A DNA stretch of 64,000 nt. Origin: Eubacteriales bacterium. Lineage in GTDB: Bacteria; Bacillota; Clostridia; Oscillospirales; CAG-272. The stretch spans positions 3,790 through 67,789 of the forward strand of contig JAZNXR010000002.1 in the NCBI GenBank assembly GCA_045593985.1, in the 5' to 3' direction. Of the stretch, positions 1-64,000 are shown one piece after another (within the stretch, counting starts at the first letter, position 1; the number at the start of each line of letters is the position of its first letter). The position numbers and the translations under genes were made by a program. The notes under the pieces are model-generated. The model saw nothing but the letters and a program-made list of their open reading frames with translations. It had not been told where the DNA came from and ran no database searches.

Positions 1-251
1 GGAAAACGCTGTTTATAGCGATAATGACGGGAGTTATCGAGGTCGTCGGAACGCTTCTCGGCTACCTTGCGATAACGCTTTCAAAGGCAATTCTGCCCTT
101 CGCACTTGCCTTTGCGGGCGGAACGATGCTCTACGTCATAAGTGACGAAATGATTCCCGAAACGCACTCGCACGGAAGCGAACGGGGCGCAACATACGCC
201 CTTATCCTCGGCTTCTGCTTTATGCTCGTGTTTGACACCCTGATAGGGTGA
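1..251 (+). CDS. ZIP family metal (zinc) transporter, C-terminal part; gene starts upstream of the window
   Basis: Reading frame is open from nt 3. Hydrophobic C-terminal TM segments with ISDEMIPETHSHG, typical of ZupT/ZIP permeases. Confidence 0.8.
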   Translation, partial: KTLFIAIMTGVIEVVGTLLGYLAITLSKAILPFALAFAGGTMLYVISDEMIPETHSHGSERGATYALILGFCFMLVFDTLIG

Positions 252-257
252 AAGCAT

Positions 258-317
258 CGCCACATTGTCTTGCCTTCCCCTTGGGGAAGGGGGACCGCGA
301 TAGCGGTGGATGAGGTG
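258..317 (+). repeat. R2b repeat arm (CGCC..TCTTGCCTTCCCC-TTG-GGGGAAGG..hairpin..GGATGAGGTG)
   Basis: Same module order as both arms at 36676-36863. 8-bp stem CCTTCCCC/GGGGAAGG followed by the ACCGC-GATA-GCGGT hairpin. Confidence 0.8.
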
Positions 318-354
318 TAGGTTGCGAAGCAACCGTATGCCAAATATGCCTTCG

Positions 355-375
355 GTAGGGAGGGGTTTCCCTCCC
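355..375 (+). repeat. R1-like GTAG-headed hairpin (GTAGGGAGGGGTTTCCCTCCC)
   Basis: GTAG followed by a 7-bp perfect stem GGGAGGG/CCCTCCC; short-loop variant of the family. Confidence 0.6.
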
Positions 376-405
376 GCGTAATATAAATATCAAAAGGAGA
401 AAACT

Positions 406-1191
406 ATGTTCAAAATCGGTAAATCGACGTCGGGGATGCATCTCGACAAGGAAACCTTCGGAATTCTTAAAAATGCGGGCTTCGATGCAGTTGAGATTTC
501 ATATCCGCCGTCAGGCTATGACAATATCAATTACGAGGAATTGAAGGCGCTTTCCGAGGAATACGGTATCGAGCTTTGGTCCTATCATCTCCCCTTTTCG
601 CCCTTTGATATCATCGATATATCCGATGTAAATAAGGTCGACTATACGGTAAAATACGCCTCCGAGCTTATTTCAAAGGCGGCGGCTATCGGAATCAAAA
701 AATTCACGATCCACCCCTCTGCCGAGCCTATGACAGAGGAGGAGCGCCCCGCACGCATGGCGTGCGCAAAGGAGGGACTGTCTCGCCTTGCGGAATATGC
801 AAAAACGCTTGGCGCAACTATCTGCGTTGAATGTCTGCCTCGCACCTGCCTCGGCAGAGACTCGTCCGATATTATCGAGCTTCTTTCTGCACATCCCGAC
901 CTTCGTTGCTGCTTCGATACAAATCACCTTCTCTATGAGGATCCGGTTGATTTTGCATATAAGGTCGGAAGCAAGATCGCTACGATGCACGTCTCCGATT
1001 GCGACTTCACGAACGAAAAGCATTGGTTCCCGGGCGTCGGACTTATCAGATGGCACGACCTCTACAAAGCGCTCGTTGAGGTTGGCTACAACGGCGTTTG
1101 GATGTATGAGCTGGGCTTTGGCACCTATTCTCCCGATGACTTCATTCGCAACGCCCACGAAATTGCCGAGGGCAAGCCGATAACGGTATGA
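406..1191 (+). CDS. sugar phosphate isomerase/epimerase (xylose isomerase-like TIM barrel)
   Basis: SD AAAGGAGA upstream. Family-typical segments GFDAVEI, HLPF, FTIHPS, CVEC LPR, FDTNH. Confidence 0.8.
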   Translation: MFKIGKSTSGMHLDKETFGILKNAGFDAVEISYPPSGYDNINYEELKALSEEYGIELWSYHLPFSPFDIIDISDVNKVDYTVKYASELISKAAAIGIKKFTIHPSAEPMTEEERPARMACAKEGLSRLAEYAKTLGATICVECLPRTCLGRDSSDIIELLSAHPDLRCCFDTNHLLYEDPVDFAYKVGSKIATMHVSDCDFTNEKHWFPGVGLIRWHDLYKALVEVGYNGVWMYELGFGTYSPDDFIRNAHEIAEGKPITV

Positions 1192-1195
1192 TCAT

Positions 1196-1227
1196 AAAAA
1201 ACAGCAGGCACGGCCTGCTGTTTTTTT
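1196..1227 (+). terminator. rho-independent terminator
   Basis: CAGCAGG-CACGG-CCTGCTG stem followed by T7, 5 nt after the stop codon. Confidence 0.85.
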
Positions 1228-1283
1228 ATACTGTAACCGCCCGCCATAATGACGGATGAGATGTGGGCGGCAACGCCGCCGTT

Positions 1284-1309
1284 GTAGGGTGCGACGTCCC
1301 CGACGCACC
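1284..1309 (+). repeat. R1 GTAG-headed hairpin (REP-like)
   Basis: GTAG GGTGCG A CG TCCC CG A CGCACC: 6-bp stem, A.A mismatch, CG clamp, 4-nt loop. Confidence 0.8.
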
Positions 1310-1363
1310 GCTGCTCCCACGCCGGCTCTATTGCTGGGGGGTAAAACGCTTTTCTGCGTTTTC

Positions 1364-1387
1364 GTAGGGCGGTGCCTTGGTGCCGCC
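1364..1387 (+). repeat. R1 variant GTAG-headed hairpin (CTTG loop)
   Basis: GTAG GGCGGTGC CTTG GTGCCGCC. Confidence 0.65.
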
Positions 1388-1419
1388 GTTTCAAAGGAAT
1401 GTAACATTGTTTTTTTAAC

Positions 1420-1445
1420 GGGCTGTCGTGGGCGCCAGCCCCTAC
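1420..1445 (-). repeat. R1 GTAG-headed hairpin (REP-like), reverse orientation
   Basis: Reverse complement is GTAG GGGCTG G CG CCCA CG A CAGCCC. Flanked by GAACAACATGGCGAA, as is the copy at 1525. Confidence 0.8.
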
Positions 1446-1475
1446 GAACAACATGGCGAAGAACACGGGCGTTAC

Positions 1476-1500
1476 CTTGCCTTTTCCCTCAGGAGAAGGT
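1476..1500 (+). repeat. R2 fragment (CTTGCCTTTTCCC-TCAG-GAGAAGGT)
   Basis: Matches the first hairpin module of the R2/R2b elements. Confidence 0.6.
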
Positions 1501-1524
1501 ATTAAGTAACATCGTTTTTTGTGC

Positions 1525-1548
1525 GGCGGGAACAAGCCCCCGCCCTAC
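1525..1548 (-). repeat. R1 variant GTAG-headed hairpin, reverse orientation
   Basis: Reverse complement is GTAG GGCGGG GGCTTGTT CCCGCC. Flank GAACAACGTGGCGAA is shared with the copy at 1420. Confidence 0.65.
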
Positions 1549-1751
1549 GAACAACGTGGCGAAATCTATTTACGGGTAGAGAGCTATGCCCGAAAACGAA
1601 ACACCCCACTATGCGGGGATATTTATTGGCCTCGTTCGCCTTATTTATCAGGCAAAAAAGAAAACAAATTTTTCAAAACCTATGGAAATTTATATATATC
1701 TATGATATAATGTACTATGTATAACTATCTTTACCGAAAGGAGATGCCAAA

Positions 1752-4700
1752 GTGATAAAAACGGCACGAAAAGCGCTGTCATTTTTCCTCAGCCTGTTGA
1801 TAATTATGTTGGCATTTTCTCTTTTCGGAAAAGAAGCATACGCCGCATCTCCGATTGGCGTCTACGGCGGAATCGATCCAACGGTAATGATGTCTGTAAT
1901 CGACAATATCGAGGACGATTTTAACCAAGGATTGTCGGAGTGGACGGTAAGCAAGGGTGCAGCGGAATGTATTACAGAGCTTGATCACGCCCCATATTCT
2001 CCATACGAGGGAACTCACAGCTTAAAGGCCGATATAGGTCAGTATCAGGCAGGCCAGAAAATCACGCTGAAAAAAAGTGTAACCAATCTGCGTGAAACCG
2101 CATCGTATCGCTATATAGCGGCGGCGATCTATGTCCCGAAGGAGGCAAAGAGCGCTACCGTTACAATGAAGCTCGTTGCTTCCCGAGGCTCAATAACAAG
2201 CACGAAAACGGTAGACGGCGGCAAATGGCAAACGGTTTTCTTTGAAACCAACGGTGTAAATAAGGGAAACGCAAGCAGAATCGAATTATCGATCACTGCC
2301 GAAGCCTCCTGCAACCTGTTCGTCCTTCTTGATGCGGTGGGCGCTTGCCGTGAGGAAGGCGATATACATAAAGCAAAATACCTGACCGACAGCTTCCTCC
2401 CAAGCGGATGTACCGTAGAGTACGACAGAAATCTTACGGTGTCCTTAAACGGCGAAGATCCGTATATCGAGGCAAACGCACTCACAAGCGCAAGCTTCGG
2501 TGACGGCATAGGACTGCGGGTAAATATGATAAATCATACCTCCTGCCGTTCTCTGACGCTTAAATATAAAACCGCAGGCTCGTATGAATACGATAAGGAA
2601 ATAACGCTGTCTCTCCCCGATTTCGATAGAGAAATAACGCTTTTGTATAAGATCCCGGAGGAAAAAATAGATGCGTATGCGCTGTATTTTGACGGAGCAT
2701 CAACGGGAGATATAGAGATAATATCGGTGTCCCCCTCGCCCTGCTTTGAAGAAACAGCGTCGATCGGAAAAATAACCGAGTGTCGAATTGCGCGGGATCT
2801 GAAAAACATTTGGATAAAGGGTAAAGTGAATCTCCCCGAGGAGCTTGACTCCGATAGCGTAATGCTCTATGCGTTAAATCCGAACGAGGATAATTCCAAT
2901 ATCGAAAACCTCCGTGAGCCGCTTTCAGAGGCGAGAATTCAAAACGGAGAATTCTCCTTCACGGTGTCACTCGACCGCAGCTACGAAGGAATATTCAAGA
3001 AATATATCGTGGTAGTTACGAACGAAGAAGGCTATAAGCTCGTATGCGAGCCGTGCTACGTAAACAACCCCGAAGCCCTCGCTACCGAGCGAACGCTTCA
3101 CCCCGAATCGAAAAAAGGCATAAGAGCGCTGCCCGAAAATTATATTTTTTGCGGAATTTCGCAAACTGCGCTCGATATAGAGCTGAATGAGCTTTTCGCT
3201 TCGTCGGGCAATGGAACGGTTTCCCATACGGTGGGAGCTGTAACACGTCACTATTCAAAGGAATATCTCGATTCCCTTGACGAAAAAATGAAGCAGTACA
3301 GCAGTGAGGGAATAAGCGTAAGATTCGTATTCAAGCTTAAATCGGGAAATACGGTTATAACTCACCCGAATTCGGTGGGTGAAAATGCCGCATTCAATAC
3401 CGAAACAAGCGAGGGAATAAACGCGTTGAGATCTGTAACCGACCTTTTGGTCAGAAGATACGGCTCATCAAAGGGCGTAACCGATAACCTGGTCGGAATC
3501 GTACTTGGAAATGCGGTAAACGATTCCTATAATAATTACAATCTCGGCAGAGAAACGCTGAGTGAATTTGCTCGCTCCTATTCGGCGGCGCTTCGAACGG
3601 TATATAATGCGTCGGTCAGCATAACGTCGGGCTTCGAAGTAAGCATGTCGCTTGGAGGTGAATGGAGCTTCGACCTGATAGCGACTCAAAAGGGAAGCTA
3701 TGATGCACGAAGTACCCTTGAAGCCGTGTCTGATTGCATCTCGGCGGGAGGAAATATAAACTGGAAGCTCGCCTACGATATAACCCCCGAAGAAGGCGAA
3801 TACGCATTCAGAAAAACCTCGCCCGATATCGGAGCAGGTACGGAGAAAATCACAGCGGATAATCTTGAAGCCTTAACGGAGTTTTTCTCGCTTCAGCCCT
3901 TCCTCTATAACGGTGCGTCAAGAAGCATCCTTCTTATCGGAAACGAGGAAAAAAGGGCAGCAAACGAGCAGGAAGAAAAGCTACTGACAACGGATTATAT
4001 CTACACGTTTCTTCGTATATCGGAAAGATCTATGAGAAACATATCGGGATATATTCCGAGTCATAGCGCCGATTATATGGGGGCGCTGAAATATATCGGC
4101 ACGGATAAGTTTTCTTCGAAAACAGAGTTTGCAGTTGATCTTATCGGAAAAGAACGCTATGAATTGCTGACAGGCTCAGGTATAGTCGTAGACAGAAAAT
4201 ACGCCGAAGCAACAGCGATAAACGAGCTGCCTCAAGGCATCAAGGGCGAGGCTGTGATCTTCAACCTCAGAAAGCAGAACGTGATAAGACCGTCGCTTAA
4301 CTGTCTGACGGCAGAAAGCGGAGTTTCCTACGGAGACCGATCCGACTGGGGAAGAATCCGTTTTACTTCAGCCGACGGCAAGGAGCCTCGGGGCTTTATC
4401 CTCGAGTCAAACAATCTTTTTGACCTGACGGAGGCGCCGTATATAAGCTTCGACCTTGTAATTTCCTCGCTTCCTAAGGGAATCGAGCGAATAAACGTTA
4501 CCGTTGTGCTATACTCTAATAAGAATATGGCAGTGACGGAAACGACAGTGGCAGTCGACAAGGAAAGCAGAATAATCTGCGATATGAGCAGCTTCAGTCA
4601 CCTCTCCTCCTGCGACAGAATCGGAATTTACATAACCGGTGAAAACGGCGAAAGCATCGGAGAGCCTATGATGCTGATATCGTCGGTTAAGGTTCATTCC

Positions 4701-4880
4701 GAAACGCAGACGAGCGATAAGCTGAAGCGTCTGATAAACGTAATGTCAGAGGATGACGATGCCGTGTCGGTATATACTGTAATAAACCTTGCGATCATCG
4801 CTTTTGCATCTGTCACGGCACTTATCGTGAGAATCATAAGACGAAACAAACGTCCGACAAAAACGGACGGCAATGAATAA
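1752..4880 (+). CDS. large secreted, C-terminally membrane-anchored surface protein; central region resembles an uncharacterised glycoside-hydrolase-like TIM-barrel family (DUF5722-like, from memory)
   Basis: GTG start with SD AAAGGAG. Signal peptide ending AYA/AS. C-terminal TM helix followed by RRNKRPTK. No catalytic motif recognised. Confidence 0.7.
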   Translation: MIKTARKALSFFLSLLIIMLAFSLFGKEAYAASPIGVYGGIDPTVMMSVIDNIEDDFNQGLSEWTVSKGAAECITELDHAPYSPYEGTHSLKADIGQYQAGQKITLKKSVTNLRETASYRYIAAAIYVPKEAKSATVTMKLVASRGSITSTKTVDGGKWQTVFFETNGVNKGNASRIELSITAEASCNLFVLLDAVGACREEGDIHKAKYLTDSFLPSGCTVEYDRNLTVSLNGEDPYIEANALTSASFGDGIGLRVNMINHTSCRSLTLKYKTAGSYEYDKEITLSLPDFDREITLLYKIPEEKIDAYALYFDGASTGDIEIISVSPSPCFEETASIGKITECRIARDLKNIWIKGKVNLPEELDSDSVMLYALNPNEDNSNIENLREPLSEARIQNGEFSFTVSLDRSYEGIFKKYIVVVTNEEGYKLVCEPCYVNNPEALATERTLHPESKKGIRALPENYIFCGISQTALDIELNELFASSGNGTVSHTVGAVTRHYSKEYLDSLDEKMKQYSSEGISVRFVFKLKSGNTVITHPNSVGENAAFNTETSEGINALRSVTDLLVRRYGSSKGVTDNLVGIVLGNAVNDSYNNYNLGRETLSEFARSYSAALRTVYNASVSITSGFEVSMSLGGEWSFDLIATQKGSYDARSTLEAVSDCISAGGNINWKLAYDITPEEGEYAFRKTSPDIGAGTEKITADNLEALTEFFSLQPFLYNGASRSILLIGNEEKRAANEQEEKLLTTDYIYTFLRISERSMRNISGYIPSHSADYMGALKYIGTDKFSSKTEFAVDLIGKERYELLTGSGIVVDRKYAEATAINELPQGIKGEAVIFNLRKQNVIRPSLNCLTAESGVSYGDRSDWGRIRFTSADGKEPRGFILESNNLFDLTEAPYISFDLVISSLPKGIERINVTVVLYSNKNMAVTETTVAVDKESRIICDMSSFSHLSSCDRIGIYITGENGESIGEPMMLISSVKVHSETQTSDKLKRLINVMSEDDDAVSVYTVINLAIIAFASVTALIVRIIRRNKRPTKTDGNE

Positions 4881-4911
4881 AAGAAATTAAATTTACGGAG
4901 GCAAATAAATT

Positions 4912-5175
4912 ATGACAAGCTACAACAACGAAAAGGAAAAAACAATAACCTTCTCGATAAGAGACGAAAAGGACATTGAGATCAAGAGAGTTCTTCAGAC
5001 CGTTTATTCCGCGCTCAGCGAGAAAGGCTATAACCCGATCAATCAGATCGTAGGCTACATCCTTTCGGAGGATCCGACCTATATCACCAACCACAAAAAC
5101 GCAAGAGCGTTGATCTGCAAGGTGGATAGAGACGATATCCTCAACTCTCTCGTTCGCAGCTACCTCGGCATCTGA
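4912..5175 (+). CDS. ireB: IreB family regulatory phosphoprotein (UPF0297)
   Basis: 87 aa; VYSALSEKGYNPINQIVGYILSEDPTYIT is the family signature; SD GGAGG. Confidence 0.85.
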   Translation: MTSYNNEKEKTITFSIRDEKDIEIKRVLQTVYSALSEKGYNPINQIVGYILSEDPTYITNHKNARALICKVDRDDILNSLVRSYLGI

Positions 5176-5177
5176 CG

Positions 5178-6032
5178 GTGAACAAAAAGAGAACCGTCCT
5201 TCTCGGAAACTTCGACGGTGTTCATATCGGCCATCAAGCCTTGATAAAAAAAGGCCGCAGTGAAGCCGATAAAAGAGGAACGCCTCTTACCGTCTGGACG
5301 TTTGATACCCTGTTTTCTCCTGCCCTGACGGCGAAGGATGACAGGGTGGAGCTTCTGCGCTCATACGGCGTCGACGAGGTTATCATCGAAAGCTTCGAGA
5401 GGGTAAAAAATCTGACTCCCGCTGAATTTGTAAGCAATATTCTTCACACCGAGTTGTCTTGCGAGCTCTGCATCTGCGGCTATAATTATACCTTCGGATG
5501 CGGCGGCATAGGCGATCCACAGCTTCTTCGGGAGCTGTGCTCCGAATGGGGAATAGATGCAGAAATTATCGGGAGAGTAACGGTTGACGGCGGCGACGTT
5601 TCCTCGTCAGCAATAAGAAAAATGCTGACAGACGGTGACATTGAGGGCGCAAATAAGCTTTTCGGCAGAAGCTATTTTCTTCGGGATACAGTAAAAGAGG
5701 GAAATAAAAAGGGACGCAGCGTCGGAATGCCGACGGCAAACATTTATCCGAGCGGACTCTGCCTGCCGAAAAACGGCGTTTATGCAACTATAACGGTCGT
5801 AAACGGAAAAAGGCTTCCTTCGGTGACGAACGTCGGACTTCGTCCAACCGTGAACGATGGCAGAGGCGTCTCTGTCGAAACACATATTATTGATTTTGAA
5901 GGCAACCTTTACGGCAAGGAAATCAAGATCGAGTTCCTTTCCTTTCTTCGCCCCGAGCAAAAATTCGATTCGCTTGACGAGGTGCAGAATGCGGTAAAGG
6001 GCGATATCGCAAAGGCAAAAACATTATTTTAG
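5178..6032 (+). CDS. ribF: bifunctional riboflavin kinase / FMN adenylyltransferase
   Basis: GNFDGVHIGHQ nucleotidyltransferase motif and C-terminal riboflavin kinase PTANI..THI motifs. GTG start, position uncertain. Confidence 0.9.
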   Translation: MNKKRTVLLGNFDGVHIGHQALIKKGRSEADKRGTPLTVWTFDTLFSPALTAKDDRVELLRSYGVDEVIIESFERVKNLTPAEFVSNILHTELSCELCICGYNYTFGCGGIGDPQLLRELCSEWGIDAEIIGRVTVDGGDVSSSAIRKMLTDGDIEGANKLFGRSYFLRDTVKEGNKKGRSVGMPTANIYPSGLCLPKNGVYATITVVNGKRLPSVTNVGLRPTVNDGRGVSVETHIIDFEGNLYGKEIKIEFLSFLRPEQKFDSLDEVQNAVKGDIAKAKTLF

Positions 6033-6049
6033 AAAACGAGTAAAGAAAA

Positions 6050-7483
6050 ATGAAGCTATTTAAGACGGCAAAAAGAATAATAACAGTCATCATGGCGTTT
6101 GCCATGGTGCTTGCCGTCATGCCCTTGACCGCAAAGGCGGCACCTGCGCCCGAGCTTGTTTCGAGCGATACAGCAATGCTTTACTGTGTCGAATCGGACA
6201 CCGTGCTTTTCAACCATAACGGTGACGTAAAAACAAAGCCCGGAGTCCTCATAAAGCTGATGGTGGCGCTTGTCGCAATTGAGGAAGCGGAAAACAGAGG
6301 TATGACGCTCGACAGTGGCTTCACGGCATCAAGCAAGGCTATCCGCGATGCCCGAGGAAAGCACATCTCAATGAAAAGCGGAGAGGTTTTCCGTCTCCGT
6401 GACCTGATTGCCGCAATGCTTCATGCAGATGCAGACGATGCTGCACACGTTATCGCCGAGGGAATAGCAGACAATTATAAAAACTTTGTCGAGCTTATGA
6501 ATCATAAGGCGAAGGATCTCGGAATGACAAGCACCGAGTATTTTTCGGTGACGGGCACGGAGGACGAAAAGAGCTATACAACAGCCGCCGACCAAATGCT
6601 CCTCGCCGCCTATGCGATCAGAATACAGGAGCTATCCGATATAGCTCGCCAGATAAGAGCCGTAATACCGAAAACGAACAAATCCGCAGCTCGCTACTAC
6701 GGTACGACAAACTATCTTATCAGCTCAAGAGTCAATGCCGATTATTATCTTTCGACAGCAACGGGCTTTATTGCGGGAAATCAGTCGATTGCCGGCTACT
6801 GCGGCATTGTAACCTCACGCCGTGACGGACTGAACTACATAGCGGTAATTACAGGCGCACATACGACAAGAGTCCTCGTCAAGGACGAATACGAATCGGT
6901 GGACGAGAACGGAAAGCCGATCACCGTCCCCGCAGAATATAAAACGATATACCACGGCTTAAGCGAGGGCAGAGAGCTTTTGGTCTGGGGAGAAAAGAAT
7001 TTCGGCTATGTAAAGGCGCTCAGCTCCGCAACCCCGATAGTTGATATTCCTGTCAAGCTTGGCGCAGGAACAGACAGAGTGGCGCTTATGCCGCAAAGAG
7101 ATATAGAAATATTTGTTTCGGACGACACCGACATAAAAAACGAGGTAAGCTACAGCTACGTGCTCAATACCGAGTCACTTACCGCGCCGATCAAGGCAGG
7201 ACAAGTCGTCGGAACTCTCTACGTAACCTATAAGGGCGAAAAGATCGGTGAGGTGCCGCTTGTCGCAAGAAGCAATATCGAGCGAGACGGCTGGCTCACG
7301 GTCGGACACAAAATAAAAGAGCTGATATCAACGCCGTTTTTCATCGTGCTTCTCGTTCTTACCGTATTTGCCGCAGTATTTTACGTAATTATGACGGCGG
7401 TAAAAAGGCAGAAAAAGGAAACCGAGAGAAAGCTTCTCGCCTCGCGTGAGCGCAGATATCTCGGAACTGGCAATAAAAAATGA
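6050..7483 (+). CDS. D-alanyl-D-alanine carboxypeptidase (S11 serine peptidase, PBP5-like) with C-terminal TM anchor
   Basis: Signal peptide, PBP5-like N-terminal domain, C-terminal TM helix. Confidence 0.8.
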   Translation: MKLFKTAKRIITVIMAFAMVLAVMPLTAKAAPAPELVSSDTAMLYCVESDTVLFNHNGDVKTKPGVLIKLMVALVAIEEAENRGMTLDSGFTASSKAIRDARGKHISMKSGEVFRLRDLIAAMLHADADDAAHVIAEGIADNYKNFVELMNHKAKDLGMTSTEYFSVTGTEDEKSYTTAADQMLLAAYAIRIQELSDIARQIRAVIPKTNKSAARYYGTTNYLISSRVNADYYLSTATGFIAGNQSIAGYCGIVTSRRDGLNYIAVITGAHTTRVLVKDEYESVDENGKPITVPAEYKTIYHGLSEGRELLVWGEKNFGYVKALSSATPIVDIPVKLGAGTDRVALMPQRDIEIFVSDDTDIKNEVSYSYVLNTESLTAPIKAGQVVGTLYVTYKGEKIGEVPLVARSNIERDGWLTVGHKIKELISTPFFIVLLVLTVFAAVFYVIMTAVKRQKKETERKLLASRERRYLGTGNKK

Positions 7484-8379
7484 AAGACGGAGTATTGCTC
7501 GTTGACAAGGGAGAGGGAATGACCTCCTTCGACGTTGTCGGCAAAATAAGAAGATTATACGGAACGAAGCAGGTCGGACATACAGGAACGCTTGATCCGA
7601 TGGCAACGGGACTGCTCACAGTCCTTGTCGGCCGTGCGGTAAAGGCGTCGGAATATCTGACCGAGCACGATAAAAGCTATAAAGCAACCCTGAAGCTCGG
7701 TTTAACGACCGACACCGAGGATATAAGCGGAAAGGTTTTGACTCAAAGCAGTAATATTCCAAGTGCCGATGAGGTAAAAAGGGCATGCCAGGGCTTCGTC
7801 GGTAATATAAAGCAGATCCCCCCAATGTATTCTGCGCTTAAAAGAGACGGTAAAAAGCTCTGCGATCTCGCAAGAGAGGGCGTTGAGATCGAGCGTGAGC
7901 CGAGGGATATAACGGTATATTCCCTCGCCGTTACCGAAACCGATAAAAACGATGAATACATTCTTGACGTTTCCTGCTCAAAGGGAACGTATATAAGAAC
8001 GCTCTGCGCCGATATCGGGAAAAGCCTCGGCTGCGGAGGGGTAATGTCGGCACTGCGCCGCACGTCGGTAGGCGAGTTTTCGCTTGAAAACGCAAAAAAC
8101 CTGACCGAGCTTGAAAATTTGACCGAAAGCGAGCGTGAAGCGCTCCTTCTCGAAACGGAAGCACTCTTTTTCGAGTATAAAAAGGTAGTCCTCCCCGACT
8201 TTTTTGCACGCCTAAGTAATTCCGGCTGCGAAATCTACCTGAAAAAGTTGGGCATAGACCTGAACGAAGGCGAAAGAGTTCGCCTTCACGATAAAAAAGG
8301 CTTCTTCTCGCTCGGCGAGGTTAAAAATTACGAAAGCGGAATGGCAATCAAGCCGATAAAGAAATTCAGAATAGAATAA
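7480..8379 (+). CDS. truB: tRNA pseudouridine(55) synthase
   Basis: GVLLVDKGEGMTSFDVV and HTGTLDPMATGLL catalytic Asp motif. ATGA overlap with the upstream gene. Confidence 0.95.
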   Translation: MKDGVLLVDKGEGMTSFDVVGKIRRLYGTKQVGHTGTLDPMATGLLTVLVGRAVKASEYLTEHDKSYKATLKLGLTTDTEDISGKVLTQSSNIPSADEVKRACQGFVGNIKQIPPMYSALKRDGKKLCDLAREGVEIEREPRDITVYSLAVTETDKNDEYILDVSCSKGTYIRTLCADIGKSLGCGGVMSALRRTSVGEFSLENAKNLTELENLTESEREALLLETEALFFEYKKVVLPDFFARLSNSGCEIYLKKLGIDLNEGERVRLHDKKGFFSLGEVKNYESGMAIKPIKKFRIE

Positions 8380-8391
8380 GGCAAATTATAA

Positions 8392-10623
8392 GTGGATGAT
8401 AATATAAACAGCGTAGTAAAGAAAGACGGCTTAAGCGAGATCGAAGGCACCGTCGAGCATATAGTTTTCCAGAACGAGGAAAACGGCTATACCGTATGTG
8501 AGCTTGTTCTCGGTGACGAGGATCTCATAACGGCGGTAGGGCAAATGCCCTTCCTCTCGGTCGGAGAAAGCATAAAGGCGCTCGGCGTCTGGACAACGCA
8601 TCCCTCCTTCGGCCGTCAGTTCAAGGTCGAATACTTTGAAAAGCAGCTTCCCGCAAGCGAATCGGCGATAAGAAAATATCTTTCCTCGGGCGCAATAAAG
8701 GGAATCGGCGTCGTGCTTGCCGACAGAATCGTCGACAAATTCGGCTCGGATGCCTTTGACGTGATCGAGAATCACCCCGAATGGCTGACCGACATAAACG
8801 GAATAACGCTCAAAAAGGCAGAGAAGATCTCGGAGCGCTTTAAAGAGGCGTTCGGCGTCCGCTCGGTAATGATGTTCTGCCGTGAGTTTTTCGGCCCTGC
8901 GGCGGCGATAAAGGTATATAAGAAATGGGGCGGAAGCGCGGTTGACGTAATCAAGGCAAACCCGTATAAATTGTGCGAAAGCATACACGGTATAGGCTTT
9001 GAGACCGCCGACAGAATTGCCGCATCTCTCGGCTCAACGAAAAACAATCCCGACCGCCTTCGTGCGGGAATCATATATTTTCTTTCATACAGCGCAAATC
9101 AGAACGGACATACCTTCGTCCCGAAGAATAAGCTGATTCCTGCCGCGTGCAGTATGCTGGAGAGCGATGAGGACGGAACGGAATCGGCGCTCGATGCGCT
9201 TCTGAACGAGGGAACTCTCGTCTCGGTTAAATTCGGCGGACGTGAGGTCATATATTTAAAGGAATATTACGAAGCAGAGCGCTATATATCGGCAAAGCTG
9301 AGCCGTCTTAATAAGCTCTGCGAGCGAGTTTCGCTTCGGGATGCAGACAGATTTGTCGATATGCTCGAATTGGAGCTTGATATAACCTACGCATCAATGC
9401 AGCGAAAAGCAATACTTGATGCAATGGAAAGCGGCGTAATGGTGCTGACAGGAGGCCCCGGAACAGGTAAAACGACGGTTATCCGTGCGCTCATATCGGT
9501 TTTTGAGAAAATGGGAATGAGAATTGCCTTAACTGCTCCGACGGGAAGAGCCGCAAAGAGAATGTCGGAGGCAACCTCCCACGAGGCAAAAACGATACAC
9601 CGCCTTCTCGAAACCGAATTTTCTTCCGACGATAAGCCATCCTTCAGGCGTGACGAGCACGATCTGCTCGATGAGGAGGTTATTATAGTTGACGAAGCGT
9701 CAATGGTCGATACGCTCCTCTTTTCCGCGCTTCTCAAGGCAATAAAGCCGGGAGCAAGACTGATTCTTGTAGGCGATGCCGATCAGCTTCCGTCAGTCGG
9801 TGCGGGAACGGTGCTTTTCGATATTATCGAAAGCGAAAAATATGCATCGGTCGCCTTAAGCGAGATCTTCCGTCAGGCTGCAAGCAGCCTTATCGTCCGC
9901 AATGCACACGCAATAAACCGCGGCGAAATGATAGATATAAAGACGACCGACAGCGACTTCTTCTTTTTGCGCCGCCAGGGAGCAAGCGAAATAGCAGAAA
10001 CGGTCGTATCGCTCGTTGCGGAGCGCTTGCCGAGAAAATACGGCGAGGAAATAATAAATAATATTCAGGTCATAACCCCAACGCATAAGGGCGCATCGGG
10101 AACAGACAACCTCAATATTCTGCTCCAGGCACGCCTTAATCCGCCGAGCAAGAAAAAAGCGGAAAAGAAATTCCGAGAGAGAATTTTCCGAGTCGGCGAT
10201 AAGGTAATGCAAACGAAGAATAACTATGATGCCATCTGGGAAAAGAACGGCATTGAGGGCGTCGGAGTATTCAACGGAGATATCGGGGTTATAACCGATA
10301 TCGACCTCAAGGAAGAAACGATAACCGTCATAACCGACGACCGCAGAGTCGTCTACGACTTTGCGCAGGCAGACGAGCTTGAGCTTGCATACGCAATTAC
10401 CATACACAAAAGTCAGGGAAGCGAATACGGCACGGTTGTGCTTGCGCTATCCGACTTCTCGCCGCGCCTGCTTACAAGAAATCTGCTCTATACAGCGGTA
10501 ACGAGAGCAAAAGATATGGCAGTTGCGGTAGGACAGGAGCAAACGGTCTATAATATGATCAATAACGATCGCCAGGTTCGCCGTTATACAGGACTCGGCT
10601 TCTTTATTAAAGCCGAAGGGTAA
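8392..10623 (+). CDS. recD2: SF1B ATP-dependent RecD-like DNA helicase
   Basis: Walker A GGPGTGKTT, DEASMVD, HhH N-terminal region, C-terminal TIHKSQGSE..YTAVTRAK. Confidence 0.9.
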   Translation: MDDNINSVVKKDGLSEIEGTVEHIVFQNEENGYTVCELVLGDEDLITAVGQMPFLSVGESIKALGVWTTHPSFGRQFKVEYFEKQLPASESAIRKYLSSGAIKGIGVVLADRIVDKFGSDAFDVIENHPEWLTDINGITLKKAEKISERFKEAFGVRSVMMFCREFFGPAAAIKVYKKWGGSAVDVIKANPYKLCESIHGIGFETADRIAASLGSTKNNPDRLRAGIIYFLSYSANQNGHTFVPKNKLIPAACSMLESDEDGTESALDALLNEGTLVSVKFGGREVIYLKEYYEAERYISAKLSRLNKLCERVSLRDADRFVDMLELELDITYASMQRKAILDAMESGVMVLTGGPGTGKTTVIRALISVFEKMGMRIALTAPTGRAAKRMSEATSHEAKTIHRLLETEFSSDDKPSFRRDEHDLLDEEVIIVDEASMVDTLLFSALLKAIKPGARLILVGDADQLPSVGAGTVLFDIIESEKYASVALSEIFRQAASSLIVRNAHAINRGEMIDIKTTDSDFFFLRRQGASEIAETVVSLVAERLPRKYGEEIINNIQVITPTHKGASGTDNLNILLQARLNPPSKKKAEKKFRERIFRVGDKVMQTKNNYDAIWEKNGIEGVGVFNGDIGVITDIDLKEETITVITDDRRVVYDFAQADELELAYAITIHKSQGSEYGTVVLALSDFSPRLLTRNLLYTAVTRAKDMAVAVGQEQTVYNMINNDRQVRRYTGLGFFIKAEG

Positions 10624-10673
10624 GGCAAGAGCGCAAGATAAAATGCACATTCTGCCTTGAAAGGATATAAGAA

Positions 10674-11366
10674 TTGCTTGAATCACTGTTCAATCTCCTC
10701 TTTCCGAGAAAATGCATCGTCTGTAAAAGAATAATCAAAAACAACATCCTTTGCTACGATTGCCGTGAGGAATACGAAAAGGAAATAAACGACGGATGTC
10801 TATCCTGCGGCAATCCTCATAACAAATGCCGCTGTGACTCGCTCTATCTCGAAAACGAAAGAATAATATACGCCCTGCCGTATAAATCGGACGGCGTTTC
10901 AAGAGAAATGCTCTTGAAGCTCAAAACAGCAAAATATAAGCCCCTGATATCTCATTTGACGGATAAAATGGCAGAAGCGTTGAGGGAAAACGGTGTCGAA
11001 GGCGATTACCTTATAACATACGTCCCTCGCTCACCGGGAAGGATCCGCATCGAGGGTGTCGACCAGGCAAAAAATCTCGCCTATGCGCTTGCGGATAAAA
11101 CGAAGTGCGAGATAAAAAACCTCTTTATTTGCCGTGGCGGCATGAAGGAGCAAAAAGCGCTTGAATATAGGGATAGAGATATCAATGCAAGATCACGCTT
11201 TTTCCTGCGCATCGGTGCCGAGGAAATTATAAAGGGCAAAAGGATCGTCCTCGTAGACGATATAATAACGAGTGGCGCAACGGTTAAGATCTGCTCGGAG
11301 CTGCTTCTCGAGTGCGGTGCTACCGATGTGATCTGCCTCGGTGCAGGACGTTCTGTGAAGTATTGA
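10674..11366 (+). CDS. comFC: ComF family protein (phosphoribosyltransferase domain, N-terminal Cys-rich finger)
   Basis: TTG start with SD AAAGGA. CxxC..CxxC N-terminus. PRTase motif VLVDDIITSGAT. Confidence 0.85.
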   Translation: MLESLFNLLFPRKCIVCKRIIKNNILCYDCREEYEKEINDGCLSCGNPHNKCRCDSLYLENERIIYALPYKSDGVSREMLLKLKTAKYKPLISHLTDKMAEALRENGVEGDYLITYVPRSPGRIRIEGVDQAKNLAYALADKTKCEIKNLFICRGGMKEQKALEYRDRDINARSRFFLRIGAEEIIKGKRIVLVDDIITSGATVKICSELLLECGATDVICLGAGRSVKY

Positions 11367-11414
11367 ATACACGAGCCCCCGAGAGGGAGGCAAAAACCCA
11401 TTAAGGAGAATTCC

Positions 11415-12347
11415 ATGAAAAAGAAATTCGGAGCCGATATCGGTTACAATAAAGTAAGAATAATCCTCGACGGAAGCGATAAGGTCTATTCCGAGGCGGC
11501 TGTTGTAGCCGTCAGCGTGGCAGACGGCACGGTCGTTGCCTGCGGAGACAGCGCGATCGCAATTAACGAAAGAGTTCCGGGAAGCGTTAAGCTCGTTCGT
11601 CCCTTTTCGGGCGAAATGACACCCGAGGCGCAGTACGTCACAGCATATTTTTCATACGTCATGAAGCTTTTGAAAATGAAGGGCGCAACGATGCTCGTAG
11701 CGATATCGGGCGCAAAGGACGAGGAAACTGAGAGCGTCTATGTAAATGCGCTTGTCAAGGCAGGCGCGAAAAGAGTTTCGGTAGTCGATTCAGTATACGC
11801 TGCGGCTCTCGGCTGCGGAGTGCTGAACGTATCGGACTCCGCCGTTATCAATATCGGCGCATCGGTAACGGATATGGCTTGCTATGAAAGAAACACGCAG
11901 GTCGCATCACGAAGCAATCCCTATGCAGGTAATGCCTTCGACCGTGCGATCATTGCGGGAATTACGAAAAATCGCCGCTACCGCCCGACACAAAGCGAAG
12001 CGGAACGCCTGAAGGTAGAGCTTGCATCGCTCTCGGGCGTTGGCGAAAAAACGCTCGAAATTGACGCCATACGCCCCGGAATCGGTCTGCCGAAAAAGCT
12101 GACGGTTAACGAATCAGAGGTGTCCTCCGCCTGCGAAACGGTCTTTGAAAACCTCGCAGACAGCATAACCGATATGCTTTATTCGCTGAAAAAGCAACCC
12201 GACAAAATCATTCTCACGGGCGGCACAGCCTCCCTTAAAGGCCTGCCGAACGCCCTTGCTCCGCTTGTGCTTCTGCCGATAGAGGTCGCATCGGAGCCGG
12301 AAAACGCCGTTATCCGCGGAATAGGACAAATGCTTGATCAGATATGA
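11415..12347 (+). CDS. MreB/actin-like ATPase-fold protein with degenerate nucleotide-binding motifs
   Basis: Aligns by eye along its whole length with MreB (VRPF..G, LTGGTA, ASEPENAVIRGIG). Phosphate loops read DIGYNKV and NIGASVT instead of DLGTANT and DIGGGTT. Confidence 0.7.
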   Translation: MKKKFGADIGYNKVRIILDGSDKVYSEAAVVAVSVADGTVVACGDSAIAINERVPGSVKLVRPFSGEMTPEAQYVTAYFSYVMKLLKMKGATMLVAISGAKDEETESVYVNALVKAGAKRVSVVDSVYAAALGCGVLNVSDSAVINIGASVTDMACYERNTQVASRSNPYAGNAFDRAIIAGITKNRRYRPTQSEAERLKVELASLSGVGEKTLEIDAIRPGIGLPKKLTVNESEVSSACETVFENLADSITDMLYSLKKQPDKIILTGGTASLKGLPNALAPLVLLPIEVASEPENAVIRGIGQMLDQI

Positions 12348-13018
12348 AAATAATAACCGAAAATTCCTTAAATGACGAAATAAAAGAAGAATATTCCGTT
12401 CTTTGGCCAATAAGCATTGAGCTTAAAGACGGAGCTATCACCGCAAGAGTAGCAGAGGAAATTGCCTCAAAGCTCGATTTTCTTGACGGAATGACGGAAG
12501 ATGAGCTTGCTAAACAGGAAACGATCGACAGAATCATATCCCTTGTTGAAGCTCAATGCGAGCAAAACGGATACGATATAAACTACGGTAAAAACTGTAT
12601 CTATAAATTGACTCGCCGAGAGGACGTAAAGAAAAGCCTTATCCTCGATTCCTCCGAGGTTTTGATGCCCGAAGGGGAATACGAAAGCCTGATCGACGTT
12701 GACGTTACAGCACTTGAAAGCGGATGCCTTGCATTTGCAACCGTCATTGACGGCGTGATAGTCTCGATCGCCTCCGAAAATCCTTACCGCGAGGATGAAA
12801 ACACCGTGAATATCGGTGTCGAAACGGCAGACGGATATACGAAAAAGGGCTACGGCGCATCAAACGTCGCCGCGCTGTCCTACTATCTGCTCGATACCGG
12901 AATGACCGTCGAATATACAGTCGACAATCAGAACGAGGCATCAATTCGGCTTGCCGAAAGAGTAGGCTTTGAAAAGGATCGCTTCGTAATAAATGTTTTT
13001 GCACATAAGCAGGAGTAA
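12344..13018 (+). CDS. GNAT family N-acetyltransferase (C-terminal domain) with uncharacterised N-terminal region
   Basis: ATGA overlap with the upstream gene. C-terminal GYGASNVAAL..NEASIRLAERVGF is GNAT motif A/B-like. Confidence 0.65.
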   Translation: MKIITENSLNDEIKEEYSVLWPISIELKDGAITARVAEEIASKLDFLDGMTEDELAKQETIDRIISLVEAQCEQNGYDINYGKNCIYKLTRREDVKKSLILDSSEVLMPEGEYESLIDVDVTALESGCLAFATVIDGVIVSIASENPYREDENTVNIGVETADGYTKKGYGASNVAALSYYLLDTGMTVEYTVDNQNEASIRLAERVGFEKDRFVINVFAHKQE

Positions 13019-13021
13019 GAA

Positions 13022-14764
13022 ATGGCATTTGACGCCGCATTTACCTCGGCAATAGCAGCTGAACTGTCAGGCCTATGCGTCGGCGCAAGAGTTGAAAAGC
13101 TCTTTCAGCCGTCAAAGGACAGCCTGATATTGAATTTGCGACTTGACCGTGACCGCGCGAAGGAGGGCGAACAAAACCGCCGCCTTCTTATCGACTGCGG
13201 AACGACAAGTCCGAGAATCTGCTTTACCGAGAATGAATTTGAAAATCCGAAAACACCGCCGATGCTCTGTATGCTTCTTCGTAAGCATCTGACGTCTGCG
13301 AAAATAATAGAAATAAAGCAGCTCGGCTTCGAAAGAGTAATTGAAATAACCTTCGAAAGCCGAGACGAGCTTGGCTACCTCTCAAATAAGTACATATACG
13401 CCGAGCTGATGGGTAAATTCAGCAACCTCGTATTTTGTAATGCCGAAAAGAGAGTAGTGGCTGCCTTCCACCTGACCGACCTGTCATCAGGCGTAAAGCG
13501 CCCGCTTGTTTCGGGAATGACCTATGAGCTTCCTCCCCCGCAGGAGGGCAAGATCTCCCCTCTGAGTGAGACGGAGGACGGCTTTATTTCAGCCCTTAAA
13601 GAAAGTGGCATCACCCATGCAAAATTTCTGCAAAGCCGCTATCTTGGCTTGTCGCCGCTAATCTGCCGTGAGCTGTCCTTCCGTGCAAACGGCTCGGACG
13701 ATGGCTTGAAAAAGGAATTTTTCGATCTTACGAAAAGAATAAACGAGGGCGACTATATCCCAACGCTGATAAAAACCCCCGAGGGAAAACCGCTCGAATA
13801 TTCCTTTATGCCGATAACGCAGTACGAAAACGGCGCAAAAACGGAGGAAAAGGAAAGCTTCTCGGCGCTGATTGACAGCTTTTTTGCCGAGCGAAGCCGA
13901 GCTGAACGCATAAAGCAGCGTGCTTCTGATATTTTAAAGCTGCTGACAAACGCCGAAAGCCGACTGACAAGGCGAATCTTGCTCCAGGAGGATGAGCTTT
14001 CCCTTTGCGCCGACAAGGAGCAGTTTAAAAGGTACGGCGACCTGATAACGTCAAACCTGTATCTCTTAAAACGCGGGATGACGGAGGCTACGGTAATCGA
14101 CTATTATGACGAAAGCTGTCCGGAGGTTGTTATAACCCTCGACAGCCGCCTTAGTCCATCGCAAAACGCACAGAGATATTATAAAAGGTATAATAAATGC
14201 AAATCGGCGGAAATTCACCTCCGAGAGCAAATTGCCAAGGGCAGAGAGGAGCTGCAATACCTCGACACCGTCTTTGATTCCCTCACTCGTGCCGAGACCG
14301 AGGCGGATCTGAATGAAATTCGCCGTGAGCTTTACGAATCGGGCTATGCAAGCAGGATGAAAAATTATACGGCATCAAAAATGTCAGCCCCCAAGCCGCT
14401 TGAATTCAGAACGGCAGGCGGCTGGAGAGTACTCTGCGGCAAAAACAACGCTCAAAACGATTACATTACCCACAAGGTGGCAGGCAAGGGCGATATCTGG
14501 TTTCACATCAAGGATTATCCCGGCTCCCACGTCGTGCTTATTTGCGACGGAGCCGAGCCCGATGCCATCGACTTTACCGAGGCCGCAACCGTTGCCGCCG
14601 TATATTCAAAGGCGCCTCTCGGTCAGCGTGTAACGGTCGATTATACCCGTATAAAAAATATCAAAAAGCCGCCCGCATCAAAGCCGGGCTACGTAACCTT
14701 CAGTACAAATTACTCGGCATACGTAATAAACGATCCGAAAAACCTCCCCGAACAGGTGAAATAG
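13022..14764 (+). CDS. rqcH: NFACT-family ribosome quality control protein (fibronectin-binding protein A homolog)
   Basis: NFACT-N start MAFDAAF..L, coiled-coil middle, NFACT-R DIWFH..PGSHVV motif. Confidence 0.9.
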   Translation: MAFDAAFTSAIAAELSGLCVGARVEKLFQPSKDSLILNLRLDRDRAKEGEQNRRLLIDCGTTSPRICFTENEFENPKTPPMLCMLLRKHLTSAKIIEIKQLGFERVIEITFESRDELGYLSNKYIYAELMGKFSNLVFCNAEKRVVAAFHLTDLSSGVKRPLVSGMTYELPPPQEGKISPLSETEDGFISALKESGITHAKFLQSRYLGLSPLICRELSFRANGSDDGLKKEFFDLTKRINEGDYIPTLIKTPEGKPLEYSFMPITQYENGAKTEEKESFSALIDSFFAERSRAERIKQRASDILKLLTNAESRLTRRILLQEDELSLCADKEQFKRYGDLITSNLYLLKRGMTEATVIDYYDESCPEVVITLDSRLSPSQNAQRYYKRYNKCKSAEIHLREQIAKGREELQYLDTVFDSLTRAETEADLNEIRRELYESGYASRMKNYTASKMSAPKPLEFRTAGGWRVLCGKNNAQNDYITHKVAGKGDIWFHIKDYPGSHVVLICDGAEPDAIDFTEAATVAAVYSKAPLGQRVTVDYTRIKNIKKPPASKPGYVTFSTNYSAYVINDPKNLPEQVK

Positions 14765-14812
14765 TTGCGCTCGCAAATATTTGATCGTATGTAACCTATG
14801 CAATACGCAAAT

Positions 14813-14951
14813 GTAGGGACAGGCGTCCTCGACTGTCCGTGCGGGATAAATGAATCTTTATTCAACGCAAACGTTCAAATATTTCCGTATAAATTAACCG
14901 TTTTGATAAACCAAAACGTGGTAACGGACGGTCGAGGACGCCCGTCCCTAC
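14813..14951. repeat. R1 inverted doublet (REPIN-like): two GTAG-headed hairpins, 87-bp spacer
   Basis: 14813-14838 is GTAGGGACAGGCGTCCTCGACTGTCC. Reverse complement of 14926-14951 is GTAGGGACGGGCGTCCTCGACCGTCC. Confidence 0.85.
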
Positions 14952-14993
14952 AAATTAATTTCCCCGAAATTTCACAAATGAAAGGAACTCATC

Positions 14994-15923
14994 ATGGACT
15001 CCAAAATTACTTATTCCGTATCCCTCGGACAAATAATCGATGAATTTCAGCTTGAGGAAATAACCCCCGCAGTCGACCGTGAGCGACTTATTCACAGAAG
15101 TGAGGTAAACCGTCCGGGACTTGCCCTAGCAGGTCATTTCGGCTACTTTGAGCCGGGAAGAATACAGATAGTCGGAACAAGCGAATCCGACTACATAAGC
15201 CATATTCCGGACGATAAAAAGGCAGAGGTCTTTGATAACTTCTTCTCGAAAAACCCTGTCGCTGTCGTATTTTCGACGTCGCTCCCCGTGCCGAATGAAA
15301 TGATCGAATCGGCAAACCGTTACGGAGTGCCGATCCTTCGCACCTCGCACAGAACCTCGGAATTTATGGCAGCGCTAATCGGCTCGCTCAGCGTAAGCTT
15401 GGCGCCCCGCATCACCCGTCACGGCGTCCTCGTCGAGGTCTACGGCGAAGGTCTGCTTATTCTCGGTGACAGCGGAATCGGTAAGAGCGAAACCGCAATC
15501 GAGCTTGTAAAGCGCGGACACCGTCTTATTGCAGACGATGCTGTCGAAATCAAGAAGGTCTCGGCAAAAACCCTCGTTGGCTCTGCTCCCGAGCTGATAC
15601 GTCATTACGTTGAGCTTCGCGGAATCGGAATCGTCGACGTCAAGCGCATTTTCGGTATGGGCTCGGTCAAGGATACCGAGAAGATAGATATGCTTATCAA
15701 CCTTGAGCCGTGGGTGCAGGGCAAGATGTACGACCGCTTCGGTCTTGAAGCGGAATATACCGACATCATGGGCATAATGGTGCCGACAACGGTTATTCCC
15801 GTCCGTCCGGGACGAAATCTTGCGGTCATTCTTGAAATTGCGGCAATGAACAACCGTCAGAAGAAGATGGGCTACGATACCGCAAAGGAATTCAACGAAC
15901 GTCTTATGAATATGATGATGTAA
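14994..15923 (+). CDS. hprK: HPr kinase/phosphorylase
   Basis: Walker-type GDSGIGKSE, LIADD, and EIRGLGI-like ELRGIGIVDV signature. Confidence 0.95.
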   Translation: MDSKITYSVSLGQIIDEFQLEEITPAVDRERLIHRSEVNRPGLALAGHFGYFEPGRIQIVGTSESDYISHIPDDKKAEVFDNFFSKNPVAVVFSTSLPVPNEMIESANRYGVPILRTSHRTSEFMAALIGSLSVSLAPRITRHGVLVEVYGEGLLILGDSGIGKSETAIELVKRGHRLIADDAVEIKKVSAKTLVGSAPELIRHYVELRGIGIVDVKRIFGMGSVKDTEKIDMLINLEPWVQGKMYDRFGLEAEYTDIMGIMVPTTVIPVRPGRNLAVILEIAAMNNRQKKMGYDTAKEFNERLMNMMM

Positions 15924-15949
15924 AAAAATAAAAAATCAGGAGGAAGAAA

Positions 15950-17416
15950 ATGAAAAAGCTGTTTACTGTTTTATTATTGATTTTTTCTCTTTCGGCAATT
16001 CTTATCTCGTGCGACGAGCGCGACTCAAACTGCGATCACGAGCTTGCGGCGGTCCCCTATAAGGAGGCGACCTGTCAGGAAGGCGGCAACCGTGCGCACT
16101 ATAAGTGCGGAAAGTGCGGCAAGACCTTTGCCGACGAAAAGGGCGAGAAGCTTCTTTCTGCGGATAAGGTCTACTTTGAAAAGGTTGAACACACAAATGA
16201 AGGCAACGGCTTTGCCTGCAGATACTGCGGCATTCCTTATGCCAGAGCATATGCCGATGAGATCTCATTCGCTAACGTCACCGCAAACACTCCCGAGCAG
16301 ATCACAGGCGGAATGGCTATGCTGATGGGCAAGGGGGTAAAGAAGATCCATATTTACGGCACTCTTACCTCGGAGCAGATAAAGGCAATGGCTGACGGAC
16401 TCAGCGGTAATGGCGGCGACCTCGTTATAATTTTCCACGACGTTGAAACCGTCGGCGAAGAATTCAACGGAAAGGAAGCGCTCCCCGGTTACGTTATTCT
16501 TAAAGACAAGATAGCAGTTCATAACGAAAACGGACTCAACTACTGGAACACCGTAAATAAGAAGTACAGTCTCTATCTCACCTCCGATATAACGATGACT
16601 GTCCCCGAGGGCAGCGGAAGCAACTGGAAGCCGGTACACCTTGAAACTCATATCTACGGTAACGGCTACAAGATCAAGGGACTTCGAATCGTAAATCCCG
16701 AATACGACGATTTGGCAGGTTATGCGGCGGGCTTCTGCTACGGTATGAAGCAGGACTACTCGACGATAACCGATCTTCATTTTGTTGACGCATACGTCAA
16801 AGCGACGGGTGAAGGCGGCTATGCAGGAATTATCTCGGCATCGGCCTGGAAGGGCGCAGTTATAAGCGGCTGCAGCGTATCGGGCGAGGTCATCGGCACT
16901 CATCAGGTCGGCGGCATCGTCGGTATAGGAAGCGGAGATATTATCGGCTGCGTTAATAATGCGGCGGTAACAGCGACCGAAAATACGGCAGGCGGTATTG
17001 TCGGACAGAGCAGCGGAAATGTTATAGGCTGTGTTAACTACGGAACGGTTAAATGCACCAATACCGAATACGGCGGCGCGGGCGGCATCGTCGGCTCTGC
17101 TACGAACGGCTCCGTTGTCGGTTGTGTAAACCTTGGAAGCGTCAGCGTAAGCGGAGCAAATTCTGCTGCGGGCGGCGTTGCATTTATGATTCCGAGCTTC
17201 GTTGAAGGAAGCACCAACTTCTGGCAGAAGAACGGTAACGTAAAGTACGGTATCGGTGACACCTCCTCCAATAAAGAGGCGACCGAGATCAAGGGAAGTA
17301 CTACCTTTGAGACCGCAGTTAACGCAGTAAATGCGAAGCTTGAGGAAAAGGGAATCACCTACCGACTCGTTCTGACAAACGATTCGGCTTGTCCTGTCGG
17401 TGTAAAGCGCAGCTGA
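15950..17416 (+). CDS. lipoprotein with Cys-rich N-terminal region and GLUG-motif repeats
   Basis: Lipobox LISC. Repeated GGIVG..G.V..C.N.G motifs. Strong SD AGGAGG. Confidence 0.7.
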   Translation: MKKLFTVLLLIFSLSAILISCDERDSNCDHELAAVPYKEATCQEGGNRAHYKCGKCGKTFADEKGEKLLSADKVYFEKVEHTNEGNGFACRYCGIPYARAYADEISFANVTANTPEQITGGMAMLMGKGVKKIHIYGTLTSEQIKAMADGLSGNGGDLVIIFHDVETVGEEFNGKEALPGYVILKDKIAVHNENGLNYWNTVNKKYSLYLTSDITMTVPEGSGSNWKPVHLETHIYGNGYKIKGLRIVNPEYDDLAGYAAGFCYGMKQDYSTITDLHFVDAYVKATGEGGYAGIISASAWKGAVISGCSVSGEVIGTHQVGGIVGIGSGDIIGCVNNAAVTATENTAGGIVGQSSGNVIGCVNYGTVKCTNTEYGGAGGIVGSATNGSVVGCVNLGSVSVSGANSAAGGVAFMIPSFVEGSTNFWQKNGNVKYGIGDTSSNKEATEIKGSTTFETAVNAVNAKLEEKGITYRLVLTNDSACPVGVKRS

Positions 17417-17439
17417 TACAAAAAAATCGCAGAAACCCC

Positions 17440-17468
17440 TTGATATATAGTGAAAAATGTGGTACAAT
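17440..17468 (+). promoter_or_regulatory. sigma-A type promoter of hup
   Basis: TTGATA, 17-nt spacer, TGG-TACAAT (extended -10). Confidence 0.6.
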
Positions 17469-17553
17469 ACATGTAGTATTCCACAGTAGGCATGCCGTCC
17501 GTCGGCGGAATGCTGAAGAAATAATTTAACCGACGGAGAATATGAGGTTTATT

Positions 17554-17826
17554 ATGAACAAGACAGAACTTATCGCAGCAGTAGCAGCAAAGACCGGACT
17601 CAAGAAGAAGGACGCAGAAGCAGCAGTAGCAGCAGTGCTTTCCACCGTTGCTGACGAGCTTTCCGCAGGCAACAAGGTTCAGCTTATCGGCTTTGGTACC
17701 TTCGAGGTTAAGGAAAGAGCAGCAAGAGACGGCCGCAACCCCTTCACAGGCGAAGCTATCAAGATCGCAGCAGTTAAGCGCCCCGTATTCACTGCAGGCG
17801 CAGCTCTCAAGAACCAGGTTAAATAA
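17554..17826 (+). CDS. hup: HU family DNA-binding protein
   Basis: [26 protein letters not shown]. The ATG at 17554 has GAGG 6 nt upstream; the track start at 17542 lacks proper SD spacing. Confidence 0.95.
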
Positions 17827-17828
17827 TT

Positions 17829-18071
17829 ATGCGCTTGGACAAGTATCTTAAGGTCTCACGCCTGATCAAGCGCCGCACCGTCGCAAACGATGCGTGCGAT
17901 AACGCAAGAGTAACGGTGAACGGAAAAAGCGCAAAGGCATCCTATGATGTCAAGCTGAACGACGTTATCGAGATCTCCTTTGGCGAGCGTTCGCTTAAGG
18001 TGAGGGTACTTGACGTAAAGGAGCATACTGCGAAAGCGGATGCTTCGTCACTCTATGAAGTGACTTCATAA
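17829..18071 (+). CDS. yabO: S4-domain RNA-binding protein
   Basis: MRLDKYLKVSRLIKRRT S4 motif; sits directly upstream of yabP-yabQ-divIC, as in Bacillus. Confidence 0.8.
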   Translation: MRLDKYLKVSRLIKRRTVANDACDNARVTVNGKSAKASYDVKLNDVIEISFGERSLKVRVLDVKEHTAKADASSLYEVTS

Positions 18072-18082
18072 CCTAAATCATA

Positions 18083-18133
18083 AAGCCGCCTCCATGATCA
18101 TATATTTTAATAATATTTGATGGGAGGCGGCTT
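18083..18133 (+). promoter_or_regulatory. hairpin sequestering the yabP Shine-Dalgarno
   Basis: AAGCCGCCTCC (18083-18093) is perfectly complementary to GGAGGCGGCTT (18123-18133). The second arm contains the SD and abuts the ATG at 18134. Confidence 0.6.
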
Positions 18134-18403
18134 ATGACAGGTAATGAAAAAACGGTAAACGAGCATAAAAAGCTGATATTAACGGACAGAGCAAGGCTCG
18201 AAATGACGGGCGTGCTCGACGTTACGTCCTTTGACACCGAGCATGCGCTGATAAAAACCGAAAGCGGATTGCTCGCAGTCGACGGTGAGGAGCTTCACGT
18301 AACGCTTCTTGACCTCGGCCACGGAAATATCTCCTTCGAGGGAAAAATTAACGGACTTTTCTTCTCCGATGGCGGTAAGAGCAAAGGCAGAAGATTCAAG
18401 TGA
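18134..18403 (+). CDS. yabP: sporulation protein YabP
   Basis: About 90 aa, with L.LTGV..V.SFD and L.V.G..L motifs of the YabP family. Confidence 0.85.
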   Translation: MTGNEKTVNEHKKLILTDRARLEMTGVLDVTSFDTEHALIKTESGLLAVDGEELHVTLLDLGHGNISFEGKINGLFFSDGGKSKGRRFK

Positions 18404-18861
18404 TACTTTTTGAGATTTCGAGGGAGGCGTTTCTCCCTTTTCTTGTCTTTTCGCTTCTGACGGGGATTTTCCTCGGCGCTGTCTATGACGTTTTCCGAAT
18501 AAGGCGAAAAGCGCTACGGAGGGCAAATAAAAACCGCCTCGATTTTGTGTTGACAGTCTTTGAGGATATAATATTTTGCCTTTTTGCGGCAGTATGTATC
18601 ATACTTGTCACCTATAAGCTCCATTTCGGAATTCCGAGATGGTATTCATATTTTGCCTGCGGCGGAGGCTTTCTTCTCTGGCAAAAGACCGCAGGGCGCC
18701 TGATAATGAGGCTTTCCGATAAAATAATCGGGCTGATATCAAAGGCGGCATTGCTGATAAAACGAAAAATCCTCTCTCCTTTAGGCAGAGCGGTAAAAAA
18801 ACCGATCAAGAAAATAACGGCTAAACGCCGAAAACATAAATTAAAAGGAAAGGACTGTTAA
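18400..18861 (+). CDS. yabQ: spore cortex biosynthesis protein YabQ
   Basis: Multi-TM protein, GAVYDVFRIRRK motif, overlaps the yabP stop. Confidence 0.8.
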   Translation: MILFEISREAFLPFLVFSLLTGIFLGAVYDVFRIRRKALRRANKNRLDFVLTVFEDIIFCLFAAVCIILVTYKLHFGIPRWYSYFACGGGFLLWQKTAGRLIMRLSDKIIGLISKAALLIKRKILSPLGRAVKKPIKKITAKRRKHKLKGKDC

Positions 18862-18862
18862 A

Positions 18863-19138
18863 ATGAAAAAAACCGCAAGGCTTAATTTTTTCATAAAGCT
18901 GACGATACTCGTCGTCATTTGCTTCTGCGCAGTGAATATTATTCGCTTGCGCACGGAATATAACAGTCTGCGTGCGCAGGAAGCAGAGCTTCGTGTGCAA
19001 AAGGAGCGTTATCAGGAAGAAATCGACCGTATGAAGGAAGAGCTTGCACAGCCGATAGACGAGGAATATGTGAAGCGCTACGGCCATAAATACGGATACT
19101 ATCTTCCGGACGATATTATTTTTTATAACGATAGATAA
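18863..19138 (+). CDS. divIC: septum formation initiator family protein (DivIC/FtsB)
   Basis: N-terminal TM helix plus coiled coil, about 90 aa; synteny after yabQ. Confidence 0.75.
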   Translation: MKKTARLNFFIKLTILVVICFCAVNIIRLRTEYNSLRAQEAELRVQKERYQEEIDRMKEELAQPIDEEYVKRYGHKYGYYLPDDIIFYNDR

Positions 19139-19172
19139 CTATTGATTTTAGAAGCTAAATAATGTATAATTG

Positions 19173-19216
19173 ATACTGTACCACGGAGCTTTTCCGTAGT
19201 ACAGTATTTCTTTTTT
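19173..19216 (+). terminator. rho-independent terminator
   Basis: 14-bp stem (13/14 paired) ATACTGTACCACGG/CCGTAGTACAGTAT followed by a T-run. Confidence 0.85.
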
Positions 19217-19225
19217 GAGGTTAAC

Positions 19226-20503
19226 ATGAAGAAGCTCACTGTGCATGAAAAAGCGGCATATTCCCTTACGGCGGCGATGACTGCGCTCTTTTTGGTGACG
19301 GTAATTCTGGCGTTAGCTCTTATGGGAATGCTCTCAAAAACAGAGGACGAGCTTTCACGCTATCGCACGAATACCGAAATAGAGCTTTTCGACCTCGAAA
19401 AGAAGAAAAACGAGCTGAATTTGAAGCTTTCCGAGATAAGTAACCAAATAGAGCTTGCCGAGCGAAGCAAGCTGAATCTTGAAAATAAGATACGCCAAAC
19501 CGAAACCGAGCTGAACGAGCTTAAAAATTCGATCGGAAATACCGACGAAAGATATAAAAAGCTGAACGCTCAGTTAAACGAGCTCCAGGCAGAGCTGAAA
19601 ACGAAGGAAAACGAAATTGCCGTTCTTAACAGTCAGATAGCCGAGGTAACGAAAACCTACGGTGCGGATATAAATAAGCAGTACGAGATCTTAAAGCAAA
19701 TATATGAGCTGCTTGAAAATCCGCCAATGGGAAGTGCGGCTATATCGATCTATTATGAGGATCTTGACAGAGGCTATACGCTGAAAATAAACGAAAACCT
19801 GAAATATCCCTCGGCAGGCTGCCTGAGAACCCCCTTTGCCCTTTCGGTATTGATTGCGGCATCGGACGAAATGGCGGATTATGAAAAAAAGCTTGTCGAA
19901 TATGAGGCGCTGCACGGCCCCACGGACGAGCTGCCGGGATATAAATTCAAGTATGACCTGTCAAGAATTTTCACCTATACCGAGGACAAGCTCGTCGGCG
20001 GCGCGGGAATAATCAAGGACAGCGAGTTTGGCACGGAATATACTCATAAGGAGCTTTTTGAAGCTTATTTAAGATACGGAGATACGATAGCCGAAAACGA
20101 GCTTACAAGGGTATACGGCACAGCTTTAAGAAAGAATTTCCTTGCCAATATCGGAACAACGGTAATGAAAAGCGATCCCTCACAGGCAACGGCAAGAGAT
20201 CTTGCTTTGATCATCAAGCAGGCATACTTGTTCTGTGAAAGTGACAGCTATTATGCCGAAATGATGAAGGAGTCAATGTCAAAGGGCGTTCATAACGTAA
20301 TGCTTGCGCCGGGTATTGCAGGAAGCAGCGTAATACACGGAAGCGGCTGGGACGAGGGCGCTTATCACGATATGGTCGCAGTTGACGGTGAGCATCCTTA
20401 TGTACTTGTCTTTATGTCAAATATGACAAGTAATAACGAGGTAAATTCCTATATAAATAAGCTCGCAACCCTCATCGACAGCCTGCATAAGACCTTTTAT
20501 TGA
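19226..20503 (+). CDS. membrane-anchored coiled-coil protein with C-terminal class-A beta-lactamase-like (serine hydrolase fold) domain, catalytic motifs apparently degenerate
   Basis: N-terminal TM helix, about 130 aa of heptad-rich sequence, then a domain that aligns by eye with the Beta-lactamase2 fold. Confidence 0.55.
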   Translation: MKKLTVHEKAAYSLTAAMTALFLVTVILALALMGMLSKTEDELSRYRTNTEIELFDLEKKKNELNLKLSEISNQIELAERSKLNLENKIRQTETELNELKNSIGNTDERYKKLNAQLNELQAELKTKENEIAVLNSQIAEVTKTYGADINKQYEILKQIYELLENPPMGSAAISIYYEDLDRGYTLKINENLKYPSAGCLRTPFALSVLIAASDEMADYEKKLVEYEALHGPTDELPGYKFKYDLSRIFTYTEDKLVGGAGIIKDSEFGTEYTHKELFEAYLRYGDTIAENELTRVYGTALRKNFLANIGTTVMKSDPSQATARDLALIIKQAYLFCESDSYYAEMMKESMSKGVHNVMLAPGIAGSSVIHGSGWDEGAYHDMVAVDGEHPYVLVFMSNMTSNNEVNSYINKLATLIDSLHKTFY

Positions 20504-20512
20504 TAACCGTCT

Positions 20513-21202
20513 GTGCTTGTGCGAAAATCAATGATATATTCAACCTTCGATTACGGCAACCATTATATAATAATTCTGAATAATGCCCTTATCCTCGGTT
20601 ACGGTCGTCCTATGATGTCTGTCACCTTCGACTGTAAAGACTTTGAGCATACCGAAAAGGGTATGATCCTCTACGGAAGCGAGCCGCTGGGACTTATGCG
20701 CTCATATAACGAGCTTATATTATCCGAAAAGCCCTCCTTCCTGTCAATGCACGATCAAAGGGCGGAGATAAAGCCGCTGAACGGAAGCAGAATCATAGCA
20801 ACCGAAAGCGGAAGCTCCTATGAATTCACCTGTCTGAACGGCGAGGAGCTGCTGAAAATATCGCTAAACGGCAGCTGCCGCTGCGAGGATAGCCAAATCA
20901 CCCTTCGACGTGGTGCAAGCTCGATTGACTTTTCGGTGCCGATAAGCACGCTTATTAAGCCAAACCGCCGTGGCTTTGAATATGAAGCAGAAAAATGTCT
21001 GTCACTTATAACCGATGGCGGTATAGTTACGCCGGATAGTGAGCTTTTGCCGCTACTGCTCCTTGTTGACGGACTGAAAACCGCCCGTTTCGATAACGAA
21101 CGGGCAATGAAGATAAAAAAGCTAATGCCGACAATGTCGGAGAACGGTAAGGTCGTAGCCGAGGCGGTGACCAAAATTTACTACCGAGCGTTCGGTATTT
21201 GA
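20513..21202 (+). CDS. hypothetical protein
   Basis: ORF only, no recognisable motif. Start uncertain (GTG 20513 or ATG 20531); no clear SD. Confidence 0.5.
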   Translation: MLVRKSMIYSTFDYGNHYIIILNNALILGYGRPMMSVTFDCKDFEHTEKGMILYGSEPLGLMRSYNELILSEKPSFLSMHDQRAEIKPLNGSRIIATESGSSYEFTCLNGEELLKISLNGSCRCEDSQITLRRGASSIDFSVPISTLIKPNRRGFEYEAEKCLSLITDGGIVTPDSELLPLLLLVDGLKTARFDNERAMKIKKLMPTMSENGKVVAEAVTKIYYRAFGI

Positions 21203-21216
21203 AAAGAGGTAGAACG

Positions 21217-21921
21217 ATGAAAGGTGTTTTGCTAAACACTTTAACGGTAATAGTGGGAAGCATACTCGGATGTCTGTTCAAAAAGGGACTTCCCAAAAGG
21301 GTGACCGATGCTGTCATGATCGGTCTCGGAGCGTGTACCGTCTATATAGGAATAGACGGAATGAGCGGCGGGAAAAATCCCCTTGTTTTGATTTTGTCGA
21401 TTGCGCTTGGCGCTTCCCTTGGCTCGCTTCTCAAAATCGACGACGGAATACATAAGCTCGGTGATGCCCTTGAAAAGAAATTCCGCAAAAAGGAAGGCGG
21501 CGTGTCTCTAAGTGAGGGTGCAATCAGCGGGAGCCTCGTCTTTTGTGTCGGATCAATGACGATAGTCGGCTCGATAAATGCAGGCTTTGGCGATAATACA
21601 ATGCTTTATACGAAGTCGATCCTCGACCTCGTTTCCTCTACCGTGCTTGCATCAACGCTCGGTGTCGGCGTTCTTCTCTCAGCGGTGTTCGTCTTTGTTT
21701 TTCAGGGAGGTCTGGCGTTGCTCGCCGAATACATCGGGCCGCTGATGACCGATACGCTCATAGCGGAGCTGACCTGCGTCGGCTCACTAATGGTCGTGCT
21801 TATCGGCCTTAACCTTATGAAAATAACGAAAATCAAGGTGGCAGACTTTCTCCCGGCACTTCTTTTTACGCCGTTGATCTCCTACCTTGTCGGCCTGCTT
21901 GTAAAGACGGGAGTGTTATAA
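21217..21921 (+). CDS. DUF554 family membrane protein
   Basis: MKGVLLNTLTVIVGSILG N-terminus is typical of DUF554. SD AGAGG 7 nt upstream of the ATG at 21217. Confidence 0.75.
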   Translation: MKGVLLNTLTVIVGSILGCLFKKGLPKRVTDAVMIGLGACTVYIGIDGMSGGKNPLVLILSIALGASLGSLLKIDDGIHKLGDALEKKFRKKEGGVSLSEGAISGSLVFCVGSMTIVGSINAGFGDNTMLYTKSILDLVSSTVLASTLGVGVLLSAVFVFVFQGGLALLAEYIGPLMTDTLIAELTCVGSLMVVLIGLNLMKITKIKVADFLPALLFTPLISYLVGLLVKTGVL

Positions 21922-22751
21922 TGATAGTTGAAAAGGCGTATGCAAAGGTCAACCTCTATCTTGACGTGCTGAACAAGCGTGAGGACGGATATCATAATAT
22001 TTTAAGCGTAATGAGCGAGGTCAAAAGCGATCACTTCTGCGATACCGTCAGAGTAAGACGTGCAGAGGGAAGAAGCATGACCTGCACCGATCCTACCTTG
22101 ACGGTAGGCGGTGATAACCTTTGCCTCAAGGCGGCAAATGCATTTTTCGATGCGCTCGGATCGGACGGCGGCTGCTTTATAGAGCTTGAAAAGCACCTGC
22201 CCCGTGAGGCGGGGCTCGGCGGCGGAAGCTCCGATGCGGCGGCAACACTTCGTGCGCTCAATCGCTTGTATGACGGCGCATTTACGGTCGAACAGCTTGC
22301 GGCTATCGGCGCAAAAGTCGGCGCAGACGTGCCGTTTTGCGTCGTCGGAGGGACTCAAATGTGCGAGGGAATAGGCGAAATAATGTCGCCGTTTCCTTCC
22401 TTGCCGAGCTGTCACATAGTGATAAGCGGCGGCATCGGTAAGGTGTCAACGCCCGAGGCGTACCGTGTGATCGACAATACCCCCCCAAGTGCTTGCGGCA
22501 ATATCGAATTGCTCCGCACCGCTATGGAAAACGGCGACCTTGAGGGCGTCGGAAAATATATGTATAACCGCTTTGAGGATGCACTTCCATGCTGTCAGGC
22601 GGTCAAGAATGCATTTATACAAAACGGCGCAATAGGCACGCTTTTGTCCGGCTCAGGCTCGGCGGTCTTCGGTATTTTTGATAGCGAAAACGGTGCAAAA
22701 AACGCCCAAAACGGGCTTATAAACGCCGGTTACAGCGCATTTTTGGTATAA
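21921..22751 (+). CDS. ispE: 4-(cytidine 5'-diphospho)-2-C-methyl-D-erythritol kinase
   Basis: AKVNLYL start and GHMP kinase motif GLGGGSSDAAA. Confidence 0.95.
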   Translation: MIVEKAYAKVNLYLDVLNKREDGYHNILSVMSEVKSDHFCDTVRVRRAEGRSMTCTDPTLTVGGDNLCLKAANAFFDALGSDGGCFIELEKHLPREAGLGGGSSDAAATLRALNRLYDGAFTVEQLAAIGAKVGADVPFCVVGGTQMCEGIGEIMSPFPSLPSCHIVISGGIGKVSTPEAYRVIDNTPPSACGNIELLRTAMENGDLEGVGKYMYNRFEDALPCCQAVKNAFIQNGAIGTLLSGSGSAVFGIFDSENGAKNAQNGLINAGYSAFLV

Positions 22752-22760
22752 AATTGACGT

Positions 22761-22795
22761 AAAAAAACTCCGCAAGGATTTCCTTGCGGAGTTTT
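22761..22795. terminator. bidirectional rho-independent terminator between convergent ispE and rsmG
   Basis: A-run, CTCCGCAAGGA/TCCTTGCGGAG stem, T-run. Confidence 0.85.
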
Positions 22796-23506
22796 TTATA
22801 ACGGCTTTGATGAAATTCTTGCGTAGGCGCGAGGGAACTGCGGAGGGGTGTCACGGCGTTTGTCAATGATGATAAGGCATCGCTCATCGCCCTCGCCGCC
22901 GACGAGAGTGAATTTCTTGACCTCGCGCGGCTTGCCGCCGAGAGTGCCGATGCCCGAAAGCGCTTCGGAAAGCTCCTCGTCTGCAAGTCGGCTCTTCATT
23001 GATAAGAACACGCCGCCGACCTTCAAAAACGGCAGACAAAGCTCCGAAAGAACGTTAAGGCGTGCGACCGCACGGGCGCTTACCGCAGTATAGCGCTGAC
23101 GGTAGCTTCTGTTATTCGCAAGTATTTCGGCACGTGCCGAGATCGTTTTAAGGTTAGTTATGCCGAGCTTTTCGGCGGTTGTGCGTATAAAATCGATCTT
23201 CTTGCCCGTGCTGTCAAGGGCGGTGACCGAAATATCGGGGCGAAGGATCGCAAAGGGGAAGGCGGGAAGCCCTGCGCCGCTTCCGACGTCGAGCAGATCT
23301 GCGCCTTGCGGAATGTCCTTTACGCAGACGGCGCAGTCGGCAATATGCTTGATTATCGCCTCGTCGGGATCCTTTATTGCCGTGAGATTCGTCACCTTAT
23401 TTGTTTCGAGAAGCTCGTACAGATAATCGGAGAGAAGCTTCGCTTGCGGATTGTTGACGGACACGCCGTTATCCTTTAATGCGGCCTTTATTTTTTCTGA
23501 ATACAT
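22796..23506 (-). CDS. rsmG: 16S rRNA (guanine527-N7)-methyltransferase
   Basis: LLDVGSGAGLPAFP SAM motif, GidB-like length, immediately downstream of mnmG. Confidence 0.95.
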   Translation of the reverse strand: MYSEKIKAALKDNGVSVNNPQAKLLSDYLYELLETNKVTNLTAIKDPDEAIIKHIADCAVCVKDIPQGADLLDVGSGAGLPAFPFAILRPDISVTALDSTGKKIDFIRTTAEKLGITNLKTISARAEILANNRSYRQRYTAVSARAVARLNVLSELCLPFLKVGGVFLSMKSRLADEELSEALSGIGTLGGKPREVKKFTLVGGEGDERCLIIIDKRRDTPPQFPRAYARISSKPL

Positions 23507-23552
23507 TTTGACCTCTGTGGGTGGGTTTAGTTGTGGCTATATTTTTATAATG

Positions 23553-23720
23553 CCGTTCCTGCGAGATCCCGATGCCACAAGTGGCATCGCCCTACGGGTT
23601 CGACTGCATCCCGCCGTGTCATTCTGAGTGTAGCGAAGCGGAATCGAACGGCGAAGCCGCGCGAAGTGCAACGAAGCGGAATCTCGGCGGGATTACGCTC
23701 AGGATGACACGCAGGAACGG
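23553..23720 (+). repeat. R3 element (one 96-nt head unit, core, tail) bounded by 11-bp inverted flanks
   Basis: About 98% identical to the unit at 62832-62927. Flanks CCGTTCCTGCG/CGCAGGAACGG. Fills the mnmG-rsmG spacer. Confidence 0.85.
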
Positions 23721-23722
23721 TT

Positions 23723-25591
23723 TTACTCCTTCGCCTTAAGCCATATAAGAAGCACCGAGATATCTGCGGGGCTAACGCCGCTTATGCGTGAGGCCTGACC
23801 GATGTCGGAGGGCTTGATCTTATTAAGCTTCTGACGTGCTTCAAGGCGAAGTCCGTCGATCTTCGAATAGTCGATGTCGGGCGAGAGCTTCTTTTCGGAG
23901 AGCTTTTCAAGCTTCTTCGCCTCGTTTTTCTGGCGCTCGATATAGCCCTCGTATTTGATCATTACCTCCGCCTCGTAGCGAACACGGTAGGGCAGCTGCG
24001 GTCTGGTTATGTCAAATTCGGCAAGCATATCGTAGCTGACCTGCGGTCGACGGAGCAGATCGGATAGGCGCATTCCCGTTGTCATGGGAACGGTGCCCGC
24101 CTCGGTGAGAAGCGCATTCAGCTTGTCGGACGGGGGGATCGACGTTTTGCTCAAACGTCTGATCTCCTCCCTTATCATTTCCTGCTCGGACAGATACGCT
24201 TCGTAGCGCTTATCGCTGATAAGTCCTGCGTATCTGCCGTATTCGATAAGGCGTTCTTCGGCGTTATCCTGACGGAGAAGCAGGCGATATTCCGAGCGAG
24301 AGGTCATGATCCTGTACGGCTCATTCGTGCCCTTTGTGACGAGATCGTCAATGAGCGTTCCGATATATGAGCTGTCACGCGAGAGGATTATCTGCTCTCT
24401 GCCCTGGAGGGAGAGGGCGGCGTTGATGCCGGCGATAAGTCCTTGCGCCGCGGCTTCCTCGTAGCCCGAGGTGCCGTTGAACTGACCTGCGCCGTAGAGC
24501 CCGTTTATGCTCTTGAATTCGAGTGTCGGGTAAAGCTCTGTCGGATCGCAGCAGTCGTACTCAATAGCGTAGGCATTGCGCATCACCTGCGCATTTTCGA
24601 AGCCTATTATTGAATGAAGCATATCCTCCTGAACGTCCTCGGGAAGTGAGGACGAGAAGCCCTGAAGGTACATCTCGTCGGTATCTGCGCCCGTCGGCTC
24701 AAGGAAGAGCTGATGCCGTTCCTTATCGGAAAAACGCACGACCTTATCCTCGATGCTCGGGCAATAGCGTGGGCCGACACCCTCGATCACGCCTGAATAG
24801 AGGGGCGATCGGTGGAGGTTTGAACGTATTATTTCATGTGTTTTGCCATTTGTATAGGCGGTATGACAGGGAATTTGCGTGATGCCGTTCAGCGCTTCGG
24901 GATCGGTATCACGTGAATACGGCGTTATATATTCTTCACCGTCCTGGCGTTCGAGAATATCAAGATTGACCGAACGGCGGTGTATTCTTGCGGGAGTGCC
25001 TGTTTTGAAGCGGCGAAGGGAAATTCCAAGCTCACGGAGATTATCCGAGAGTCCCTTTGACGGAAGCATTCCGTCGGGGCCTGACGAAAAGGCATTTTCA
25101 CCGACAACTATACGGCTGTCAAGATAGGTTCCGCTTGCGATAATGACGGCGTCACATTCCCATTCTGTGCCGAGTGCGGTGACAACACCTGTGACCTTGC
25201 CGTCCGAAACGAGAATTTTTACGATCTCTGCTTGGACAAGGCGCAGATTCTCTGTATTTTCGATAACGCCTTTCATCACCGAACGGTATTTCAAGCGGTC
25301 TGCCTGTATTCTTTTTGAACGTACGGCAGGGCCTTTGCCTGTGTTGAGCGTTCGGCTTTGAAGGGTTACCTTATCGGCACTTCTGCCCATTTCACCGCCG
25401 AGAGCATCTATTTCAAAGACAAGGTGGCCTTTGCCTGTGCCGCCGATCGAGGGGTTGCAGGGCATATTGCCGATGGCATCGAGGTTCATCGTGAAAAGAA
25501 CCGTGTCAATGCCCATTCGTGCCGAAGCGAGCGCTGCTTCAATGCCCGCATGACCTGCGCCGATGACGGAGATTTTCGTGGTTTTTATCAT
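23723..25591 (-). CDS. mnmG: tRNA uridine 5-carboxymethylaminomethyl modification enzyme
   Basis: [15 protein letters not shown] motif and full GidA-like length. Start moved to MIKTTK; the track's 33-aa extension is a translation of the R2 repeat. Confidence 0.95.
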
Positions 25592-25614
25592 CGTATTTTC
25601 CGTAAAAGTGTTAT

Positions 25615-25724
25615 TTGCCTCGCCCTTTGGGAGAGGTGTCGGTCGAAGACCGACGGAGAGGGTAAAAATATCTTTGAGATCCCCTCTCACCGCCTAAAGG
25701 CGGAGCTCCCCCGGAGGGGGAGCC
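25615..25724 (+). repeat. R2 long element (five consecutive hairpins)
   Basis: TTGCCTCGCCC-TTTG-GGAGAGG, TCGGTC-GAA-GACCGA, GAGAGGG..CCCTCTC, CGCC-TAAA-GGCG, GCTCCCC-CGGA-GGGGAGC. Paralogous copy at 28319-28417. Confidence 0.85.
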
Positions 25725-25735
25725 TTATGGACATA

Positions 25736-26287
25736 TTATCTTTTCTCAACAAGGAAGAAAAACGGTGACGTCGGAGAATTGACTATACGCAGCTGCGAAA
25801 CACAGATCTTACGCCTGTCGAGGGTGGAAAAATACTCGGTGAGCATATTGCCCTCAAGCGTTCCTTCCTCGTGACCGGGGTAGACTGCGATAAGAAGTCC
25901 GCCGTCATCCTCAAGAAGGCGCAAGGCGGCTTCAACTGCTTGCATTGTTGACTCACGCAGGGTGGTTACCGTCTTATCCGAGCCGGGCAGGTAGCCGAGG
26001 TTGAACATTCCTGCGCAGATAGGCTCCTTTACGTATTTTTCTACGTTTGCGTGCGAATCGAGGATCAAGGTGTAATTCTTCGGGCAACCGCTTTCCGAAA
26101 GGAGTCTTTCGGAGCTTGCAAGAGCCGCCTCCTGTATATCGAAAGCGTAAACCTTGCCGTTTTCCCCAACCTTTTCAGATAGCCAGAGGGTATCGTGACC
26201 GTTGCCCATCGTAAAATCGACAACCGTGCCGCCTTCTCTTATATGGCCTTCTATAAACTGTTTTTCTACTGTTAATAAATCTATCAT
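25736..26287 (-). CDS. mnmM: class I SAM-dependent methyltransferase of the YtqB family (tRNA mnm5s2U34 methyltransferase MnmM-like)
   Basis: TMGNGHDT..GENGKVYAFDIQ matches the B. subtilis YtqB pattern from memory. The ATG at 26287 gives an ATGA overlap with pgsA. Confidence 0.7.
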   Translation of the reverse strand: MIDLLTVEKQFIEGHIREGGTVVDFTMGNGHDTLWLSEKVGENGKVYAFDIQEAALASSERLLSESGCPKNYTLILDSHANVEKYVKEPICAGMFNLGYLPGSDKTVTTLRESTMQAVEAALRLLEDDGGLLIAVYPGHEEGTLEGNMLTEYFSTLDRRKICVSQLRIVNSPTSPFFFLVEKR

Positions 26288-26871
26288 TTGCTCGGATTGA
26301 TATAAGGCCAATACGCCTTGAAGTAGTTAAGTCCCGAAACGAGGGTTGCGATCGCCGAAATTCCTACGAGGACATAGGTTGCGATATTATAGGTGTTGAT
26401 TCCCGTGATGCGGCAGAAGATCGGCTCAACGATCGCGACGATAACCGCTATCATCTGCGAAACGGTCTTGATCTTGCCCATGATATCTGCGGCGATTACG
26501 ACCTTCGACGATACGATCATACGAAGCGAGGTGACGGCAAGCTCACGGAAGAAGATTATGAAGAGGCACCAGAACATGAAGGTTACGAAAACCTTATCGT
26601 TGTGATGCTTTACGAGAAGTGCAAGGTAAGAGCCGATTATGAGAAGCTTGTCGGCAACGGGATCGAGAAACTTGCCGAAATCGGTAACAAGGTCATACTT
26701 GCGAGCGATTTTTCCGTCGAGCATATCGGTAAGGGATGTGAGCGAGAAAAGCAAAAGACCTATTATGCCGAACAGAATATCGAGGTCGGGGTTAAAGTTA
26801 AAAGCGATGAAGAACATACAGAAGGGGACAAGTATTATACGGAGAATTGTAAGCTTATTCGGTAGATTCAT
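26284..26871 (-). CDS. pgsA: CDP-diacylglycerol--glycerol-3-phosphate 3-phosphatidyltransferase
   Basis: NKLTILRI start and CDP-alcohol motif DMLDGKIAR..G.FLDPVADKL. Confidence 0.9.
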   Translation of the reverse strand: MNLPNKLTILRIILVPFCMFFIAFNFNPDLDILFGIIGLLLFSLTSLTDMLDGKIARKYDLVTDFGKFLDPVADKLLIIGSYLALLVKHHNDKVFVTFMFWCLFIIFFRELAVTSLRMIVSSKVVIAADIMGKIKTVSQMIAVIVAIVEPIFCRITGINTYNIATYVLVGISAIATLVSGLNYFKAYWPYINPSK

Positions 26872-26886
26872 TTTGGTTTCCTCTCA

Positions 26887-28215
26887 TTAAATCATTTCGC
26901 CGTACAGATCGTAATCAATGGCGTCGGTAATTTTTATCGTTACAAACTCGCCCTCTTTGGGCTTCTTTTTTGAGGCAAAGTAAACTTTGCCGTCAATTTC
27001 GGGGGCATCTGCCTCGCTACGTCCGAAATAGGTTTCCGCAACGGGATCAAAGCCCTCGCAGAGGACGGTTACCGTCTTGCCTATTTTGCCACGGTTAAGC
27101 TCCTCGTGAATGTCGAGCTGGAGAGCCATTATTTCATCGTAGCGATCCTGCTTCGTCTGCTCGTCGATCTGATTTGGCAGATCGTAAGCGGGCGTATCCT
27201 CCTCACGTGAATAGGGGAATGCGCCGAAGCGATCGAACTTTGCTTCCTTGATGTACTCGCAAAGCTCGGTGAAGTCCTCCTCGGTCTCACCGGGGAAGCC
27301 GACGATGGCCGTTGTTCTTATCACGATTCCCGGAACACGCTCACGGAGACGCTTTACCGTGTCACGGACACAGGCACCGTCGCCGTGTCGATTCATTGCT
27401 TTCAGCATATTATCGGAAATGTGCTGTATCGGCAGGTCGATGTATTTTACTACTCGGCTGTTATTTGCAATTTCATTGACAAGCTCATCAGTTATTTTAT
27501 CGGGATAGCAGTAGAGCAGGCGGAACCAGGGAATCGAGGTTTCCTTCGTCAGCTCACGGATAAGGCGGGCAAGCGAATATTCGCCGTAGATGTCAAGGCC
27601 GTATCTGGACGTATCCTGCGCAACTATCACAAGCTCCTTTACGCCCAGCTCCTCAAGCGATTTTGCTTCATCAACGATATCCTCGATCTTGCGGCTGCGG
27701 AATGAGCCTCGGATATTCGGAATTGCGCAGTAGGAGCAGCGGTTGTCACAGCCCTCGGCTACCTTTATGTAAGCGGTATAATCAGGCGTTGTAACAACTC
27801 TTTCGCCGCCGAGGACAAGAGATTCGTTCGGCTCGCATGAGAGGTATTTTTCTCCCCTTGTAACGGCTTCAACCGCCTTTACTATATTGTGGATGCTGCC
27901 CGTTCCGACAACTGCGTCTACCTCGGGAAGCTCCTCAAATATTTGCTCACGGTAGCGCTCGGCAAGACATCCGCAGCAGATTATTCCTTTTAGCTTTCTG
28001 TTTTTCTTCAGCCACGCGACATCAAGAATGTTGTCGATAGCCTCCTGCTTTGCGCTCTCTATGAAGCCGCAGGTGTTTACGATTATTATATCTGCTTCAA
28101 TATCCTCGGGGGTAATGTCGTAGCCTGCAGTGACAAGCTCGTGAAGCATTACCTCGGTGTCTATCTGGTTTTTCGGACAGCCGAGCGAGATGAAGCCGAT
28201 TACCGGTTTTTTCAT
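26887..28215 (-). CDS. rimO: ribosomal protein S12 methylthiotransferase
   Basis: MTTase N-domain SLGCPKN, radical SAM CSYCAIP, TRAM C-terminus. Start moved to MKKPVIG; the track's 70-aa extension is repeat translation. Confidence 0.95.
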   Translation of the reverse strand: MKKPVIGFISLGCPKNQIDTEVMLHELVTAGYDITPEDIEADIIIVNTCGFIESAKQEAIDNILDVAWLKKNRKLKGIICCGCLAERYREQIFEELPEVDAVVGTGSIHNIVKAVEAVTRGEKYLSCEPNESLVLGGERVVTTPDYTAYIKVAEGCDNRCSYCAIPNIRGSFRSRKIEDIVDEAKSLEELGVKELVIVAQDTSRYGLDIYGEYSLARLIRELTKETSIPWFRLLYCYPDKITDELVNEIANNSRVVKYIDLPIQHISDNMLKAMNRHGDGACVRDTVKRLRERVPGIVIRTTAIVGFPGETEEDFTELCEYIKEAKFDRFGAFPYSREEDTPAYDLPNQIDEQTKQDRYDEIMALQLDIHEELNRGKIGKTVTVLCEGFDPVAETYFGRSEADAPEIDGKVYFASKKKPKEGEFVTIKITDAIDYDLYGEMI

Positions 28216-28254
28216 TTTTATTCCTCGTTTTATGTTAGATGTGCATACACAATA

Positions 28255-28283
28255 ATTATAATACTTTTGGGCTGATATGTCAA
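28255..28283 (-). promoter_or_regulatory. sigma-A promoter of the rimO operon
   Basis: Minus strand reads TTGACA, 17-nt spacer, TATAAT. Confidence 0.7.
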
Positions 28284-28318
28284 GGAAAAAGGAAAGCAAA
28301 ATCGGTAAGAGCGTTGTT

Positions 28319-28417
28319 TTGCCTCGCCCTACGGGAGAGGTGTCAACCGAAGGTTGACGGAGAGGGGAAATCGCCCTCTCACCCGACTTCGTCGGGAGCT
28401 CCCCCCAAGGGGGAGCC
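28319..28417 (+). repeat. R2 long element, second copy
   Basis: Same five-hairpin order as 25615-25724, with covarying stems (TCAACC-GAA-GGTTGA; CCGAC-TTC-GTCGG). Confidence 0.85.
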
Positions 28418-28423
28418 AACAAC

Positions 28424-28449
28424 AAAAAGCACCCTTTCGGGTGCTTTTT
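28424..28449 (-). terminator. rho-independent terminator of the lipoprotein gene
   Basis: AAAAAGCACCC-TTTC-GGGTGCTTTTT, immediately after the stop at 28453. Confidence 0.85.
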
Positions 28450-28452
28450 GTA

Positions 28453-29811
28453 TTACTGATAATTGCTATACCAAACGCGGCACTTATAGAAGCGTCCCAT
28501 CGTTGACGGAATGGTGCTGACGATGTTCGAGCCGTTCGGAATATAGGTAAGGTAGGTGGTGTTCCAGCCGCCGCCCTGACCGTTATCGTTTCCGCCGTCG
28601 TAGAACATATAGATCTGGTCGCCGTTTAAGAATCTGCCGACGCCCTTAACGTGCTCTGTCGTAGCGCCGACTACGCCCTCGTAAGCGTCCTTTACGGTCT
28701 TATTGACCTTATCGTAGATATAGACGTGAGATGCGGTCGAGATTATGAGCCAATCATCGTTTCCGAAGTAGGGCTGAAGGTCGTGCAGACCGCGTTCCGG
28801 CGTGGTGAAGCTCATTTCCTCGTCCTTTACGACGGTTACGGAGCCGTCATCGTTAGCGGTTACCTTATAGGCGTAGAGCATATCATTTCCTGCTGCCCAG
28901 AGGAGCTCATTCTTTGGATCCCAGAGGACGCCGTGTGCGTTCTGATACGGGATCTCCAATCTGATCTTCGTAGGATCGTCGCTGTTCAGATTGTAGAAAT
29001 GGATATCGTGGCCGACGGTGCCGCCGACGGCGATCACGCCGTTAGGCATAAGCTCGACGCTGTGCGAGTTTTCGGGAGCGTCATTTATCTGCCAGAGGAT
29101 CTCCTTCGTTTCGAAGGACACCATCTCGACGTGCGTTCCGACCGTGATGAGGACTACGTCGCCGTAGGTCGGGTGGTTACGAAGCTTGAAGCCGCTGATT
29201 CCTGGGGTGGGCTTGCTCGCCCAGACGAGGGACGTTGCGTCCATTCGTCCGACAGAGATATCGTATACCTCTACGCATCTTGTCGTCTGGTTTGCCATTC
29301 CTACCAACATTTCGCTGTGTCCTCCTACGGTGCCTGTTATATTGAGTGTTTTGGGAACTGATTTGTTTTCGTAGTTTATTGCTGCAAGAAGTGCGCCGAC
29401 TCCGCGGGAAAGCGCTATATCGCTTCCGCCCACGACTACTATTCTTCTGCCCATAACCTTGACTCTGTATTCGTTTTCAGCGATGCCTTCGGCGAGGGCC
29501 TTTGATTCTTCTCTGCCGGTGTCTCCGACAAGGAAGTAATAACCGTTTTTGTCGTCGCTGTTTGCGGGAACGTAGGTTACGCGGAAAACTCCGCCGACGT
29601 TTTTGCGAAGCTCGGAGCTCAAAAGCTGCGTGACGCTGTTAACGACCGATCCCGCCTTGGAGTAGGATATGATAGTAAACTGTGCCTTTCCGTCTTTATC
29701 TACGAGAGAAAGGTCAGGGCTTTCCGCCTCGGGCTTTTCCTGCTTTGCTCCGCAGGATGCGAGGGTGAAAAGCATCGTGAAGGCTAAAAGAACAGTGATC
29801 AGCTTTTTCAT
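28453..29811 (-). CDS. lipoprotein, uncharacterised (N-terminal alpha/beta domain plus beta-propeller-like repeats)
   Basis: Lipobox LASC. SD GAGG is 8 nt upstream of the ATG at 29811. No catalytic motif recognised. Confidence 0.6.
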   Translation of the reverse strand: MKKLITVLLAFTMLFTLASCGAKQEKPEAESPDLSLVDKDGKAQFTIISYSKAGSVVNSVTQLLSSELRKNVGGVFRVTYVPANSDDKNGYYFLVGDTGREESKALAEGIAENEYRVKVMGRRIVVVGGSDIALSRGVGALLAAINYENKSVPKTLNITGTVGGHSEMLVGMANQTTRCVEVYDISVGRMDATSLVWASKPTPGISGFKLRNHPTYGDVVLITVGTHVEMVSFETKEILWQINDAPENSHSVELMPNGVIAVGGTVGHDIHFYNLNSDDPTKIRLEIPYQNAHGVLWDPKNELLWAAGNDMLYAYKVTANDDGSVTVVKDEEMSFTTPERGLHDLQPYFGNDDWLIISTASHVYIYDKVNKTVKDAYEGVVGATTEHVKGVGRFLNGDQIYMFYDGGNDNGQGGGWNTTYLTYIPNGSNIVSTIPSTMGRFYKCRVWYSNYQ

Positions 29812-29821
29812 AATCATTACC

Positions 29822-30538
29822 TCACTTTACGTTTTTGTGCGTATCTCCGCAGAGGAATCTTCTTGCACGCTCGATTGAGTCCTTTGAATTTCCCCAATCT
29901 TCCTTTTCGTATCTGTAATCGAACTTCTTACAGAACCAGGAAATATCCTCTCGAAGTGTATCGAAATAATCATAAACGGGCTTTGAAACGGCCTTGTAAA
30001 AGTCGGGATAACCCTTTTTCATCTCAACCTTTGCCGTTTCGAGCCACATTCTGAAATGCGGCAGGCAAATATACGGCTGCTTTTGAGTTTTTGCTCTGAA
30101 TTCCGCATCCTCGCTCCAAAGCAGGGCGGCATTTGAGAGCATCCTCTCAAAATTATGATCTATTCGAGAGCAGATATAGCAGGAATCGTCAAGCTTGTTC
30201 AGGCGTTTAGGCGCAGCAGCTCCGACTCTGCCGACAAGGGCAAGCAGCGCATTATCGTCTATTTCCTTTCGCAGCTGATCGAGATGCGATTCGAGCATAA
30301 GTCCGAGCGGAAGTCGCTTTTTTGCCTCGATAAGACGGTCAAAATGCGTTGAGCAGAAGCCCTGCTCGTTCGTTTTTGCTCTCGTATCCGGCTCCATCAT
30401 TGATGCGCCGAGAATGAGATCGATCTCATTTTGCTCGAGTATGTTATAAAGGCGGCAGAAGGGGCAACCGAGAGAATGATCGGCGGCGCAGGCTTCAAAC
30501 GCCTCGTTTACCGGTATCGTATAAATCGTTTCGCTCAT
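29822..30538 (-). CDS. uncharacterised Cys-rich protein with two CxxC..CxxHF modules (recalls the DUF6062 family, unverified)
   Basis: CPFC..CSTHF and CYIC..CLPHF. SD GAGGA is 5 nt upstream of the ATG at 30538. 8 nt downstream of the thyA stop. Confidence 0.6.
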   Translation of the reverse strand: MSETIYTIPVNEAFEACAADHSLGCPFCRLYNILEQNEIDLILGASMMEPDTRAKTNEQGFCSTHFDRLIEAKKRLPLGLMLESHLDQLRKEIDDNALLALVGRVGAAAPKRLNKLDDSCYICSRIDHNFERMLSNAALLWSEDAEFRAKTQKQPYICLPHFRMWLETAKVEMKKGYPDFYKAVSKPVYDYFDTLREDISWFCKKFDYRYEKEDWGNSKDSIERARRFLCGDTHKNVK

Positions 30539-30546
30539 ATCTATCC

Positions 30547-31377
30547 TCAAAGTGCAACGGGGAAGCGACCGATCTTTTCGCCGTGCTGATAATCTTCAAC
30601 CTTGAAGGAGTCGGGAGTGAAATCGTAGAAGTTATCGACGGAGGGATCGAGCGTTACCTTCGGCGCATCATAGGGAGTGCGGGAAAGAAGCTCCTCAACG
30701 ATCGGAATATGACGGTCATATATATGCGCATCGGCAATTACGTGAACAAGCTCACCTGCTTTTAGCCCGCTGACCTGCGCAAACATCATAAGAAGTGCAG
30801 CATACTGCGCCACATTCCAGGCGTTTGCCGCAAGCATATCCTGCGAGCGCTGGTTCAGAATGGCGTTCAAAACGCCGTCGGTGACGTTGAAGGTCATACT
30901 GTATGCGCAGGGATAAAGCGCCATCTCATGAAGATCTGCGAAATTGTAGAGATTCGTCATGATTCTGCGAGAGCAGGGGTTATATTTGAGGTCGTAGAGA
31001 ACACGGTCGACCATGTCAAATTCGCCCTCTTTATACTTATGCTTTACGCCCATCTGATAGCCGTATGCCTTGCCGATAGAGCCGTTTTCATCAGCCCAGG
31101 CATCCCAGATGTGAGAGCCGAGGTCGTTTATATTATTCGACTTCTTCTGCCATATCCAAAGGATCTCGTCGACCGCAGAGCGAAGCGATATCGGACGAAG
31201 GGTTATGAGAGGGAAGTCCTCACGAAGATCGTAACGGTTTACGACACCGAAAAGCTTTTTCGTATATGCGGGGGTTCCGTCATCCCATTTCGGACGGACT
31301 CTTTCGTCTGTTACGAGTGTTCCTTTTTCAAGAATATCACGGCAGGTATTTATAAATGCTCTGTCTGCGGAACTCAT
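30547..31377 (-). CDS. thyA: thymidylate synthase (ThyA type)
   Basis: Conserved segments LRSAVDEILWIWQ, MALYPCAYSMTFNV (catalytic Cys), NQRSQD, GDAHIY-like ADAHIY. Confidence 0.95.
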   Translation of the reverse strand: MSSADRAFINTCRDILEKGTLVTDERVRPKWDDGTPAYTKKLFGVVNRYDLREDFPLITLRPISLRSAVDEILWIWQKKSNNINDLGSHIWDAWADENGSIGKAYGYQMGVKHKYKEGEFDMVDRVLYDLKYNPCSRRIMTNLYNFADLHEMALYPCAYSMTFNVTDGVLNAILNQRSQDMLAANAWNVAQYAALLMMFAQVSGLKAGELVHVIADAHIYDRHIPIVEELLSRTPYDAPKVTLDPSVDNFYDFTPDSFKVEDYQHGEKIGRFPVAL

Positions 31378-31552
31378 TTTTTCTCTCCAATACAGTTACT
31401 TTAACAATATTCTACAACATTTTCAGACTAAAAACAAGTATAATCGGTGTGTTTTTGCGGCATTTTGAAGAATTTTTTTGTGATTTCTAAATGATAAATT
31501 CTATTAAAGCATTTTCTGTCTTTCGCTAATTGCCGAAAAATCACGATTGGTA

Positions 31553-31580
31553 TTGCTTTTTCAGAAAATTATGGTATAAT
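31553..31580 (+). promoter_or_regulatory. sigma-A promoter of acpP
   Basis: TTGCTT, 16-nt spacer, TGG-TATAAT. Confidence 0.55.
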
Positions 31581-31623
31581 CTTCAAGGAAAGTTTAAGAA
31601 CACTATAACGAAAGGCTGATTTT

Positions 31624-31848
31624 ATGTTTGACAGAGTAGTAGAGATTATAGCAGAACAGCTTCAAATAGATAGCGACATTATTGACGAAACCTCAAAGAT
31701 CATGGAGGATCTCGGTGCAGATTCGCTTGACGTTGTTGAGATGCTTATGACAATGGAGGAAACCTTTGGAATCTCGGTTCCCGATGAGGATATCGAGGAT
31801 CTTATTACGGTAAGCGACGTTGTTGCTTACGTTGAAAGCAATATGTGA
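31624..31848 (+). CDS. acpP: acyl carrier protein
   Basis: 74 aa with DLGADSLDVVEM phosphopantetheine attachment motif. Confidence 0.9.
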   Translation: MFDRVVEIIAEQLQIDSDIIDETSKIMEDLGADSLDVVEMLMTMEETFGISVPDEDIEDLITVSDVVAYVESNM

Positions 31849-31856
31849 AAAGAAAA

Positions 31857-31888
31857 ATAAAAAAACAGCCCGAATGGGCTGTTTTTTT
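31857..31888. terminator. bidirectional rho-independent terminator
   Basis: A-run, CAGCCC-GAAT-GGGCTG, T-run, between convergent genes. Confidence 0.85.
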
Positions 31889-31897
31889 GTTGCAATC

Positions 31898-32482
31898 TTA
31901 TTCGTCTATATCTCTGATATGCTCCGAGGCTGTGAAAAAGCATTTTGCATAGCTGACAAGAGATATGATCATAAATACCGAGCAAAGCGCTACGATACTG
32001 TATACGCCTGCCGTCGATATATCCTTGAATATGACAAGCGTTACCATACTGACAAAAAGCACGGCGGTGCATATTTTGCCCGCAAAGAGCGCGCCATCAA
32101 GCATTTTACCGTTGTGAAGCAGTCTGCAAGCCATTACGAACATAAATCCCTCTTTGATTATGAAAAGGACAAGCAGGGGAAGGATCTCGAGATTGCGGAG
32201 CGTCAGGCAGAGGATCACGGATCCCTGTGTCAGCTTGTCGGCAAACGGATCGAGCATTATTCCGATGCGGGAGCGCATATTGAATTTTCTTGCTATAATT
32301 CCGTCGAACATATCGGTTATCGCAGATGCGGCGAAGACTGCGGCGGCTATGATATAGTCCTTCATCTCCCGTGCCTTCATATAAAGAACCGCATATATAG
32401 GGATAAGAAGTATTCTTATTACGCTTAACAGATTAGGAATTGTGAAAATTTCCTTTTTTGAATATCTCATTTCTTTCTCCAA
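31898..32482 (-). CDS. CDP-alcohol phosphatidyltransferase family protein
   Basis: DMFDGIIAR..G..LDPFADKL motif; multi-TM. Confidence 0.8.
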   Translation of the reverse strand: MEKEMRYSKKEIFTIPNLLSVIRILLIPIYAVLYMKAREMKDYIIAAAVFAASAITDMFDGIIARKFNMRSRIGIMLDPFADKLTQGSVILCLTLRNLEILPLLVLFIIKEGFMFVMACRLLHNGKMLDGALFAGKICTAVLFVSMVTLVIFKDISTAGVYSIVALCSVFMIISLVSYAKCFFTASEHIRDIDE

Positions 32483-32514
32483 AAAGCATGGATTATCTTA
32501 TTTTTTGCGTATCC

Positions 32515-33708
32515 TTAAGCTGTTTCGTCGGAGCTGCCTTCCGCTTCGGAATCGCTATCTTCCTCTTGCGACTTCTTTTCCGATTTTGCTTTCAGCCGTG
32601 CGGACACGTCGTTTTTGACTAACGTATAGATTACCGATGCTGTCGGGATAAACACAAGCATTCCGACAACGCCGTAAAGAGCGCCTCCGAGAATAAGTGC
32701 GGCGAAGGTCCACATTGCAGGCAGACCAATGCTTCCGCCGACAACTCGGGGGTAGATGAGGTTGTTTTCAAGCTGCTGAATGATAAGGAACATAACGACG
32801 AATATCAGCGCTCTCATAGGGCTTGTCATCATTATGAGTATTACGCCGACGAAGCATCCGATAAAGGCTCCGACGTAGGGAATAAATGCCGTAACGCCGA
32901 TTACAACGCTGATAACCGGGGCATAGGGGAAGCCGAATACCGTCATTGCGACAAAGAATATCGTTCCGAGAATTATTGCCTCAAGGCATTGTCCCGAGAA
33001 GAATTTTGTGAATGTCGTGACGACGAGGTTTACTAAGTATTTTATCTTGGGCGCCCACTTTTCAGAGAAATAAGCGTTGATTATGTCGTCGCTCTGACGT
33101 CTCAGGCGCTTCTTGTTTGCCAGAATGTAAATAGAGAAAATTACCGTGGTTATCAGGTTTGCAAAGAAGCTGACAAGACCGCTTAACGAGGTCTTGATCG
33201 TATCGACTATGCTTCCTGCGTTTTCGGTGAGCGATTTTATGATCGCATCAATGTCGATCTTGTCGAGAATAAGCTTTATATCCTTCGTTTCAATATCGTG
33301 CTTTTCCATGAGCGCAAGGATCTTCGGATAAGCAGTCTCAAAGGCATTTGCAATCTCGCTTACCGTATCAATGAGGGCAGGAATGAGCGTTCCGATAACG
33401 AACATGAGCGCGGCAATGGCAAGCAGGTATGCGAGGATGAGCGATACCGTCGTTATGAACTTCTGCGGCAGCTTTCTTTTGCTCTTCGATTTTTTGTTTA
33501 TGAAATTAAAAAGCTGCTCGAATTTTGCCATTGGCGTTCCGATTATAAGCGCCATAACGATTCCTGCAAAAAGCGGGGAGACAAGCGCGTAGAGCGTGCT
33601 GATCAAGCCGCCGAGCTTGTGAAAATTCATAATAATGGCGAATATGAGAATTACAGCTGTCGCAAACAGCAATCCTATTTTAAATTTTTTCTTATCCTGC
33701 TTGTCCAT
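32515..33708 (-). CDS. AI-2E family transporter (PerM-like permease)
   Basis: Multi-TM protein with conserved LENNLIYPRVVG motif. Start moved to MDKQDKK, which has SD AGGAG 6 nt upstream. Confidence 0.8.
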   Translation of the reverse strand: MDKQDKKKFKIGLLFATAVILIFAIIMNFHKLGGLISTLYALVSPLFAGIVMALIIGTPMAKFEQLFNFINKKSKSKRKLPQKFITTVSLILAYLLAIAALMFVIGTLIPALIDTVSEIANAFETAYPKILALMEKHDIETKDIKLILDKIDIDAIIKSLTENAGSIVDTIKTSLSGLVSFFANLITTVIFSIYILANKKRLRRQSDDIINAYFSEKWAPKIKYLVNLVVTTFTKFFSGQCLEAIILGTIFFVAMTVFGFPYAPVISVVIGVTAFIPYVGAFIGCFVGVILIMMTSPMRALIFVVMFLIIQQLENNLIYPRVVGGSIGLPAMWTFAALILGGALYGVVGMLVFIPTASVIYTLVKNDVSARLKAKSEKKSQEEDSDSEAEGSSDETA

Positions 33709-33861
33709 TGCCTTCTCCTTGATCATGCGCAGCCTGACTGTCATTAATATAATTATACGCTCTATATATATTCTTTTCAAGTTTAATATTTGAAAATTTA
33801 CATTTTCTTCATACCGAAGGCGTTTTTGGGTGTTCTGTCGACTGTAATTTACAAAAAACTG

Positions 33862-33889
33862 TTTACAAATTCCCAAAATCTGCTATAAT
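33862..33889 (+). promoter_or_regulatory. sigma-A promoter of prfB
   Basis: TTTACA, 16-nt spacer, TGC-TATAAT. Confidence 0.55.
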
Positions 33890-33919
33890 AATAAGAGAAT
33901 AGTATTTTCGGAGGAAAAA

Positions 33920-35035
33920 TTGATAATTCAGCTTGACGAGGCTAAGCGTACGTTGACAAACATACGCCCCGCCATAGAGGAACTAAAAAACGCGCTCCGC
34001 ATTGAGGAGCTGCATAGACAAATTCAGGAGCTTGAGGCAAAGACGCTCGTTCCCGATTTCTGGTCGAGAGACGATTCGGGAAGGGTGCTTCAGCAGATAA
34101 AGGACAAAAAGACGACGATCGAGCGCTATGACGAGCTTTGTTCACGGCTTGAAGACACACTCGTGCTTATTGATATGGGTATAGAGGAAAACGACGAGAG
34201 CGTCGTTGACGAGGTCGTTTCCGAGGTCAAGGCGATTCTTGAAACCGAGGAAACGATGCGTCTTGAAACCCTTTTGACGGGCGAGTACGACCATAATAAT
34301 GCGATCCTCTCCTTCCACCCCGGAGCCGGCGGAACGGAGGCGCAGGACTGGGCGCAGATGCTCTACCGCATGTATACACGCTGGGGCGAAAGCCACGGCT
34401 ACACCGTTAAGCTTATGGATTGGCTTGACGGCGATGCGGCGGGAATCAAGAGCGCAGTCATCTCGATCGAGGGCCCTAACGCCTACGGCTTCTTAAAAAG
34501 CGAAAACGGCGTTCACCGCCTTGTGCGTGTTTCTCCCTTCGATGCGTCGGGACGCCGCCAGACCTCCTTTGCTTCGGTTGAGGTAATGCCCGAATTTGAC
34601 GATATGAACGACAATATCGAAATTCGCGAGGAGGATCTTGAAATAACTGCTCACCGTTCATCGGGCGCCGGCGGTCAGCATATCAACAAGACCGACTCTG
34701 CAATCAGAATTCTTCATAAGCCCACGGGAATCGTGGTCGGCTGTCAGACACAGCGCAGCCAGCTTCAGAACAAGGAATACGCTATGCGTATGCTTAAGAG
34801 TAAGCTGATGGAGATAAAGCAGAGAGAGAATCTTCAGAAGATCGACGATATCAAGGGCGTCAAGACCGATATCGAGTGGGGCTCGCAGATACGCTCCTAC
34901 GTATTTATGCCATATACTCTTGCAAAGGACACCCGTACCGGCTTTGAAATTACCGACATTAACTCCGTTATGGATGGAAACATCGACGGATTTATAAACG
35001 CATACCTCAAAATGACAAGCTTGAAAGAAAGCTAA
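33920..35035 (+). CDS. prfB: peptide chain release factor 2, encoded in a single frame
   Basis: SPF and GGQ (SGAGGQHINKT) motifs. TTG start with SD GGAGG. No internal TGA frameshift site. Confidence 0.9.
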   Translation: MIIQLDEAKRTLTNIRPAIEELKNALRIEELHRQIQELEAKTLVPDFWSRDDSGRVLQQIKDKKTTIERYDELCSRLEDTLVLIDMGIEENDESVVDEVVSEVKAILETEETMRLETLLTGEYDHNNAILSFHPGAGGTEAQDWAQMLYRMYTRWGESHGYTVKLMDWLDGDAAGIKSAVISIEGPNAYGFLKSENGVHRLVRVSPFDASGRRQTSFASVEVMPEFDDMNDNIEIREEDLEITAHRSSGAGGQHINKTDSAIRILHKPTGIVVGCQTQRSQLQNKEYAMRMLKSKLMEIKQRENLQKIDDIKGVKTDIEWGSQIRSYVFMPYTLAKDTRTGFEITDINSVMDGNIDGFINAYLKMTSLKES

Positions 35036-35049
35036 AAGGAGAAATAATT

Positions 35050-35340
35050 ATGCTTAAACAGACAAGATTTTACCTCGGGCTTATGCTTATCGTGCAGTCA
35101 ATTTCCTGCTTCTTCCTCGTTATCGCATATCTGTTCAAGGACAAGAAGAATACGGCAAGCCCCTTTATGGTGCTCGGTATAATTTCCGCCGTTGCAGGCG
35201 GCTTCCTCGTCGCTGAAAAGGCAAAGGAAAGATACGAAAGCGAGCTTATCCTCGACGCAATGAACGACATCTGCGAGGAGGACGAGTTCCGTCACGATAT
35301 TCCCGTTGACGAAACTGCCGACGAAACCGAGTTTAACTGA
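35050..35340 (+). CDS. small membrane protein, hypothetical (two TM helices, acidic tail)
   Basis: SD AAGGAG; two hydrophobic helices; a terminator follows. Confidence 0.6.
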   Translation: MLKQTRFYLGLMLIVQSISCFFLVIAYLFKDKKNTASPFMVLGIISAVAGGFLVAEKAKERYESELILDAMNDICEEDEFRHDIPVDETADETEFN

Positions 35341-35344
35341 TATG

Positions 35345-35380
35345 AAAAACGGGCAGACACAGAGTGACTGCCTGTTTTTT
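35345..35380 (+). terminator. rho-independent terminator
   Basis: ACGGGCAG..CTGCCTGT stem followed by T6. Confidence 0.8.
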
Positions 35381-35497
35381 AGCTTTATGAGGTTGCTTGC
35401 TTGCCTCGGTATACTAAAGATGGGTAAATATGTACTTGATTTGGTGCATAAGATGAATTATAATTGAAGCATAAAAATCTTGGTAGGGGGAATTATT

Positions 35498-35881
35498 GTG
35501 AATTTCATTATTAAAAAAGAGGATTTAGGAGCGTTTGCCGTCTGTGTTTCACAAATGATGAATGAAATTGGATTTTGCGGCTTTACTTACGAGGATGATT
35601 TTAAAAATGCCGTAAACAGCGGTACTACTGAATTTTTCGTTTCGGAAGATGATGACATCAGTGTTGCATTCGGAAATCTCAAAAAACAAATAACTAATAT
35701 TGAATCCGCAAAAAACGTTTATTTTTTCATATCGACAAAAACAGACCCCGCAAAAGCAGGCGTTTACGAGAAATTTTACCGTGAAATTGCGGAAACTGCA
35801 AATGCCGAAAATGTTTTTTTGAATATTTATGATCAAGAGGAAGATGACAAAACCAAATTGTATTTATTTGTCAATAAATAA
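35498..35881 (+). CDS. hypothetical protein, AT-rich orphan
   Basis: GTG start with SD AGGGGG 7 nt upstream. Visibly lower GC than the neighbours. No motif recognised. Confidence 0.5.
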   Translation: MNFIIKKEDLGAFAVCVSQMMNEIGFCGFTYEDDFKNAVNSGTTEFFVSEDDDISVAFGNLKKQITNIESAKNVYFFISTKTDPAKAGVYEKFYREIAETANAENVFLNIYDQEEDDKTKLYLFVNK

Positions 35882-35885
35882 GAAG

Positions 35886-35911
35886 ATCCCCGCTGATTTT
35901 TCAGCGGGGAT
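35886..35911. terminator. stem-loop terminator
   Basis: ATCCCCGCTGA-TTTT-TCAGCGGGGAT, 11-bp perfect stem, 4 nt after the stop. Confidence 0.65.
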
Positions 35912-35995
35912 AAATTGTTTTATATAGTCGGCAATTACTTGTTGTTGATAGCTGACTGTCCCGCAACACATCGTGCGGTCATTTTGTGTCGCGAA

Positions 35996-36637
35996 TCAAA
36001 TATACTTCGGCAGCGTTGTTAAAATTCCCTCGAGGTGCTTATCGTAGCTTACCTCGGTGAAGGTCCATTTGCCGTTATCGTAGGTGACAACGGTAACCGA
36101 GGCGTTTGACACCCACGGCACGTTTTTGATCTTCTCAACGCTGACGTAGTTTACTATCGCCTGGAGGGCTCGAATCGGGGTGGCGTGTGTTGCTATCGCA
36201 ACCGTTTTTCCGCAGTTTTCATCTGCTATTTTCTTGAGGCAGGAACAAATTCTTTCGCCAAGCTCCTTGACGCTTTCGCCGTTCGGACATCGGATATTTC
36301 CCGAATCTCCAAACCAATTTTCAAAAAGCTCGGGATATTTTTCCTTGATGTCGACAAATTTTCTTCCTTCCCAATCGCCTGCGAATATTTCGCGAAGCAT
36401 CTCGGTCGGTGTTATATCAAGTCCGAGGGCATCCGAAAGCGCCTTTCCCGTTGAAAAGGCTCGCATAAGATCGGAGGCGTAAACCTTATCGACCTTGTAA
36501 TTATTCTTTATATATTCCGCGGTCGCATTTGCCTGGCGGATTCCGAGATCTGTCAGCGGCGCATCGAAATGACCTGCGAATACCCCGTTAAGGTTCGCCT
36601 CACTCTGTCCGTGGCGGATCAAAAGAAATTTTGTCAT
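35996..36637 (-). CDS. histidine phosphatase family protein (phosphoglycerate mutase-like)
   Basis: LIRHGQSEAN catalytic RHG motif. Start moved to MTKF, which has SD GGAG; the track extension is repeat translation. Confidence 0.85.
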   Translation of the reverse strand: MTKFLLIRHGQSEANLNGVFAGHFDAPLTDLGIRQANATAEYIKNNYKVDKVYASDLMRAFSTGKALSDALGLDITPTEMLREIFAGDWEGRKFVDIKEKYPELFENWFGDSGNIRCPNGESVKELGERICSCLKKIADENCGKTVAIATHATPIRALQAIVNYVSVEKIKNVPWVSNASVTVVTYDNGKWTFTEVSYDKHLEGILTTLPKYI

Positions 36638-36675
36638 AGATTTCTCCGTTTTGGGATATTGAGAATTTGCGGCAA

Positions 36676-36863
36676 CGCCGTCTTGCCTTCCCCTGAGGGG
36701 AAGGTGGCCGAGCAAGGCGAAGCCGCGCCGAGGTCGGATGAGGTGGATCAAACTTTAAAAATACGATTATGGCAAATTAGTTGCTTCACCTTCGGAACAC
36801 CTCATCCGTCTGCTCCTGCGTCGCAGACACCTTCCCCTGAGGGGAAGGCAAGAAAACGTGGCG
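36676..36863. repeat. R2b inverted doublet (two roughly 68-nt arms, 52-bp spacer)
   Basis: Left arm is CGCCGTCTTGCCTTCCCCTGAGGGGAAGGTG..GGATGAGGTG. Reverse complement of the right arm is CGCCACGTTTTCTTGCCTTCCCCTCAGGGGAAGGTG..GGATGAGGTG. Confidence 0.85.
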
Positions 36864-36888
36864 AAGCTTTGAATGCAACATGATCTCC

Positions 36889-36920
36889 AAAAAGAGGTGC
36901 TCGAAAGCACCCCTTTTCTT
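36889..36920 (-). terminator. rho-independent terminator of purC
   Basis: GAGGTGC-TCGAAA-GCACCCC stem flanked by A and T runs, just after the purC stop. Confidence 0.75.
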
Positions 36921-36922
36921 TA

Positions 36923-37624
36923 TTATCTGTTAAGGATCTTCTTTGTAAGCTCTACGGGCTCAACGATCTTGTCGCCCTCGTAAACGCGCATGTTACCCGA
37001 TGCGATTTCGTCGATAAGAACGACCTCGCCGTCCTTGGTGTAGCCGAACTCGAACTTGATGTCCCAGAGGTCAAGACCGATGGTCTTAAGGTCGTCTGCA
37101 ACGATCTTGGTGATTGCAAGAGTCTGCGCCTTAAGAGAAGCGAACATTTCCTCGGTCATAACGCCGAGAGCAACGAGACCTTCGCCCGTTACAAGCGGAT
37201 CGCCCTTTTCATCGTTCTTGAAGGTGCATTCAACGTAACCGCCGTCAAGACGGGTTCCGTTCTTGATATATTCGCCGTAGCGGCGGATGAAGGAGCCGGT
37301 TGCAACGAGACGGCAGATAACCTCAAGTCCGTTACCGCCCTGCGCCTTACCGAAGTTTTCTGCGGGAAGAACCTCCATCGTTGCGTCGTCAAGGTTTGCA
37401 GAGATGTAGTGAGTCTTGATACCCGCCTTCTTGCAAAGCTCGAAGTAGTAAACGGAGGTTTCGAGGTTCGCGCGGCCGATTCCCTCGATGGTGAGTCCTA
37501 CCGAGTTTTCGCCGGGATCAAAAACGCCGTCTTTGCCGGTGCAGTCGTCCTTGAACTTAAGAAGCACGTTCCCATTTTCAAGAGCAAATACGTCCTTTGT
37601 CTTACCTGTGTAAATCTTTTTCAT
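36923..37624 (-). CDS. purC: phosphoribosylaminoimidazole-succinocarboxamide synthase
   Basis: YTGKTKDVF start and SAICAR synthetase core (short clostridial type). Confidence 0.9.
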
Positions 37625-37753
37625 AAAACCAATCTCCCTTGATTTTTAAACTTATGTATTAATTATACTATCCTTATTTCTATTTGTAAAGTGAAAAATA
37701 TTCGTTTTTTTTGCCGAAATTACGGTAGGGTAAATGCGATATATTTCACGTTT

Positions 37754-38971
37754 TTACCACGATGCGCTGTCCGCGGCGGTGACTGCGGTGCAGAATGCAA
37801 TCTGGAGGTTGAAGCCGCCCGTGTATGCATCGACGTCGATGACCTCGCCCGCAAAGAAGAGACCGCTTATTTTTTTGCTTTCGAGCGTTTTCGGGTTAAG
37901 CTCCTTGACCGATACGCCGCCCTTCGTGATTATCGCTTCGTTTATCGGACGGAAGCCGCTTAAACGGACAGGGAAGCGCTTCAGGAGCGTTACGAGCGAC
38001 TTTCGTTCCTCTTTTGTTATCGAATTTACCTTTCGGTCAGGGGAAATGCCCGACATTCTGACGAATACCGGAATCATTCGGGAAGGTAAAAGTGCAGAGA
38101 GCGAATTTATAAAGTCGCGGTTGAGATTTTTGCCGAAGTCGGATAGGAGCCGCTGATCAAGCTCCCTTTCGTCGAGAGCCGGCTTCATATCTATATATAG
38201 AGTATATTTCTTTTCTCCGAGGTCGGGGATCATTGACGAGAGCGAGAGTATCATAGGCCCGGTCACACCGAAATGCGTGAACATCATCTCGCCGAAGTCC
38301 TCGTAAACCGTTTTGCCCTCCTCGTTCTCCGCCTTGATAGCGACGTTTTTGAGTGATAGACCTTGCATATCGGGGCAAATACGGTCGGGCGACTCAATCG
38401 GAACGAGTGACGGACGGCAGGGGACTGTTTCAAGTCCGAGCGACCTTGCAAAGCGTATTCCGTCACCGTCAGAGCCGGTCTTTTGGTATGACACGCCGCC
38501 GGTACAGACGATAACGGCATCGTAGGAAACCGTTTTGCCGTTTACCTTAACGCCGATGACTGTATCGTTTTCAACCTCAATTCCGCTTACACGCGCGTGA
38601 ACTACGTTCTTTTTTACGAGGCCAGCGAGAGCATCAACGATATCAAAAGCTCGGTCGGAAATCGGGAAAACTCGGTTTCCGCGCTCGGTTTTGAGCGGCA
38701 CGCCGAGATTCTCGAAGAATTCCATCGTATCCTGCGCAGAAAAATTGCTGTATGACGAGTAGAGGAAGCGAGGATTTGTCGGTACGTTACCGAAAAATTC
38801 GTCTCGGGTGCAGTTGTTCGTCACGTTGCATCTGCCCTTGCCCGTTATTGCGAGCTTTCTGCCGAGGCGGTCGTTTCTTTCGTAGAGCGTGACGTCGCAT
38901 CCGTTTGCAATGGCACGTGCCGCCGCCATCATGCCTGCGGCGCCGCCGCCGATTACTGCGATCTTCTTCAT
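37754..38971 (-). CDS. NAD(P)/FAD-dependent oxidoreductase, HI0933/BaiN family
   Basis: VIGGGAAGMMAA dinucleotide motif, GKGRCNVTN, C-terminal GGFNLQ. Confidence 0.85.
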   Translation of the reverse strand: MKKIAVIGGGAAGMMAAARAIANGCDVTLYERNDRLGRKLAITGKGRCNVTNNCTRDEFFGNVPTNPRFLYSSYSNFSAQDTMEFFENLGVPLKTERGNRVFPISDRAFDIVDALAGLVKKNVVHARVSGIEVENDTVIGVKVNGKTVSYDAVIVCTGGVSYQKTGSDGDGIRFARSLGLETVPCRPSLVPIESPDRICPDMQGLSLKNVAIKAENEEGKTVYEDFGEMMFTHFGVTGPMILSLSSMIPDLGEKKYTLYIDMKPALDERELDQRLLSDFGKNLNRDFINSLSALLPSRMIPVFVRMSGISPDRKVNSITKEERKSLVTLLKRFPVRLSGFRPINEAIITKGGVSVKELNPKTLESKKISGLFFAGEVIDVDAYTGGFNLQIAFCTAVTAADSASW

Positions 38972-39837
38972 TATATGTGGCTGTCCTTGTCGTAAACGTC
39001 ATACTCGTCCCAGATCGTTTCAAGGCGAGAGAAGACGTTTTGAAGCTCGACCTTCTTCTTTCTTGCTATATCGACTATCAGCGCATTTATGATGCTGAGG
39101 GGAGCAACGAGAGAGTCAACGAAGGACGCCATGTCGCTTTTCGCATAAAGCGTGCTGTCGGCGTGAGTTGCGATCGGAGAAAGAGCAGAGTCGGTGAGCG
39201 CAACGATGTGCGCGCCCTGCAAATGTGCAAATTCCACTGCATTTATGATTCGCTTTGAATAGCGAGGGAAGCTTATTGCGATAACTACATCGCCCGTAGA
39301 AACTCGAAGAAGCTGCTCAAAAATTTCGCTTCCGCTCGTTGTTTGCACGAGGGTTACGTTATCAAACATGAATCGGAAGTTGAAGGCAAGGAAGCTTGCA
39401 AGGGAGGAGCTTGAGCGCATACCGATTATATAGATGCGCTTTGCATTAACGATTGCCTCCGATGCCGCCGCAAAGTCGGATCGGCTGACGGTTTCGAGGG
39501 TGCTTCTTATCTTCGCCATGTCGGAGTTGAGCACGCTTTCAAGAACGTCGCCCTCACCGATACGGTCGTTCGTTACCTCCATTCGCTGGACGGAGGTGAG
39601 TCGGATGCGGATAAGCTCCTGGAGAGCGAGCTGAAGCTCGGGGTAGCCGTCGTAACCGAGTGCGGTTGCGAAACGGACAACGGTCGATTCGCTGACGTTC
39701 GTTACCTCGCCAAGACGTGACGCCGTCATAAACGCCGCTTTGTCGTAGTTATTGAGAATGAAATTTCCTATTGCCTTTTGTCCCTTCGAAAAGGAGGGAA
39801 GGGAGGTTTTTATTTTTTCAAGAAGATTGTTTTTCAT
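38971..39837 (-). CDS. MurR/RpiR family transcriptional regulator
   Basis: N-terminal HTH (ASRLGEVTNVSESTVVRFA) plus a SIS domain. Confidence 0.85.
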   Translation of the reverse strand: MKNNLLEKIKTSLPSFSKGQKAIGNFILNNYDKAAFMTASRLGEVTNVSESTVVRFATALGYDGYPELQLALQELIRIRLTSVQRMEVTNDRIGEGDVLESVLNSDMAKIRSTLETVSRSDFAAASEAIVNAKRIYIIGMRSSSSLASFLAFNFRFMFDNVTLVQTTSGSEIFEQLLRVSTGDVVIAISFPRYSKRIINAVEFAHLQGAHIVALTDSALSPIATHADSTLYAKSDMASFVDSLVAPLSIINALIVDIARKKKVELQNVFSRLETIWDEYDVYDKDSHI

Positions 39838-39968
39838 GACGTCTATACTTCCTTTATGCAGGATTCATATTATTATTTATTCGTTTTTTGCTCAAAAAGC
39901 GGCCGAAAAATGCAAGAAAAGGCACGTCGGATTTTTTGCAAGTCCGACGCACATTTCTTTCATATTTG

Positions 39969-39997
39969 ATTATATACTTGAAGCGGGAATTTGTCAA
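39969..39997 (-). promoter_or_regulatory. sigma-A promoter of the rpiR-family operon
   Basis: Minus strand reads TTGACA, 17-nt spacer, TATAAT. Confidence 0.65.
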
Positions 39998-40034
39998 GAA
40001 GAATTTGATGAGCCGATAGATTCGGCAGTCAAAA

Positions 40035-40910
40035 TTATACCGTTATGGTATGAGTGTTCGTATAAACGCCCATTGGCTGAAGGGTGATAATGCCTTCCTT
40101 CTTCCTTATATCGTGATGGTCGGCATGAGCGTGGTCGGTCAGCGACGTCCAAGGCTCAATGCAGAGGAATTCCGCACCGGGCTCGTGCCAGAATGCGAGA
40201 TAGTCGCAGTCGGGATATTCGACCTTGACTGATCTATCGGTTATGCGGTTGCGGAGAACGACTTCTTTCGACTTCAGCTTTCTGAAAATAAGCGTGTCGA
40301 GCTCAAAATACTTTTCGTATATCGAGAAGCAGTCGACGTTCTTTGCAAACGTCTTTGTTTCGTCGATAACGAGAGGGCCTTCAAGAAGTATCGCATCGAG
40401 ATCCTCCTTGTTCGGGAAAATGATGTCATATTCCTCAACGCCGCCGGGAGTTGCATACGCTTCGTGCGCACCGACGGAGAAGTACATTGTGTCATTCGTC
40501 AGATTATTTACTCTGTACTCGACCTTGAGCGAGCTTCCGAGAAGCGTAAAAACTGCACGGAACTCAAACTGATAAGGATACACGGCGAGCGTATTATCGT
40601 TGTGAGTATAGAGCAGAGTGACGGAGGAATCGGTCTTTTCTTCAACGGTAAATTCGCTGCCTATGAGGAAGCCGTGCTTGCGCATATTGTAGGTCTTTCC
40701 GTTCAGAACATAGTAGTTATCCTTCGTTGAGCCGATGCAGGGGAAAAGCACGGGCGCAGTTTTTCCCCAGAATTTAGGATCGCCGCACCAGATGTATTCG
40801 GTGTCGCCCTTTTTCAGGCTCTTTATCTCGGCACCGAGCTCGTTAATATTGCAGGATAGAAGTTCGTTTTTGATCGTTATCATGGTGTACCTCGTATTAA
40901 ATGATTGCAC
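40035..40910 (-). CDS. aldose 1-epimerase family protein (LacX-like mutarotase)
   Basis: Length and PVLFPCIG..HGF and FSVGAHEA segments typical of the family. Confidence 0.8.
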   Translation of the reverse strand: MQSFNTRYTMITIKNELLSCNINELGAEIKSLKKGDTEYIWCGDPKFWGKTAPVLFPCIGSTKDNYYVLNGKTYNMRKHGFLIGSEFTVEEKTDSSVTLLYTHNDNTLAVYPYQFEFRAVFTLLGSSLKVEYRVNNLTNDTMYFSVGAHEAYATPGGVEEYDIIFPNKEDLDAILLEGPLVIDETKTFAKNVDCFSIYEKYFELDTLIFRKLKSKEVVLRNRITDRSVKVEYPDCDYLAFWHEPGAEFLCIEPWTSLTDHAHADHHDIRKKEGIITLQPMGVYTNTHTITV

Positions 40911-40951
40911 TGGAAAATTTTAGATATTTAAGGTATTTTTGTGACTTAGTT

Positions 40952-41089
40952 GTAGGGGGCGACGTCCTCGACGCCCCGTTGCAACGTTTGAAATCTTAAG
41001 ACCGTTTCTCACTGTTGCATAAATGTTTATAATTATACAAAAAAGATACATTGCTTTTAATGCGGGGCGTCGAGGACGTCGCCCCCTAC
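40952..41089. repeat. R1 inverted doublet (REPIN-like), 27-nt perfect arms, 86-bp spacer
   Basis: GTAGGGGGCGACGTCCTCGACGCCCCG at 40952, and its exact reverse complement ending at 41089. Confidence 0.9.
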
Positions 41090-41152
41090 GATGACATTGT
41101 GAAATTTCGATAAATGAGTGAACGGTTTGAAGCGTTTATGAAACAAATGTTG

Positions 41153-42253
41153 TTACAAGAGAGCCGTATATACTTCCTCTCCGCCGTTTACGTAGACCTC
41201 GGTCAGGTATCCGTCACGGAGAATTTTAATATCGTTTATTTCTCCCTCGTAAATGACGGGATTGCGACCTTGACGCTCAATGGTAAAACCGCCATCGACC
41301 ATTTTCACCGAGGAGTCGGTGTCGGTCAGAAGATGCCTTATCTCCTCTACGGGATAGGCACTTATCCTGCCGTTTTCGAGCTTGACCTCTCTCGGCACCG
41401 ACATACAGCCAACGTCCTTTTCTGCATAGCCACCGTATGCCCAGCCGGGCGCCCATGAGATGAGGATATTTCTGCCCTTGTGGTCGCGGAATATCTGTCC
41501 GGCATATTGGTCGGGGCCTTTATCTACCTCAGAGGAATATTTGACCTCGAATTTTCCGTCATCGAATCTGCCGTACATTATTTTGAAATAGTGACGGCTT
41601 TCAAGCGGACAGACCGATGCCGAAAGGAGATATAAGCCGTTTTCGGCTTCGGTAAGCGACGGACATTCGCAGTATCGGCAGTTTTCCCACTCTGCCATAA
41701 TTCCGAGATAATCCCAATTATAAAGGTCGTCGCTCCTATACAGAAGCAGGCGTCCCGTTTTCGTTTCGGGGTTTCCCGACGCCATTACGCAGTAATATTT
41801 TCCGTTGATATAAGCGACCGCAGGATCCCGAAAGGCGGGGCCGCCGTCGGACGGATAGTGCTTTATTACGGGATTGTTTTCGTATTTGACGAAATTGACT
41901 CCGTCGGTTGAATATGCGACGCACATCGTCGATTCGGTTTCGCCCTCGCCCCTTTTAATTGCTGCGTAGAAAAGATAAAGAACGCCGTCCTTGACGATAG
42001 CCGTTCCCGACCAACAGCCGTCCTTATCGTAATCCTTATCGGGATAAAGCGCAACGGGAAGCTCCTCGTAGGTTATAAAATCCTTCGTTCGCGCGTGTCC
42101 CCAGTGCATGGGCTGCTGCCAGGGCTTTTCAAAGTCGGGTGCGTGCTGGTAGAAAATGTGGTAATAACCGTTAAAATATACAAGCCCGTTCGGATCGTTT
42201 ACCCAGCCTTTTTTAGGGCGGTAGTGATGCTTTAATTTTTCGGAATAGTTCAT
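41153..42253 (-). CDS. glycoside hydrolase family 32 (beta-fructofuranosidase / sucrose-6-phosphate hydrolase-like), short form
   Basis: WVNDPNG, FRDP and CECP catalytic motifs. Start moved to MNYSEK, which has SD AAGGAG. Confidence 0.85.
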   Translation of the reverse strand: MNYSEKLKHHYRPKKGWVNDPNGLVYFNGYYHIFYQHAPDFEKPWQQPMHWGHARTKDFITYEELPVALYPDKDYDKDGCWSGTAIVKDGVLYLFYAAIKRGEGETESTMCVAYSTDGVNFVKYENNPVIKHYPSDGGPAFRDPAVAYINGKYYCVMASGNPETKTGRLLLYRSDDLYNWDYLGIMAEWENCRYCECPSLTEAENGLYLLSASVCPLESRHYFKIMYGRFDDGKFEVKYSSEVDKGPDQYAGQIFRDHKGRNILISWAPGWAYGGYAEKDVGCMSVPREVKLENGRISAYPVEEIRHLLTDTDSSVKMVDGGFTIERQGRNPVIYEGEINDIKILRDGYLTEVYVNGGEEVYTALL

Positions 42254-42281
42254 ACTTTGCTCCTTTTCGGGGGGTAAGAAT

Positions 42282-42310
42282 ATTTTAGCATATTGGGATA
42301 TTGTAGTCAA
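42282..42310 (-). promoter_or_regulatory. sigma-A promoter of the GH32 gene
   Basis: Minus strand reads TTGACT, 17-nt spacer, TGC-TAAAAT. Confidence 0.55.
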
Positions 42311-42314
42311 TATT

Positions 42315-42410
42315 CACTTTTCTTGCTTGTTCGCATTTTACCACTTTTCTTTGCTCGCACAAATGAACGAGTAGTTTTGCTTCGCAAACCTACCCAAAAG
42401 AAAGTGCGCC
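42315..42410. repeat. short degenerate repeats (CACTTTTCTTGCT..CGCA units and an inverted copy)
   Basis: CACTTTTCTTGCTTGTTCGCA, CACTTTTCTTTGCTCGCACA, TTTTGCTTCGCAAA, and inverted CAAAAGAAAGTGCGCC. Confidence 0.5.
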
Positions 42411-42497
42411 AAGGGGCAAACCGTTTGAATTTTGCCATGCAAAATTCTGCACACGTGAAACCCCTTTCGTTTTAAGTAAGCTTTGTGACGTTTAATT

Positions 42498-42523
42498 GTA
42501 GGGACAGGCGTCCTCGACTGTCC
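42498..42523 (+). repeat. R1 GTAG-headed hairpin, solo copy
   Basis: Identical to 14813-14838. Followed by GGTGCTCCCACGC, as the copy at 1284 is followed by GCTGCTCCCACGC. Confidence 0.85.
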
Positions 42524-42577
42524 GGTGCTCCCACGCTCTGTACATTCTCTATTAAAAAAGATAGATCGAACGTCGTC

Positions 42578-42622
42578 TTGCCTCGCCCTTCGGGAGAGGT
42601 GCCCCGAAGGGGCGGAGAGGGT
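42578..42622 (+). repeat. R2 half element (first two hairpins only)
   Basis: TTGCCTCGCCC-TTCG-GGAGAGGTG CCCC-GAA-GGGG CGGAGAGGGT. Confidence 0.8.
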
Positions 42623-42624
42623 GT

Positions 42625-42658
42625 AAAAAAGGACGCCTTTCGGCGTCCTTTTCTTTTG
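42625..42658 (-). terminator. rho-independent terminator of the SDR/pdxK operon
   Basis: AAGGACGCC-TTTC-GGCGTCCTT with flanking A and T runs. Confidence 0.85.
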
Positions 42659-42663
42659 TTTTA

Positions 42664-43464
42664 TTAAGGGCGAAGTCCCATTCCGCCTTCGAGGGTGAGC
42701 GTTTCACCGTTCATATACTTGAAGTCGGGGTTTGCGAGCTGAACGCAGACACGTCCGATCTCGGTTTCGGGATCGCCGAAGTGTCCTGCGGGGGGCATCT
42801 TTACGTTTGCCTTGAACGCCTCGGGATATGCTTTTTCGAAGCCTTCAAGCTGTGCGGTCCAAGCGAGGGGGCAGATGACGTTTGTATTGATGCCGTCCTT
42901 TGCCCATTCGGTTGCCGCAACACGGGAAAGGCCTCTGATGCCTTCCTTTGCAGCTGCATAAGCGCACTGGCCGTAGTTACCGAAAAGTCCTGCGCCCGAT
43001 GCAAAGTTGATTATGCTTCCCTTGGTTTCCTTAAGATAGGGGTAGCACGCCTGCATATAGTAGAATGCGGCGTAAAGGCCTGAATAAATTGCAAGGTCGA
43101 ACTGCTCGGTCGTGTGATCCTGGATAGTAACGCCCGATGCCGACGCCTGCGCATTGTTGATAAGCACGTCGATTCTGCCGAATTCCTTGATAGCCGCATC
43201 GACGACTGCCTGTGCGGTCGCCTTGTTGTCGTTTCCTGCAGAAATATCGCCCGAAAGAGCGAGAACCTTTATTCCGTAGAGCTTTTCAAGCTCTTCCTTT
43301 GCCTTTTCAAGCTTCGGGATATTTCTTCCTGTGATAACGAGATTTGCCCCTTCTTTTGCGTATGCGGTTGCGATGCCGTAGCCGATAGAGCCGCATCTTC
43401 CGTCAGAAAGAACAGAGTAGCCGCCGCCTGTGATTATTGCGGTTTTGCCTGTCAGAAAGCCCAT
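42664..43464 (-). CDS. SDR family oxidoreductase
   Basis: TGKTAIITGGG cofactor motif, NNAQ, and a YAAAK-type catalytic Y..K. Confidence 0.85.
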   Translation of the reverse strand: MGFLTGKTAIITGGGYSVLSDGRCGSIGYGIATAYAKEGANLVITGRNIPKLEKAKEELEKLYGIKVLALSGDISAGNDNKATAQAVVDAAIKEFGRIDVLINNAQASASGVTIQDHTTEQFDLAIYSGLYAAFYYMQACYPYLKETKGSIINFASGAGLFGNYGQCAYAAAKEGIRGLSRVAATEWAKDGINTNVICPLAWTAQLEGFEKAYPEAFKANVKMPPAGHFGDPETEIGRVCVQLANPDFKYMNGETLTLEGGMGLRP

Positions 43465-43466
43465 TT

Positions 43467-44315
43467 TTATTCTCCTTTAAGATATTCGGTAAGATAGCCG
43501 ATACATTCTTCAAAACGAACTCCGTACTTGTGTTCGTCGTCGCCTATCGACTTCTTTATGCACTCTACGGTATAATCGACCGCAACGCGGATAGAATATT
43601 CAAGCGAGCGTCCGAGTGCGAGCGCGCCGCACATGGTTGAAGCGAAAACGTCGCCCGTTCCGTGGAACTTTACGGGAAGGTTTTCGTTATAGTAGGAGCA
43701 GAATTCGTCCTTGCTCTTGTCGTATGCGATAACGCCCTGTCTATCCGGCGCGCTGTCGAGCACGACACCCGTCATCGCCGCAACGTTTGCGCCGAGATCG
43801 GAAAGCTTTTTAAGAATGTCCTTTATGTATTCCTCGGAATAAGGGCCTTCCTTGTATTCCATTCCGAGCATGAAGCATGCCTCGGTCATATTCGGTACGA
43901 TTATGTCTGCCTGTGCGCAGAGACCTGCCATCTCTTTTGCAAACTCAGGGGTGAAGCCTGTGTAGAGCTTGCCGTTGTCAGCCATTACGGGATCAACGAA
44001 CTTGATAGCTCCGTCACCGAATTTTTCGAATATATCCTTTACTATTGCGATCTGCTCGAACGAGCCGAGATAGCCAGTCGATATCGCGTTGAATTTAAGT
44101 CCAATGCTCTCCCAATGTCTTGCGATCTTCGGAATGTCCTCTGTAAGATCGCGGTAGGTGAAGCCGGTAAAGCCACCTGTGTGTGTAGAAAGAATTGCCG
44201 TCGGAACAATACAGGTCTCGGCGCCCATTGCCGACATTATCGGAAGCGCAACCGTGAGCGAGCATTTTCCGAAGCAGGAAATGTCTTGGATCGACATTAC
44301 TCTGGTTTGGAACAT
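43467..44315 (-). CDS. pdxK: pyridoxamine/pyridoxal kinase
   Basis: IQDISCFGKCSLTVALPI start and C-terminal GTGDVFAS ribokinase-family anion-hole motif. Start codon uncertain. Confidence 0.8.
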   Translation of the reverse strand: MFQTRVMSIQDISCFGKCSLTVALPIMSAMGAETCIVPTAILSTHTGGFTGFTYRDLTEDIPKIARHWESIGLKFNAISTGYLGSFEQIAIVKDIFEKFGDGAIKFVDPVMADNGKLYTGFTPEFAKEMAGLCAQADIIVPNMTEACFMLGMEYKEGPYSEEYIKDILKKLSDLGANVAAMTGVVLDSAPDRQGVIAYDKSKDEFCSYYNENLPVKFHGTGDVFASTMCGALALGRSLEYSIRVAVDYTVECIKKSIGDDEHKYGVRFEECIGYLTEYLKGE

Positions 44316-44349
44316 AGTATCACATGCCTTTCATTTAAATGATAACAGT

Positions 44350-44378
44350 ATTATAAAGCATCAAAGAGAGCGTGTCAA
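44350..44378 (-). promoter_or_regulatory. sigma-A promoter of pdxK-SDR
   Basis: Minus strand reads TTGACA, 17-nt spacer, TATAAT. Confidence 0.7.
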
Positions 44379-44418
44379 GAGCGCAAAAAAACTTTTTTAA
44401 AAAAATTAAAAAAAGGTG

Positions 44419-44447
44419 TTGACAAAGGAAAATCGTTGTGATATAAT
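44419..44447 (+). promoter_or_regulatory. sigma-A promoter of the tRNA cluster
   Basis: TTGACA, 17-nt spacer, TATAAT with TGTGA upstream (-16 TRTG region). Confidence 0.8.
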
Positions 44448-44481
44448 ATCAAAGTCGCGAGGCAAGTGCCCGCGCAAACAT

Positions 44482-44557
44482 GGGAGCATAGCTCAGCTGG
44501 GAGAGCATCTGCCTTACAAGCAGAGGGTCATAGGTTCGAGCCCTATTGTTCCCACCA
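44482..44557 (+). tRNA. tRNA-Val (anticodon TAC), CCA encoded
   Basis: Cloverleaf folded by hand: acceptor GGGAGCA/TGTTCCC, anticodon loop CTTACAA, T-loop TTCGAGC. Confidence 0.9.
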
Positions 44558-44561
44558 TCAC

Positions 44562-44638
44562 GGCCCGGTAGTTCAGTTGGTTAGAACGCTAGCCTGTCAC
44601 GCTAGAGGTCAGGGGTTCGAGTCCCCTTCGGGTCGCCA
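44562..44638 (+). tRNA. tRNA-Asp (anticodon GTC), CCA encoded
   Basis: Acceptor GGCCCGG/TCGGGTC, anticodon loop CTGTCAC, T-loop TTCGAGT. Confidence 0.9.
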
Positions 44639-44683
44639 CTTTTATTTTCGGCATTCTGCCAAGCTTATTGAGTTGCCGAATAT

Positions 44684-44759
44684 GCCTCGATAGCTCAGTT
44701 GGTAGAGCAGTAGACTGAAAATCTACGTGTCGTTGGTTCAATTCCGACTCGAGGCACCA
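44684..44759 (+). tRNA. tRNA-Phe (anticodon GAA), CCA encoded
   Basis: Acceptor GCCTCGA/TCGAGGC, anticodon loop CTGAAAA, T-loop TTCAATT. Confidence 0.9.
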
Positions 44760-44803
44760 AAAAAGAATAAGTGTGTATCGCAGCCACGCGGTACATACGG
44801 TAT

Positions 44804-44879
44804 GCGGATTTAGCTCATTTGGTAGAGCGCCACCTTGCCAAGGTGGAGGTGGCGGGTTCGAGCCCCGTAATCCGCTCCA
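44804..44879 (+). tRNA. tRNA-Gly (anticodon GCC), CCA encoded
   Basis: Acceptor GCGGATT/AATCCGC, anticodon loop TTGCCAA, T-loop TTCGAGC. Confidence 0.9.
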
Positions 44880-44881
44880 AC

Positions 44882-44922
44882 AAAAAAGCCTAATTTGTCT
44901 ACTTGACAAATTAGGCTTTTTT
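44882..44922 (+). terminator. rho-independent terminator of the tRNA operon
   Basis: A6, GCCTAATTTGTC-TACTT-GACAAATTAGGC, T6. Confidence 0.9.
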
Positions 44923-45075
44923 GAATGATGTTTGCCTTCGACAAATGATGTCGTTTCACTAATGATGCCGCTGACGCTAATGATGTCGGCTTCGCCTAAT
45001 GTTTTGCGGCAAACATCGCATCATTGCGAGTGAAACGAGCAACATCATTATGCGGAGCATAACATCATATCGCCG
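44923..45075. repeat. R4 array: AATGATG-headed units (17-20 nt period) followed by CATCAT(T)-tailed units
   Basis: AATGATG at 44924, 44944, 44961, 44979 (and AATGTTT at 44998). CATCATT at 45019 and 45043, CATCAT at 45063. Confidence 0.7.
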
Positions 45076-45168
45076 TAGGCGATGCCTATTTAATCAAGGC
45101 AAAACGAAAGTAGAATACTTTTACTTACTTTTACCTTGGTTCTGCTCCGTTTGGTTACTCTTTCGCAG

Positions 45169-45198
45169 AAAAAAGCAAGTCGAAAGACTTGCTTTTTT
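45169..45198. terminator. orphan bidirectional terminator-like hairpin
   Basis: A6, GCAAGTC-GAAA-GACTTGC, T6. No ORF on either side. Confidence 0.7.
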
Positions 45199-45286
45199 CA
45201 ATGATATCCGCCCTTCGGTCGGAATAAATCATCTTCGATGATGAAATCACCTTCGGTGATGAGATCCGTCGGGGCGACGGATGAGG
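45199..45286 (+). repeat. string of small hairpins related to R4/R2b (ends in GGATGAGG)
   Basis: ATCAC-CTTCG-GTGAT and ATCCGTC-GGGGC-GACGGAT, with GATGA motifs between. Confidence 0.5.
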
Positions 45287-45365
45287 TTTTCATTCATTTG
45301 TTAAACATCTTTTTGTTTTTACATATAATGTTATTACCCCAATAAAAATAATTTCTCAAAATCCA

Positions 45366-45394
45366 TTGACAAAACGGTCGCTCCGTGATATAAT
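45366..45394 (+). promoter_or_regulatory. sigma-A promoter of tRNA-Cys
   Basis: TTGACA, 17-nt spacer, TATAAT preceded by CGTGA. Confidence 0.8.
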
Positions 45395-45411
45395 ACCCAT
45401 GTTCCGAAAAC

Positions 45412-45486
45412 GGCGACATAGCCAAGTGGTAAGGCCACGGTCTGCAAAACCGTTATTCTCCAGTTCAAATCTGGATGTCGCCTCCA
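45412..45486 (+). tRNA. tRNA-Cys (anticodon GCA), CCA encoded
   Basis: Acceptor GGCGACA/TGTCGCC, 3-bp D stem, anticodon loop CTGCAAA, T-loop TTCAAAT. Confidence 0.9.
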
Positions 45487-45527
45487 AAACAAAAGAGCAC
45501 CCAATTGGGTGCTCTTTTGTTTTGGAG
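45482..45527 (+). terminator. 21-bp perfect hairpin overlapping the tRNA-Cys 3' end
   Basis: CTCCAAAACAAAAGAGCACCC-AATT-GGGTGCTCTTTTGTTTTGGAG. The left arm starts with the tRNA's CTCCA. Confidence 0.7.
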
Positions 45528-45541
45528 ATGATACCGATAGG

Positions 45542-45782
45542 TTTGAACTGCAGCGCGAAAGCGCGGCAGTTCAAATTTGAAAGCTAAGCGAAAACGATTG
45601 ATTATCGTTTTCGCAACGCTTTACACCGCAAAGCAAGGAGTATGCCAAGCCGAGCGTATCGAGGCGAAGGCAGACGACTATGCGACCGGCGAGTTATGGA
45701 GCCTCCAAAAAAGTCCTGCACGCTTTCGTGAACGGGATTTTTGGCGAGTAATAAGTAAGGTAGCTTTTCACCAGCGAAAAGC
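45542..45782 (+). other. series of strong hairpins in a spacer with no ORF (candidate structured RNA or repeat relics)
   Basis: 45542-45575 (14 bp with one bulge, GAAA loop), 45588-45614 (11 bp), 45618-45634, 45705-45744, 45763-45782. Confidence 0.4.
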
Positions 45783-45794
45783 GTTTTATTATAG

Positions 45795-45823
45795 TTGACT
45801 ATTAAGGAGTTTTGAGATATAAT
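45795..45823 (+). promoter_or_regulatory. sigma-A promoter of the small membrane protein gene
   Basis: TTGACT, 17-nt spacer, TATAAT. Confidence 0.65.
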
Positions 45824-45847
45824 AAAATCTGGAAGGACGGTGAAAAA

Positions 45848-46183
45848 ATGAAAAAACACACATTTTTATTCTCTCTGCTTTTTGCCGTTGCATACGCATT
45901 GTTACTGAGTCTTGGGACGGAATGTCTGTTCAAGTGTCTGGGATCGATTACCGGCACCGCAATGGGAGGCTTTTTTCCGAATTTGTATTGGTTTTCATTC
46001 ATTCTCGGTATTCTTTGCACAGCTGCACTTATTTTTACTGTGATATTTAATTACAACGTATCCGACAAATTGGGATACAATAAATATATATGGTGGCTGC
46101 AATCTTTTGCCGCTGCGGTCATTGCATTCTTTATGGTCGAGCCGTGGCAACGGCTCTTCGACTTCCTGCAAGAAACCTTATAA
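45848..46183 (+). CDS. small multi-pass membrane protein, hypothetical
   Basis: MKKHTFLF start and 3-4 hydrophobic helices. AT-richer than the neighbours. A terminator follows. Confidence 0.6.
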   Translation: MKKHTFLFSLLFAVAYALLLSLGTECLFKCLGSITGTAMGGFFPNLYWFSFILGILCTAALIFTVIFNYNVSDKLGYNKYIWWLQSFAAAVIAFFMVEPWQRLFDFLQETL

Positions 46184-46189
46184 ATAAGT

Positions 46190-46223
46190 AAGCTCCGAGA
46201 GCATCGCTCTCGGAGCTTTTCTT
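46190..46223. terminator. bidirectional rho-independent terminator
   Basis: AAGCTCCGAGAGC-ATC-GCTCTCGGAGCTT, 13-bp stem, between convergent genes. Confidence 0.85.
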
Positions 46224-47081
46224 TTACTGAACTGTTCCCGTGATAATGAGAACTGCTTCTCCGGGATCTGTGGTATAGGCGCCGGTTGCGGGATCGACAG
46301 TGAAGGTCGCCGCATCAACGGTGATTCGACCGGGCACGGTTGCAAATTCGCCAGTGCTTTCGTTATAGGTGTAATCCACGCCCTCTGTGAGAGCTACGCC
46401 GTTTAAGGTAACGGACGTGATATTGAGGACAGGATCGAATACGTCGCTTACGCTGATATTATCGGTTGTCTCTGCTGCACCGTTACCGCTGTTGGTAACT
46501 GTTACGGTGTAGGTCAGAGGTGCGTTTGCGGTAACGGCATCGGGAGATATCTCCTTGATTACCGAAAGAAGCGGGCCGCTCTCGGCTGTAACCGTTTCAC
46601 TTACGCTTATCGGAGTGGAAATGCCTGCGCCGCTCACCGTTGCGGTATTTACTATCGTGCCGTCAACGCTCGGAGGGGCAAAGCTCGTTGCATCCGCCGT
46701 ATAGACGAGAACGGCATTGCCGCCTGCGGGAACGGTAATTCCCGTTACGACAAGGGGCTGAGTTGACGCCACGGTGACGGGGCCGCTCGGAACGCCGTTA
46801 ACGAAAAGCTGAGCCGAGCCTTCACGGTATGCGAGCGGAAATACGGTGTTCGTTCCGAACTCGTAGGCGCCGAGATCGTCGGTCACGGTTAATGCCGGCG
46901 ACGGCGCATCGGAAAGATTCGTCAGTCCTATGACGTAGGTTATACCGTCCCCCTCACGGTAGGTATCGGTCGTTGCCGTCTTGGTCGCATTTATCGCCTC
47001 GAGCAGCTCGCCCGAAACGATATTCGAGGCTACCGTTCCACCCGAGTAGGTCAGAGTCGCCTGGTTAAAAAAGATTGCCAT
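46224..47081 (-). CDS. leaderless T/V/G-rich protein with two Ig-like conserved repeat (DUF11/TIGR01451-like) domains
   Basis: Strong SD AGGAGGAA. Two roughly 130-aa repeats with the pattern K.A....Y..GD.ITY.I..TN.G. No signal peptide. Confidence 0.65.
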   Translation of the reverse strand: MAIFFNQATLTYSGGTVASNIVSGELLEAINATKTATTDTYREGDGITYVIGLTNLSDAPSPALTVTDDLGAYEFGTNTVFPLAYREGSAQLFVNGVPSGPVTVASTQPLVVTGITVPAGGNAVLVYTADATSFAPPSVDGTIVNTATVSGAGISTPISVSETVTAESGPLLSVIKEISPDAVTANAPLTYTVTVTNSGNGAAETTDNISVSDVFDPVLNITSVTLNGVALTEGVDYTYNESTGEFATVPGRITVDAATFTVDPATGAYTTDPGEAVLIITGTVQ

Positions 47082-47184
47082 TTTGTTCCTCCTGTGTTTT
47101 CATTCTAACGAGGAGCATCTCTCCTCAAGGGCAGTATATGAATATTGCGGCAAAGTGACAAAGCGCTATTTTTTCTCTATTCTA

Positions 47185-47213
47185 TTGTATTTGATAAAGA
47201 ATCGTGATATAAT
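47185..47213 (+). promoter_or_regulatory. sigma-A promoter of the metF-metH-cysK operon
   Basis: TTGTAT, 17-nt spacer, TATAAT preceded by CGTGA. Confidence 0.6.
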
Positions 47214-47245
47214 AACTTTATCTTACTAAAATGGGGTGCTATTTA

Positions 47246-48106
47246 ATGAAGGTAACAGATATAATAAAAGGCTCGAAGCCGAGCCTTTCCTTTGAGGTCT
47301 TCCCACCAAAAACGACGGAGAATTTTAATTCCGTAATGTCGGCAGCATCCGAGATTGCCTCTCTTTCCCCGTCATACATAAGCGTAACCTACGGTGCAGG
47401 CGGAACGACAGCCTCATATACTGCGGAGATCGCAGAGAAAATCAATTGCCTCGGCGTGACTCCCGTTGCGCATTTGACCTGCGTTAACGCAACGAGGGAA
47501 AGCATCACCCAAAAGCTTACCGATCTGCGCTCCCGAGGAATTGAGAATATTCTTGCTCTCAGAGGTGACCTACCTGAGGGAATCACCCCCAACGCGCTGA
47601 CGTATAAATACGCATCCGATCTCGTTTCTGAAATAAAGGCCTTCGGCTCCTTTTGCATCGGCGGCGCATGCTATCCCGAATGTCATCCCGAAAGCGAGAA
47701 TAGCTCGGCGGATATTGAAGGTCTTAAAAGAAAGGTCGAAAACGGCTGTGAGTACCTGACGACACAGATGTTTTTTGATAACAACATTCTCTATAATTTC
47801 ATGTATCGCCTGCTTCGTGCGGGAGTTGACGTGCCTGTTGTGGCGGGAATTATGCCCGTTACAAGCGCAAGTCAGATCAAGAGAATTTGCTCGATTTCAA
47901 AAAACGCCCTTCCGCAGAGATTCCTGCGGATCGTTGACCGTTACGGCGACAATCCATCTGCAATGCGTCAGGCAGGTATTGCTTTTGCGACGGAGCAGAT
48001 CATCGATCTTTACGCAAACGGCGTAAACGCCGTCCACGTCTACTCAATGAATAAGCCGGACATTGCTTCTGCAATTCAGAAAAACGTAAGCGAGATCATA
48101 AAATGA
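47246..48106 (+). CDS. metF: methylenetetrahydrofolate reductase
   Basis: SFEVFPPKT, VTYGAGG, HLTC, ALRGD motifs. Start moved to MKVTD. Confidence 0.9.
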   Translation: MKVTDIIKGSKPSLSFEVFPPKTTENFNSVMSAASEIASLSPSYISVTYGAGGTTASYTAEIAEKINCLGVTPVAHLTCVNATRESITQKLTDLRSRGIENILALRGDLPEGITPNALTYKYASDLVSEIKAFGSFCIGGACYPECHPESENSSADIEGLKRKVENGCEYLTTQMFFDNNILYNFMYRLLRAGVDVPVVAGIMPVTSASQIKRICSISKNALPQRFLRIVDRYGDNPSAMRQAGIAFATEQIIDLYANGVNAVHVYSMNKPDIASAIQKNVSEIIK

Positions 48107-48669
48107 CAACCTATGGAAAGCTCGCAGCTCCGAAAATAAGCGAAACCGAGCTTCGCGCTCGGCTCGGCTGTCCTACCGAGAGCGTTATATTGATCCCGAA
48201 ATGCAAAGAGGAGCTTGATAAGCAAGCTTCCGTGCGCTATGTCAGCAGAATTTGCGACATTCGGCATGGCGAAAACGGCATCGACCTCGGATTCGGGGAA
48301 ATAAACTCCTTTATGCTTTCAAAAAATCTTGAGGGATGCAAGAGGGCGGCGGTATTTGCCGTCACGCTCGGAAGCGGTGTGGACAGACTGCTTATCAAGC
48401 TCGGCAAATTAAATCCGTCCGAGGCGTTCGTTGCCGATGCGATTGCATCTGCCTTGGCGGAGGCGGCTTGTGACGAGGCGGAAACGGTTATATTTGATGG
48501 GAAAAGCCATACAAACCGAGTAAGCCCGGGCTACGGCGATTTGCCGCTTGAGCTTCAAAGACCGCTTCTTTCCTTTCTCGATGCCGAAAAAGCCGCAGGC
48601 ATCACTCTGTCCCCGTCGCTTCTTATGACACCGACAAAATCAATTACAGCAATAGCCGGAATAAAATAA
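48103..48669 (+). CDS. methionine synthase activation (reactivation/AdoMet-binding) domain protein, stand-alone
   Basis: SPGYGDLPLE..LL.L and MTPTKS segments typical of the MetH C-terminal activation domain. Confidence 0.75.
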   Translation: MTTYGKLAAPKISETELRARLGCPTESVILIPKCKEELDKQASVRYVSRICDIRHGENGIDLGFGEINSFMLSKNLEGCKRAAVFAVTLGSGVDRLLIKLGKLNPSEAFVADAIASALAEAACDEAETVIFDGKSHTNRVSPGYGDLPLELQRPLLSFLDAEKAAGITLSPSLLMTPTKSITAIAGIK

Positions 48670-51020
48670 TGAAAATTTTTAAAAACGACCTGAAAAGCAA
48701 AATACTCTTTTTCGACGGCGGCACAGGCACCGTCCTGCAATCGCTCTGCCTTGCGCCGGGTGAAGCTCCCGAAACCTGGAGTATAACGAACCGAAGCAAA
48801 ATAGTTGCTCTCCATTCTGCCTATCTTAAGGCGGGGGCAAACATAATAAAGGCAAACACCTTCGGTATCAATCCGCTTAAATACGATAACTATGCCGAGC
48901 TGATCTCGGCATCGCTTTCCTGCGCCCGTGAGGCGCTTAACGATTATCCCGATGCTTATCTTGCCTACGACCTTGGGCCTCTCGGACGGCTGCTTGAGCC
49001 GCTCGGAGATTTGCCGTTTGAGGATGCGGTAAAGGCTTTCTCCTCCTGCCTGAAATTGGCAAAGGAGGGTGGGTGTGACCTTATTCTCATTGAAACGATG
49101 TCCGACAGCTACGAAACCAAGGCGGCGGTAATTGCCGCAAGGGAGACGACTGACCTGCCGATAGTCGTAACGAACGCCTACGGTGAGGACGGAAAGGTAA
49201 TGACGGGCGCAGATGCCGAAACGATGTGCGCCCTTCTTGAGGGGCTTCGTGTTGATGCGCTCGGCGCAAACTGCTCGTTCGGCCCTGATATGATGCTTCC
49301 GATAGCCGAAAGGTTTCTTTCATATTCCTCCACCCCGATAGCTATGAATCCCAATGCAGGACTGCCTTCGGTTGTAGACGGTAAGACTGTATATTCTACT
49401 TCACCTGCCGAGTTCGCAAAGTATATTCGCCAAATGGCGGAAATGGGCGTAACACTTCTCGGTGGCTGCTGCGGAACGACTCCCGAGCATATTGCGGAGG
49501 CGGTGAAGGCGGTAAAGGACGTTTCCTTTGTCTATCCGAAAAAGAAAGGCACAACCGTCGTTTCCTCTTATGCAAGGACGGTAACGGTAGGAAATGATCC
49601 GATTCTTATCGGTGAAAGAATAAATCCCACGGGCAAGCCGAAATTAAAGGCGGCGCTTCGTGAGGGCGATATCGGTTACCTGCTTCTTGAAGCAAGCAGG
49701 GAAGAGGAGGCGGGCGCACATATTCTTGACGTAAACGTAGGGCTTCCCGATATTGACGAAGCGGAAATTATGGAAAGGGCAGTAAAGGAGCTTCAAAGCG
49801 TAACTGCGCTTCCCCTCCAGCTTGATTCCTCCGATCCGAATGTGCTTTGCCGTGCAATGCGAATATATAACGGCAAGCCGCTTGTAAATTCGGTAAACGG
49901 CGAAAGGGCGAAAATGGATGCTGTTTTCCCCCTCGTCAAAAAGTACGGCGGCACTGTCGTTGCTCTCACAATGGACGAAAACGGCATACCGGGCAGTGCT
50001 GACGGCAGGGCGGAAATTGCGCTGAAAATTGCCGCCGAAGCAGAAAAATACGGCATCGATAAAAAGGATATAATCGTCGATCCTCTTGCTCTTTCGGTTT
50101 CTGCCGATAAGGATAGCGCAAGAGTTACTCTCGATGCGGTAAGAAAAATTACCGCACTCGGCTTCCGTACAGTCCTCGGCGTATCGAATATTTCCTTCGG
50201 ACTTCCCGAGCGTGACAGGATAAATTCATCGTTCTTTGCCCTTGCTCTTGAAAATGGGCTTTCAAGTGCGATAATGAATCCCTTCTCTGCGGCTATGCTC
50301 AATACCTATTACTCCTTCAGGGTGCTGAACGGTCTTGATAACGGTTGTATCGACTACATTTCCTACGCAGATAAAACGAAGGTTGAATCAGAAGCCAAGC
50401 CCCAAGCCGACCTGACTCTTTCCTATTGCATACTGAAGGGAATGGCAAAGGAGGCGACCGAGCTTGCATCGAAGATCACCTCCGATCCCCTCGGCGTAAT
50501 AAACCGTGAGATCATACCTGCCCTGAACGAGATCGGAGCGCAGTTTGAAGAAAAGAAGGCGTATCTGCCCCAGCTTCTCATGAGTGCAGATGCGGCAAGC
50601 GGAGCAATATCGGAGCTGAAACGCCTGATGCCGAGCTCCTCCGAGAACAGCCGTCGAGCCGTGATCTTGGCTACCGTCAAGGGCGATATTCACGATATAG
50701 GCAAGAATATCGTCAAGGTGCTTCTCGAAAGCTACGGCTTCAAGGTGTATGACCTCGGACGTGACGTTTCTCCCGAAGCAGTCCTTGAAGCGGTAAAAAA
50801 TACAGGCTGCAGGCTCGTAGGCCTGAGCGCACTTATGACAACGACCGTTCCGAGTATGGAAGAAACCGTTTCGCTTCTTCACTCATACGATTCGGAAATC
50901 AAGGTAATGGTCGGAGGCGCGGTGCTTAACGGGGAATATGCTAAGATGATCGGCGCTGATAAATACTCGCCCGATGCAATGGGCGCAGTAAGATTTGCCG
51001 AAGAATTTTACGGAGAATAA
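48669..51020 (+). CDS. metH: methionine synthase (Hcy S-methyltransferase, pterin-binding and B12-binding domains; no fused activation domain)
   Basis: FDGGTGT, GGCCGTTPEHI, pterin-binding VGLSNISFG-like VSNISFG, B12 motif GDIHDIGKNIV. Confidence 0.9.
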   Translation: MKIFKNDLKSKILFFDGGTGTVLQSLCLAPGEAPETWSITNRSKIVALHSAYLKAGANIIKANTFGINPLKYDNYAELISASLSCAREALNDYPDAYLAYDLGPLGRLLEPLGDLPFEDAVKAFSSCLKLAKEGGCDLILIETMSDSYETKAAVIAARETTDLPIVVTNAYGEDGKVMTGADAETMCALLEGLRVDALGANCSFGPDMMLPIAERFLSYSSTPIAMNPNAGLPSVVDGKTVYSTSPAEFAKYIRQMAEMGVTLLGGCCGTTPEHIAEAVKAVKDVSFVYPKKKGTTVVSSYARTVTVGNDPILIGERINPTGKPKLKAALREGDIGYLLLEASREEEAGAHILDVNVGLPDIDEAEIMERAVKELQSVTALPLQLDSSDPNVLCRAMRIYNGKPLVNSVNGERAKMDAVFPLVKKYGGTVVALTMDENGIPGSADGRAEIALKIAAEAEKYGIDKKDIIVDPLALSVSADKDSARVTLDAVRKITALGFRTVLGVSNISFGLPERDRINSSFFALALENGLSSAIMNPFSAAMLNTYYSFRVLNGLDNGCIDYISYADKTKVESEAKPQADLTLSYCILKGMAKEATELASKITSDPLGVINREIIPALNEIGAQFEEKKAYLPQLLMSADAASGAISELKRLMPSSSENSRRAVILATVKGDIHDIGKNIVKVLLESYGFKVYDLGRDVSPEAVLEAVKNTGCRLVGLSALMTTTVPSMEETVSLLHSYDSEIKVMVGGAVLNGEYAKMIGADKYSPDAMGAVRFAEEFYGE

Positions 51021-51021
51021 T

Positions 51022-51930
51022 ATGAAAATACACGAAAGCATAGCAGATACGGTCGGCAAAACGCCGCTTGTTAAGCTATCAAGATTTTTTAGTCAAGGAA
51101 ATCTCATAGCGAAGCTCGAATCCTTCAATCCCGCAGGAAGCGCAAAGGATAGAGTTGCTGCCGAGATGATCGGGGATGCGGAGAAAAGAGGCATACTCAA
51201 AAGCGGCTCGGTCATAATAGAGCCGACAAGCGGAAACACGGGAATAGGCCTTGCCGCAGTCGGCGCATCGAAGGGCTATAAGGTGATTCTAACTATGCCC
51301 GATACTATGAGCGTCGAGCGCAGAAGGCTGCTTGCCGCTTACGGCGCAGAAATCGTTTTAACCGACGGCAAGCTCGGCATGGCAGGCGCAATTGCGGAGG
51401 CGGAGCGCATAGCGGCAGAGCATGAAAATTCCTTCATAGCAGGTCAGTTCGACAATCCCTCAAACCCCGATGCGCATTATAAAACGACAGGCCCCGAAAT
51501 TTGGGAGGATACTGACGGCAAAGTTGATATTTTCGTTGCCGGAATAGGCACGGGTGGCACTCTTTCGGGCACGGGAAAATATCTTAAAGAAAAAAATCCC
51601 GACATTAAAATAGTCGGAATCGAACCGTCCTCCTCTCCGCTTATAACCGAGGGCAAATCAGGCCCTCACGGGCTTCAGGGAATCGGCGCAAACTTCGTGC
51701 CGAAAAATTATGACGCTTCGATCTGTGACGAGGTTGTTACCGTAAGTGAGGACGATGCCTTTGCCACCGCAAGAGAGCTATCACGCAAGGAGGGGATCCT
51801 ATCGGGAATCAGCTCAGGTGCTGCCCTCTTTGCCGCATCAAGGATTGCTGCCGAAAACCCCGATAAAACGGTCGTGGTGCTTCTGCCCGACAGCGGCGAG
51901 CGCTATCTTTCAACAGGAATATTTGATTAA
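51022..51930 (+). CDS. cysK: cysteine synthase A (O-acetylserine sulfhydrylase)
   Basis: GKTPLV, NPAGSAKDR (PLP lysine), TSGNTGIGLA, GIGTGGT. Confidence 0.9.
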   Translation: MKIHESIADTVGKTPLVKLSRFFSQGNLIAKLESFNPAGSAKDRVAAEMIGDAEKRGILKSGSVIIEPTSGNTGIGLAAVGASKGYKVILTMPDTMSVERRRLLAAYGAEIVLTDGKLGMAGAIAEAERIAAEHENSFIAGQFDNPSNPDAHYKTTGPEIWEDTDGKVDIFVAGIGTGGTLSGTGKYLKEKNPDIKIVGIEPSSSPLITEGKSGPHGLQGIGANFVPKNYDASICDEVVTVSEDDAFATARELSRKEGILSGISSGAALFAASRIAAENPDKTVVVLLPDSGERYLSTGIFD

Positions 51931-51932
51931 AC

Positions 51933-51970
51933 AAAAAACCGCCCCGAAATTATCGGGGCGGTTTTATTTT
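51933..51970. terminator. bidirectional rho-independent terminator
   Basis: A-run, ACCGCCCCGA-AATTA-TCGGGGCGGT, T-run. Confidence 0.85.
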
Positions 51971-51988
51971 TGCTTTTATACTCGTTAA

Positions 51989-53170
51989 TTATTTCTTGCC
52001 TTTGCTGCCGCCGTAAGTGCCTGCGGTGTCGGCAAAGACAGCCTTTACGCCGTCCTTTTTGCGTGAGGTCTTTACTCGCTTCATAAGCTCCTCGTAGTAA
52101 AGATCCTCGTCGATAGGAAGCTCAACGGCCTTGCCGAGGAAGGCGGAAAGATGCATCGCATTTGAAAGCATAAGTCCGTTTATACCCTCGCTGCCGTGTG
52201 CAACAAGCTTGCCTCCGCGAAGGATCGCATCAGCCCAAGCGTTAAGAACACCTACGTGCTGGGGATTGAGTCCGTCTGTTTCGACCTCCTTGACGTTGCC
52301 GACAAGGTGTCCGAACACCTCGGTATTCGTTGCAGAGAATTCAGGCTCGCTCATTTCGTATTCGTCCATAATGAGCTTGCCGTCCTCAACGACAAATTTT
52401 GCCTTATCCATCTGGATCTCAAGGCGATTCGTTCCTTTTCCGTCACCAGTTGTCGTAACGAAAACACCGGTTGCGCCGTTTTCATATTCAACGTAGGTCG
52501 TAACATCGTCCTCGACCTCTATATCGTGCCACTTGCCGAAATGGAGATGTGCCTGCACCTTGACGGGCATGCCGCAGATCCACTGCCAAAGGTCAAGCTG
52601 ATGAGGACACTGATTAAGGAGAACGCCTCCGCCCTCGCCCGACCAGGTCGCACGCCATCCGCCCGAATTGTAGTATGCCTGAGGGCGATACCAGTTCGTT
52701 ATTATCCAGTTTGTACGGCGAATCCTTCCGTACTCACCGCTTTGAACAAGCTCACGAAGTTTGCGGTACAGGCAGTTCGTTCTCTGATTGAACATCATAC
52801 CGAAAATGACCTCGGGATGCTTTTCTGCAACCTCATTCATTTCTCTTGCCTGCTTTGTGTAAACTCCTGCGGGCTTTTCGACCATAACGTGAACGCCGTT
52901 TTCAAGACAGGTGATGGCGAATTTCGCATGATCGTAGTGAGGAACGGCAACGATAACCGCATCGACCGTTCCGCTTTTTATCATTTCGTCACCGTCGGAA
53001 AAATACTTAACGTCCTCGCCGTAGGCTTCCTTTGCCCAAGTCAGGCGGTCGGGATCGTTATCCGCAATTGCCGAAAGAATGAAGTCGGGGCAGCTGCCCT
53101 TAAGAATGTTTGACGCATGGCCTGTTCCCATGTTGCCGATGCCGATTATACCAAGTCTGATCTTTTCCAT
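51989..53170 (-). CDS. Gfo/Idh/MocA family oxidoreductase
   Basis: IGIIGIGNMG Rossmann start, EKP motif (VMVEKP), family length. Confidence 0.85.
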   Translation of the reverse strand: MEKIRLGIIGIGNMGTGHASNILKGSCPDFILSAIADNDPDRLTWAKEAYGEDVKYFSDGDEMIKSGTVDAVIVAVPHYDHAKFAITCLENGVHVMVEKPAGVYTKQAREMNEVAEKHPEVIFGMMFNQRTNCLYRKLRELVQSGEYGRIRRTNWIITNWYRPQAYYNSGGWRATWSGEGGGVLLNQCPHQLDLWQWICGMPVKVQAHLHFGKWHDIEVEDDVTTYVEYENGATGVFVTTTGDGKGTNRLEIQMDKAKFVVEDGKLIMDEYEMSEPEFSATNTEVFGHLVGNVKEVETDGLNPQHVGVLNAWADAILRGGKLVAHGSEGINGLMLSNAMHLSAFLGKAVELPIDEDLYYEELMKRVKTSRKKDGVKAVFADTAGTYGGSKGKK

Positions 53171-53182
53171 GATCTCACCTCG

Positions 53183-53935
53183 TTAATTAAATCCGCAAGC
53201 CTTAAGATACTCGTAGCTGCGTTTCAGACACTCAAAGGGATCCTCGCCGTAGCAGTTATCCTGCTCAACGACCATATATTCCGTTCCCGCCGCTTCAGCC
53301 ATGCTGAATACACGGTCAAAGTTGATGTTTCCTTCGCCTATAACCGCCATTTTTTGCTCGTAAGCACAGTCTTTAAGATGAATAACGGGAACTCTGCCGG
53401 AAAGAATCCCGATCCATTCCGCAGGATCTGCACCGGCTACCTGCGCCCAGTAGGTGTCGAGGGTGAAGCCCATAAGCTCCTTCGGCATTTCCTCTGCAAG
53501 CATTTCCATGACCGTCTTGCCCCCGAGCTTCTTAAACTCTGCTGCGTGATTGTGATACATGAAATATTTGCCGTTTTCGTGGAAAACCTTTGCGGGCTCA
53601 AGATAAGTCCGAACGAACTCGGGAACGCGCGCTTCGCCGCCCTCGTTGCTGAAGCCGAACCAACCAAGACCAATGCGGTTACAAGAAAGAATATCGTGAT
53701 CGCGCGCGACCTCTGCCGCCTTGGTCTGGATTCTTTCGGCTGCGATGTGAGTAAGCACGCATTTAAGACCGAGAGAGTCAAGCTCTGCCTTCATTTCAGA
53801 AGGATCGTACTCGCAAACTCCCGAAAGCTGTACCGTTGTATAGCCGATGTCCGCAACCTTTTTCAGCGACTCGAAAAGCCCCTCCTTTGTTTTGCAGAAA
53901 TCACGAACGGTATAAAACTGTGCGCCTATTTTCAT
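53183..53935 (-). CDS. sugar phosphate isomerase/epimerase (xylose isomerase-like TIM barrel)
   Basis: MKIGAQFYTVRD start and typical H..D..E pattern (HNH, HLKD, VEQD). Confidence 0.8.
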   Translation of the reverse strand: MKIGAQFYTVRDFCKTKEGLFESLKKVADIGYTTVQLSGVCEYDPSEMKAELDSLGLKCVLTHIAAERIQTKAAEVARDHDILSCNRIGLGWFGFSNEGGEARVPEFVRTYLEPAKVFHENGKYFMYHNHAAEFKKLGGKTVMEMLAEEMPKELMGFTLDTYWAQVAGADPAEWIGILSGRVPVIHLKDCAYEQKMAVIGEGNINFDRVFSMAEAAGTEYMVVEQDNCYGEDPFECLKRSYEYLKACGFN

Positions 53936-54780
53936 TACCTTATCCTCCCGATAATTTTATCAAATGCCGTTACTGCGGCATCAAATGCAGTATCTGCGTC
54001 CGAGAAAGAGAAAAGTCCGATGTTGCTTCTTTCGCCATCTCTTTCAAGACCGGCAAGCCCGTCAAATTCAACGAGATGCGGCTCAAGCGTAAAGTCGGTT
54101 TTTCCGCTTCTTATAAGGTCGGAAACGACCTCGGCGATCCTTCCGTCTCCGTAGCCTGCAGGAACGATTGCGCCGTCGGCTCTCGAATCCTTTACGTGCA
54201 TATATTCAATATAATTTTTCAGCTTGTTATACGCCTCGATGGGGTTAACGCCGCATTGAACGAAGTTTGCAGGATCAAATATCGCCTTGATCTTCGGAAT
54301 GCTCTTGAAAATAGTCACGGCCCTGTCCGGGGCATCTCCGTAAAGCCCCTTCTCGTTTTCACAGCAAAGGGTAATTCCGCTTCCCCTCGAAGCAGAAACG
54401 AGAGCATTCAATCTTTCAAGTACCTTGTCGGTGCAGGCATCGGGATCTCCGACGGTATAAAACGAGAAAATTCTCATATTTTTTGCGCCGAGGATCTTTG
54501 CAAGCTCAAGAATGTGCCTGAACTTTTCAAGATGCGTATCAAAATCGTCGTCAATACTGATCTTGCCTATCGGAGAGCCGATCGAGAAAACCGAAAGCCC
54601 GTGCTTGTCAAGCTTGCTCTTTACCTCGTGTGCCTTTTCGACTGTAATATCGGCAATATTCGTCCCGTCAACTCCTCGGATCTCCAAGCCGTCAAGACCG
54701 TTGCGCAGAAGGGCGTCGATCTGACCGTCAATGCTCGCACTCGCCTCGTCAGCGAAGGCGTATAGCTTTAAATTATCCAT
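53935..54780 (-). CDS. sugar phosphate isomerase/epimerase (xylose isomerase-like TIM barrel)
   Basis: GLDGLEIR, CCENE, FDPANF, HVKD segments. Confidence 0.8.
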   Translation of the reverse strand: MDNLKLYAFADEASASIDGQIDALLRNGLDGLEIRGVDGTNIADITVEKAHEVKSKLDKHGLSVFSIGSPIGKISIDDDFDTHLEKFRHILELAKILGAKNMRIFSFYTVGDPDACTDKVLERLNALVSASRGSGITLCCENEKGLYGDAPDRAVTIFKSIPKIKAIFDPANFVQCGVNPIEAYNKLKNYIEYMHVKDSRADGAIVPAGYGDGRIAEVVSDLIRSGKTDFTLEPHLVEFDGLAGLERDGERSNIGLFSFSDADTAFDAAVTAFDKIIGRIR

Positions 54781-54896
54781 ATTCTCACCTCACTGTATAT
54801 TGTATAATAAGCCAAAAATAAATACAATTACCCTAAAAATCAAAAAAACATTGCATTTAGGACTTTATTGCTTTATAATAAATGTGAGGTGATGTT

Positions 54897-55688
54897 ATGT
54901 CAAGAATTATTATTGCGGATAGGAATTATACCGAAAAACCCGATACGAATCTTTTCAAAATGCACGCTCATGACGGCTACGAGATTTACTGCTTTTTAAG
55001 CGGCAAGGCGAAGTATTTTGTCGAGGGAACGCTCTATTCGCTTCGCGCGGGCGATATATTTATAATGAAAAAGGCGGAGTCGCATACGCTTCTTTTGCTG
55101 AAAAGTCAGCCATACGAAAGAATAGCGATTCATTTCAGCGCCGATGCGATCGTCGGGAATATGAGAGAAAGGCTTTTGAGCTGTATGAACAGTCGCCCGC
55201 TCGGTCAGAATAACCGCTTCCCGGCGTCGGTATTCAAGGATAAAAACTGGTCTTATTATCTGAATAAGATTTGCGAAGAACAAGACGAGGAAAAGAAAAA
55301 GCTGTATCTTACCGTCCTCGTTTCCGAGCTGTGCGATTCTTTGGGTGAAAATCACTCCGATAACGAGGCAAAGGACAATATTTCCGATATAATCAGTTAT
55401 ATAAATTCGCATCTGAGCGACGATTTGAACCTTGACAGCATCTGCGCGGTTTTTCATACAAGCCGTTCGCATACAAATCGGAAATTCAGAAAAATGACAG
55501 GCTCGTCAATGTGGGAATACATAAAGCGCAAGCGACTTCTTATGGCAAAGGAGCTTCTGTCGCAGGGCGAAAGCCCCTACCGTGTTTATGAAAAATGCGG
55601 CTTTAACGAGTATAGCTCCTTTTATCGGGCGTATAAAGCCGAATTCGGCATCAGCCCGAAAAAGGACCATATCAAGCAAGAAAAATGA
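54897..55688 (+). CDS. AraC family transcriptional regulator (cupin sensor plus HTH)
   Basis: N-terminal cupin HAHDGYEIY and C-terminal AraC HTH (FGISPKK). Divergent from the TIM-barrel/oxidoreductase operon. Confidence 0.85.
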   Translation: MSRIIIADRNYTEKPDTNLFKMHAHDGYEIYCFLSGKAKYFVEGTLYSLRAGDIFIMKKAESHTLLLLKSQPYERIAIHFSADAIVGNMRERLLSCMNSRPLGQNNRFPASVFKDKNWSYYLNKICEEQDEEKKKLYLTVLVSELCDSLGENHSDNEAKDNISDIISYINSHLSDDLNLDSICAVFHTSRSHTNRKFRKMTGSSMWEYIKRKRLLMAKELLSQGESPYRVYEKCGFNEYSSFYRAYKAEFGISPKKDHIKQEK

Positions 55689-55694
55689 AAATGT

Positions 55695-55729
55695 AAAATC
55701 CCCGATGACCGTTGTCATCGGGGATTTCT
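55695..55729. terminator. bidirectional rho-independent terminator
   Basis: ATCCCCGATGAC-CGTT-GTCATCGGGGAT, 12-bp stem, between convergent genes. Confidence 0.85.
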
Positions 55730-56596
55730 TTATTTAAAATATTTCTTTACAAACGCAATATCGCGCTCGGAATCGGAGGCGCCGTAGCCGTCGTAGACGG
55801 TTTCGATGGAAATTGCGCCGTCGTAGCCTATCGATTTTAAGGTATGGAGGTAATCTGCAACCTCGCAAACGCCCTTACCAAGCTCGACCTCGATCAGCTC
55901 ATTGCCGTCATTCGTTACCCAATGCGGATTTTCGGATACGTCGTCGCCTTCAAGAATAATGTAGTCCTTGACGTGAGCGTGAAGAACTCGGGGAGCGTAG
56001 ACCTTGTAGAAATCAGTCGGGTGAGTTTCTGCAAAAAGCGTATTTCCGACGTCGCCGCAAACGCCTATTTTAAGGCCTCTGCGCTCCATCTCGTCATAAA
56101 GACGGCCGAAATTCTCAATGCCGTTCACGAACGGGCCCTGCGGCTCGTAAAGAACGGTAAGACCGAGGGAATTTGCATATCTTCCAACCTCCTCATCGCA
56201 CTCGCAAAGGCGGTCGAAAAGGGTATCGAAGGTGTCGGGGTTTTCCTTGTTATTGTCATAGCCTATCGTCATCGTGTGATGGAAGTAGGGCGCACCGAGA
56301 ATTGCCGCATACTCCGCCGACTGCTTGAAGGTGTCGACGCCGTCCTTTTCGCCGTACATTCCGCCTGCTTCGGCAAGAATGTTTCCGCCGACCGAGTAGC
56401 AAGCGCAACGCAGGCCATAGCGGTCGAGAGCGTTTTTAAGCTCGTATGCGTATTCCTTGTTCGGGATTCTCTTGACCGTCGGAACATCGAGAAATTCGAC
56501 TGCGGTAAATCCGCGTTCAACTGCATAGGAGAGCGTCTTTTCGATGCCCTCGCTTGTCAGCATGCCGTTAAAATAAGAGTAAAATGTGACGTCCAT
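55730..56596 (-). CDS. sugar phosphate isomerase/epimerase (xylose isomerase-like TIM barrel)
   Basis: GFTAVEF, YEPQ, CGDVGN, HVKD, SIET segments. Confidence 0.8.
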   Translation of the reverse strand: MDVTFYSYFNGMLTSEGIEKTLSYAVERGFTAVEFLDVPTVKRIPNKEYAYELKNALDRYGLRCACYSVGGNILAEAGGMYGEKDGVDTFKQSAEYAAILGAPYFHHTMTIGYDNNKENPDTFDTLFDRLCECDEEVGRYANSLGLTVLYEPQGPFVNGIENFGRLYDEMERRGLKIGVCGDVGNTLFAETHPTDFYKVYAPRVLHAHVKDYIILEGDDVSENPHWVTNDGNELIEVELGKGVCEVADYLHTLKSIGYDGAISIETVYDGYGASDSERDIAFVKKYFK

Positions 56597-56611
56597 AATT
56601 CTGTCTCCTTT

Positions 56612-57796
56612 TTAGATATCTGCATAAGCATCTGCTTCGATCGTGTAAAGAGAATCGAAGGCTTCGTTTTCGAGTGCCTCGTAATCGTATTTTTGCTCCT
56701 GAAGAATGACCTTTTCAATATCAGGTCGGGTTTTCGGGTGCTTGGGAGTGAATACGGTACAGCAATCCTCAAATGGCAGGATCGAGGTCTCAAATGCCTC
56801 GATTCTGCGGGAAATTGCGATGATCTCCTCCTTATCCATTCCGATACAGGGACGGAAAACAGGACGTTTAACGACCGCATCGGTGACGGTCAGCGCTTGC
56901 ATCGTCTGCGATGCGACCTGACCGACAGCCTCGCCCGTGATAAGTGCCTGGCAGTAGTTTCTTTCAGCCACTCGCTCGGCAAGACGCATCATTGAACGGC
57001 GAAGAAGAAGGGTAAAATATTCCTCGTCAACCGAGTCGCGGAGAACCTCCTGAAGATGAGTCAGGGAAATAACGTGAACCTTGATTTTTCCGCAGTATTC
57101 CGAAACGATCTCGGCAAGACGAATGACCTTATCACGCGCCTGCTCCGAGGTGTAGGGATAGCTTTCAAAGTGTACCGCTTCAAGGATCACGCCTCGCTTT
57201 GCCATCATAAAGCCGGCAACCGGGGAATCAATACCGCCCGAAAGAAGAAGGAGTCCCTTGCCGTTTGAGCCGTTAGGCATACCGCCCGCACCCGGGAAGC
57301 TTCCTGCATGAATGTAGGCGTTTTCCTCACGGATCTCGGTCATTACGACAACCGACGGCTTGTGAAGATCGACCTTGAGATATGGCATAGCTTCAAGCAC
57401 GGCACCGCCGACCTGTGCGGCGATCTCGGGCGACTTCATCGGGAATTTTTTGTCTGAGCGACGGGCATCTGCCTTAAAGGAAGCGTGACCTTTCAGATAT
57501 TCGGGCAGGTATTCCTTCGCCACTCGCTTTATATCGTCAATATTCTTCTCGGCAACCGCAGCACGGGCAACGGTCGTAATTCCGAAAACCTTACGGCAGA
57601 GGCGAAGCGCCTCGTCGATATCGCAGTTATCGTCCTGCGGCTCAACGTAGATTGTGCTTTGAGCAAGAGTTACCTTAAAAACGCCTGCAAGCTTCAGGCG
57701 AGCTTCAAGCTCTTTCTTGAGCAGCTTTTCAAAATATCCTCGGTTAAGCCCCTTAAGAGCAAGCTCACCGTATTTCAGGAGCAGTACTTCCTTCAT
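56612..57796 (-). CDS. thiI: tRNA uracil 4-sulfurtransferase
   Basis: KYGELALKG start, THUMP domain, PP-loop LLSGGIDSPVA. Confidence 0.9.
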   Translation of the reverse strand: MKEVLLLKYGELALKGLNRGYFEKLLKKELEARLKLAGVFKVTLAQSTIYVEPQDDNCDIDEALRLCRKVFGITTVARAAVAEKNIDDIKRVAKEYLPEYLKGHASFKADARRSDKKFPMKSPEIAAQVGGAVLEAMPYLKVDLHKPSVVVMTEIREENAYIHAGSFPGAGGMPNGSNGKGLLLLSGGIDSPVAGFMMAKRGVILEAVHFESYPYTSEQARDKVIRLAEIVSEYCGKIKVHVISLTHLQEVLRDSVDEEYFTLLLRRSMMRLAERVAERNYCQALITGEAVGQVASQTMQALTVTDAVVKRPVFRPCIGMDKEEIIAISRRIEAFETSILPFEDCCTVFTPKHPKTRPDIEKVILQEQKYDYEALENEAFDSLYTIEADAYADI

Positions 57797-58485
57797 TTTT
57801 TATGTTCCTTTGCGTATTTTTTACATATACCGTTCAGCCGACATTGACCGCATTTCGGTGCTTTTGCGGAGCAGGTCTCACGTCCGAAAAGGACTATGCG
57901 GTGGCAGAAATCGGATTGCTCGCTCGGTTCGATGTATTTAACCAGCTCTTTTTCAACCTTGGCAGCATCCTTTAAGCCTTCGGGATAAAATCCCAGCCTT
58001 CCGCAGATGCGGATACAGTGAGTGTCGGCAACGATTGCAGGCAGACCGTAAAGGTCGCCCCGAATGAGGTTTGCGATCTTTCTTCCGACGCCCGAGAGCG
58101 AGAGCAGGGCGTCCATGTCGCTCGGCACCCTGCCGCCGTGATCTTCAATAAGCTGAATAGACATTTCCTTTAAATCCCTTGCCTTCATTCTGTAAAGACC
58201 GCAGGAGCGAATAAGCTCCTCTATAACGGCAATGTCAGCATTCGCCATCGCTTCCATCGTCGGTATCTCTTTAAAAAGCGTTTCACATACGAGATTGACT
58301 CTTGCATCGGTGCATTGAGCAGACAGACGTGCCATAACGATAAGCTTAAAGGGATCTCCCTCGTAGTTTAGCGCACATTCAGCGGTAGGGTAGATCTCGG
58401 TCAAAATACGAGTTACCTCCCGTCCAAGCTGCTTTTTGGTCATTCTTTTTATAATTTTATCTTCATTTTGCTTTTTTTGTGTCAT
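57793..58485 (-). CDS. nth: endonuclease III
   Basis: HhH-GPD LSGVGRKIAN and C-terminal 4Fe-4S cluster C..C..C..C. Confidence 0.9.
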   Translation of the reverse strand: MTQKKQNEDKIIKRMTKKQLGREVTRILTEIYPTAECALNYEGDPFKLIVMARLSAQCTDARVNLVCETLFKEIPTMEAMANADIAVIEELIRSCGLYRMKARDLKEMSIQLIEDHGGRVPSDMDALLSLSGVGRKIANLIRGDLYGLPAIVADTHCIRICGRLGFYPEGLKDAAKVEKELVKYIEPSEQSDFCHRIVLFGRETCSAKAPKCGQCRLNGICKKYAKEHKK

Positions 58486-58577
58486 TTGGCTCTTCCATTA
58501 TTGAAAGATAAGTAGTATAATATATTATATAATAGTTTTTATTGAATTTCAAGACTTTTTACAAAGGATTGCGAAAA

Positions 58578-60293
58578 ATGGAAAAAGCAAAAAAAGCTTT
58601 ACCCGAGCTTCTTGCTCCTTGCGGCTCGCTTGACTCGCTTACTGCCGCAGTTGAGGGAGGGGCAGATGCAGTATATTTCGGCGGCACGGTATTCAATGCG
58701 AGAATGAACGCAAAGAATTTCGAGCGCTCGGATATTCGCTCCGCTGTCGGTTACTGCCATGAAAACGGAGTTAAGGCATACGTTACTCTCAATACTCAAA
58801 TATATGACCGTGAGCTGAAAAGCGCACTTGACCATGCTGCGTTTCTTTATGAAAGCGGCGTTGATGCGCTGATCACTGCAGACATGGGGCTTTCCATGCT
58901 TATTAAAAAGCATATTCCGGATTTTGAGCTTCATGCATCAACCCAGGCAACCGTTCATAATCTTGCGGGAGCCGAAAGGCTTTATGACCTCGGCTTCAGC
59001 CGTGTCGTCGGCGCAAGGGAAATGGATCTTGATAATATTAAAACGCTTTGTCAGTCACGCGCCGAGATCGAGATGTTTATTCACGGCGCAATTTGCGTCA
59101 GCGTTTCGGGACAGTGCCTTATGAGCGCAATGCTCGGCGGCAGAAGCGGAAACCGAGGTCAATGCGCTCAACCCTGCCGTATGTGCTATAACGGCGAATA
59201 TCCTCTTTCGGTAAAGGATATGTGCCTTGGCGGTCATATTCCCTCGCTTATTGAGGCGGGCGTTTCTTCTCTGAAAATCGAAGGCAGAATGAAAAGCCCT
59301 GCCTACGTTTACGGAGTGACGAAAATTTATCGCAGGCTCCTTGATGAAGGACGGAGCGCAACCCGTGACGAGATAAACGAGCTTCAAAGATTATTCTCCC
59401 GAAGCGGATTTACGGACGGATATTTCACCGGTAATATCGGAAAGAATATGCTCGGCATACGCACCGAAACCGATATCGCCAAAACAAGAGGCGAGGGCGC
59501 TTTTAAAAGCGGTGTGGTAAAGCCTGTCGAGCAAAGCTTAAAGAAGGCTCCCGAGATCCCCTCGAAGATTGATTTTCCGCAAAAGAGAAGAACTGCGAAG
59601 GCGGTATTTACCGCCTACTTCCGTGAAGCGGGACAGATTCCCGAAAGCCACGATCTTGATATAACTTATCTTCCCCTGTCAAAATACCGCAGCGTGTCAA
59701 ACGGCGTTTCGTTGCCGCCCGTTATTTTTGACAGCGAGCTTGATGACGTAAGGCGTTCTCTTGAAAACGCCGCAAAGCAGGGCGCAAAGCATCTTCTGAT
59801 CCATAATATCGGTCAGCTTGCCCTTGCCCGCGAGTACGGCTTGGCCGCTCACGGAAGCCATAGGCTTAACGTCTTTAACAATTATTCCGCAGATTTCTTT
59901 CAGAAGCAGGGAGAGCTTGACAGCATAATTCTTTCAGCGGAGCTTATCCTGCCGCAGATGCGAGATATAATTCTTCCCGAGGGTGTAAGAAAGGGCGCGA
60001 TCGTCTACGGACGGCTTCCCTTGATGCTTCTTCATAAGCCTGTCGAGAAAAAGGTGCTTCGTGATAATAGGGGCGCAAGCTTCCCGATTTATCCCGAGGA
60101 GGGAAAGGATATTCTTTATAACAGCGTAAATATCTATATGGCAGACCAGCTCGACCGCCTTGACGGCGCAGGAATTGAGGAAAGACATCTTATCTTTACG
60201 GGCGAAAACCGCGGCGAGGTCATGAGAGTGCTTTACGCTTACGCCCACAAGCTTCCGCCTAAGGAGCGAGAGGCAATAAAACGAATCAAGTGA
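58578..60293 (+). CDS. peptidase U32 family protein
   Basis: ELLAPCGS..GADAVYFGG start, IHGA.C.S.SGQC and QPCR segments of the U32 family. Start moved to MEKAKK. Confidence 0.8.
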   Translation: MEKAKKALPELLAPCGSLDSLTAAVEGGADAVYFGGTVFNARMNAKNFERSDIRSAVGYCHENGVKAYVTLNTQIYDRELKSALDHAAFLYESGVDALITADMGLSMLIKKHIPDFELHASTQATVHNLAGAERLYDLGFSRVVGAREMDLDNIKTLCQSRAEIEMFIHGAICVSVSGQCLMSAMLGGRSGNRGQCAQPCRMCYNGEYPLSVKDMCLGGHIPSLIEAGVSSLKIEGRMKSPAYVYGVTKIYRRLLDEGRSATRDEINELQRLFSRSGFTDGYFTGNIGKNMLGIRTETDIAKTRGEGAFKSGVVKPVEQSLKKAPEIPSKIDFPQKRRTAKAVFTAYFREAGQIPESHDLDITYLPLSKYRSVSNGVSLPPVIFDSELDDVRRSLENAAKQGAKHLLIHNIGQLALAREYGLAAHGSHRLNVFNNYSADFFQKQGELDSIILSAELILPQMRDIILPEGVRKGAIVYGRLPLMLLHKPVEKKVLRDNRGASFPIYPEEGKDILYNSVNIYMADQLDRLDGAGIEERHLIFTGENRGEVMRVLYAYAHKLPPKEREAIKRIK

Positions 60294-60303
60294 GGACGAA
60301 AAC

Positions 60304-60744
60304 ATGAACGTAAAGGTCAAAATTCTCCGTGAGGGCGCACACGTTCCGACGCTCGGAACGTCGGGTGCCGCCGCTTGCGATCTCTATGCGCTTCTTCCCG
60401 AGCCGATAGTTCTTCAGCCGGGCGAGCGCCGACCTATTCCGACGGGAATAGCAATTGCCCTTCCGAGCAGCGATTACGTTGCAATCGTTTGCGCAAGAAG
60501 CGGACTTGCCCTTAAGCAGGGACTTGCTCTTTGCAACGGCATTGGCGTTATCGACAGCGATTACAGAGGCGAGATCTTCTTTGCCGCAGTCAACAACGAC
60601 AAGGAGCCGAAAACTATCGAAAACGGCGAAAGAATCGGCCAGCTTATGATAATGCCCGTTATACGTGCGGAGTATGAGGTCGTCGATGAGCTCGACGAAA
60701 CCGAACGCGGAGAGGGTGGCTTCGGCTCAACGGGCGTGAAATAA
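60304..60744 (+). CDS. dut: dUTP diphosphatase
   Basis: GAAACDLYA, GVIDSDYRGE, and C-terminal RGEGGFGSTG. Confidence 0.95.
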   Translation: MNVKVKILREGAHVPTLGTSGAAACDLYALLPEPIVLQPGERRPIPTGIAIALPSSDYVAIVCARSGLALKQGLALCNGIGVIDSDYRGEIFFAAVNNDKEPKTIENGERIGQLMIMPVIRAEYEVVDELDETERGEGGFGSTGVK

Positions 60745-60817
60745 TCCGGAGTTTGCCAATAATTCCCGAAATTTTGTATGTTTTTGCTCATATTGCCACA
60801 ATTTGCGTTAAATTTGT

Positions 60818-60846
60818 TTGACAAATTGCTTAAAACGTGATATAAT
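60818..60846 (+). promoter_or_regulatory. sigma-A promoter of glgB-glgC
   Basis: TTGACA, 17-nt spacer, TATAAT preceded by CGTGA. Confidence 0.75.
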
Positions 60847-60879
60847 TTATTCACAATAAATTACTTGGGGGCGAATATC

Positions 60880-62712
60880 TTGACTCCGGAAGCATATAAA
60901 AGAGGAATATGGGACGGACATTCCGATTGCGCTTACGAATATCTCGGCTGTCACCGTGACGGAGACAGCTATGTTTTTCGTGTCTGGGCGCCTGAGGCAA
61001 GAAGCGTTCGTGTTCTCGGCCGCTTTAACGGCTGGGACAGAAACGCGCCCGTTATGACGAACCTCGGCGGCATTTGGGAATATCGCACGCAGGCAAGTCA
61101 GTTTGATGAATATAAGTATTATATAGAGCGCCCCGACGGCTCCTATGTAATGAAGGCAGATCCCTATGCCTTCCATTCCTGCACGCGTCCTGAAACGGCG
61201 TCGAGAATATTCGATCTTTCGGGATATGAGTGGGGCGACGGCGCTTATATGAGGGCGGCAAAAAAGAAAAACCCCCTTAATTCTCCCGTTAACATTTACG
61301 AAATGCACCTCGGCTCGTGGCGCAAATATGAGGACGGAAATCCCTTCTCTTACCGCGCGCTTGCCGATGATCTCGTTCCGTATCTTACTGATATGGGATA
61401 TACACACGTTGAGTTCCTTCCGGTGGCGGAGCATCCCTTTGACGGCTCCTGGGGCTATCAGGTAACGGGCTATTACGCACCGACCTCGCGATACGGAACG
61501 CCGCACGATTTTATGTATCTCGTTGACCGCCTGCATCAGGCGGGCATCGGAGTCATAATCGACTGGGTGGGAGCGCATTTTCCGAAGGACGAATGCGGCC
61601 TATATGAATTCGACGGAAGCTGCTGCTATGAAAACCGCGATCCGAGTCGGCGTGAGCATCCCGAATGGGGAACTCGGCTTTTCGATTTCGGTCGCAACGA
61701 GGTAAGAGCATTCCTTATCTCGAATATAAGATATTGGATCAAGGAATATCACGTTGACGGTATTCGCTGTGACGCCGTTACGAATATGGTATATAAGGAT
61801 TACGCAAGCGATCCCGATTGCTGGCGAAAGCCCTACGATTCGGTAAATCACGATGCGGTGCGCCTTATACGTGATATGAATACGGCTGCATATAGAGAAA
61901 ATCCTTCCGTTATGATGATAGCGGAGGAGGCAACGTCATACCCGCTTGTTACCAAGCCCGGCTACGACGGAGGACTCGGCTTCGGATTTAAATGGAATAT
62001 GGGCTGGATGCACGATACCCTTGACTATATGTCGGTAGATCCGATATACAGAAAGTTCGACCACGATAAGATCACCTTCTCGCTGACCTACGCTTTCTCG
62101 GAAAATCACGTTCTTCCGTTCTCACACGACGAGGTCGTCCACGGTAAGCTTTCCCTTATCGGACGTATGCCGGGAGATTACGGAACGAAGTTCGCATCCC
62201 TGAAGGTGCTGTATTCCTATCTTATGGCACATCCGGGAAAGAAGCTCTTATTTATGGGAGGCGAGCTTGGACAGTTTATCGAGTGGGACGAAAAAAGAGA
62301 GCTTGACTGGTTCCTTCTGAACTACGACAGCCACGCAGATATGCAAAGATTCGTGCGTGCGCTGAATCATTTTTATAAGAACAATTCTCCGCTGTGGGAA
62401 AACGATGCCGATTGGAACGGTTTTTCGTGGCTTAAGGTCGATGACCGTGACAACAGCGTTTTCTCCTTCCGCCGCATCGACAGAAAGGGAAATGAGCTTA
62501 TCGCAGTATTTAATTTCTGCCCCGTTCACCGTCCCGATTACCGCATGGGAATTCCGAATAAGTGTATTCTCAAGCAGGTGTTTACGACAGGCGGAGGAAG
62601 CGAAAAGATAAGGACGGAGAATATTCCGTGCGACGGTCAGAATCAGTCCGCGGTCTTTGATATTCCGCCAATGTCGGCAAGCTTTTATAAGATGACGTAC
62701 GTGCGGAAATGA
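60880..62712 (+). CDS. glgB: 1,4-alpha-glucan branching enzyme
   Basis: GH13 motifs DWVGAHF, GIRCDAV, IAEE, SHDEV. Start is either TTG 60880 (G-rich SD 7 nt upstream) or TTG 60865. Confidence 0.9.
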   Translation: MTPEAYKRGIWDGHSDCAYEYLGCHRDGDSYVFRVWAPEARSVRVLGRFNGWDRNAPVMTNLGGIWEYRTQASQFDEYKYYIERPDGSYVMKADPYAFHSCTRPETASRIFDLSGYEWGDGAYMRAAKKKNPLNSPVNIYEMHLGSWRKYEDGNPFSYRALADDLVPYLTDMGYTHVEFLPVAEHPFDGSWGYQVTGYYAPTSRYGTPHDFMYLVDRLHQAGIGVIIDWVGAHFPKDECGLYEFDGSCCYENRDPSRREHPEWGTRLFDFGRNEVRAFLISNIRYWIKEYHVDGIRCDAVTNMVYKDYASDPDCWRKPYDSVNHDAVRLIRDMNTAAYRENPSVMMIAEEATSYPLVTKPGYDGGLGFGFKWNMGWMHDTLDYMSVDPIYRKFDHDKITFSLTYAFSENHVLPFSHDEVVHGKLSLIGRMPGDYGTKFASLKVLYSYLMAHPGKKLLFMGGELGQFIEWDEKRELDWFLLNYDSHADMQRFVRALNHFYKNNSPLWENDADWNGFSWLKVDDRDNSVFSFRRIDRKGNELIAVFNFCPVHRPDYRMGIPNKCILKQVFTTGGGSEKIRTENIPCDGQNQSAVFDIPPMSASFYKMTYVRK

Positions 62713-62735
62713 TGATTTAGCAAATGTCTTTTTGC

Positions 62736-63006
62736 GAGATCCCGATGCCACAAGCGGCATCGCCCTACGGGTTCGACTGCGTCCCGCCGTGTCATTCTGA
62801 GTGAAGCGAAGCGGAATCGAACGGCGAAGCCGAGATCCCGATGCCACAAGTGGCATCGCCCTGCGGGTTCGACTGCGTCCCGCCGTGTCATTCTGAGTGT
62901 AGCGAAGCGGAATCGAACGGCGAAGCCGCGCGAAGTGCAACGAAGCGGAATCTCGGCGGGACTTCGCTCAGGATGACAAGGCGGGACTCCGCTCAGGATG
63001 ACCGCG
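62736..63006 (+). repeat. R3 element with a tandemly duplicated 96-nt head unit and a duplicated tail
   Basis: Units at 62736-62831 and 62832-62927 (period 96, a few mismatches). Core at 62928-62953. Two tails GGCGGGAC..CGCTCAGGATGAC at 62954-62977 and 62980-63002. Confidence 0.9.
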
Positions 63007-63105
63007 AAAAAACAAGCTCTGATATACGACCTATCTCCGCCAAGAGTGCGGACAAAATATAAAACTAATCTTCGCTTTGCGAGGAAAAGAAAGAAGGTTT
63101 ATTTA

Positions 63106-64000
63106 ATGCCAGTAAGAAGCAAGGAATGCATTGCAATGCTTCTCGCAGGAGGCCAGGGTAGCCGCCTTTACGTTCTGACCGAGAACACGGCAAAGCCCGC
63201 AGTACCCTTTGGAGGAAAATATCGAATCATCGACTATTCTCTTTCAAACTGCGTAAACTCGGGTATCGACACAGTCGGTATTCTTACGCAGTATCAGCCG
63301 CTTGAGCTGAACGATTACATAGGAAACGGTCAGCCGTGGGACTTAAACCGCAATTTCGGCGGCGCACACGTTCTTCCTCCTTATATGAAGACGAAGAACA
63401 ACTCTTGGTACAAGGGTACGGCAAATGCGATCTATCAGAATCTCCATTTCATAGACCGCTATAACCCCGAGTACGTTCTTATCCTTTCGGGCGACCACAT
63501 CTACAAGATGGACTACTCGAAGATGCTCTCCTTCCATAAGGAAAAGGAGGCAGAATGTACCATCGCCGTTCGTACCGTTCCGATCGAGGAAGCGTCGAGA
63601 ATGGGCATTATGAGCACCGATAATACCGACCGTATTACGGAGTTCGAGGAAAAGCCGAAGGTGCCGAAAAGCAATCTCGCATCTATGGGCGTTTATATCT
63701 TCAACTGGAAAACGCTTAAGCAGTATCTTATAGATGACGAAAACGATCCAAACTCGTCTAACGACTTCGGTAAGAATATTATCCCCGCCTTCTTAAAGGA
63801 CGGCAGAGGACTTTACGCTTATACGTTTGACGGCTATTGGCGTGACGTCGGAACTCTTGACTCGCTCTGGCAGGCGAATATGGATCTTCTTGATCCTGCC
63901 CGCCCGATAAACGTAGGCGCACCCAAGAAGTTCCGTATTTACAGCCGTAACTACGCACAGCCGCCGTCTAATATCGTAAAGGGATCGGTGGTAAAGAACT
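63106..64000 (+). CDS. glgC: glucose-1-phosphate adenylyltransferase, N-terminal part (runs off the window)
   Basis: [27 protein letters not shown] signature. Frame is open to nt 64000. Absent from the ORF track because it has no stop. Confidence 0.9.

Follow-up and report, generated by a model that had tools for sequence, protein, structure and literature searches.

Work on REPs and RAYTs has so far been done almost only in Proteobacteria. The enzyme TnpA_REP requires both the GTAG and an interrupted hairpin in vitro (PMC8266576). The E. coli protein and other enzymes of this type bind the folded REP on single-stranded DNA, and cut and rejoin the strand nearby (PMC8266576, PMC6006769).

Among the described systems that most resemble the elements reported here is subclass 2.4 of Quentin et al. 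(2018, PMC6006769), which is Group 4 of the RAYTs in Bertels et al. (2017). In this subclass the REPs are of the canonical long hairpin form and begin with GTAG and G-C pairs, and a feature unique to it is the presence of in-frame REPs within the tnpA_REP genes (PMC6006769).

From Clostridia, Bertels et al. (2017) describe RAYTs of Group 1 only, and for this group they saw no link to abundant REP repeats. The core REP surveys (PMC3733652, PMC2817692) make no mention of Firmicutes or Clostridia, the supplementary text of PMC6006769 contains no Firmicutes names, and our literature search for RAYT or REPIN with Firmicutes returned nothing on such a family. This agrees with an earlier note on the present DNA, which had supposed that an equivalent population is little described in Clostridia.

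Here, we examine an inverted hairpin doublet in a 64-kb stretch of Oscillospirales DNA, which as a whole is called the window below. The doublet is likely to be a REP pair of a family expanded in some Oscillospirales genomes, with a Y1/HUH transposase of the RAYT/TnpA_REP type as the agent that copies and loses the units at gene junctions.

The doublet at the rqcH-hprK junction

The doublet and its surroundings comprise the following features.

14765..14976, plus strand: about 210 nt of intergenic DNA (the doublet with both flanks), missing from L209, the closest empty-site relative
14813..14838, plus strand: REP unit U1, GTAG GGACAG G CG TCCT CG A CTGTCC
14839..14925, plus strand: AT-rich doublet spacer of 87 nt
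14926..14951, minus strand: REP unit U2, GTAG GGACGG G CG TCCT CG A CCGTCC, with a compensatory change from A-T to G-C relative to U1

The earlier note had described two inverted units with 87 nt between them, each made of GTAG, a 6-bp stem, an R·A mismatch, a CG/CG clamp and a TCCT loop. Both the geometry and the build are exactly as claimed, and the GTAG heads read outward. The units differ at two positions only, unit positions 9 (A/G) and 22 (T/C), and these two pair with each other. By our own arithmetic, two random differences fall on one pair and are complementary with a chance of about 0.008 (8/325 x 1/3).

Because the differing positions pair within the hairpin, each hairpin stays perfect while pairing from arm to arm would have two mismatches. 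Conservation at the level of the single hairpin, as had been proposed, is borne out by the stem covariation. The perfection of the hairpins may be maintained either by selection for RAYT recognition or by templated repair within the hairpin.

All the 26-nt units of the window fold alike as single-stranded DNA: the stem of 6 bp is topped by a 1x1 mismatch, then by 2 bp and a loop of 4 nt, and the GTAG stays unpaired. Their folding energies are -8.7 to -10.1 kcal/mol. Taken as a whole, the doublet region of 156 nt also permits a single long hairpin (-41.8 kcal/mol, z -8.3). The sequence of U1 recurs unchanged at 42498 of the window and within the RAYT genes of L016 and L202, where it is the first unit in each.

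Close HprK relatives were found by protein search, and their contigs were aligned with the window. At the rqcH-hprK junction they differ as follows.

L209, HprK 95% identical: empty site, with 20 nt from the rqcH stop to the hprK ribosome-binding site
L207, HprK 92% identical: shared 229-nt intergenic region with the same doublet
L210, HprK about 92% identical (estimated from the cluster of at least 90% shared with L207): 201 nt of unrelated filler
L208, HprK 89% identical: 219 nt of unrelated filler

The adjacent GNAT-rqcH junction is polymorphic as well. It is empty in the window (3 nt), whereas L207 has a complete doublet there whose spacer is 87 nt long. L209 and L210 carry orthologous degenerate singlets that share an odd outer G·T pair. 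The stems of these two singlets, GGGGCG/CGCCCT and GGACCG/CGGTCT, are related by two compensatory double changes. A comparison of relatives for presence and absence, proposed in the earlier note, thus reveals polymorphism at both junctions, and the L209 contig with its empty rqcH-hprK site has a U1-identical unit elsewhere.

The window and L207 have only 2 mismatches over window positions 14744-15028 (285 nt, 99%); in 100-nt bins, identity falls to about 70-90% in the genes on either side. The cassette is much younger than the divergence of the window from L207 because of this identity of 99% against flanks of about 80%. It may come from a recent insertion, a transfer by recombination or an assembly artefact, and REP-bearing junction cassettes may be undergoing transfer between species.

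Such a cassette of about 210-260 nt, or the doublet itself, could be taken for a conventional MITE, with the arms as terminal inverted repeats for a DDE transposase and with a target-site duplication. The one long fold of the doublet is compatible with this, the L207 insertion at GNAT-rqcH is bracketed by a direct repeat, CAGGAGTAA, and the right flanks of two cassettes are alike, AATTAATTTCCCCGAAATTTCACAAAT versus TTTTTCCCCAATTTATTTTCACAAT. However, the L207 repeat lies 30-85 nt outside the arms and duplicates a stop codon and a ribosome-binding site, so it is explicable by selection alone, and there is no duplication at the rqcH-hprK site.

Moreover, the units occur also as singlets and in all four relative orientations, and each arm is a hairpin with a covarying stem, which terminal inverted repeats do not need. 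The associated enzyme is a Y1 one, and no DDE transposase is associated. A MITE is very improbable for these reasons, and the REP pair is the reading that we carry forward.

The hairpin family in the window and beyond

The earlier note had listed eight further copies of the architecture, and all of them are present at the positions and strands given here.

355..374, plus strand: short REP variant GTAG GGAGGG GTTT CCCTCC
1284..1309, plus strand: REP unit with stem GGTGCG/CGCACC and loop TCCC, opening a four-unit cluster
1364..1387, plus strand: REP of a different type, GGCGGTGCCTTGGTGCCGCC, in an inverted pair with the 1420 unit across a 32-nt spacer
1420..1445, minus strand: REP unit with stem GGGCTG/CAGCCC and loop CCCA
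1525..1548, minus strand: REP of the 1364 type, GGCGGGGGCTTGTTCCCGCC, 90% identical with its flank to L103 288-343
40952..40977, plus strand: REP unit with stem GGGGCG/CGCCCC, left arm of a second long doublet
41064..41089, minus strand: right arm of the second long doublet, its unit identical to that at 40952, with an 86-nt spacer
42498..42523, plus strand: singlet REP, identical to U1

The other covarying stems named in that note are also confirmed at 1284, 1420 and 40952. The window contains in total ten GTAGGG-headed GC-rich hairpins in five intergenic gaps, every one of them between co-directional genes, and these include two long doublets, one short doublet and one four-unit cluster. No unit has any nucleotide between the GTAG and its stem.

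Seven copies in the window follow the strict architecture, and all six stem pairs are formed in each. The 8 remaining matches of the loose pattern can be ascribed to chance because they form at most 4 of the 6 stem pairs. The exact U1/U2 consensus occurs 3 times in the window and never in 100 shuffles. The looser combination of GTAG and a GC-rich hairpin 3' of it is seen 39 times, compared with 17.1 +/- 4.0 in simulated sequences, where the maximum was 26.

Intergenic placement 3' of genes is typical also of those REPs that are thought to act as RNA elements (PMC3733652). Since all the units here lie between co-directional genes and 3' of a coding region, they could be RNA elements that are kept by selection on the transcript and are not mobile, and that would stabilise the 3' end of the upstream gene's transcript, attenuate it or terminate it. 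But the hairpins are not followed by a T-tract, and neither unit of the doublet is covered by a terminator-like site. The only such site there is weak, lies on the opposite strand within the spacer and overlaps neither unit, and no sigma-70-like promoter was found in the rqcH-hprK intergenic region.

The units are found in both orientations relative to transcription (the plus-strand unit at 42498 sits between minus-strand genes), and GTAG is invariably on the 5' side of the DNA hairpin regardless of gene direction. The same units lie in frame within a transposase gene, and the site is wholly missing in close relatives. Rfam at gathering thresholds finds five tRNAs only in the window and nothing at the units, so no RNA family is matched. 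Kept RNA elements are thus improbable, while a secondary, co-opted RNA role of mobile REPs may exist.

The family extends well beyond the window. Public genomes, one per species, were scanned with the pattern GTAGGGNNNNRCGTCCTCGANNNNCC, which leaves four stem pairs free. The scan found at least 120 loci, nearly all in Oscillospirales genomes. The listed hosts include Acutalibacteraceae, Oscillospiraceae, Ruminococcus flavefaciens and Gemmiger formicilis, and are mostly metagenome-assembled genomes from rumen and gut.

The four free stem pairs are all Watson-Crick in 142 of the 146 matches listed, while shuffled partners give a mean of 17.8 and a maximum of 35, and 17 different 5' half-stems are found among these 146. 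When hairpins are located by core and stem only, in DNA that is not pattern-selected, GTAG stands 5' of 24/24 and G directly 3' of the stem in the same 24/24. Within the pattern loci, GTAG stands 5' of 159 of the 161 head-independent hairpins. The invariant GTAG, 3' G, R·A mismatch and loop together with free but paired stems fit a recognition of shape and a few bases.

In 852 kb of fetched DNA, a looser census counts 345 units, which form clusters and occur in all four orientations. GTAG-outward pairs are in excess in the fetched DNA with 62 of the 144 neighbour pairs, and unit spacing in the census peaks at about 20-32 nt and about 85 nt. The doublets with short spacers (19-32 nt) often combine two different REP types, as E. 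coli BIMEs do, and the same short spacers are met again in one genome (L073) or in different ones (L074 with L028; L072 with L110).

As a negative control, 80 metagenome HprK loci with 57-85% identity to the window HprK were searched, and only 3 units were found in 471 kb. The rqcH-hprK synteny is kept in none of these 80 loci. These loci belong to more distant Clostridia, and their scarcity of hairpins shows that the expansion of the family is confined to certain lineages.

The earlier note had proposed a count of copies, with only a handful speaking against a repeat family. The count instead reveals a widespread one, with 10 units in the 64 kb here, all intergenic, and with unit-rich sister contigs, besides the public loci and the census units above. 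Its membership in the REP type is supported by the GTAG head, the single-stranded DNA hairpin, the stem covariation, and the inverted pairs and clusters. REPs have a GT[AG]G at 0-2 nt from the hairpin foot, a palindrome of 20-40 nt and a copy no more than 1 kb from a cognate tnpA_REP gene; here the GTAG touches the stem, the main unit has 26 nt, and in related genomes copies lie inside such a gene.

The doublet at 14813 is a REP pair in a BIME-like arrangement. A spacing of 85-87 nt is common to seven doublets, namely those at 14813 and 40952 of the window, two in L207 and one each in L021, L059 and L069. The 14813 spacer is weakly similar to the 40952 spacer in reverse orientation (z 2.4) and to the spacer at L207 796 (z 2.9), and when oriented alike they share the blocks A.GCAaTG.ATCTTT.TT and ACGTGGYAAC.

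The three related doublets, two in the window and the second one in L207, all point the same way with respect to the gene downstream. Alignment with the doublets of distant genomes shows no spacer similarity. The weak similarity within the lineage faintly hints that the doublet of about 86-nt spacing might be copied as one unit.

The RAYT-like genes and their internal units

In the window itself no RAYT-like gene is found by ORF and family HMM search, as the earlier note had stated. E. coli RayT from MG1655 was used as the phmmer query against the ORFs of the fetched loci, followed by a family HMM. The query matched five ORFs, and the HMM identified eight genes or fragments in 7 of the 120 pattern loci listed, with no match in the window or in about 500 kb of control loci. 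The Y1/HUH homologue that had been suggested as a check is thus present in related genomes; it appears closer to TnpA_REP than to IS200 TnpA, and the units lie inside its gene, not merely beside it.

The encoded protein has about 170 aa. It scores 26.2 and 28.9 bits with Pfam Y1_Tnp (PF01797; cut-off 23), 54-68 bits with NCBIfam REP_Tyr_transpos (NF047646), which is under the curated cut-off of 80, and 18 bits with IS200. The top match among solved structures is 4ER8, the E. coli TnpA_REP, although the similarity to E. coli RayT is remote (E 5e-4), and the structures of ISDra2 and IS200 TnpA are also weakly matched.

At least 115 of the 120 closest homologues retain each of the motifs HUH, WQ, DHxxR and Y...N, with HUH in 119 and Y...N in 117. 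The class-2 signature is Y...NP, but directly after Y...N as many as 59 of the 120 have V, and about 18 have P. The family is large, with 6,493 matches at E <= 1e-5 in a collection clustered at 90%, and with 9,095 representatives at 50% identity at E <= 1e-10 and 285 at E <= 1e-30.

In three 20-kb loci, the gene is surrounded by housekeeping genes and either stands by itself or follows a small HTH gene, and neither tnpB nor left or right IS ends are found in these contexts. The neighbouring genes (ctsR-clpC, comEC, EF-Tu) are not present in the window. L202 and L203, both RAYT-bearing, have almost no intergenic units within 20 kb, so the RAYT gene is not always accompanied by expanded repeats. 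We infer that the source genome of the window has a RAYT gene. The RAYT of L204 and the doublet of L207 were considered as parts of one metagenome-assembled genome, but their protein accessions are far apart and they are probably from different genomes.

The Y1_Tnp match and the weak ISDra2 and IS200 TnpA structure matches would also suit units that are subterminal hairpins of decayed IS200/IS605 elements, which are palindrome-associated transposable elements moved by an IS200-type TnpA. However, IS200 is matched with 18 bits against 66 for RAYT, and the gene is found without tnpB or IS ends and among housekeeping genes. Furthermore, a GTAG-headed hairpin is the signature of REPs and not of IS200 (PMC6006769). 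Decayed IS200/IS605 elements are extremely improbable as the origin of the units, and a RAYT-type enzyme remains the preferred agent.

An inverted in-frame pair of units is present in all nine RAYT genes with full-length DNA (L003, two in L016, L085, L104, L108, L202, L203 and L204). The pair flanks the HUH-coding segment with its units 133-157 nt apart, and units also adjoin the RAYT gene in L204 and L085. The first intragenic unit encodes peptides like VGTGVLDCP between beta1 and alphaA. The second encodes peptides like GPSGTPVPT just past the HUH strand and makes a 12-residue insertion relative to E. coli RayT.

Among the 120 closest homologues, both of the unit-encoded peptides are found in 113. 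At site 1 the peptide has two variable residues, and these fit reverse-complementary codons in 113 of 114 homologues (shuffled mean 55). Therefore, what is kept is the base-pairing and not the peptide.

The two RAYT paralogues of L016 each have their own REP type. In the second one, both sites are taken by the hairpin GGGCRAT TCACGW ATYGCCC, and the two arms again differ by a compensatory change. Among the more distant representatives, many but not all have other peptide pairs at these two sites, and some have several tandem peptide copies. In one example, back-translated by hand, VGDAALGVP and GTPKAASPT are encoded by mutually reverse-complementary DNA. The pair VGAIHESPE and RAIRESPL corresponds to the hairpin type of the second L016 paralogue, where the inverted pair is seen at the DNA level.

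The intragenic pair has the same geometry as the intergenic doublets, with GTAG outward and plus then minus, so the latter could be debris of a decayed RAYT gene, retaining the segment between the intragenic units. This was tested and not supported. At maximum sensitivity the family HMM matches the intergenic copies over the hairpin-coded residues only, with E-values of at least 0.1, and it finds nothing in the window. Such debris is hardly conceivable as the source of the doublets, which are better taken as REP pairs.

It is possible, though we hold it rather doubtful, that the RAYT gene is built round its own REPs as a functional in-frame pair whose type changes with the transposase lineage, instead of having mere loops that tolerate insertions. 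If it were so, the REPs of the genome could have their master copy or source in the gene-internal doublet, or this doublet could serve the enzyme for self-recognition or self-regulation. The link of transposase and repeat would then be tighter than in the known REPtron layout, and the REP type of a genome would be readable from the protein.

In the mechanism that we propose, the unit would function as a single-stranded DNA hairpin with an unpaired 5' GTAG as the guide, a GC-rich stem that is free in sequence but paired, and a G 3' of the stem. Its conserved upper part would comprise the R·A mismatch, the CG clamp and the YCCN loop. The agent would be a RAYT/TnpA_REP-type enzyme, a Y1/HUH tyrosine transposase that has become domesticated, resembling subclass 2.4 of Quentin et al.

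By analogy with E. coli TnpA_REP, the enzyme would bind the folded hairpin on single-stranded DNA and read the GTAG. It would cut and rejoin nearby, and the units would thereby be copied or lost at gene junctions. The catalysis and mobilisation ascribed here to the Oscillospirales proteins are extrapolated from the biochemistry of the E. coli, Stenotrophomonas and Marinomonas enzymes.

Comparison with the known REP systems

The family is a REP/BIME family with a cognate RAYT, an extension of a mainly proteobacterial system to Oscillospirales and not a new kind of element. Its hairpin core, GTAG-stem-RCGTCCTCGA-stem, is common to many uncultured Oscillospirales of gut and rumen. They provide a second, phylogenetically distant setting for testing RAYT recognition and the spread of REPs, and their natural series of compensatory mutations may help to tell which hairpin features the enzyme reads. 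The family also explains intergenic repeats that will confuse the assembly and binning of metagenome-derived genomes.

The units resemble the REPINs of P. fluorescens SBW25 (Bertels and Rainey) in the inverted doublets, the preferred spacing and the fold into one long hairpin, and both are associated with a single-copy RAYT. Unlike in those REPINs, the spacers of about 86 nt are barely conserved here and the compensatory change favours the single hairpin. The only conserved doublet spacers are those of the short-spacer (19-32 nt) doublets, which belong to other genomes.

With the E. coli REP and BIME they share the GTAG, the imperfect palindrome with an internal mismatch, the presence of several REP types, the alternating orientation and the short conserved linkers. 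The E. coli REPs are longer, however, and the E. coli RayT gene (YafM) is REP-flanked and uninterrupted, different from the genes here.

The published REP search descriptor asks for a basal stem of at least 7 paired nt, a bulge of 1-3 nt and a second stem (PMC6006769). The present units, whose basal stem of 6 bp is followed by the 1x1 mismatch, the 2 bp of the clamp and the 4-nt loop, are one pair short of it. Among the known REP families, 4 of 66 also break the stem descriptor, which is a rule for detection and not a definition (PMC6006769).

From subclass 2.4 there are several differences. The hosts here are Oscillospirales, while the published 2.4 abounds in Cyanobacteria and Bacteroidetes. 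The basal stem has 6 bp, and the Y motif is mostly Y...NV. One of the intragenic units precedes the HUH motif, while the paper puts the insertions generally between HuH and Y. Nearly all members of the close clade, 113 of 120 homologues, have the intragenic pair. The family is placed next to 2.4 only provisionally.

The likenesses to subclass 2.4 concern the repeat, its arrangement and the enzyme alike. The 5' GTAG stands at the foot of a long, interrupted GC-rich hairpin, and the stem opens with G-C pairs. The units are extragenic and multi-copy, form inverted pairs and clusters, and lie as REPs in frame within the transposase gene. The protein has the HUH and Tyr motifs as well as the WQ...R region that is implicated in GTAG recognition.

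The rqcH–hprK junction and its relatives

The doublet of GTAG-headed hairpins (REP units) between rqcH and hprK lies in a tract that is nearly identical in L207, a locus of a close relative. Window positions 14744-15028 differ from it by only 2 mismatches in 285 nt, against about 70-90% identity in the genes on either side. The tract runs from 21 nt before the end of rqcH through all of the intergenic DNA to 35 nt into hprK. It could reflect a recent transfer or insertion, or else an artefact of metagenome assembly.

L207 carries a further doublet-bearing insert between its GNAT gene and rqcH (755-1040), with the direct repeat CAGGAGTAA, which consists of a stop codon and a ribosome-binding site, on both sides. 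The insert's right flank is similar to that of the window doublet (TTTCCCC..TTTCACAA).

A gene-level indel adjoins this REP site.

15950-17416, gene of 488 aa between hprK and the HU gene

Both the window and L208 have this gene and L207, L209 and L210, all loci of close relatives, lack it; it therefore marks an indel. Its L208 homologue has no Pfam hit on record.

Other repeats and palindromes of the window

The window holds a second family of intergenic repeats, unrelated to the REP units, in which GTCTTGCCTCGCCCTTCGGGAGAGGTG is followed by a short GC hairpin and then GGAGAGGGT, the palindromes being nested.

267-320, copy
1478-1500, possible copy
25614-25666, copy
28318-28370, copy
36672-36706 and 36828-36862, inverted pair
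42575-42629, copy

These copies are often adjacent to GTAG units, and similar sequence occupies the rqcH-hprK gap of L210. At window 1506-1563, a GGCGGG..CCCGCC-type REP unit and about 30 nt of flank are 90% identical to positions 288-343 of L103, from an unrelated genome. This alignment suggests a larger conserved composite repeat.

A 157-nt repeat contains GTAG CGATGCCACTTGTGGCATCG hairpins, which differ in kind from the REP units, and its copies at 23562 and 62831 are 95% identical.

23562-23718, 157-nt repeat
62735-62891, 157-nt repeat
62831-62987, 157-nt repeat

A five-tRNA cluster (44482-45483) is directly followed by a perfect 23+23-nt palindrome at 45482-45527, probably a terminator.

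Neighbors and internal hairpins of the RAYT-like genes

A small XRE-type helix-turn-helix gene lies directly upstream of the RAYT-like transposase gene, in the same direction, in 5 of the 9 cases and may be its regulator partner.

L016, 5527-5865
L016, ORF upstream of 6622
L104
L202, 9754-9999
L203, 9778-9990

L204 has a small 57-aa ORF in its place.

In the RAYT homologues P0291, P0285, P0371 and P0383, the hairpin-coded peptides stand in several tandem in-frame copies at the usual two sites, as if the REP had multiplied within the gene. The C-terminus of P0025 and P0030 is a read-through REP peptide, RDVEDAVPY. In L202 and L203 (20 kb each), the intragenic hairpin pair is intact and nearby intergenic units are almost none; thus, the gene-internal pair can persist without visible local REP expansion.

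Follow-up and report, generated by a model that had tools for sequence, protein, structure and literature searches.

We asked what kind of element lies in the spacer between mnmG and rsmG on contig JAZNXR010000002.1 of a Eubacteriales bacterium, where a 168-nt sequence, R3, carries complementary blocks in the order A-B-A′-B′. A simple inverted repeat would not have this order, and a sequence-only reading of the 64,000 nucleotides analysed (hereafter the window) had proposed a pseudoknot or two mutually exclusive helices. Our analysis indicates that R3 is probably a nested palindromic repeat of the REP/REPIN/MITE kind, non-coding and non-autonomous, and thus ordinary bacterial junk or selfish DNA rather than a novel pseudoknotted RNA.

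The four blocks were found where they had been placed (Table 1). A and A′ form a perfect 9-bp inverted repeat (9/9 positions complementary), and B and B′ are complementary over 13 bp, with 11 Watson-Crick pairs and two T.G positions. R3 had also been said to fill the mnmG-rsmG spacer; it is located there, but together with its flanks it takes up only 168 of the 216 nt. Both neighbouring genes are on the minus strand, so the plus-strand-oriented R3 is antisense to them. The flanking arms of this locus (locus 1) are perfect complements over 11 bp, and 88% complementarity persists when the comparison is lengthened to 16 nt. The flank palindrome CGCAGGAACGG was considered as a repeat in its own right and rejected, as it gave four near-matches against 1.4 expected and exact matches only at the two flanks. 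We also found two interleaved pairs that the earlier description lacked: C with C′, which appears in the inverted-repeat finder output as CGAGATCCCG (23562-71) with CGGAATCTCG (23677-86), and GTTCGA (23598-603) with TCGAAC (23644-49). The window contains six occurrences of the B-type 13-mer where 0.19 would be expected, all of them at the two R3 loci, i.e. the mnmG-rsmG spacer and the glgB-glgC spacer at 62.8 kb (locus 2).

Table 1. Positions of the R3 features at both loci, of the shared 20-mer in other contigs and of GTAG-type units in the window
Feature	Position	Strand	Remarks
Left flank arm CCGTTCCTGCG	23553-23563	+	locus-specific; partner 23710-23720; no repeats elsewhere in window
Block C, head of outer reverse-oriented unit, GAGATCCCG	23563-23571	+	complementary to 23677-85
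m1 hairpin CGATGCCAC-AA-GTGGCATCG	23570-23589	+	inverted-repeat finder
GTTCGACTGC, outer-unit part homologous to reverse complement of 23640-23649	23598-23607	+	
Block A ATCCCGCCG, 5′ arm of bracket stem round inner unit	23608-23616	+	
Inner forward unit F	23618-23685	+	head block B GTCATTCTGAGTG 23618-30; tail block C′ CGGAATCTC 23677-85
Core of inner unit F, cross-phylum 20-mer AGCGAAGCGGAATCGAACGG	23632-51	+	
Two GCGAAGC mini-hairpin motifs in inner unit F	23633, 23651	+	
Block A′ CGGCGGGAT, 3′ arm of bracket stem	23685-23693	+	
Block B′ CGCTCAGGATGAC, outer-unit tail and right end of mobile unit	23696-23708	+	invariant in all copies
Right flank arm CGCAGGAACGG	23710-23720	+	
Second locus, glgB-glgC spacer	62728-63012	+	flanks CTTTTTGCG and CGCGAAAAAA
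Outer R3 of locus 2	62736-62831 and 62978-63002	+	
Complete inner R3 of locus 2	62832-62977	+	ends identical to those that the flanks define at locus 1
20-mer AGCGAAGCGGAATCGAACGG in other contigs	L014 4975-5011; L023 1633-1700; L010 7628-7648; L018 1627-1646; L022 5-25		
GTAG-type units	14812-14828 (+)/14936-14952 (-); 42497-42513; 40950-41089; 1282-1311		

The origin of the block order is most clearly seen by removing the segment from A to A′, which leaves a 60-nt shell. Over their full lengths, this shell and the reverse-complemented inner unit F (68 nt) aligned with a score of 40. Shuffled controls scored 9.9±3.8 (highest 25), none of 1000 reached 40, and the direct orientation scored 15. 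Therefore, R3 is a repeat unit that carries an oppositely oriented copy of itself, and its blocks run rc-head GAGATCCCG, A, head (B), tail CGGAATCTC, A′, rc-tail (B′). Because the forward unit lies inside its own reverse complement, the interleaving of B:B′ and of C:C′ follows from homology alone. Interleaved complementary blocks with one compensatory change resemble a pseudoknot, and the fact that they arise here from inverted self-nesting is a caution for scans that look for the A-B-A′-B′ order.

The 62.8-kb locus had been treated as a single copy, which is wrong. Its two left halves, at 62736-62831 and 62832-62927, precede two right halves, at 62928-62977 and 62980-63002, and R3 appears here to have landed inside another R3 copy. 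The left end of the mobile unit, at 23563, has the same boundary at 62736 and at the nested copy at 62832. A further contiguous pairing of 26 nt joins [A1 B1] (62781-62806) to [B′2 A′1] (62962-62987), and there is an extra inverted-repeat pair, GTTCGACTGCG with CGGAATCGAAC. Blocks A and A′ of this locus read GTCCCGCCG and CGGCGGGAC, and the A-to-G change matched by T-to-C that had been reported between the loci is indeed present. The outermost flanks, described as unlike between loci yet complementary within each, bear this out in the main, but those of locus 2 pair weakly: CTTTTTGCG and CGCGAAAAA pair as GCG:CGC with one T.G and 4-5 T:A, and no exact 6-nt complement was found between them. 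Both glgB and glgC are on the plus strand. At both loci, R3 itself is oriented along the plus strand and is thus sense to glgB-glgC and antisense to mnmG-rsmG. Since the GC skew is positive over nearly the whole window, both R3 copies are oriented alike relative to replication, which with two loci is weak evidence.

We collected five to six R3 copies, three of them in the window. The others include one in Clostridia bacterium RGIG4652 (L024) and, as a shorter version, one in an uncultured Ruminococcus (L009), and covariation was examined over the locus 1 copy (W1), the inner and outer copies of locus 2, L024 and L009. Over these five copies, which are few and related so that the result is indicative only, double-sided changes were seen in 4/8 pairs of A:A′, and 0/500 shuffles reached the observed score. 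One of these is the A-T to G-C change in the window and three further ones are in L009 (arms GCGTCGCC and GGCGACGC); the L024 stem has one mismatch. Shuffle and slide controls favoured the register that had been named. A:A′ is therefore a real local stem that brackets the inner unit, as had been argued from the single compensatory change. The m1 stem is likewise kept through double changes in L024, L009 and a third relative's contig, L039, and the outer copy of locus 2 (62743-62762) shows an A.C intermediate. For B:B′, the case for a selected pairing did not survive: 0/13 pairs show a double change, B′ is invariant while B varies one-sidedly, and L009 has two C.A mismatches. RNAalifold picked B:B′ from the R3 copies on energy, without covariation credit. 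B and B′ are two diverged copies of one conserved unit end.

The two helices also bear on the proposed topologies. In an H-type pseudoknot, linkers of 1 and 2 nt are unable to cross helices of 13 and 9 bp. R3 shares the block order 5′-A-B-A′-B′-3′ with such a pseudoknot, but its linkers are too short (A-B, 1 nt; A′-B′, 2 nt), one of its stems lacks covariation and it has no consistent transcribed strand. As a result, the 9-bp A:A′ and 13-bp B:B′ helices cannot coexist; the pseudoknot is discarded and the two helices are alternatives, as the mutually exclusive topology had it.

Relatives were reached via RsmG and GlgB homologues. Where their flanking proteins are 90-98% identical, both R3 spacers hold unrelated hairpin repeats or nothing. 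Their mnmG-rsmG spacers contain a 'GGCTCCCTCC' or a 'CCTTCTCC' repeat and no R3, and the proposed empty-site comparison was defeated at locus 1 because these spacers share nothing with the window beyond the ribosome-binding region. The glgB-glgC spacer is 4 nt or 40 nt long at 78% GlgB identity, holds a GGCTCCCTCC repeat of ~200 nt at ~92%, and at 98%, in the closest relative (L049/L050), is occupied by a GTAG-type REPIN-like element with a 28-bp inverted repeat. R3 itself is found at an identical left junction in the glgB-glgC spacer of L039, L056 and L057, all contigs that end inside R3. Both spacers serve several unrelated repeat families as hot spots. In this uncultured ruminant-gut Clostridia lineage, at least four unrelated hairpin-repeat families swap in the two operon spacers, between strains with 90-98% identity in their flanking proteins. 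In GCA_017621655.1 (L033 6500-6767 and L042 11845-12045), both R3 spacers hold a ~200-nt 'GGCTCCCTCC' hairpin repeat, in the orientations of R3.

R3 is present in multiple copies with insertion polymorphism, as is expected of a MITE, with three in the window and others in L024, L009, L039 and L056/57, and it is missing from the same spacers in close relatives. On this presence, absence and replacement, R3 would seem to move or turn over as a whole unit, GAGATCC...GGATGAC. Its termini (GAGATCC and GTCATCC) match at 5/7 positions, a weak terminal inverted repeat. The units start with GTCATTC or GAGATCC, without a 5′ GTAG or GTGG; GTAG appears only in an optional hairpin, GTAGAAACGC...GTTTCTAC, of L024, L009 and L039. 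No direct target-site duplication was found: the window flanks are reverse complements at both loci, and there was none at the L024 and L009 junctions. The left junctions end in CG in four of five cases. At locus 2, the junctions in relatives (…TTTAT/…/AAAACAC and …TTTCTT/…) suggest that R3 may have inserted at the boundary of a T-run and an A-run. The locus-specific complementary flanks could stem from a pre-existing palindrome (CCGTTCCT...AGGAACGG or TTTTT...AAAAA) or from templated extension. No transposase, RAYT or Y1 gene was found among the ~35 window ORFs scanned with Pfam.

These properties place R3 close to several known groups of repeats. Like REPs and REPINs, which are mobilised by the Y1-type RAYT, it consists of short intergenic palindromic units, with pairs of opposite units that may fold into long hairpins, and it has stems kept by compensatory changes, alternative folds and no coding capacity. 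For REPINs, both the maintenance of hairpins through compensatory changes and alternative folds have been described (PMC3116915). GTAG-type units also co-occur with R3 in the window (14812/14952 and 40950-41089) and replace it at glgB-glgC in L049. However, the R3 units are nested rather than adjacent, so that their arms interleave, although locus 2 does form the contiguous 26-nt arm pair, and the window copies lack the 5′ GTAG. Bacterial MITEs and modular repeats (Correia/NEMIS, ERIC, BOX and RUP) resemble R3 in being 100-300 nt long, intergenic and often within operons. Further likenesses are a modular build, in which internal modules are optional and give long and short forms, extensive secondary structure and insertions that are polymorphic between strains. 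In contrast to these, the 7-nt terminal inverted repeat of R3 is weak, its flanks are complementary rather than directly duplicated and no related IS was identified. No match to a known IS or MITE was found either, the nucleotide comparisons covering plasmid and phage collections. Palindrome-associated elements derived from IS200/IS605, which use single-stranded DNA transposition on the lagging-strand template, share with R3 the absence of clear terminal inverted repeats and of target duplication, hairpins near both ends, an orientation alike with respect to GC skew and the CG at left junctions, but no TnpA or TnpB was found among the ~35 window ORFs and a target motif can be sought at only five junctions. 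To our knowledge, the ends of R3 resemble no known end.

We propose that the outer shell would be a reverse-oriented unit (head GAGATCCCG, tail CGCTCAGGATGAC) whose loop region would hold a stem-bracketed, forward-oriented unit of the same kind (head GTCATTCTGAGTG, tail CGGAATCTC). The inner head would then match the outer tail (B:B′) and the inner tail the outer head (C:C′), in an order that would necessarily be interleaved. The selected or self-correcting structures would be the local hairpins, namely A:A′, m1 and the locus-specific flank stem, which may fold while the DNA is single-stranded, or else in read-through RNA. Copying could be carried out by some trans-acting enzyme or by a recombination or template-switch process, and any effect on the host would probably be that of a stable stem-loop within the operon transcript.

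That R3 is a structured RNA (a cis-regulator or a small RNA) whose A:A′ and B:B′ helices form a switch or a pseudoknot is very unlikely. On the plus strand the two T.G positions of B:B′ are wobbles, and it had been noted that they are so only in a plus-strand RNA, but C:C′ and the B:B′ of L009 carry C.A on that same strand; the wobble asymmetry is inconsistent, and plus-strand selection was rejected. The folding itself is better than that of shuffled sequences (z = -4.0), and constrained plus-strand folds with A:A′ or B:B′ differ by only 1.6-3 kcal/mol as RNA (2.5-4.7 kcal/mol as DNA; the minus-strand B:B′ folds were discarded, as enforced A.C pairs made their energies meaningless). A:A′ and m1 do co-vary, whereas B:B′ does not, and the short linkers stand against a pseudoknot. 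Further points against a role as a strand-specific RNA are the opposite strand of R3 relative to the host operon at the two loci, its absence or replacement in relatives with 90-98% identical neighbours, its self-nesting and the inversion of its inner part in L039. Scans showed no promoter or terminator consensus flanking either R3 copy, and the proposed Rfam search gave no match over R3 at gathering score and only chance-level matches at E<=10.

The L039 sequence could also be read in another way. Its segment after A matches the inner segment of the window reversed, the left part being collinear, so both orientations exist between lineages, and R3 might be a small invertible DNA segment with A and A′ as inverted repeats, serving as a phase-variation switch. 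In that isomer, B would lose its complementarity to B′. We consider such a switch highly improbable: the segment is only ~68 bp, the scan found no promoter in it, no recombinase gene was found nearby among the window ORFs scanned with Pfam, and the flipped copy has diverged in the middle and is therefore not a recent flip of the same sequence. Inversion of hairpin loops is a frequent passive rearrangement of stem-loops. Rather improbable, too, are immobile hairpins of conserved host function (a terminator, an mRNA stabiliser or a single-stranded DNA priming signal) recruited at these operons. TTTT does follow the flank stem of locus 1 on the plus strand, but it is antisense to the operon and missing at locus 2, and the terminator scan was negative on both strands. 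GCGAAGC occurs at the R3 loci six times on the plus strand and not once on the minus strand. Motifs of this type are unusually stable DNA mini-hairpins and mark single-stranded DNA priming sites in phages and plasmids (PMC13037366). They hint at, and do not prove, a single-stranded DNA stage. The shared orientation of both copies relative to GC skew would fit this reading, but rests on two loci, and relatives lack R3 at both sites.

Of the 16 genome loci returned by a collection scan for the 20-mer AGCGAAGCGGAATCGAACGG, only L024 and L009 are R3-like; L014 and L023 hold distant units, and the remainder are chance matches. Simpler elements with an R3-type unit (head GTCATYCTGAGYG, tail CGAAGGATCTC) were found in Gastranaerophilales (L014), Kapaibacterium (L023/27/28) and Anaerolineales (L011). 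In these, the unit and its reverse complement stand in mirror order (head, tail, loop, rc-tail, rc-head), i.e. as an ordinary long hairpin doublet, and such mirror-ordered doublets are carried by the Anaerolineales and Kapaibacterium contigs. The exact 20-mer was observed in Gastranaerophilales, Kapaibacterium and Lachnospiraceae contigs, always in a small hairpin context. It has one match in the RGIG4652 genome, and blastn with four R3 variants found no additional R3 copies in ~308 kb of related contigs; the R3 family is thus apparently low-copy in relatives. A metagenome scan gave four loci, none of them R3, blastn of R3 against plasmid and phage collections gave no match, three pattern scans of viral contigs returned chance matches or none, and a protein search with the open +2 frame of R3 (spurious ORFs) gave no candidate.

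It is conceivable, though we consider it unlikely, that R3 is one of a group of self-nesting hairpin elements, so far undescribed and spanning phyla, that share the core GTCAYYCTGAGYG-N-AGCGAAGCGGAATCGAACGG with GCGAAGC mini-hairpins and that integrate into existing hairpin loops, their own included, or make inverted flank copies on insertion. If true, this would amount to a mode of single-stranded DNA transposition or template switching that leaves complementary rather than duplicated flanks. The complementary flanks and the cross-phylum 20-mer are the sole parts of R3 with potential for something new.

A literature text search with the R3 sequence and peptides had the Bpu consensus of Cycas as its sole match. 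Bpu elements of Cycas mitochondrial DNA have a 36-nt consensus, AAGGTTATCCCTTTCCTGAGCGTAGCGAAGGGAAGG, which contains CCTGAGCGTAGCGAAGG, almost the loop motif of the bacterial unit, and share with the R3 unit the loop motif CTGAG(C/T)GTAGCGAAG with a short stem around it (PMC8297867). They differ in their plant-organelle host and in a much shorter unit, and convergence on GCGNAGC mini-hairpins may account for the resemblance.

Other repeats occur in the window. GTAG-type REP/REPIN-like units are of two types, TGTAGGGACAGGCGTCC... and TGTAGGGGGCGACGTCCCCGACGCCCCG, two of them arranged as inverted doublets, and the second type fills the glgB-glgC spacer of L049/L050. A third repeat family, CCTCGCCCTTTGGGAGAGG + GTCGGTCGAAGACCGAC + GGAGAGGG, lies at 25614-25666, 28318-28370 and 42577-42629. 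The true length of mnmG is ~622 aa from its homologues, against 655 aa for the longest ORF, which puts the third-family copy at 25614 upstream of the real mnmG start. The Ruminococcus contig L009 (238-2376) is syntenic with 42446-40034 of the window at ~83% nucleotide identity, and upstream of the GH32 gene it has an R3-like short element where the window has other repeats (40-42.4 kb). A cluster of five tRNA genes lies at 44482-45483.

Follow-up and report, generated by a model that had tools for sequence, protein, structure and literature searches.

A five-hairpin element between mnmM and mnmG of an Oscillospirales bacterium is an inverted dimer and probably one copy of a dispersed REP-like repeat family

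The intergenic element termed R2, which lies between mnmM and mnmG in a 64,000-nucleotide stretch of Oscillospirales DNA (contig JAZNXR010000002.1 of assembly GCA_045593985.1; the whole stretch analysed is called the window), probably represents a single member of a dispersed family of mosaic repeats, non-coding and GC-rich, which is of the REP/BIME/REPIN type, and it is not a five-hairpin element that evolved as a regulator for the rimO-pgsA-mnmM-mnmG-rsmG operon. Its 110 nt are constructed from two homologous two-hairpin units, which face each other tail to tail as an inverted dimer. Strong covariation of the hairpins is seen in over 140 copies; it is real, yet it is not evidence for a locus-specific regulatory RNA. 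The dispersed hairpin-repeat family of gut Clostridia to which these copies belong has apparently been undescribed so far.

The basic module of the family spans about 45 nt and consists of a pyrimidine/purine hairpin with a pyrimidine-rich triloop, followed by a free-stem hairpin whose loop is mostly C-GNA-G, and then by the purine-rich tail GGAGAGGG. The covariance model used for its detection, designated R1, was trained solely on twelve left halves, each consisting of hairpins 1 and 2 and the tail, and it was limited to one unit with equal-length hairpins because MAFFT misaligns the variable hairpins of full elements. Scanned over the 64-kb window with filters off, R1 retrieved eight units, comprising three left halves, three members of a sister subfamily and, on the opposite strand, two right halves (Table 1). 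The recovery of right halves on the opposite strand by a model of left halves indicates that hairpins 4 and 5 are the inverted homolog of hairpins 1 and 2, and the central stem is formed because the two purine tails are reverse complements of each other. The spacer enclosed by that stem varies between 0 and 28 nt in other dimer copies.

Table 1. Repeat units of the window and the gene string around copy 1 (window coordinates).
Feature	Position	Strand	Details
Sister-subfamily solo unit	271-316	+	R1 14.6 bits, E 0.014
rsmG	22796-23506	-	Pfam GidB
mnmG	23723-25591	-	Pfam GIDA
Copy 1 (full)	25616-25725		between mnmM and mnmG
Copy 1 unit A	25616-25662	+	R1 68.1 bits, E 1e-18; predicted fold
Copy 1 hairpin 1	25618-25625/25629-25636	+	CCTCGCCC/GGGAGAGG, conserved G.A mismatch
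Copy 1 hairpin 2	25638-25644/25648-25654	+	GAA loop
Copy 1 unit A purine tail	25655-25662	+	GGAGAGGG
Copy 1 inter-unit stem	25656-25662/25682-25688		GAGAGGG/CCCTCTC
Copy 1 AT-rich spacer	25663-25681		loop of inter-unit stem
Copy 1 unit B	25682-25725	-	inverted homolog of unit A; R1 24.8 bits, E 1e-5
Copy 1 hairpin 4	25690-25694/25699-25703		
Copy 1 hairpin 5	25705-25712/25716-25723		
mnmM-like methylase	25736-26284	-	Pfam PF06962
pgsA	26284-26871	-	Pfam CDP-OH_P_transf
rimO	26887-28215	-	Pfam RimO
Sigma-70-type consensus promoter of rimO-pgsA-mnmM-mnmG(-rsmG)	28283-28255	-	TTGACA-17-TATAAT, 12/12; outside repeat
Copy 2 (full)	28320-28418		
Copy 2 unit A	28320-28366	+	R1 64.8 bits; hairpin 2 TCAACC-GAA-GGTTGA
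Copy 2 unit B	28374-28418	-	R1 36.3 bits, E 4e-9; hairpin 4 CCCGAC-TTC-GTCGGG; abuts T-tract of terminator 28422-28451
Sister-subfamily tail-to-tail dimer	36684-36850		hairpin 1 CCTTCCCC/GGGGAAGG, tail GGATGAGGTG, 55-nt spacer
Sister-subfamily dimer units	36684-36744, 36800-36850	+, -	R1 18.6 and 27.2 bits
Half copy (copy 3, solo unit A)	42579-42621	+	R1 53.8 bits

A preceding sequence-only reading of the window had described two full copies with the same module order and one half copy, and these were all located as it had claimed. The string GCCTCGCCC-N3-GGGAGAGGTG occurs three times in the window (25617, 28321 and 42580), always on the plus strand and against 0.00 occurrences expected from dinucleotide shuffles, while GAGCTCCCCC-N3-GGGGGAGCC is present at, and closes, both full copies. 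The variants quoted for hairpin 2 (TCGGTC-GAA-GACCGA, TCAACC-GAA-GGTTGA and CCCC-GAA-GGGG) and for hairpin 4 (CGCC-TAAA-GGCG and CCGAC-TTC-GTCGG) were correct, and so were the gene names of the surrounding string, which agree with Pfam. What had been taken for conserved single-strand joints are, instead, arms of stems: GGGAGAGG makes up the 3' side of the hairpin-1 stem, hairpin 3 is formed by pairing between CGGAGAGGG and CCCTCTCAC, and GAGCTCCCC contributes one arm to hairpin 5. The suggested alternative pairing does exist, and it arises from the 7-mer GGAGAGG, which flanks hairpin 2 on either side as a direct repeat. A purine-motif triplex, in which the tail is folded back on hairpin 1, was also considered and dropped, since the mirror symmetry it calls for is found only in the GGAGAGG subfamily.

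The family extends far beyond the window. When 185,579 species genomes were scanned for the motif of hairpin 1, at least 119 loci emerged; among the matches listed, most derive from metagenome-assembled genomes of gut or rumen Clostridia (Oscillospiraceae, Ruminococcaceae, Acutalibacteraceae and Faecalibacterium), a second group in Rhizobiales (Aminobacter, Mesorhizobium and Notoacmeibacter) carries the same two-hairpin unit, and the remainder are chance matches inside genes of high-GC genomes. A stricter pattern combining hairpin 1 with the purine tail gave 80 units among the matches listed, and 21 full dimers with the same module order were present among them, two of which are those of the window, two come from a sister strain (L121/L122) and the rest from at least 12 other genomes. 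R1 detected 160 units in 713 kb of fetched loci from other genomes, chiefly gut Oscillospirales but also Rhizobiales and phage contigs; many of these units had been missed by the pattern search. Adjacent R1 matches in this sample were tallied manually as about 17 tail-to-tail and about 18 head-to-head dimers, together with clusters. As is typical of REPs, the family thus presents many extragenic, GC-rich imperfect palindromes, whose units are paired in inverted orientation and are also found solo, head to head or nested in other repeats, and the copies are flanked by housekeeping genes.

The mosaic organisation known from BIMEs is likewise evident. Near-identical local duplicates and nesting were encountered at loci L054, L020 and L040: R2 is nested in a sister dimer at the latter two, a 270-nt composite that contains R2 is duplicated at L054, 1.5 kb apart, and a GTAG hairpin accompanies the units at window position 42496 and at L092. 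The two nested cases (L020, 2500-2900, and L040, 1300-2200, both from Ruminococcus sp. RUG14066) place the R2 dimer in the spacer of the sister-family dimer, and the whole composite is repeated in RUG14066 at a distance of about 0.4-0.5 kb. The GTAG-head hairpins constitute a separate repeat family (window 1282-1322, 14812-14839, 40950-40990 and 42496-42536; TTGTAGGG-ACAGGCGTCCTCGACTGT-CCG), which looks like a canonical GTAG-type REP and adjoins R2 units in the window, L092, L006 and L036. Another repeat, a 157-nt mosaic with the modules GTCATCCTGAGCG... and CGATGCCACAAGTGGCATCG, fills the mnmG-rsmG junction (23562-23718) and occurs twice in tandem at 62735-62987; it is heavily rearranged between the window and strain L121, unlike R2.

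Viral genomes also harbor the motif, which was detected in 19 IMG/VR viral contigs, several of them with 3-5 units. The phage or prophage contigs L137-L153, whose GC content is about 60%, have 3-5 units each, which mostly point the same way in a given contig, and in L139 the units are situated at gene 3' ends, antisense to the genes. ORF calls were unusable in 60%-GC phage contigs. Conservation of phage-borne units among related contigs was mixed, with no consistent pattern. BLAST of copy 1 returned one weak, unannotated match from GenBank phages and none from PLSDB plasmids. Rfam searches of the window and four loci, at gathering and E-value thresholds, gave no family at any R2 unit, even at E <=5, and the searchable literature, including that on Faecalibacterium repeats and RIME, held no description of this repeat family. 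A sub-threshold match to the Gut-1 RNA motif (RF01706, 42.3 bits against a gathering score of 50) was seen at window 45199-45270 (+) in the tRNA cluster 44482-45483, and Gut-1 lies above threshold in L068 at 1510-1581.

Under the repeat-family reading, the copies would spread by insertion into AT-rich intergenic spots, often at the junctions of rearrangements or directly behind stop codons or terminator T-tracts, and each unit would be recognised as a folded single-stranded-DNA hairpin, in the way that REPs are recognised by HUH/Y1 (RAYT-type) enzymes. At the mnmM-mnmG junction, the element would be co-transcribed passively, and its stable hairpins might secondarily serve as an exonuclease barrier or as a spacer in the operon mRNA. 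A scan for the Y1 motif in 1.48 Mb of fetched flanks found no transposase, which is a weak test, as RAYT genes are single-copy per genome; the ORFs between paired copies in L054 and L045 likewise look, from their translations, like ordinary genes, with no obvious transposase. In the window, hairpin 1 follows TTTG or CTTG and hairpin 2 follows GGTG-T, neither of which is GTAG, while many other family members read GAGGTGG-CGGC, i.e., with GTGG directly 5' of hairpin 2. Neither a target-site duplication nor a clean empty site was seen among the copies and loci compared. A MITE was rejected, since no flanking direct repeat was found in 19 full copies, although the ends of the element are inverted-repeat-like (GCCTCGCCC versus the reverse complement GGCTCCCCC, 7/9). 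That the element might simply be the end of an insertion sequence, a caveat of the sequence-only reading, is contradicted by the tight position of copy 1 between mnmM and mnmG, by the absence of shared sequence beyond the element, and by the lack of an adjacent transposase gene or a longer repeated body.

The distribution in related strains is patchy. Exact-protein look-ups of the MnmM and MnmG of the window gave none on record, and relatives were fetched through MnmM homologs. The sister strains L120-L123, of about 94% nucleotide identity, keep copy 1, while the 579-nt mnmM-mnmG junction of L124 (GCA_965352285.1, 82% identity) lacks R2 and is filled by further repeats in addition to two sister-family units. 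The ends of this L124 junction (2602-3182) bear AT-rich inverted repeats, AAAGTTTGG...CCAAACTTT and CAAAACCTTTTT...AAAAAGGTTTTG, which may be the ends of another small element. Adjacency of mnmM and mnmG was found in only 3 of the 76 relatives with sequence downstream of mnmM, implying that rearrangement has occurred recently at this junction. In place of copy 2, L120 possesses a Big_2/HTH cassette of 1145 bp, which is flanked by the same terminator and the same rimO promoter. Moreover, R1 found 2 units in 334 kb of relatives, chosen via mnmM regardless of the repeat, versus 8 in the 64-kb window, which is indicative of a lineage-specific expansion.

The best-surviving alternative, still unlikely, holds that R2 acts first and foremost as RNA, within the rimO-pgsA-mnmM-mnmG-rsmG transcript, where it either protects the upstream mRNA from 3' exonucleases or provides a processing site uncoupling mnmG; such mRNA-protecting and processing roles have been described for REP/BIME elements of E. 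coli (e.g., PMC2817692, PMC3733652). All five genes lie on the minus strand, so that the operon RNA is the reverse complement of the element as it had been written in the sequence-only reading. Copy 1 starts 10 nt past the mnmM stop (25736) and ends 24 nt ahead of the mnmG ATG (25591), and the coding strand of the 143-nt junction shows no promoter-like and no terminator-like site, in agreement with the earlier statement that no promoter intervenes. The only strong promoter of the gene string is the 12/12 site upstream of rimO, which is kept in L120, L124 and L125. Since the junction contains neither promoter nor terminator, co-transcription is plausible, and copy 1 is probably co-transcribed within the operon. 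Folding of the 143-nt spacer on the coding strand yielded five hairpins of -62.9 kcal/mol (z = -5.9), and the plus strand gave five as well (-66.8 kcal/mol, z = -5.6), with none of 200 shuffles as stable in either case.

One argument for a local role is sequence conservation, which also tells against passive insertion. Between the window and L121, 70 of 491 four-fold sites in pgsA, mnmM and mnmG (14%) and about 10% of the rimO leader differ, whereas copy 1 shows two differences in 110 positions, located in a loop and the spacer, respectively (binomial P = 8e-6), which is unlike passive decay. This suggests either host-level constraint or self-correction of the palindromes, and a role of copy 1 as an operon mRNA element is accordingly possible. 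The same genes provide a side observation on annotation: the longest mnmG ORF (655 aa) begins at a GTG inside the element, the extra stretch covering 25592-25690 of the window (1793-1891 in L121), while the real start is the ATG at 25591 (622 aa). Public gene calls on sister contigs use the GTG, and the repeat thereby creates a start-codon artefact in which MnmG is called 33 residues too long.

Against an RNA element as the primary identity, the coding-strand RNA holds unit A in its less stable orientation, the orientation of the family relative to genes is random, and R2 is missing from the L124 junction, the junction itself being young. Relative to the flanking genes, 16 elements are sense, 12 antisense, 7 convergent and 3 divergent; the elements had been masked before ORF calling, because spurious ORFs run through the repeats. 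This mixed orientation (16/12), the absence at the L124 junction and the lack of an Rfam match do not fit a cis-regulatory RNA, and with no T-run after any of the five hairpins on either strand, the element is not an intrinsic terminator. The other copies of the window lie after terminators and before promoters: copy 2 has the rimO promoter on one side and, on the other, the terminator T-tract of the upstream DUF6528 gene (28422-28451), and the half copy directly abuts the terminator of an SDR gene (42627-42652), 40 nt beyond a GTAG-type hairpin repeat. Being located just after intrinsic terminators, two of the three copies are thus outside transcription units.

Each unit seems to fold on the purine-rich strand that is its own, as several asymmetries indicate. 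The hairpin-2 loops are GNA (GAA, GTA, GCA or GGA), usually closed by C-G, in 38 of 62 distinct copies, and their stems contain 12 G.T pairs versus 2 A.C. Hairpin-4 loops are GNA in none of 19 copies when read on the plus strand and in 8 of 19 when read in the own orientation of unit B. For 76 of 78 units under RNA parameters and 75 of 78 under DNA parameters, the own purine-rich strand is more stable than its complement. Hairpin 1 retains its G.A mismatch in every retrieved copy, those of Rhizobiales included, which is partly by construction, as the search pattern contained the mismatch. The claim that one five-hairpin element had been selected as a single RNA consequently fails: its halves are homologous and inverted, their GNA loops and tolerated G.A or G.T mismatches lie on opposite strands, and halves optimised on opposite strands are a misfit with one selected RNA. 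Mini-hairpins of the GCGNAGC or C-GNA-G type are far more stable as DNA than as RNA, and the C-GNA-G motif is known from single-strand initiation sites (PMC13037366). Taken with the own-strand folding, these loops point to recognition as single-stranded DNA.

A bolder and rather doubtful proposal starts from the same features. The two-hairpin unit might represent a new cross-phylum class of ssDNA-folding elements, shared by Oscillospirales, their phages and Rhizobiales, which dispenses with the GTAG guide of RAYT-dependent REPs and is defined by a fixed G.A-mismatch hairpin, a free-stem C-GNA-G mini-hairpin and a purine tail, and which either owes its mobility to an enzyme or is retained because it serves the host as a strand-specific signal in DNA, for instance for priming or fork processing. 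If true, the latter option would explain why the rate of evolution of an individual copy is about 8 times below that of synonymous sites.

It is less probable still that the units are host DNA signals and not selfish at all, namely ssDNA initiation or priming sites, or sites for nucleoid, gyrase or recombination proteins, of which a dimer would offer one oriented unit per strand. The CCGAAGG and GCGNAGC mini-hairpins match primase-dependent ssDNA initiation sites (the G4 origin and ssiA of RSF1010; PMC13037366), the dimers do put one own-orientation unit on each strand, copy 1 is conserved, units are present in phage genomes, and a search with the hairpin-1 sequence brought up entire non-coding units, the same tail included, in Clostridia as well as in Rhizobiales. 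A housekeeping signal would, however, not be expected to be as extremely patchy as the densities in the window and its relatives; the orientation of the units shows no significant bias relative to local GC skew (30 versus 19, p = 0.15), a result that also counts against the repeat-family reading, and no associated protein was found.

The compensatory stem changes noticed between the copies of the window were borne out on a larger sample. All 62 distinct hairpin-2 sequences form hairpins, with 381 Watson-Crick positions and stems of 3-8 bp whose sequence is variable. In a model-based alignment of 141 distinct units, fitted to R1, 94.1% of the cells are standard pairs and two-sided changes occur in 13 of 15 pairs (240 cells), although the independent events are fewer than the cells, because many copies share subfamily variants. 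The covariation score reached 0.245, compared with 0.063 after shuffling (0/500) and at most 0.056 with slid partners. Changes at random, which the sequence-only reading had named as an outcome that would undo its claim, were not what emerged. From the alignment of full copies, information is gained on hairpin 5 alone, in which one covarying pair is C-G in 10 copies and T-A in 6, while hairpins 1 and 3 are invariant in that set, partly because the search regular expression fixed them.

The compensatory stems might in principle be a mutational and genealogical artefact, in which decaying junk is self-corrected by template switching and copied as subfamilies, an account that we regard as quite improbable. 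That quasi-palindromes are corrected by intrastrand template switching is established; the same variants of hairpins 2 and 4 reappear across genomes in different combinations (TCAACC with CCCGAC in copy 2, TCAACC with CCGCC in L045, TCGGTC with CCGCC in copy 1), and several G.T cases share the one subfamily pattern GCGC...GTGAC. Nevertheless, the 62 distinct hairpin-2 sequences vary in both length and composition and all pair, the bias for GNA loops and the strand asymmetry are not predicted by such an origin, and copy 1 has also conserved its joints and loops, which are not palindromic. The hairpin-1 G.A mismatch, which self-correction should erase, persists in non-coding matches of Clostridia and Rhizobiales, with the reservation that the search pattern required it and copies without it were unsampled.

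The repeat family matters beyond this locus. Gut Oscillospirales, including Ruminococcaceae, Faecalibacterium and their relatives, are abundant and important bacteria whose non-coding DNA is almost uncharted, and the family inflates their intergenic regions, marks rearrangement junctions, corrupts gene calls, and places copies inside operons and phage genomes. To our knowledge, REP-type repeats of known mechanism come almost entirely from Proteobacteria. A family of Firmicutes and their phages, with a different unit design and a DNA-specific loop motif, would open a new way to study the spread and the function of such repeats.

Several known systems resemble the family in part. BOX elements of Streptococcus pneumoniae (boxA-boxB-boxC) are also modular Firmicute intergenic repeats with complementary end modules, a stable multi-hairpin fold and frequent co-transcription; they are not known to be related in sequence to the units described here, and their modules are longer and AT-richer, with a tandemly variable boxB. 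The mini-hairpin DNA d(GCGNAGC) shares the C-GNA-G loop with most hairpins 2, e.g., GGCGAAGCC and the CCGAAGG of copies 2 and 3, but it is a structural motif and not a genetic element, and its presence only suggests folding at the DNA level (PMC13037366). The GTAG- and CGTC-tagged REP superfamilies surveyed by Di Nocera et al. in 2013, a survey listing no Firmicutes (PMC3733652), have the same head-to-head, tail-to-tail and solo organisation, with several families per genome that are found together with other repeats. The present hairpin 2, read on the reverse strand, follows CCGTC, as in CGTC REPs, whereas the latter possess 8-9 bp stems starting with A-T, 4-5 nt loops and a CCA tail, which the present units do not fit (PMC3733652).

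The REPIN-RAYT systems of Pseudomonas and E. coli (PMC3116915, PMC3337134, PMC5581495) are likewise characterised by inverted doublets with a short spacer, by lineage-specific expansions in copy number, and by hairpins thought to be recognised in single-stranded DNA. The two REPs of a REPIN pair into one long hairpin, whereas here the units self-fold and only the 7-nt tails pair; head-to-head dimers are, in addition, as common here as tail-to-tail ones, and no RAYT gene is linked. Relative to enterobacterial REP/BIME elements, the unit consists of two adjacent hairpins and a purine tail (about 45 nt) instead of one 35-nt palindrome, the copies of the window are without a GTAG head, and the hosts are Firmicutes (Oscillospirales) and phages. 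Both are short, GC-rich, imperfect and extragenic palindromes, often situated behind stop codons or between co-directional genes, which form inverted dimers and clusters mixed with other motifs and are co-transcribed when they lie within operons. The comparison with BIME and REP elements, which the sequence-only reading had already drawn, named the right class.

Follow-up and report, generated by a model that had tools for sequence, protein, structure and literature searches.

The 138-bp doublet of inverted repeats located between a GH32 glycoside hydrolase gene and an aldose 1-epimerase (mutarotase) gene in the 64-kb stretch of DNA analysed here, which will be referred to as the window, is probably (we estimate roughly 0.8) a REPIN, a non-autonomous mobile element of a GTAG-REP/RAYT system that is widespread in Oscillospirales. 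This reading is based on the hairpin structure of the arms, the dispersed family to which they belong, a class of doublets of fixed size, polymorphism of the insertion site, a homologous unit at another locus and a family of RAYT genes with identical arms. A clear and abundant GTAG-REP/REPIN family is thereby placed in uncultured gut and rumen Clostridia. As an element the doublet is ordinary and of a known kind, though its host group is new; the repeat found within the transposase genes is the more interesting part of the system.

Structure of the doublet and its hairpin family

The two arms of the doublet are 27 nt each and 100% complementary, exactly as the initial annotation had claimed, and no comparable inverted repeat was obtained in 100 dinucleotide-preserving shuffles. 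The enclosed segment is AT-rich, as had been noted as well, and separates the arms by 84 nt; the length of 86 bp given previously is reached only if each arm is counted as a REP unit of 26 nt. In the left arm, a GTAG head is followed by a 6-bp stem (GGGGCG/CGCCCC) that closes a 10-nt loop (ACGTCCTCGA), and the unit ends with a 3′ G. Fold predictions resulted in −10.1 kcal/mol for a single arm as ssDNA hairpin and −47.8 kcal/mol (z = −12.2) for the whole doublet as ssDNA, and a stem of at least 27 bp (z = −7.4) was predicted for the coding-strand RNA. On the coding strand, the stop codon of GH32 is followed by 63 nt, the doublet, another 68 nt and the ATG of the epimerase gene. The Pfam matches of both neighbours agree with the earlier placement of the element between a mutarotase and a GH32 gene (Table 1). 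The only Rfam match of the doublet was a spurious one to a plant miRNA precursor (24.5 bits versus a cutoff of 245), and no Rfam family could be assigned.

Table 1. Positions of the doublet, its neighbouring genes and further family members in the window.
Feature	Positions	Strand	Evidence or remark
Left arm, REP unit GTAGGGGGCGACGTCCTCGACGCCCCG	40952..40978	+	Sequence, hairpin fold, family covariation
Spacer, 84 nt, AT-rich (27% G+C), without coding potential	40979..41062		64% identical to the spacer of the L002 copy
Right arm, REP unit, exact reverse complement of the left arm	41063..41089	-	Sequence
Whole REP doublet (probable REPIN), 138 bp	40952..41089		One long hairpin predicted, as ssDNA or RNA
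GH32 glycoside hydrolase, upstream gene	41153..42253	-	Pfam PF00251, E = 1e-75
Aldose 1-epimerase, downstream gene	40035..40883	-	Pfam PF01263; own GAGGT ribosome-binding site
Patch of ~350 bp: last 84 nt of GH32, intergenic region, doublet	40884..41236		~97% identical to L124
Second doublet, 139 bp, stems GGACAG (14813) and GGACGG (14926)	14813..14951		Upstream of HPr kinase gene
Singlet REP, stem GGACAG/CTGTCC, between SDR and GH32 genes	42498..42523	+	Pattern match
Singlet REP, stem GGTGCG/CGCACC, in the four-hairpin cluster 1284-1551	1284..1309	+	Pattern match
REP variant, stem GGGCTG/CAGCCC, loop GCGCCCACGA, same cluster	1420..1445	-	Pattern match

REP units are characterized by a G+C-rich hairpin with a 5′ GT[AG]G at its foot (PMC2817692, PMC3733652, PMC6006769). 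Both arms show this anatomy, being short imperfect palindromes with the tetranucleotide at the hairpin foot, and the doublet as a whole comprises two inverted REPs which are separated by a short spacer and together form one long predicted hairpin. Collecting units with a pattern that constrained the 5′ half and the loop only yielded 61 distinct 27-mers, in which all four Watson-Crick types occur at each of the three variable stem pairs. These pairs were Watson-Crick paired in 57, 55 and 52 of the 61 sequences compared to 27, 19 and 25 in shuffles (maximum 37), and sliding the partner by one or two positions reduced the paired cells from 337 to 82-131 of 366. Perfect stems, with 19 different stem sequences, were present at 142 of 150 family sites; of the same 150 sites, 96% have a pyrimidine at position −1, in front of GTAG, and 83% a G at position +27. 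Structural constraint is evident in both arms, the GTAG head and the loop of the hairpin being conserved.

The family is widespread. Scanning one genome per species detected the motif in at least 120 stretches, and nearly all of the matches listed derive from MAGs and isolates of Oscillospirales from gut and rumen, the hosts including Acutalibacteraceae, Oscillospiraceae, Gemmiger, Faecousia and Ruminococcus flavefaciens. The few single matches in high-G+C Actinobacteria look like chance. For further searches the element can be represented by the signature YY-GTAG-stem-RCGTCCYCGA-stem-G.

Within the window, seven strict family units were identified along with variant GTAG hairpins, all of them between Pfam-supported genes; the units keep the GTAG head and the loop, and stem changes between them are compensatory. 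One pair of units forms the doublet at 14813, the existence of which had already been reported and which has 29-nt arms with 93% complementarity. Heads-outward pairs fall into a size class of 137-139 nt, to which belong both window doublets and those at the loci L002, L093, L027, L079 and L074. The stems of the two arms are the same or nearly so in all of these except L074, where the arms are unlike, and the length of the spacer is about 85-87 nt between 26-nt units. The spacers are mostly unrelated in sequence (26-45% identity). Among the doublet spacers, the alignment of which had been proposed as a check, one related to that at 40952 was found, in the L002 copy. The segments said to be shared by the two window spacers (AACGTTCAAAT and AACGTTTGAAAT) did not withstand comparison with chance, as p was approximately 0.8 in the stated orientation and a marginal ~0.03 in the opposite one.

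Target-site duplications like those of an IS-derived MITE were not apparent, there being no consistent direct repeat around the doublets. The doublet at 40952 is flanked by TTAGTT in front of GTAGGG and by GATGAC behind CCCTAC, the flanks of the L002 copy differ from these, and the AAAT present on both sides of the doublet at 14813 may be due to chance.

Several other repeats were observed in the course of the analysis. Positions 1284-1551 of the window harbour a BIME-like cluster, situated between genes for a xylose-isomerase-like TIM barrel protein and a DUF5722 protein, in which four GTAG hairpins of three loop types alternate in orientation. In L025 (4360-4575), a tandem array with a period of 63 nt contains one family REP per unit, with three exact pattern matches and a fourth, variant hairpin upstream. 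A second palindromic family, CGTCTTGCCTnnCCC...GGTG, was found in the window at 266-280, 36679-36693, 36841-36855 (minus strand) and 42574-42588; with six matches compared to 1.0 expected, it may represent the CGTC-tagged REPs of Di Nocera et al. A third hairpin family with a GTAG head, GTAGGGCGATGCC(A/G)CTTGTGGCATCG, occurs at 23570-23595, 62743-62768 and 62839-62864, in each case on the minus strand, and has a GCAG head in one copy. Finally, a perfect 46-bp palindrome consisting of CTCCAAAACAAAAGAGCACCCAA and its own reverse complement without a gap is located at 45482-45527 and is kept in L124 (5244-5287).

The GH32-epimerase junction in related genomes

The junction between the two genes is polymorphic among relatives. 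It measures only 8 bp in L001 and 19 bp in L002, in both cases without an insert (epimerase 87% and 84% identical, respectively). The P0007 lineage, represented by L124-L127 from four JGI samples, has a 269-bp junction carrying the same doublet in the same orientation. In the P0011 lineage (L128-L131) the junction is 176 bp long and contains a different palindromic insert. This insert, at 3580-3755 of L128 and present in L129-L131 as well, reads GAGGGATTGTA...TACAATCCCTC with other short hairpins; L128 also contains a gene for a large serine recombinase upstream of GH32 (135-1829). A metagenome scan for further orthologous loci was uninformative, yielding only a relative with 32% identity.

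A homologous copy of the doublet was detected in L002 at a different locus, between tgt and mutL. Its arms are identical to those of the window doublet, and alignment of the two spacers gave a score of 24 compared to −16.8 ± 4.7 in shuffles (maximum 3), the similarity being orientation-specific. The homology ends at the GTAG/CTAC heads, and relative to local transcription the L002 copy has the opposite orientation to the window doublet. Since the L002 copy is homologous right up to the heads, the unit of ~138 bp behaves as one entity at different loci. Both site polymorphism at an orthologous junction and a homologous unit elsewhere were observed. The singlet at 42498 in the window, too, lies in a segment missing from L124. 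The earlier proposal that the whole unit of roughly 140 bp is mobile is hence supported by this copy, not by the doublet at 14813 which had been cited for it and to which the similarity is not significant.

No other copy of the ~125 bp of intergenic DNA surrounding the doublet was found in any fetched locus. A larger mobile unit including these flanks was considered and rejected, as the flanks are single-copy in the fetched loci and the homology with L002 stops at the heads. Because the ~125 bp match no repeat found, the original insertion event cannot be delimited. Doublets of this kind create insertions within operons, here between a fructan-degrading GH32 and a mutarotase.

The geometry of the element had led to the alternative suggestion of an inverton, in which a site-specific recombinase would flip the 84-bp spacer between the arms and thereby switch a promoter for the epimerase gene. 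Perfect inverted repeats around a short AT-rich core do fit such an arrangement, and the TATAAT-like hexamers mentioned earlier are indeed present on both strands of the spacer, as part of TTAAAA-17-TATAAT on the minus strand and TTCTCA-16-TATAAT on the plus strand (each 10/12; three promoter-like sites found versus 0.9 ± 0.9 expected). However, these hexamers are not conserved in the homologous spacer of L002, and that copy is oppositely oriented relative to local transcription. The arms belong to a dispersed hairpin family which also occurs as singlets and inside transposase genes. The spacer has the same orientation in the window and in four independent metagenome assemblies, which report the majority state only. 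The recombinase or RAYT that was to be sought nearby did not turn up either: no recombinase domain was found in the ORFs of the region 28.4-54.8 kb (~12 kb around), the genes of which are housekeeping or metabolic and include no transposase, and no RAYT gene in the 64-kb window. We therefore regard an inverton as extremely improbable. Of the two options named in the initial annotation, REPIN-like element or inverton, the first is favoured by the family, the site polymorphism and the RAYT-like genes with identical arms, whereas the second is disfavoured by the single orientation, the lack of a recombinase and the unconserved hexamers.

Comparison of the window with L124 revealed a patch of high identity (Table 1), the counterpart of which is located at 9647-10000 in L124. 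Across GH32 and the epimerase gene, the two sequences are ~84% identical, and identity falls to an unusually low 62-72% immediately upstream of the patch. The patch includes 163 nt without any difference. Within the 269-bp intergenic region, nine differences were counted between the window and the L124 lineage: none in the 54 arm positions, three in the spacer and six in one flank. The simplest reading of these sequence data is that the patch arose by a recent recombination that carried the element between lineages. The occupied site which the window and L124 share would accordingly be explained by recombination between lineages rather than by independent transposition, since it is shared via the patch. 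Such doublets would mark recombination patches between species. As judged from the alignment, with differences at 9 of 269 intergenic positions, the element is older than the split of the two lineages. In view of the shared patch, it is not young at the GH32-epimerase site, and its arms stayed perfect. The identity of the arms had previously been ascribed to a young or homogenised doublet, which is not the best reading: given the absence of differences in the 54 arm positions and the recurrence of the 27-mer in other species and in transposase genes, constraint on the arm sequence is the more likely cause.

The same patch bears on a further explanation, according to which the doublet is a regulatory structure of the host, its stem or an internal promoter uncoupling the expression of GH32 and epimerase, with mobile ancestry being incidental. 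This is consistent with the predicted stem in the coding-strand RNA, with reports that REPs raise mRNA stability and cause transcription termination (PMC6006769), and with the patch itself, which is ~97% identical compared to ~84% for the flanking genes and shows no change in either arm. The patch nevertheless extends over synonymous sites at the 3′ end of GH32, and recent recombination therefore fits better than selection on structure. Moreover, two related species lack any insert at the junction and a third has an unrelated one, no terminator-like site (a G+C-rich hairpin with a T/U run) was found within 40700-41350, and no Rfam family is assigned. A primarily regulatory origin thus seems unlikely, and it is not exclusive of the explanation as a REPIN.

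RAYT-like transposases with an in-gene repeat

Several of the fetched loci carry the motif in frame inside ORFs of ~170 aa, which have the form ...YDYS.GAYF.T.CT...VG.GVLD.P...Y.IMPNH.H...SRT..PT...FKRFCNK..G..IWQR...DH.IRN..DY..H..YI..NP. These ORFs match Pfam Y1_Tnp (PF01797) with 26.2 bits versus a cutoff of 23. Their best NCBIfam match is REP_Tyr_transpos (NF047646; E = 4e-18), the 65.6 bits being below the cutoff of 80. The closest solved structure is that of TnpA_REP from E. coli (4ER8, E = 2e-7), compared to E = 0.17 for the IS200-type enzyme 2XM3. The family comprises at least 1,544 clusters at E ≤ 1e-10, and among the best 120 of these the HUH and the catalytic Tyr motifs are both kept in 115. 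The proteins thus have the two motifs of a TnpA_REP and are closer to it than to IS200 transposases.

Each RAYT-like gene contains two inverted GTAG hairpins with heads outward, spanning 185-205 nt overall. In the gene at 6001-6516 of L132, the pair (6127-6153 and 6294-6320, 140 nt apart) is the very 27-nt repeat of the doublet at 40952, and it brackets the codons for VIMPNHIHIMM, which contain the HUH motif. In-frame hairpin pairs around the HUH motif were likewise found in L117 (3237-3427), L005 (4328-4512) and L021 (5205-5407). Translation of the arms of the 40952 doublet yields VGGDVLDAP and, in frame 2, GASRTSPPT. VGGDVLDAP is present in 46 of the best 120 homologs, 41 of which also contain GASRTSPPT. 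Other matched pairs of arms encode VGTGVLDGP/GPSRTPVPT, VGVDVLDDP/GSSRTSTPT and VGADVLDGP/GPSRTSAPT, and over the 120 homologs the peptides encoded by the two arms co-vary in the manner of reverse complements. The peptide signature VGxxVLDxP ... GxSRTxxPT can be used in searches for the enzyme. The elements generate spurious ORFs such as 'VGDGVLDVP'.

With regard to genomic context, one assembly was found to contain both a RAYT-like gene (L028) and an extragenic REP (L017) with an identical 26-mer. No RAYT gene was detected in the window by tblastn, the only matches being over the hairpin (E ≥ 0.4). The REPtron layout, a RAYT gene flanked by its own REPs, was not observed, as family hairpins are present only inside the gene in L132, L005 and L021; in L117, a GTAG doublet with different loops lies ~370 bp downstream of the RAYT-like gene. 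Distant REP pairs (0.9-1.6 kb) were also inspected for enclosed RAYT genes and dismissed, as those in L041 and L023 enclose unrelated ORFs and that in L076 is associated with no more than a truncated RAYT fragment, located at one end.

Additional forms of the gene were noted. L021 contains tandem RAYT-like paralogs (5018-5524 and 6110-6622) which are 55% identical; in the second, the same two positions are taken by another hairpin type (GTAGGGGCAATTCACGAATTGCCC, encoding ...AIRESPLQ), which is also extragenic in L003 and L007. A degenerate copy on the minus strand of L028 (6679-7286) is apparently frameshifted at the second hairpin. Another one, on the minus strand of L076 (5094-5369), is reduced to an N-terminal fragment and stops shortly behind the first hairpin.

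The existence of such a truncated fragment, together with a gene-internal repeat that has identical arms and the same heads-outward geometry, might suggest that the doublet is the relic of a RAYT gene between GH32 and epimerase, with the arms as its internal hairpins and the spacer as the shrunken interior of the gene. However, none of the doublet spacers is significantly similar to the 140-nt interior of the gene (best p = 0.024 in 12 tests), and the doublets are therefore not recognisable deletion derivatives of a RAYT gene. Furthermore, tblastn detected no N- or C-terminal RAYT remnants in the doublet flanks, and a class of 137-139 nt with unrelated spacers in several genomes is unexpected under independent decay. 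Such an origin is very doubtful.

Returning to the REPIN explanation, a RAYT of the VGGDVLDAP/GASRTSPPT type encoded elsewhere in the genome would recognise the GTAG head and the hairpin on ssDNA and, by analogy with TnpA_REP of E. coli (PMC3333891, PMC3479197), would cleave beside the conserved pyrimidines that precede GTAG on the 5′ side. The doublet might then be moved or copied in one piece, in line with what has been proposed for TnpA_REP of E. coli and the REPINs of Pseudomonas. We infer mobilisation in trans since the window is devoid of a transposase gene. Transcription from GH32 presumably reads through the doublet, and the 27-bp stem may punctuate the GH32-epimerase transcript as a barrier or a processing site. 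Such an effect on the transcript would be a side effect of the insertion, not the reason for the existence of the element.

It is conceivable, though we consider it only a tentative proposal, that the in-gene repeat has a function and is not just a tolerated insertion, so that REPIN and transposase would be nested and the arms would co-evolve as a pair in more than a hundred homologs. The repeat could act as a cis-regulatory hairpin throttling expression of its own gene, as a self-recognition site or as the master copy of the intergenic 138-bp REPINs. If true, the nested repeat would mean a closer coupling of element and enzyme than is described for any REP/RAYT system. The matched in-gene repeat offers a tractable test of how a domesticated transposase and its substrate stay coupled.

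Comparison with known systems

REPIN/RAYT systems have been studied mainly in Proteobacteria, as long-lived, vertically inherited populations of sequences within genomes. The reference cases are the REPINs and RAYTs of Pseudomonas fluorescens and the BIMEs of E. coli (Bertels and Rainey 2011, PMC3116915; Ton-Hoang et al. 2012, PMC3333891). In common with these, the element described here has two inverted REPs with a short spacer forming one long hairpin, extragenic copies dispersed across Oscillospirales and a 5′ GTAG at the hairpin foot, and the associated enzyme is a Y1 HUH transposase closest to TnpA_REP. In contrast to them, the hosts are Gram-positive Clostridia of gut or rumen and not Proteobacteria, the spacer is longer and conserved in length (85 ± 1 nt) though not in sequence, many stem variants are combined with one loop, and the transposase gene lacks flanking REPs in the loci examined.

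By description, the enzymes resemble tnpA_REP subclass 2.4, equivalent to RAYT group 4, which is found mainly in Cyanobacteria and Bacteroidetes and in which the variable region behind the HUH strand often contains REPs in frame (Quentin et al. 2018, PMC6006769). The REPs of this subclass have three G-C pairs at the foot of the stem, and the insertions are 'generally between HuH and Y' (PMC6006769). The present system shares the long, GGG-footed REPs, the in-frame REPs after the HUH strand and the occurrence in scattered phyla, but differs in having a matched, co-varying and often perfect inverted pair with one arm before and one after HUH.

The arms also resemble the superfamily of GTAG-tagged REPs (Di Nocera et al. 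2013, PMC3733652), in which the GTAG tag is located at one end of a short G+C-rich palindrome and the repeats are often oppositely paired, situated between unidirectional genes and in some cases inside ORFs. That survey includes no families from Clostridia or Firmicutes, and REPs inside the RAYT gene are not described in it (PMC3733652). Our literature search for REPs in Ruminococcaceae or Oscillospiraceae yielded nothing relevant. With the invertons of gut bacteria, the doublet has in common inverted repeats of similar length around a short AT-rich segment with promoter-like hexamers; unlike invertons, its arms are hairpins of a multi-copy family, no invertase is encoded nearby and a single orientation is found in five assemblies. 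Compared with these published descriptions, three features appear to be new, namely the host taxon, the class of doublets of fixed size and the matched pair of repeats which brackets the HUH motif and is identical to the arms of an intergenic REPIN.
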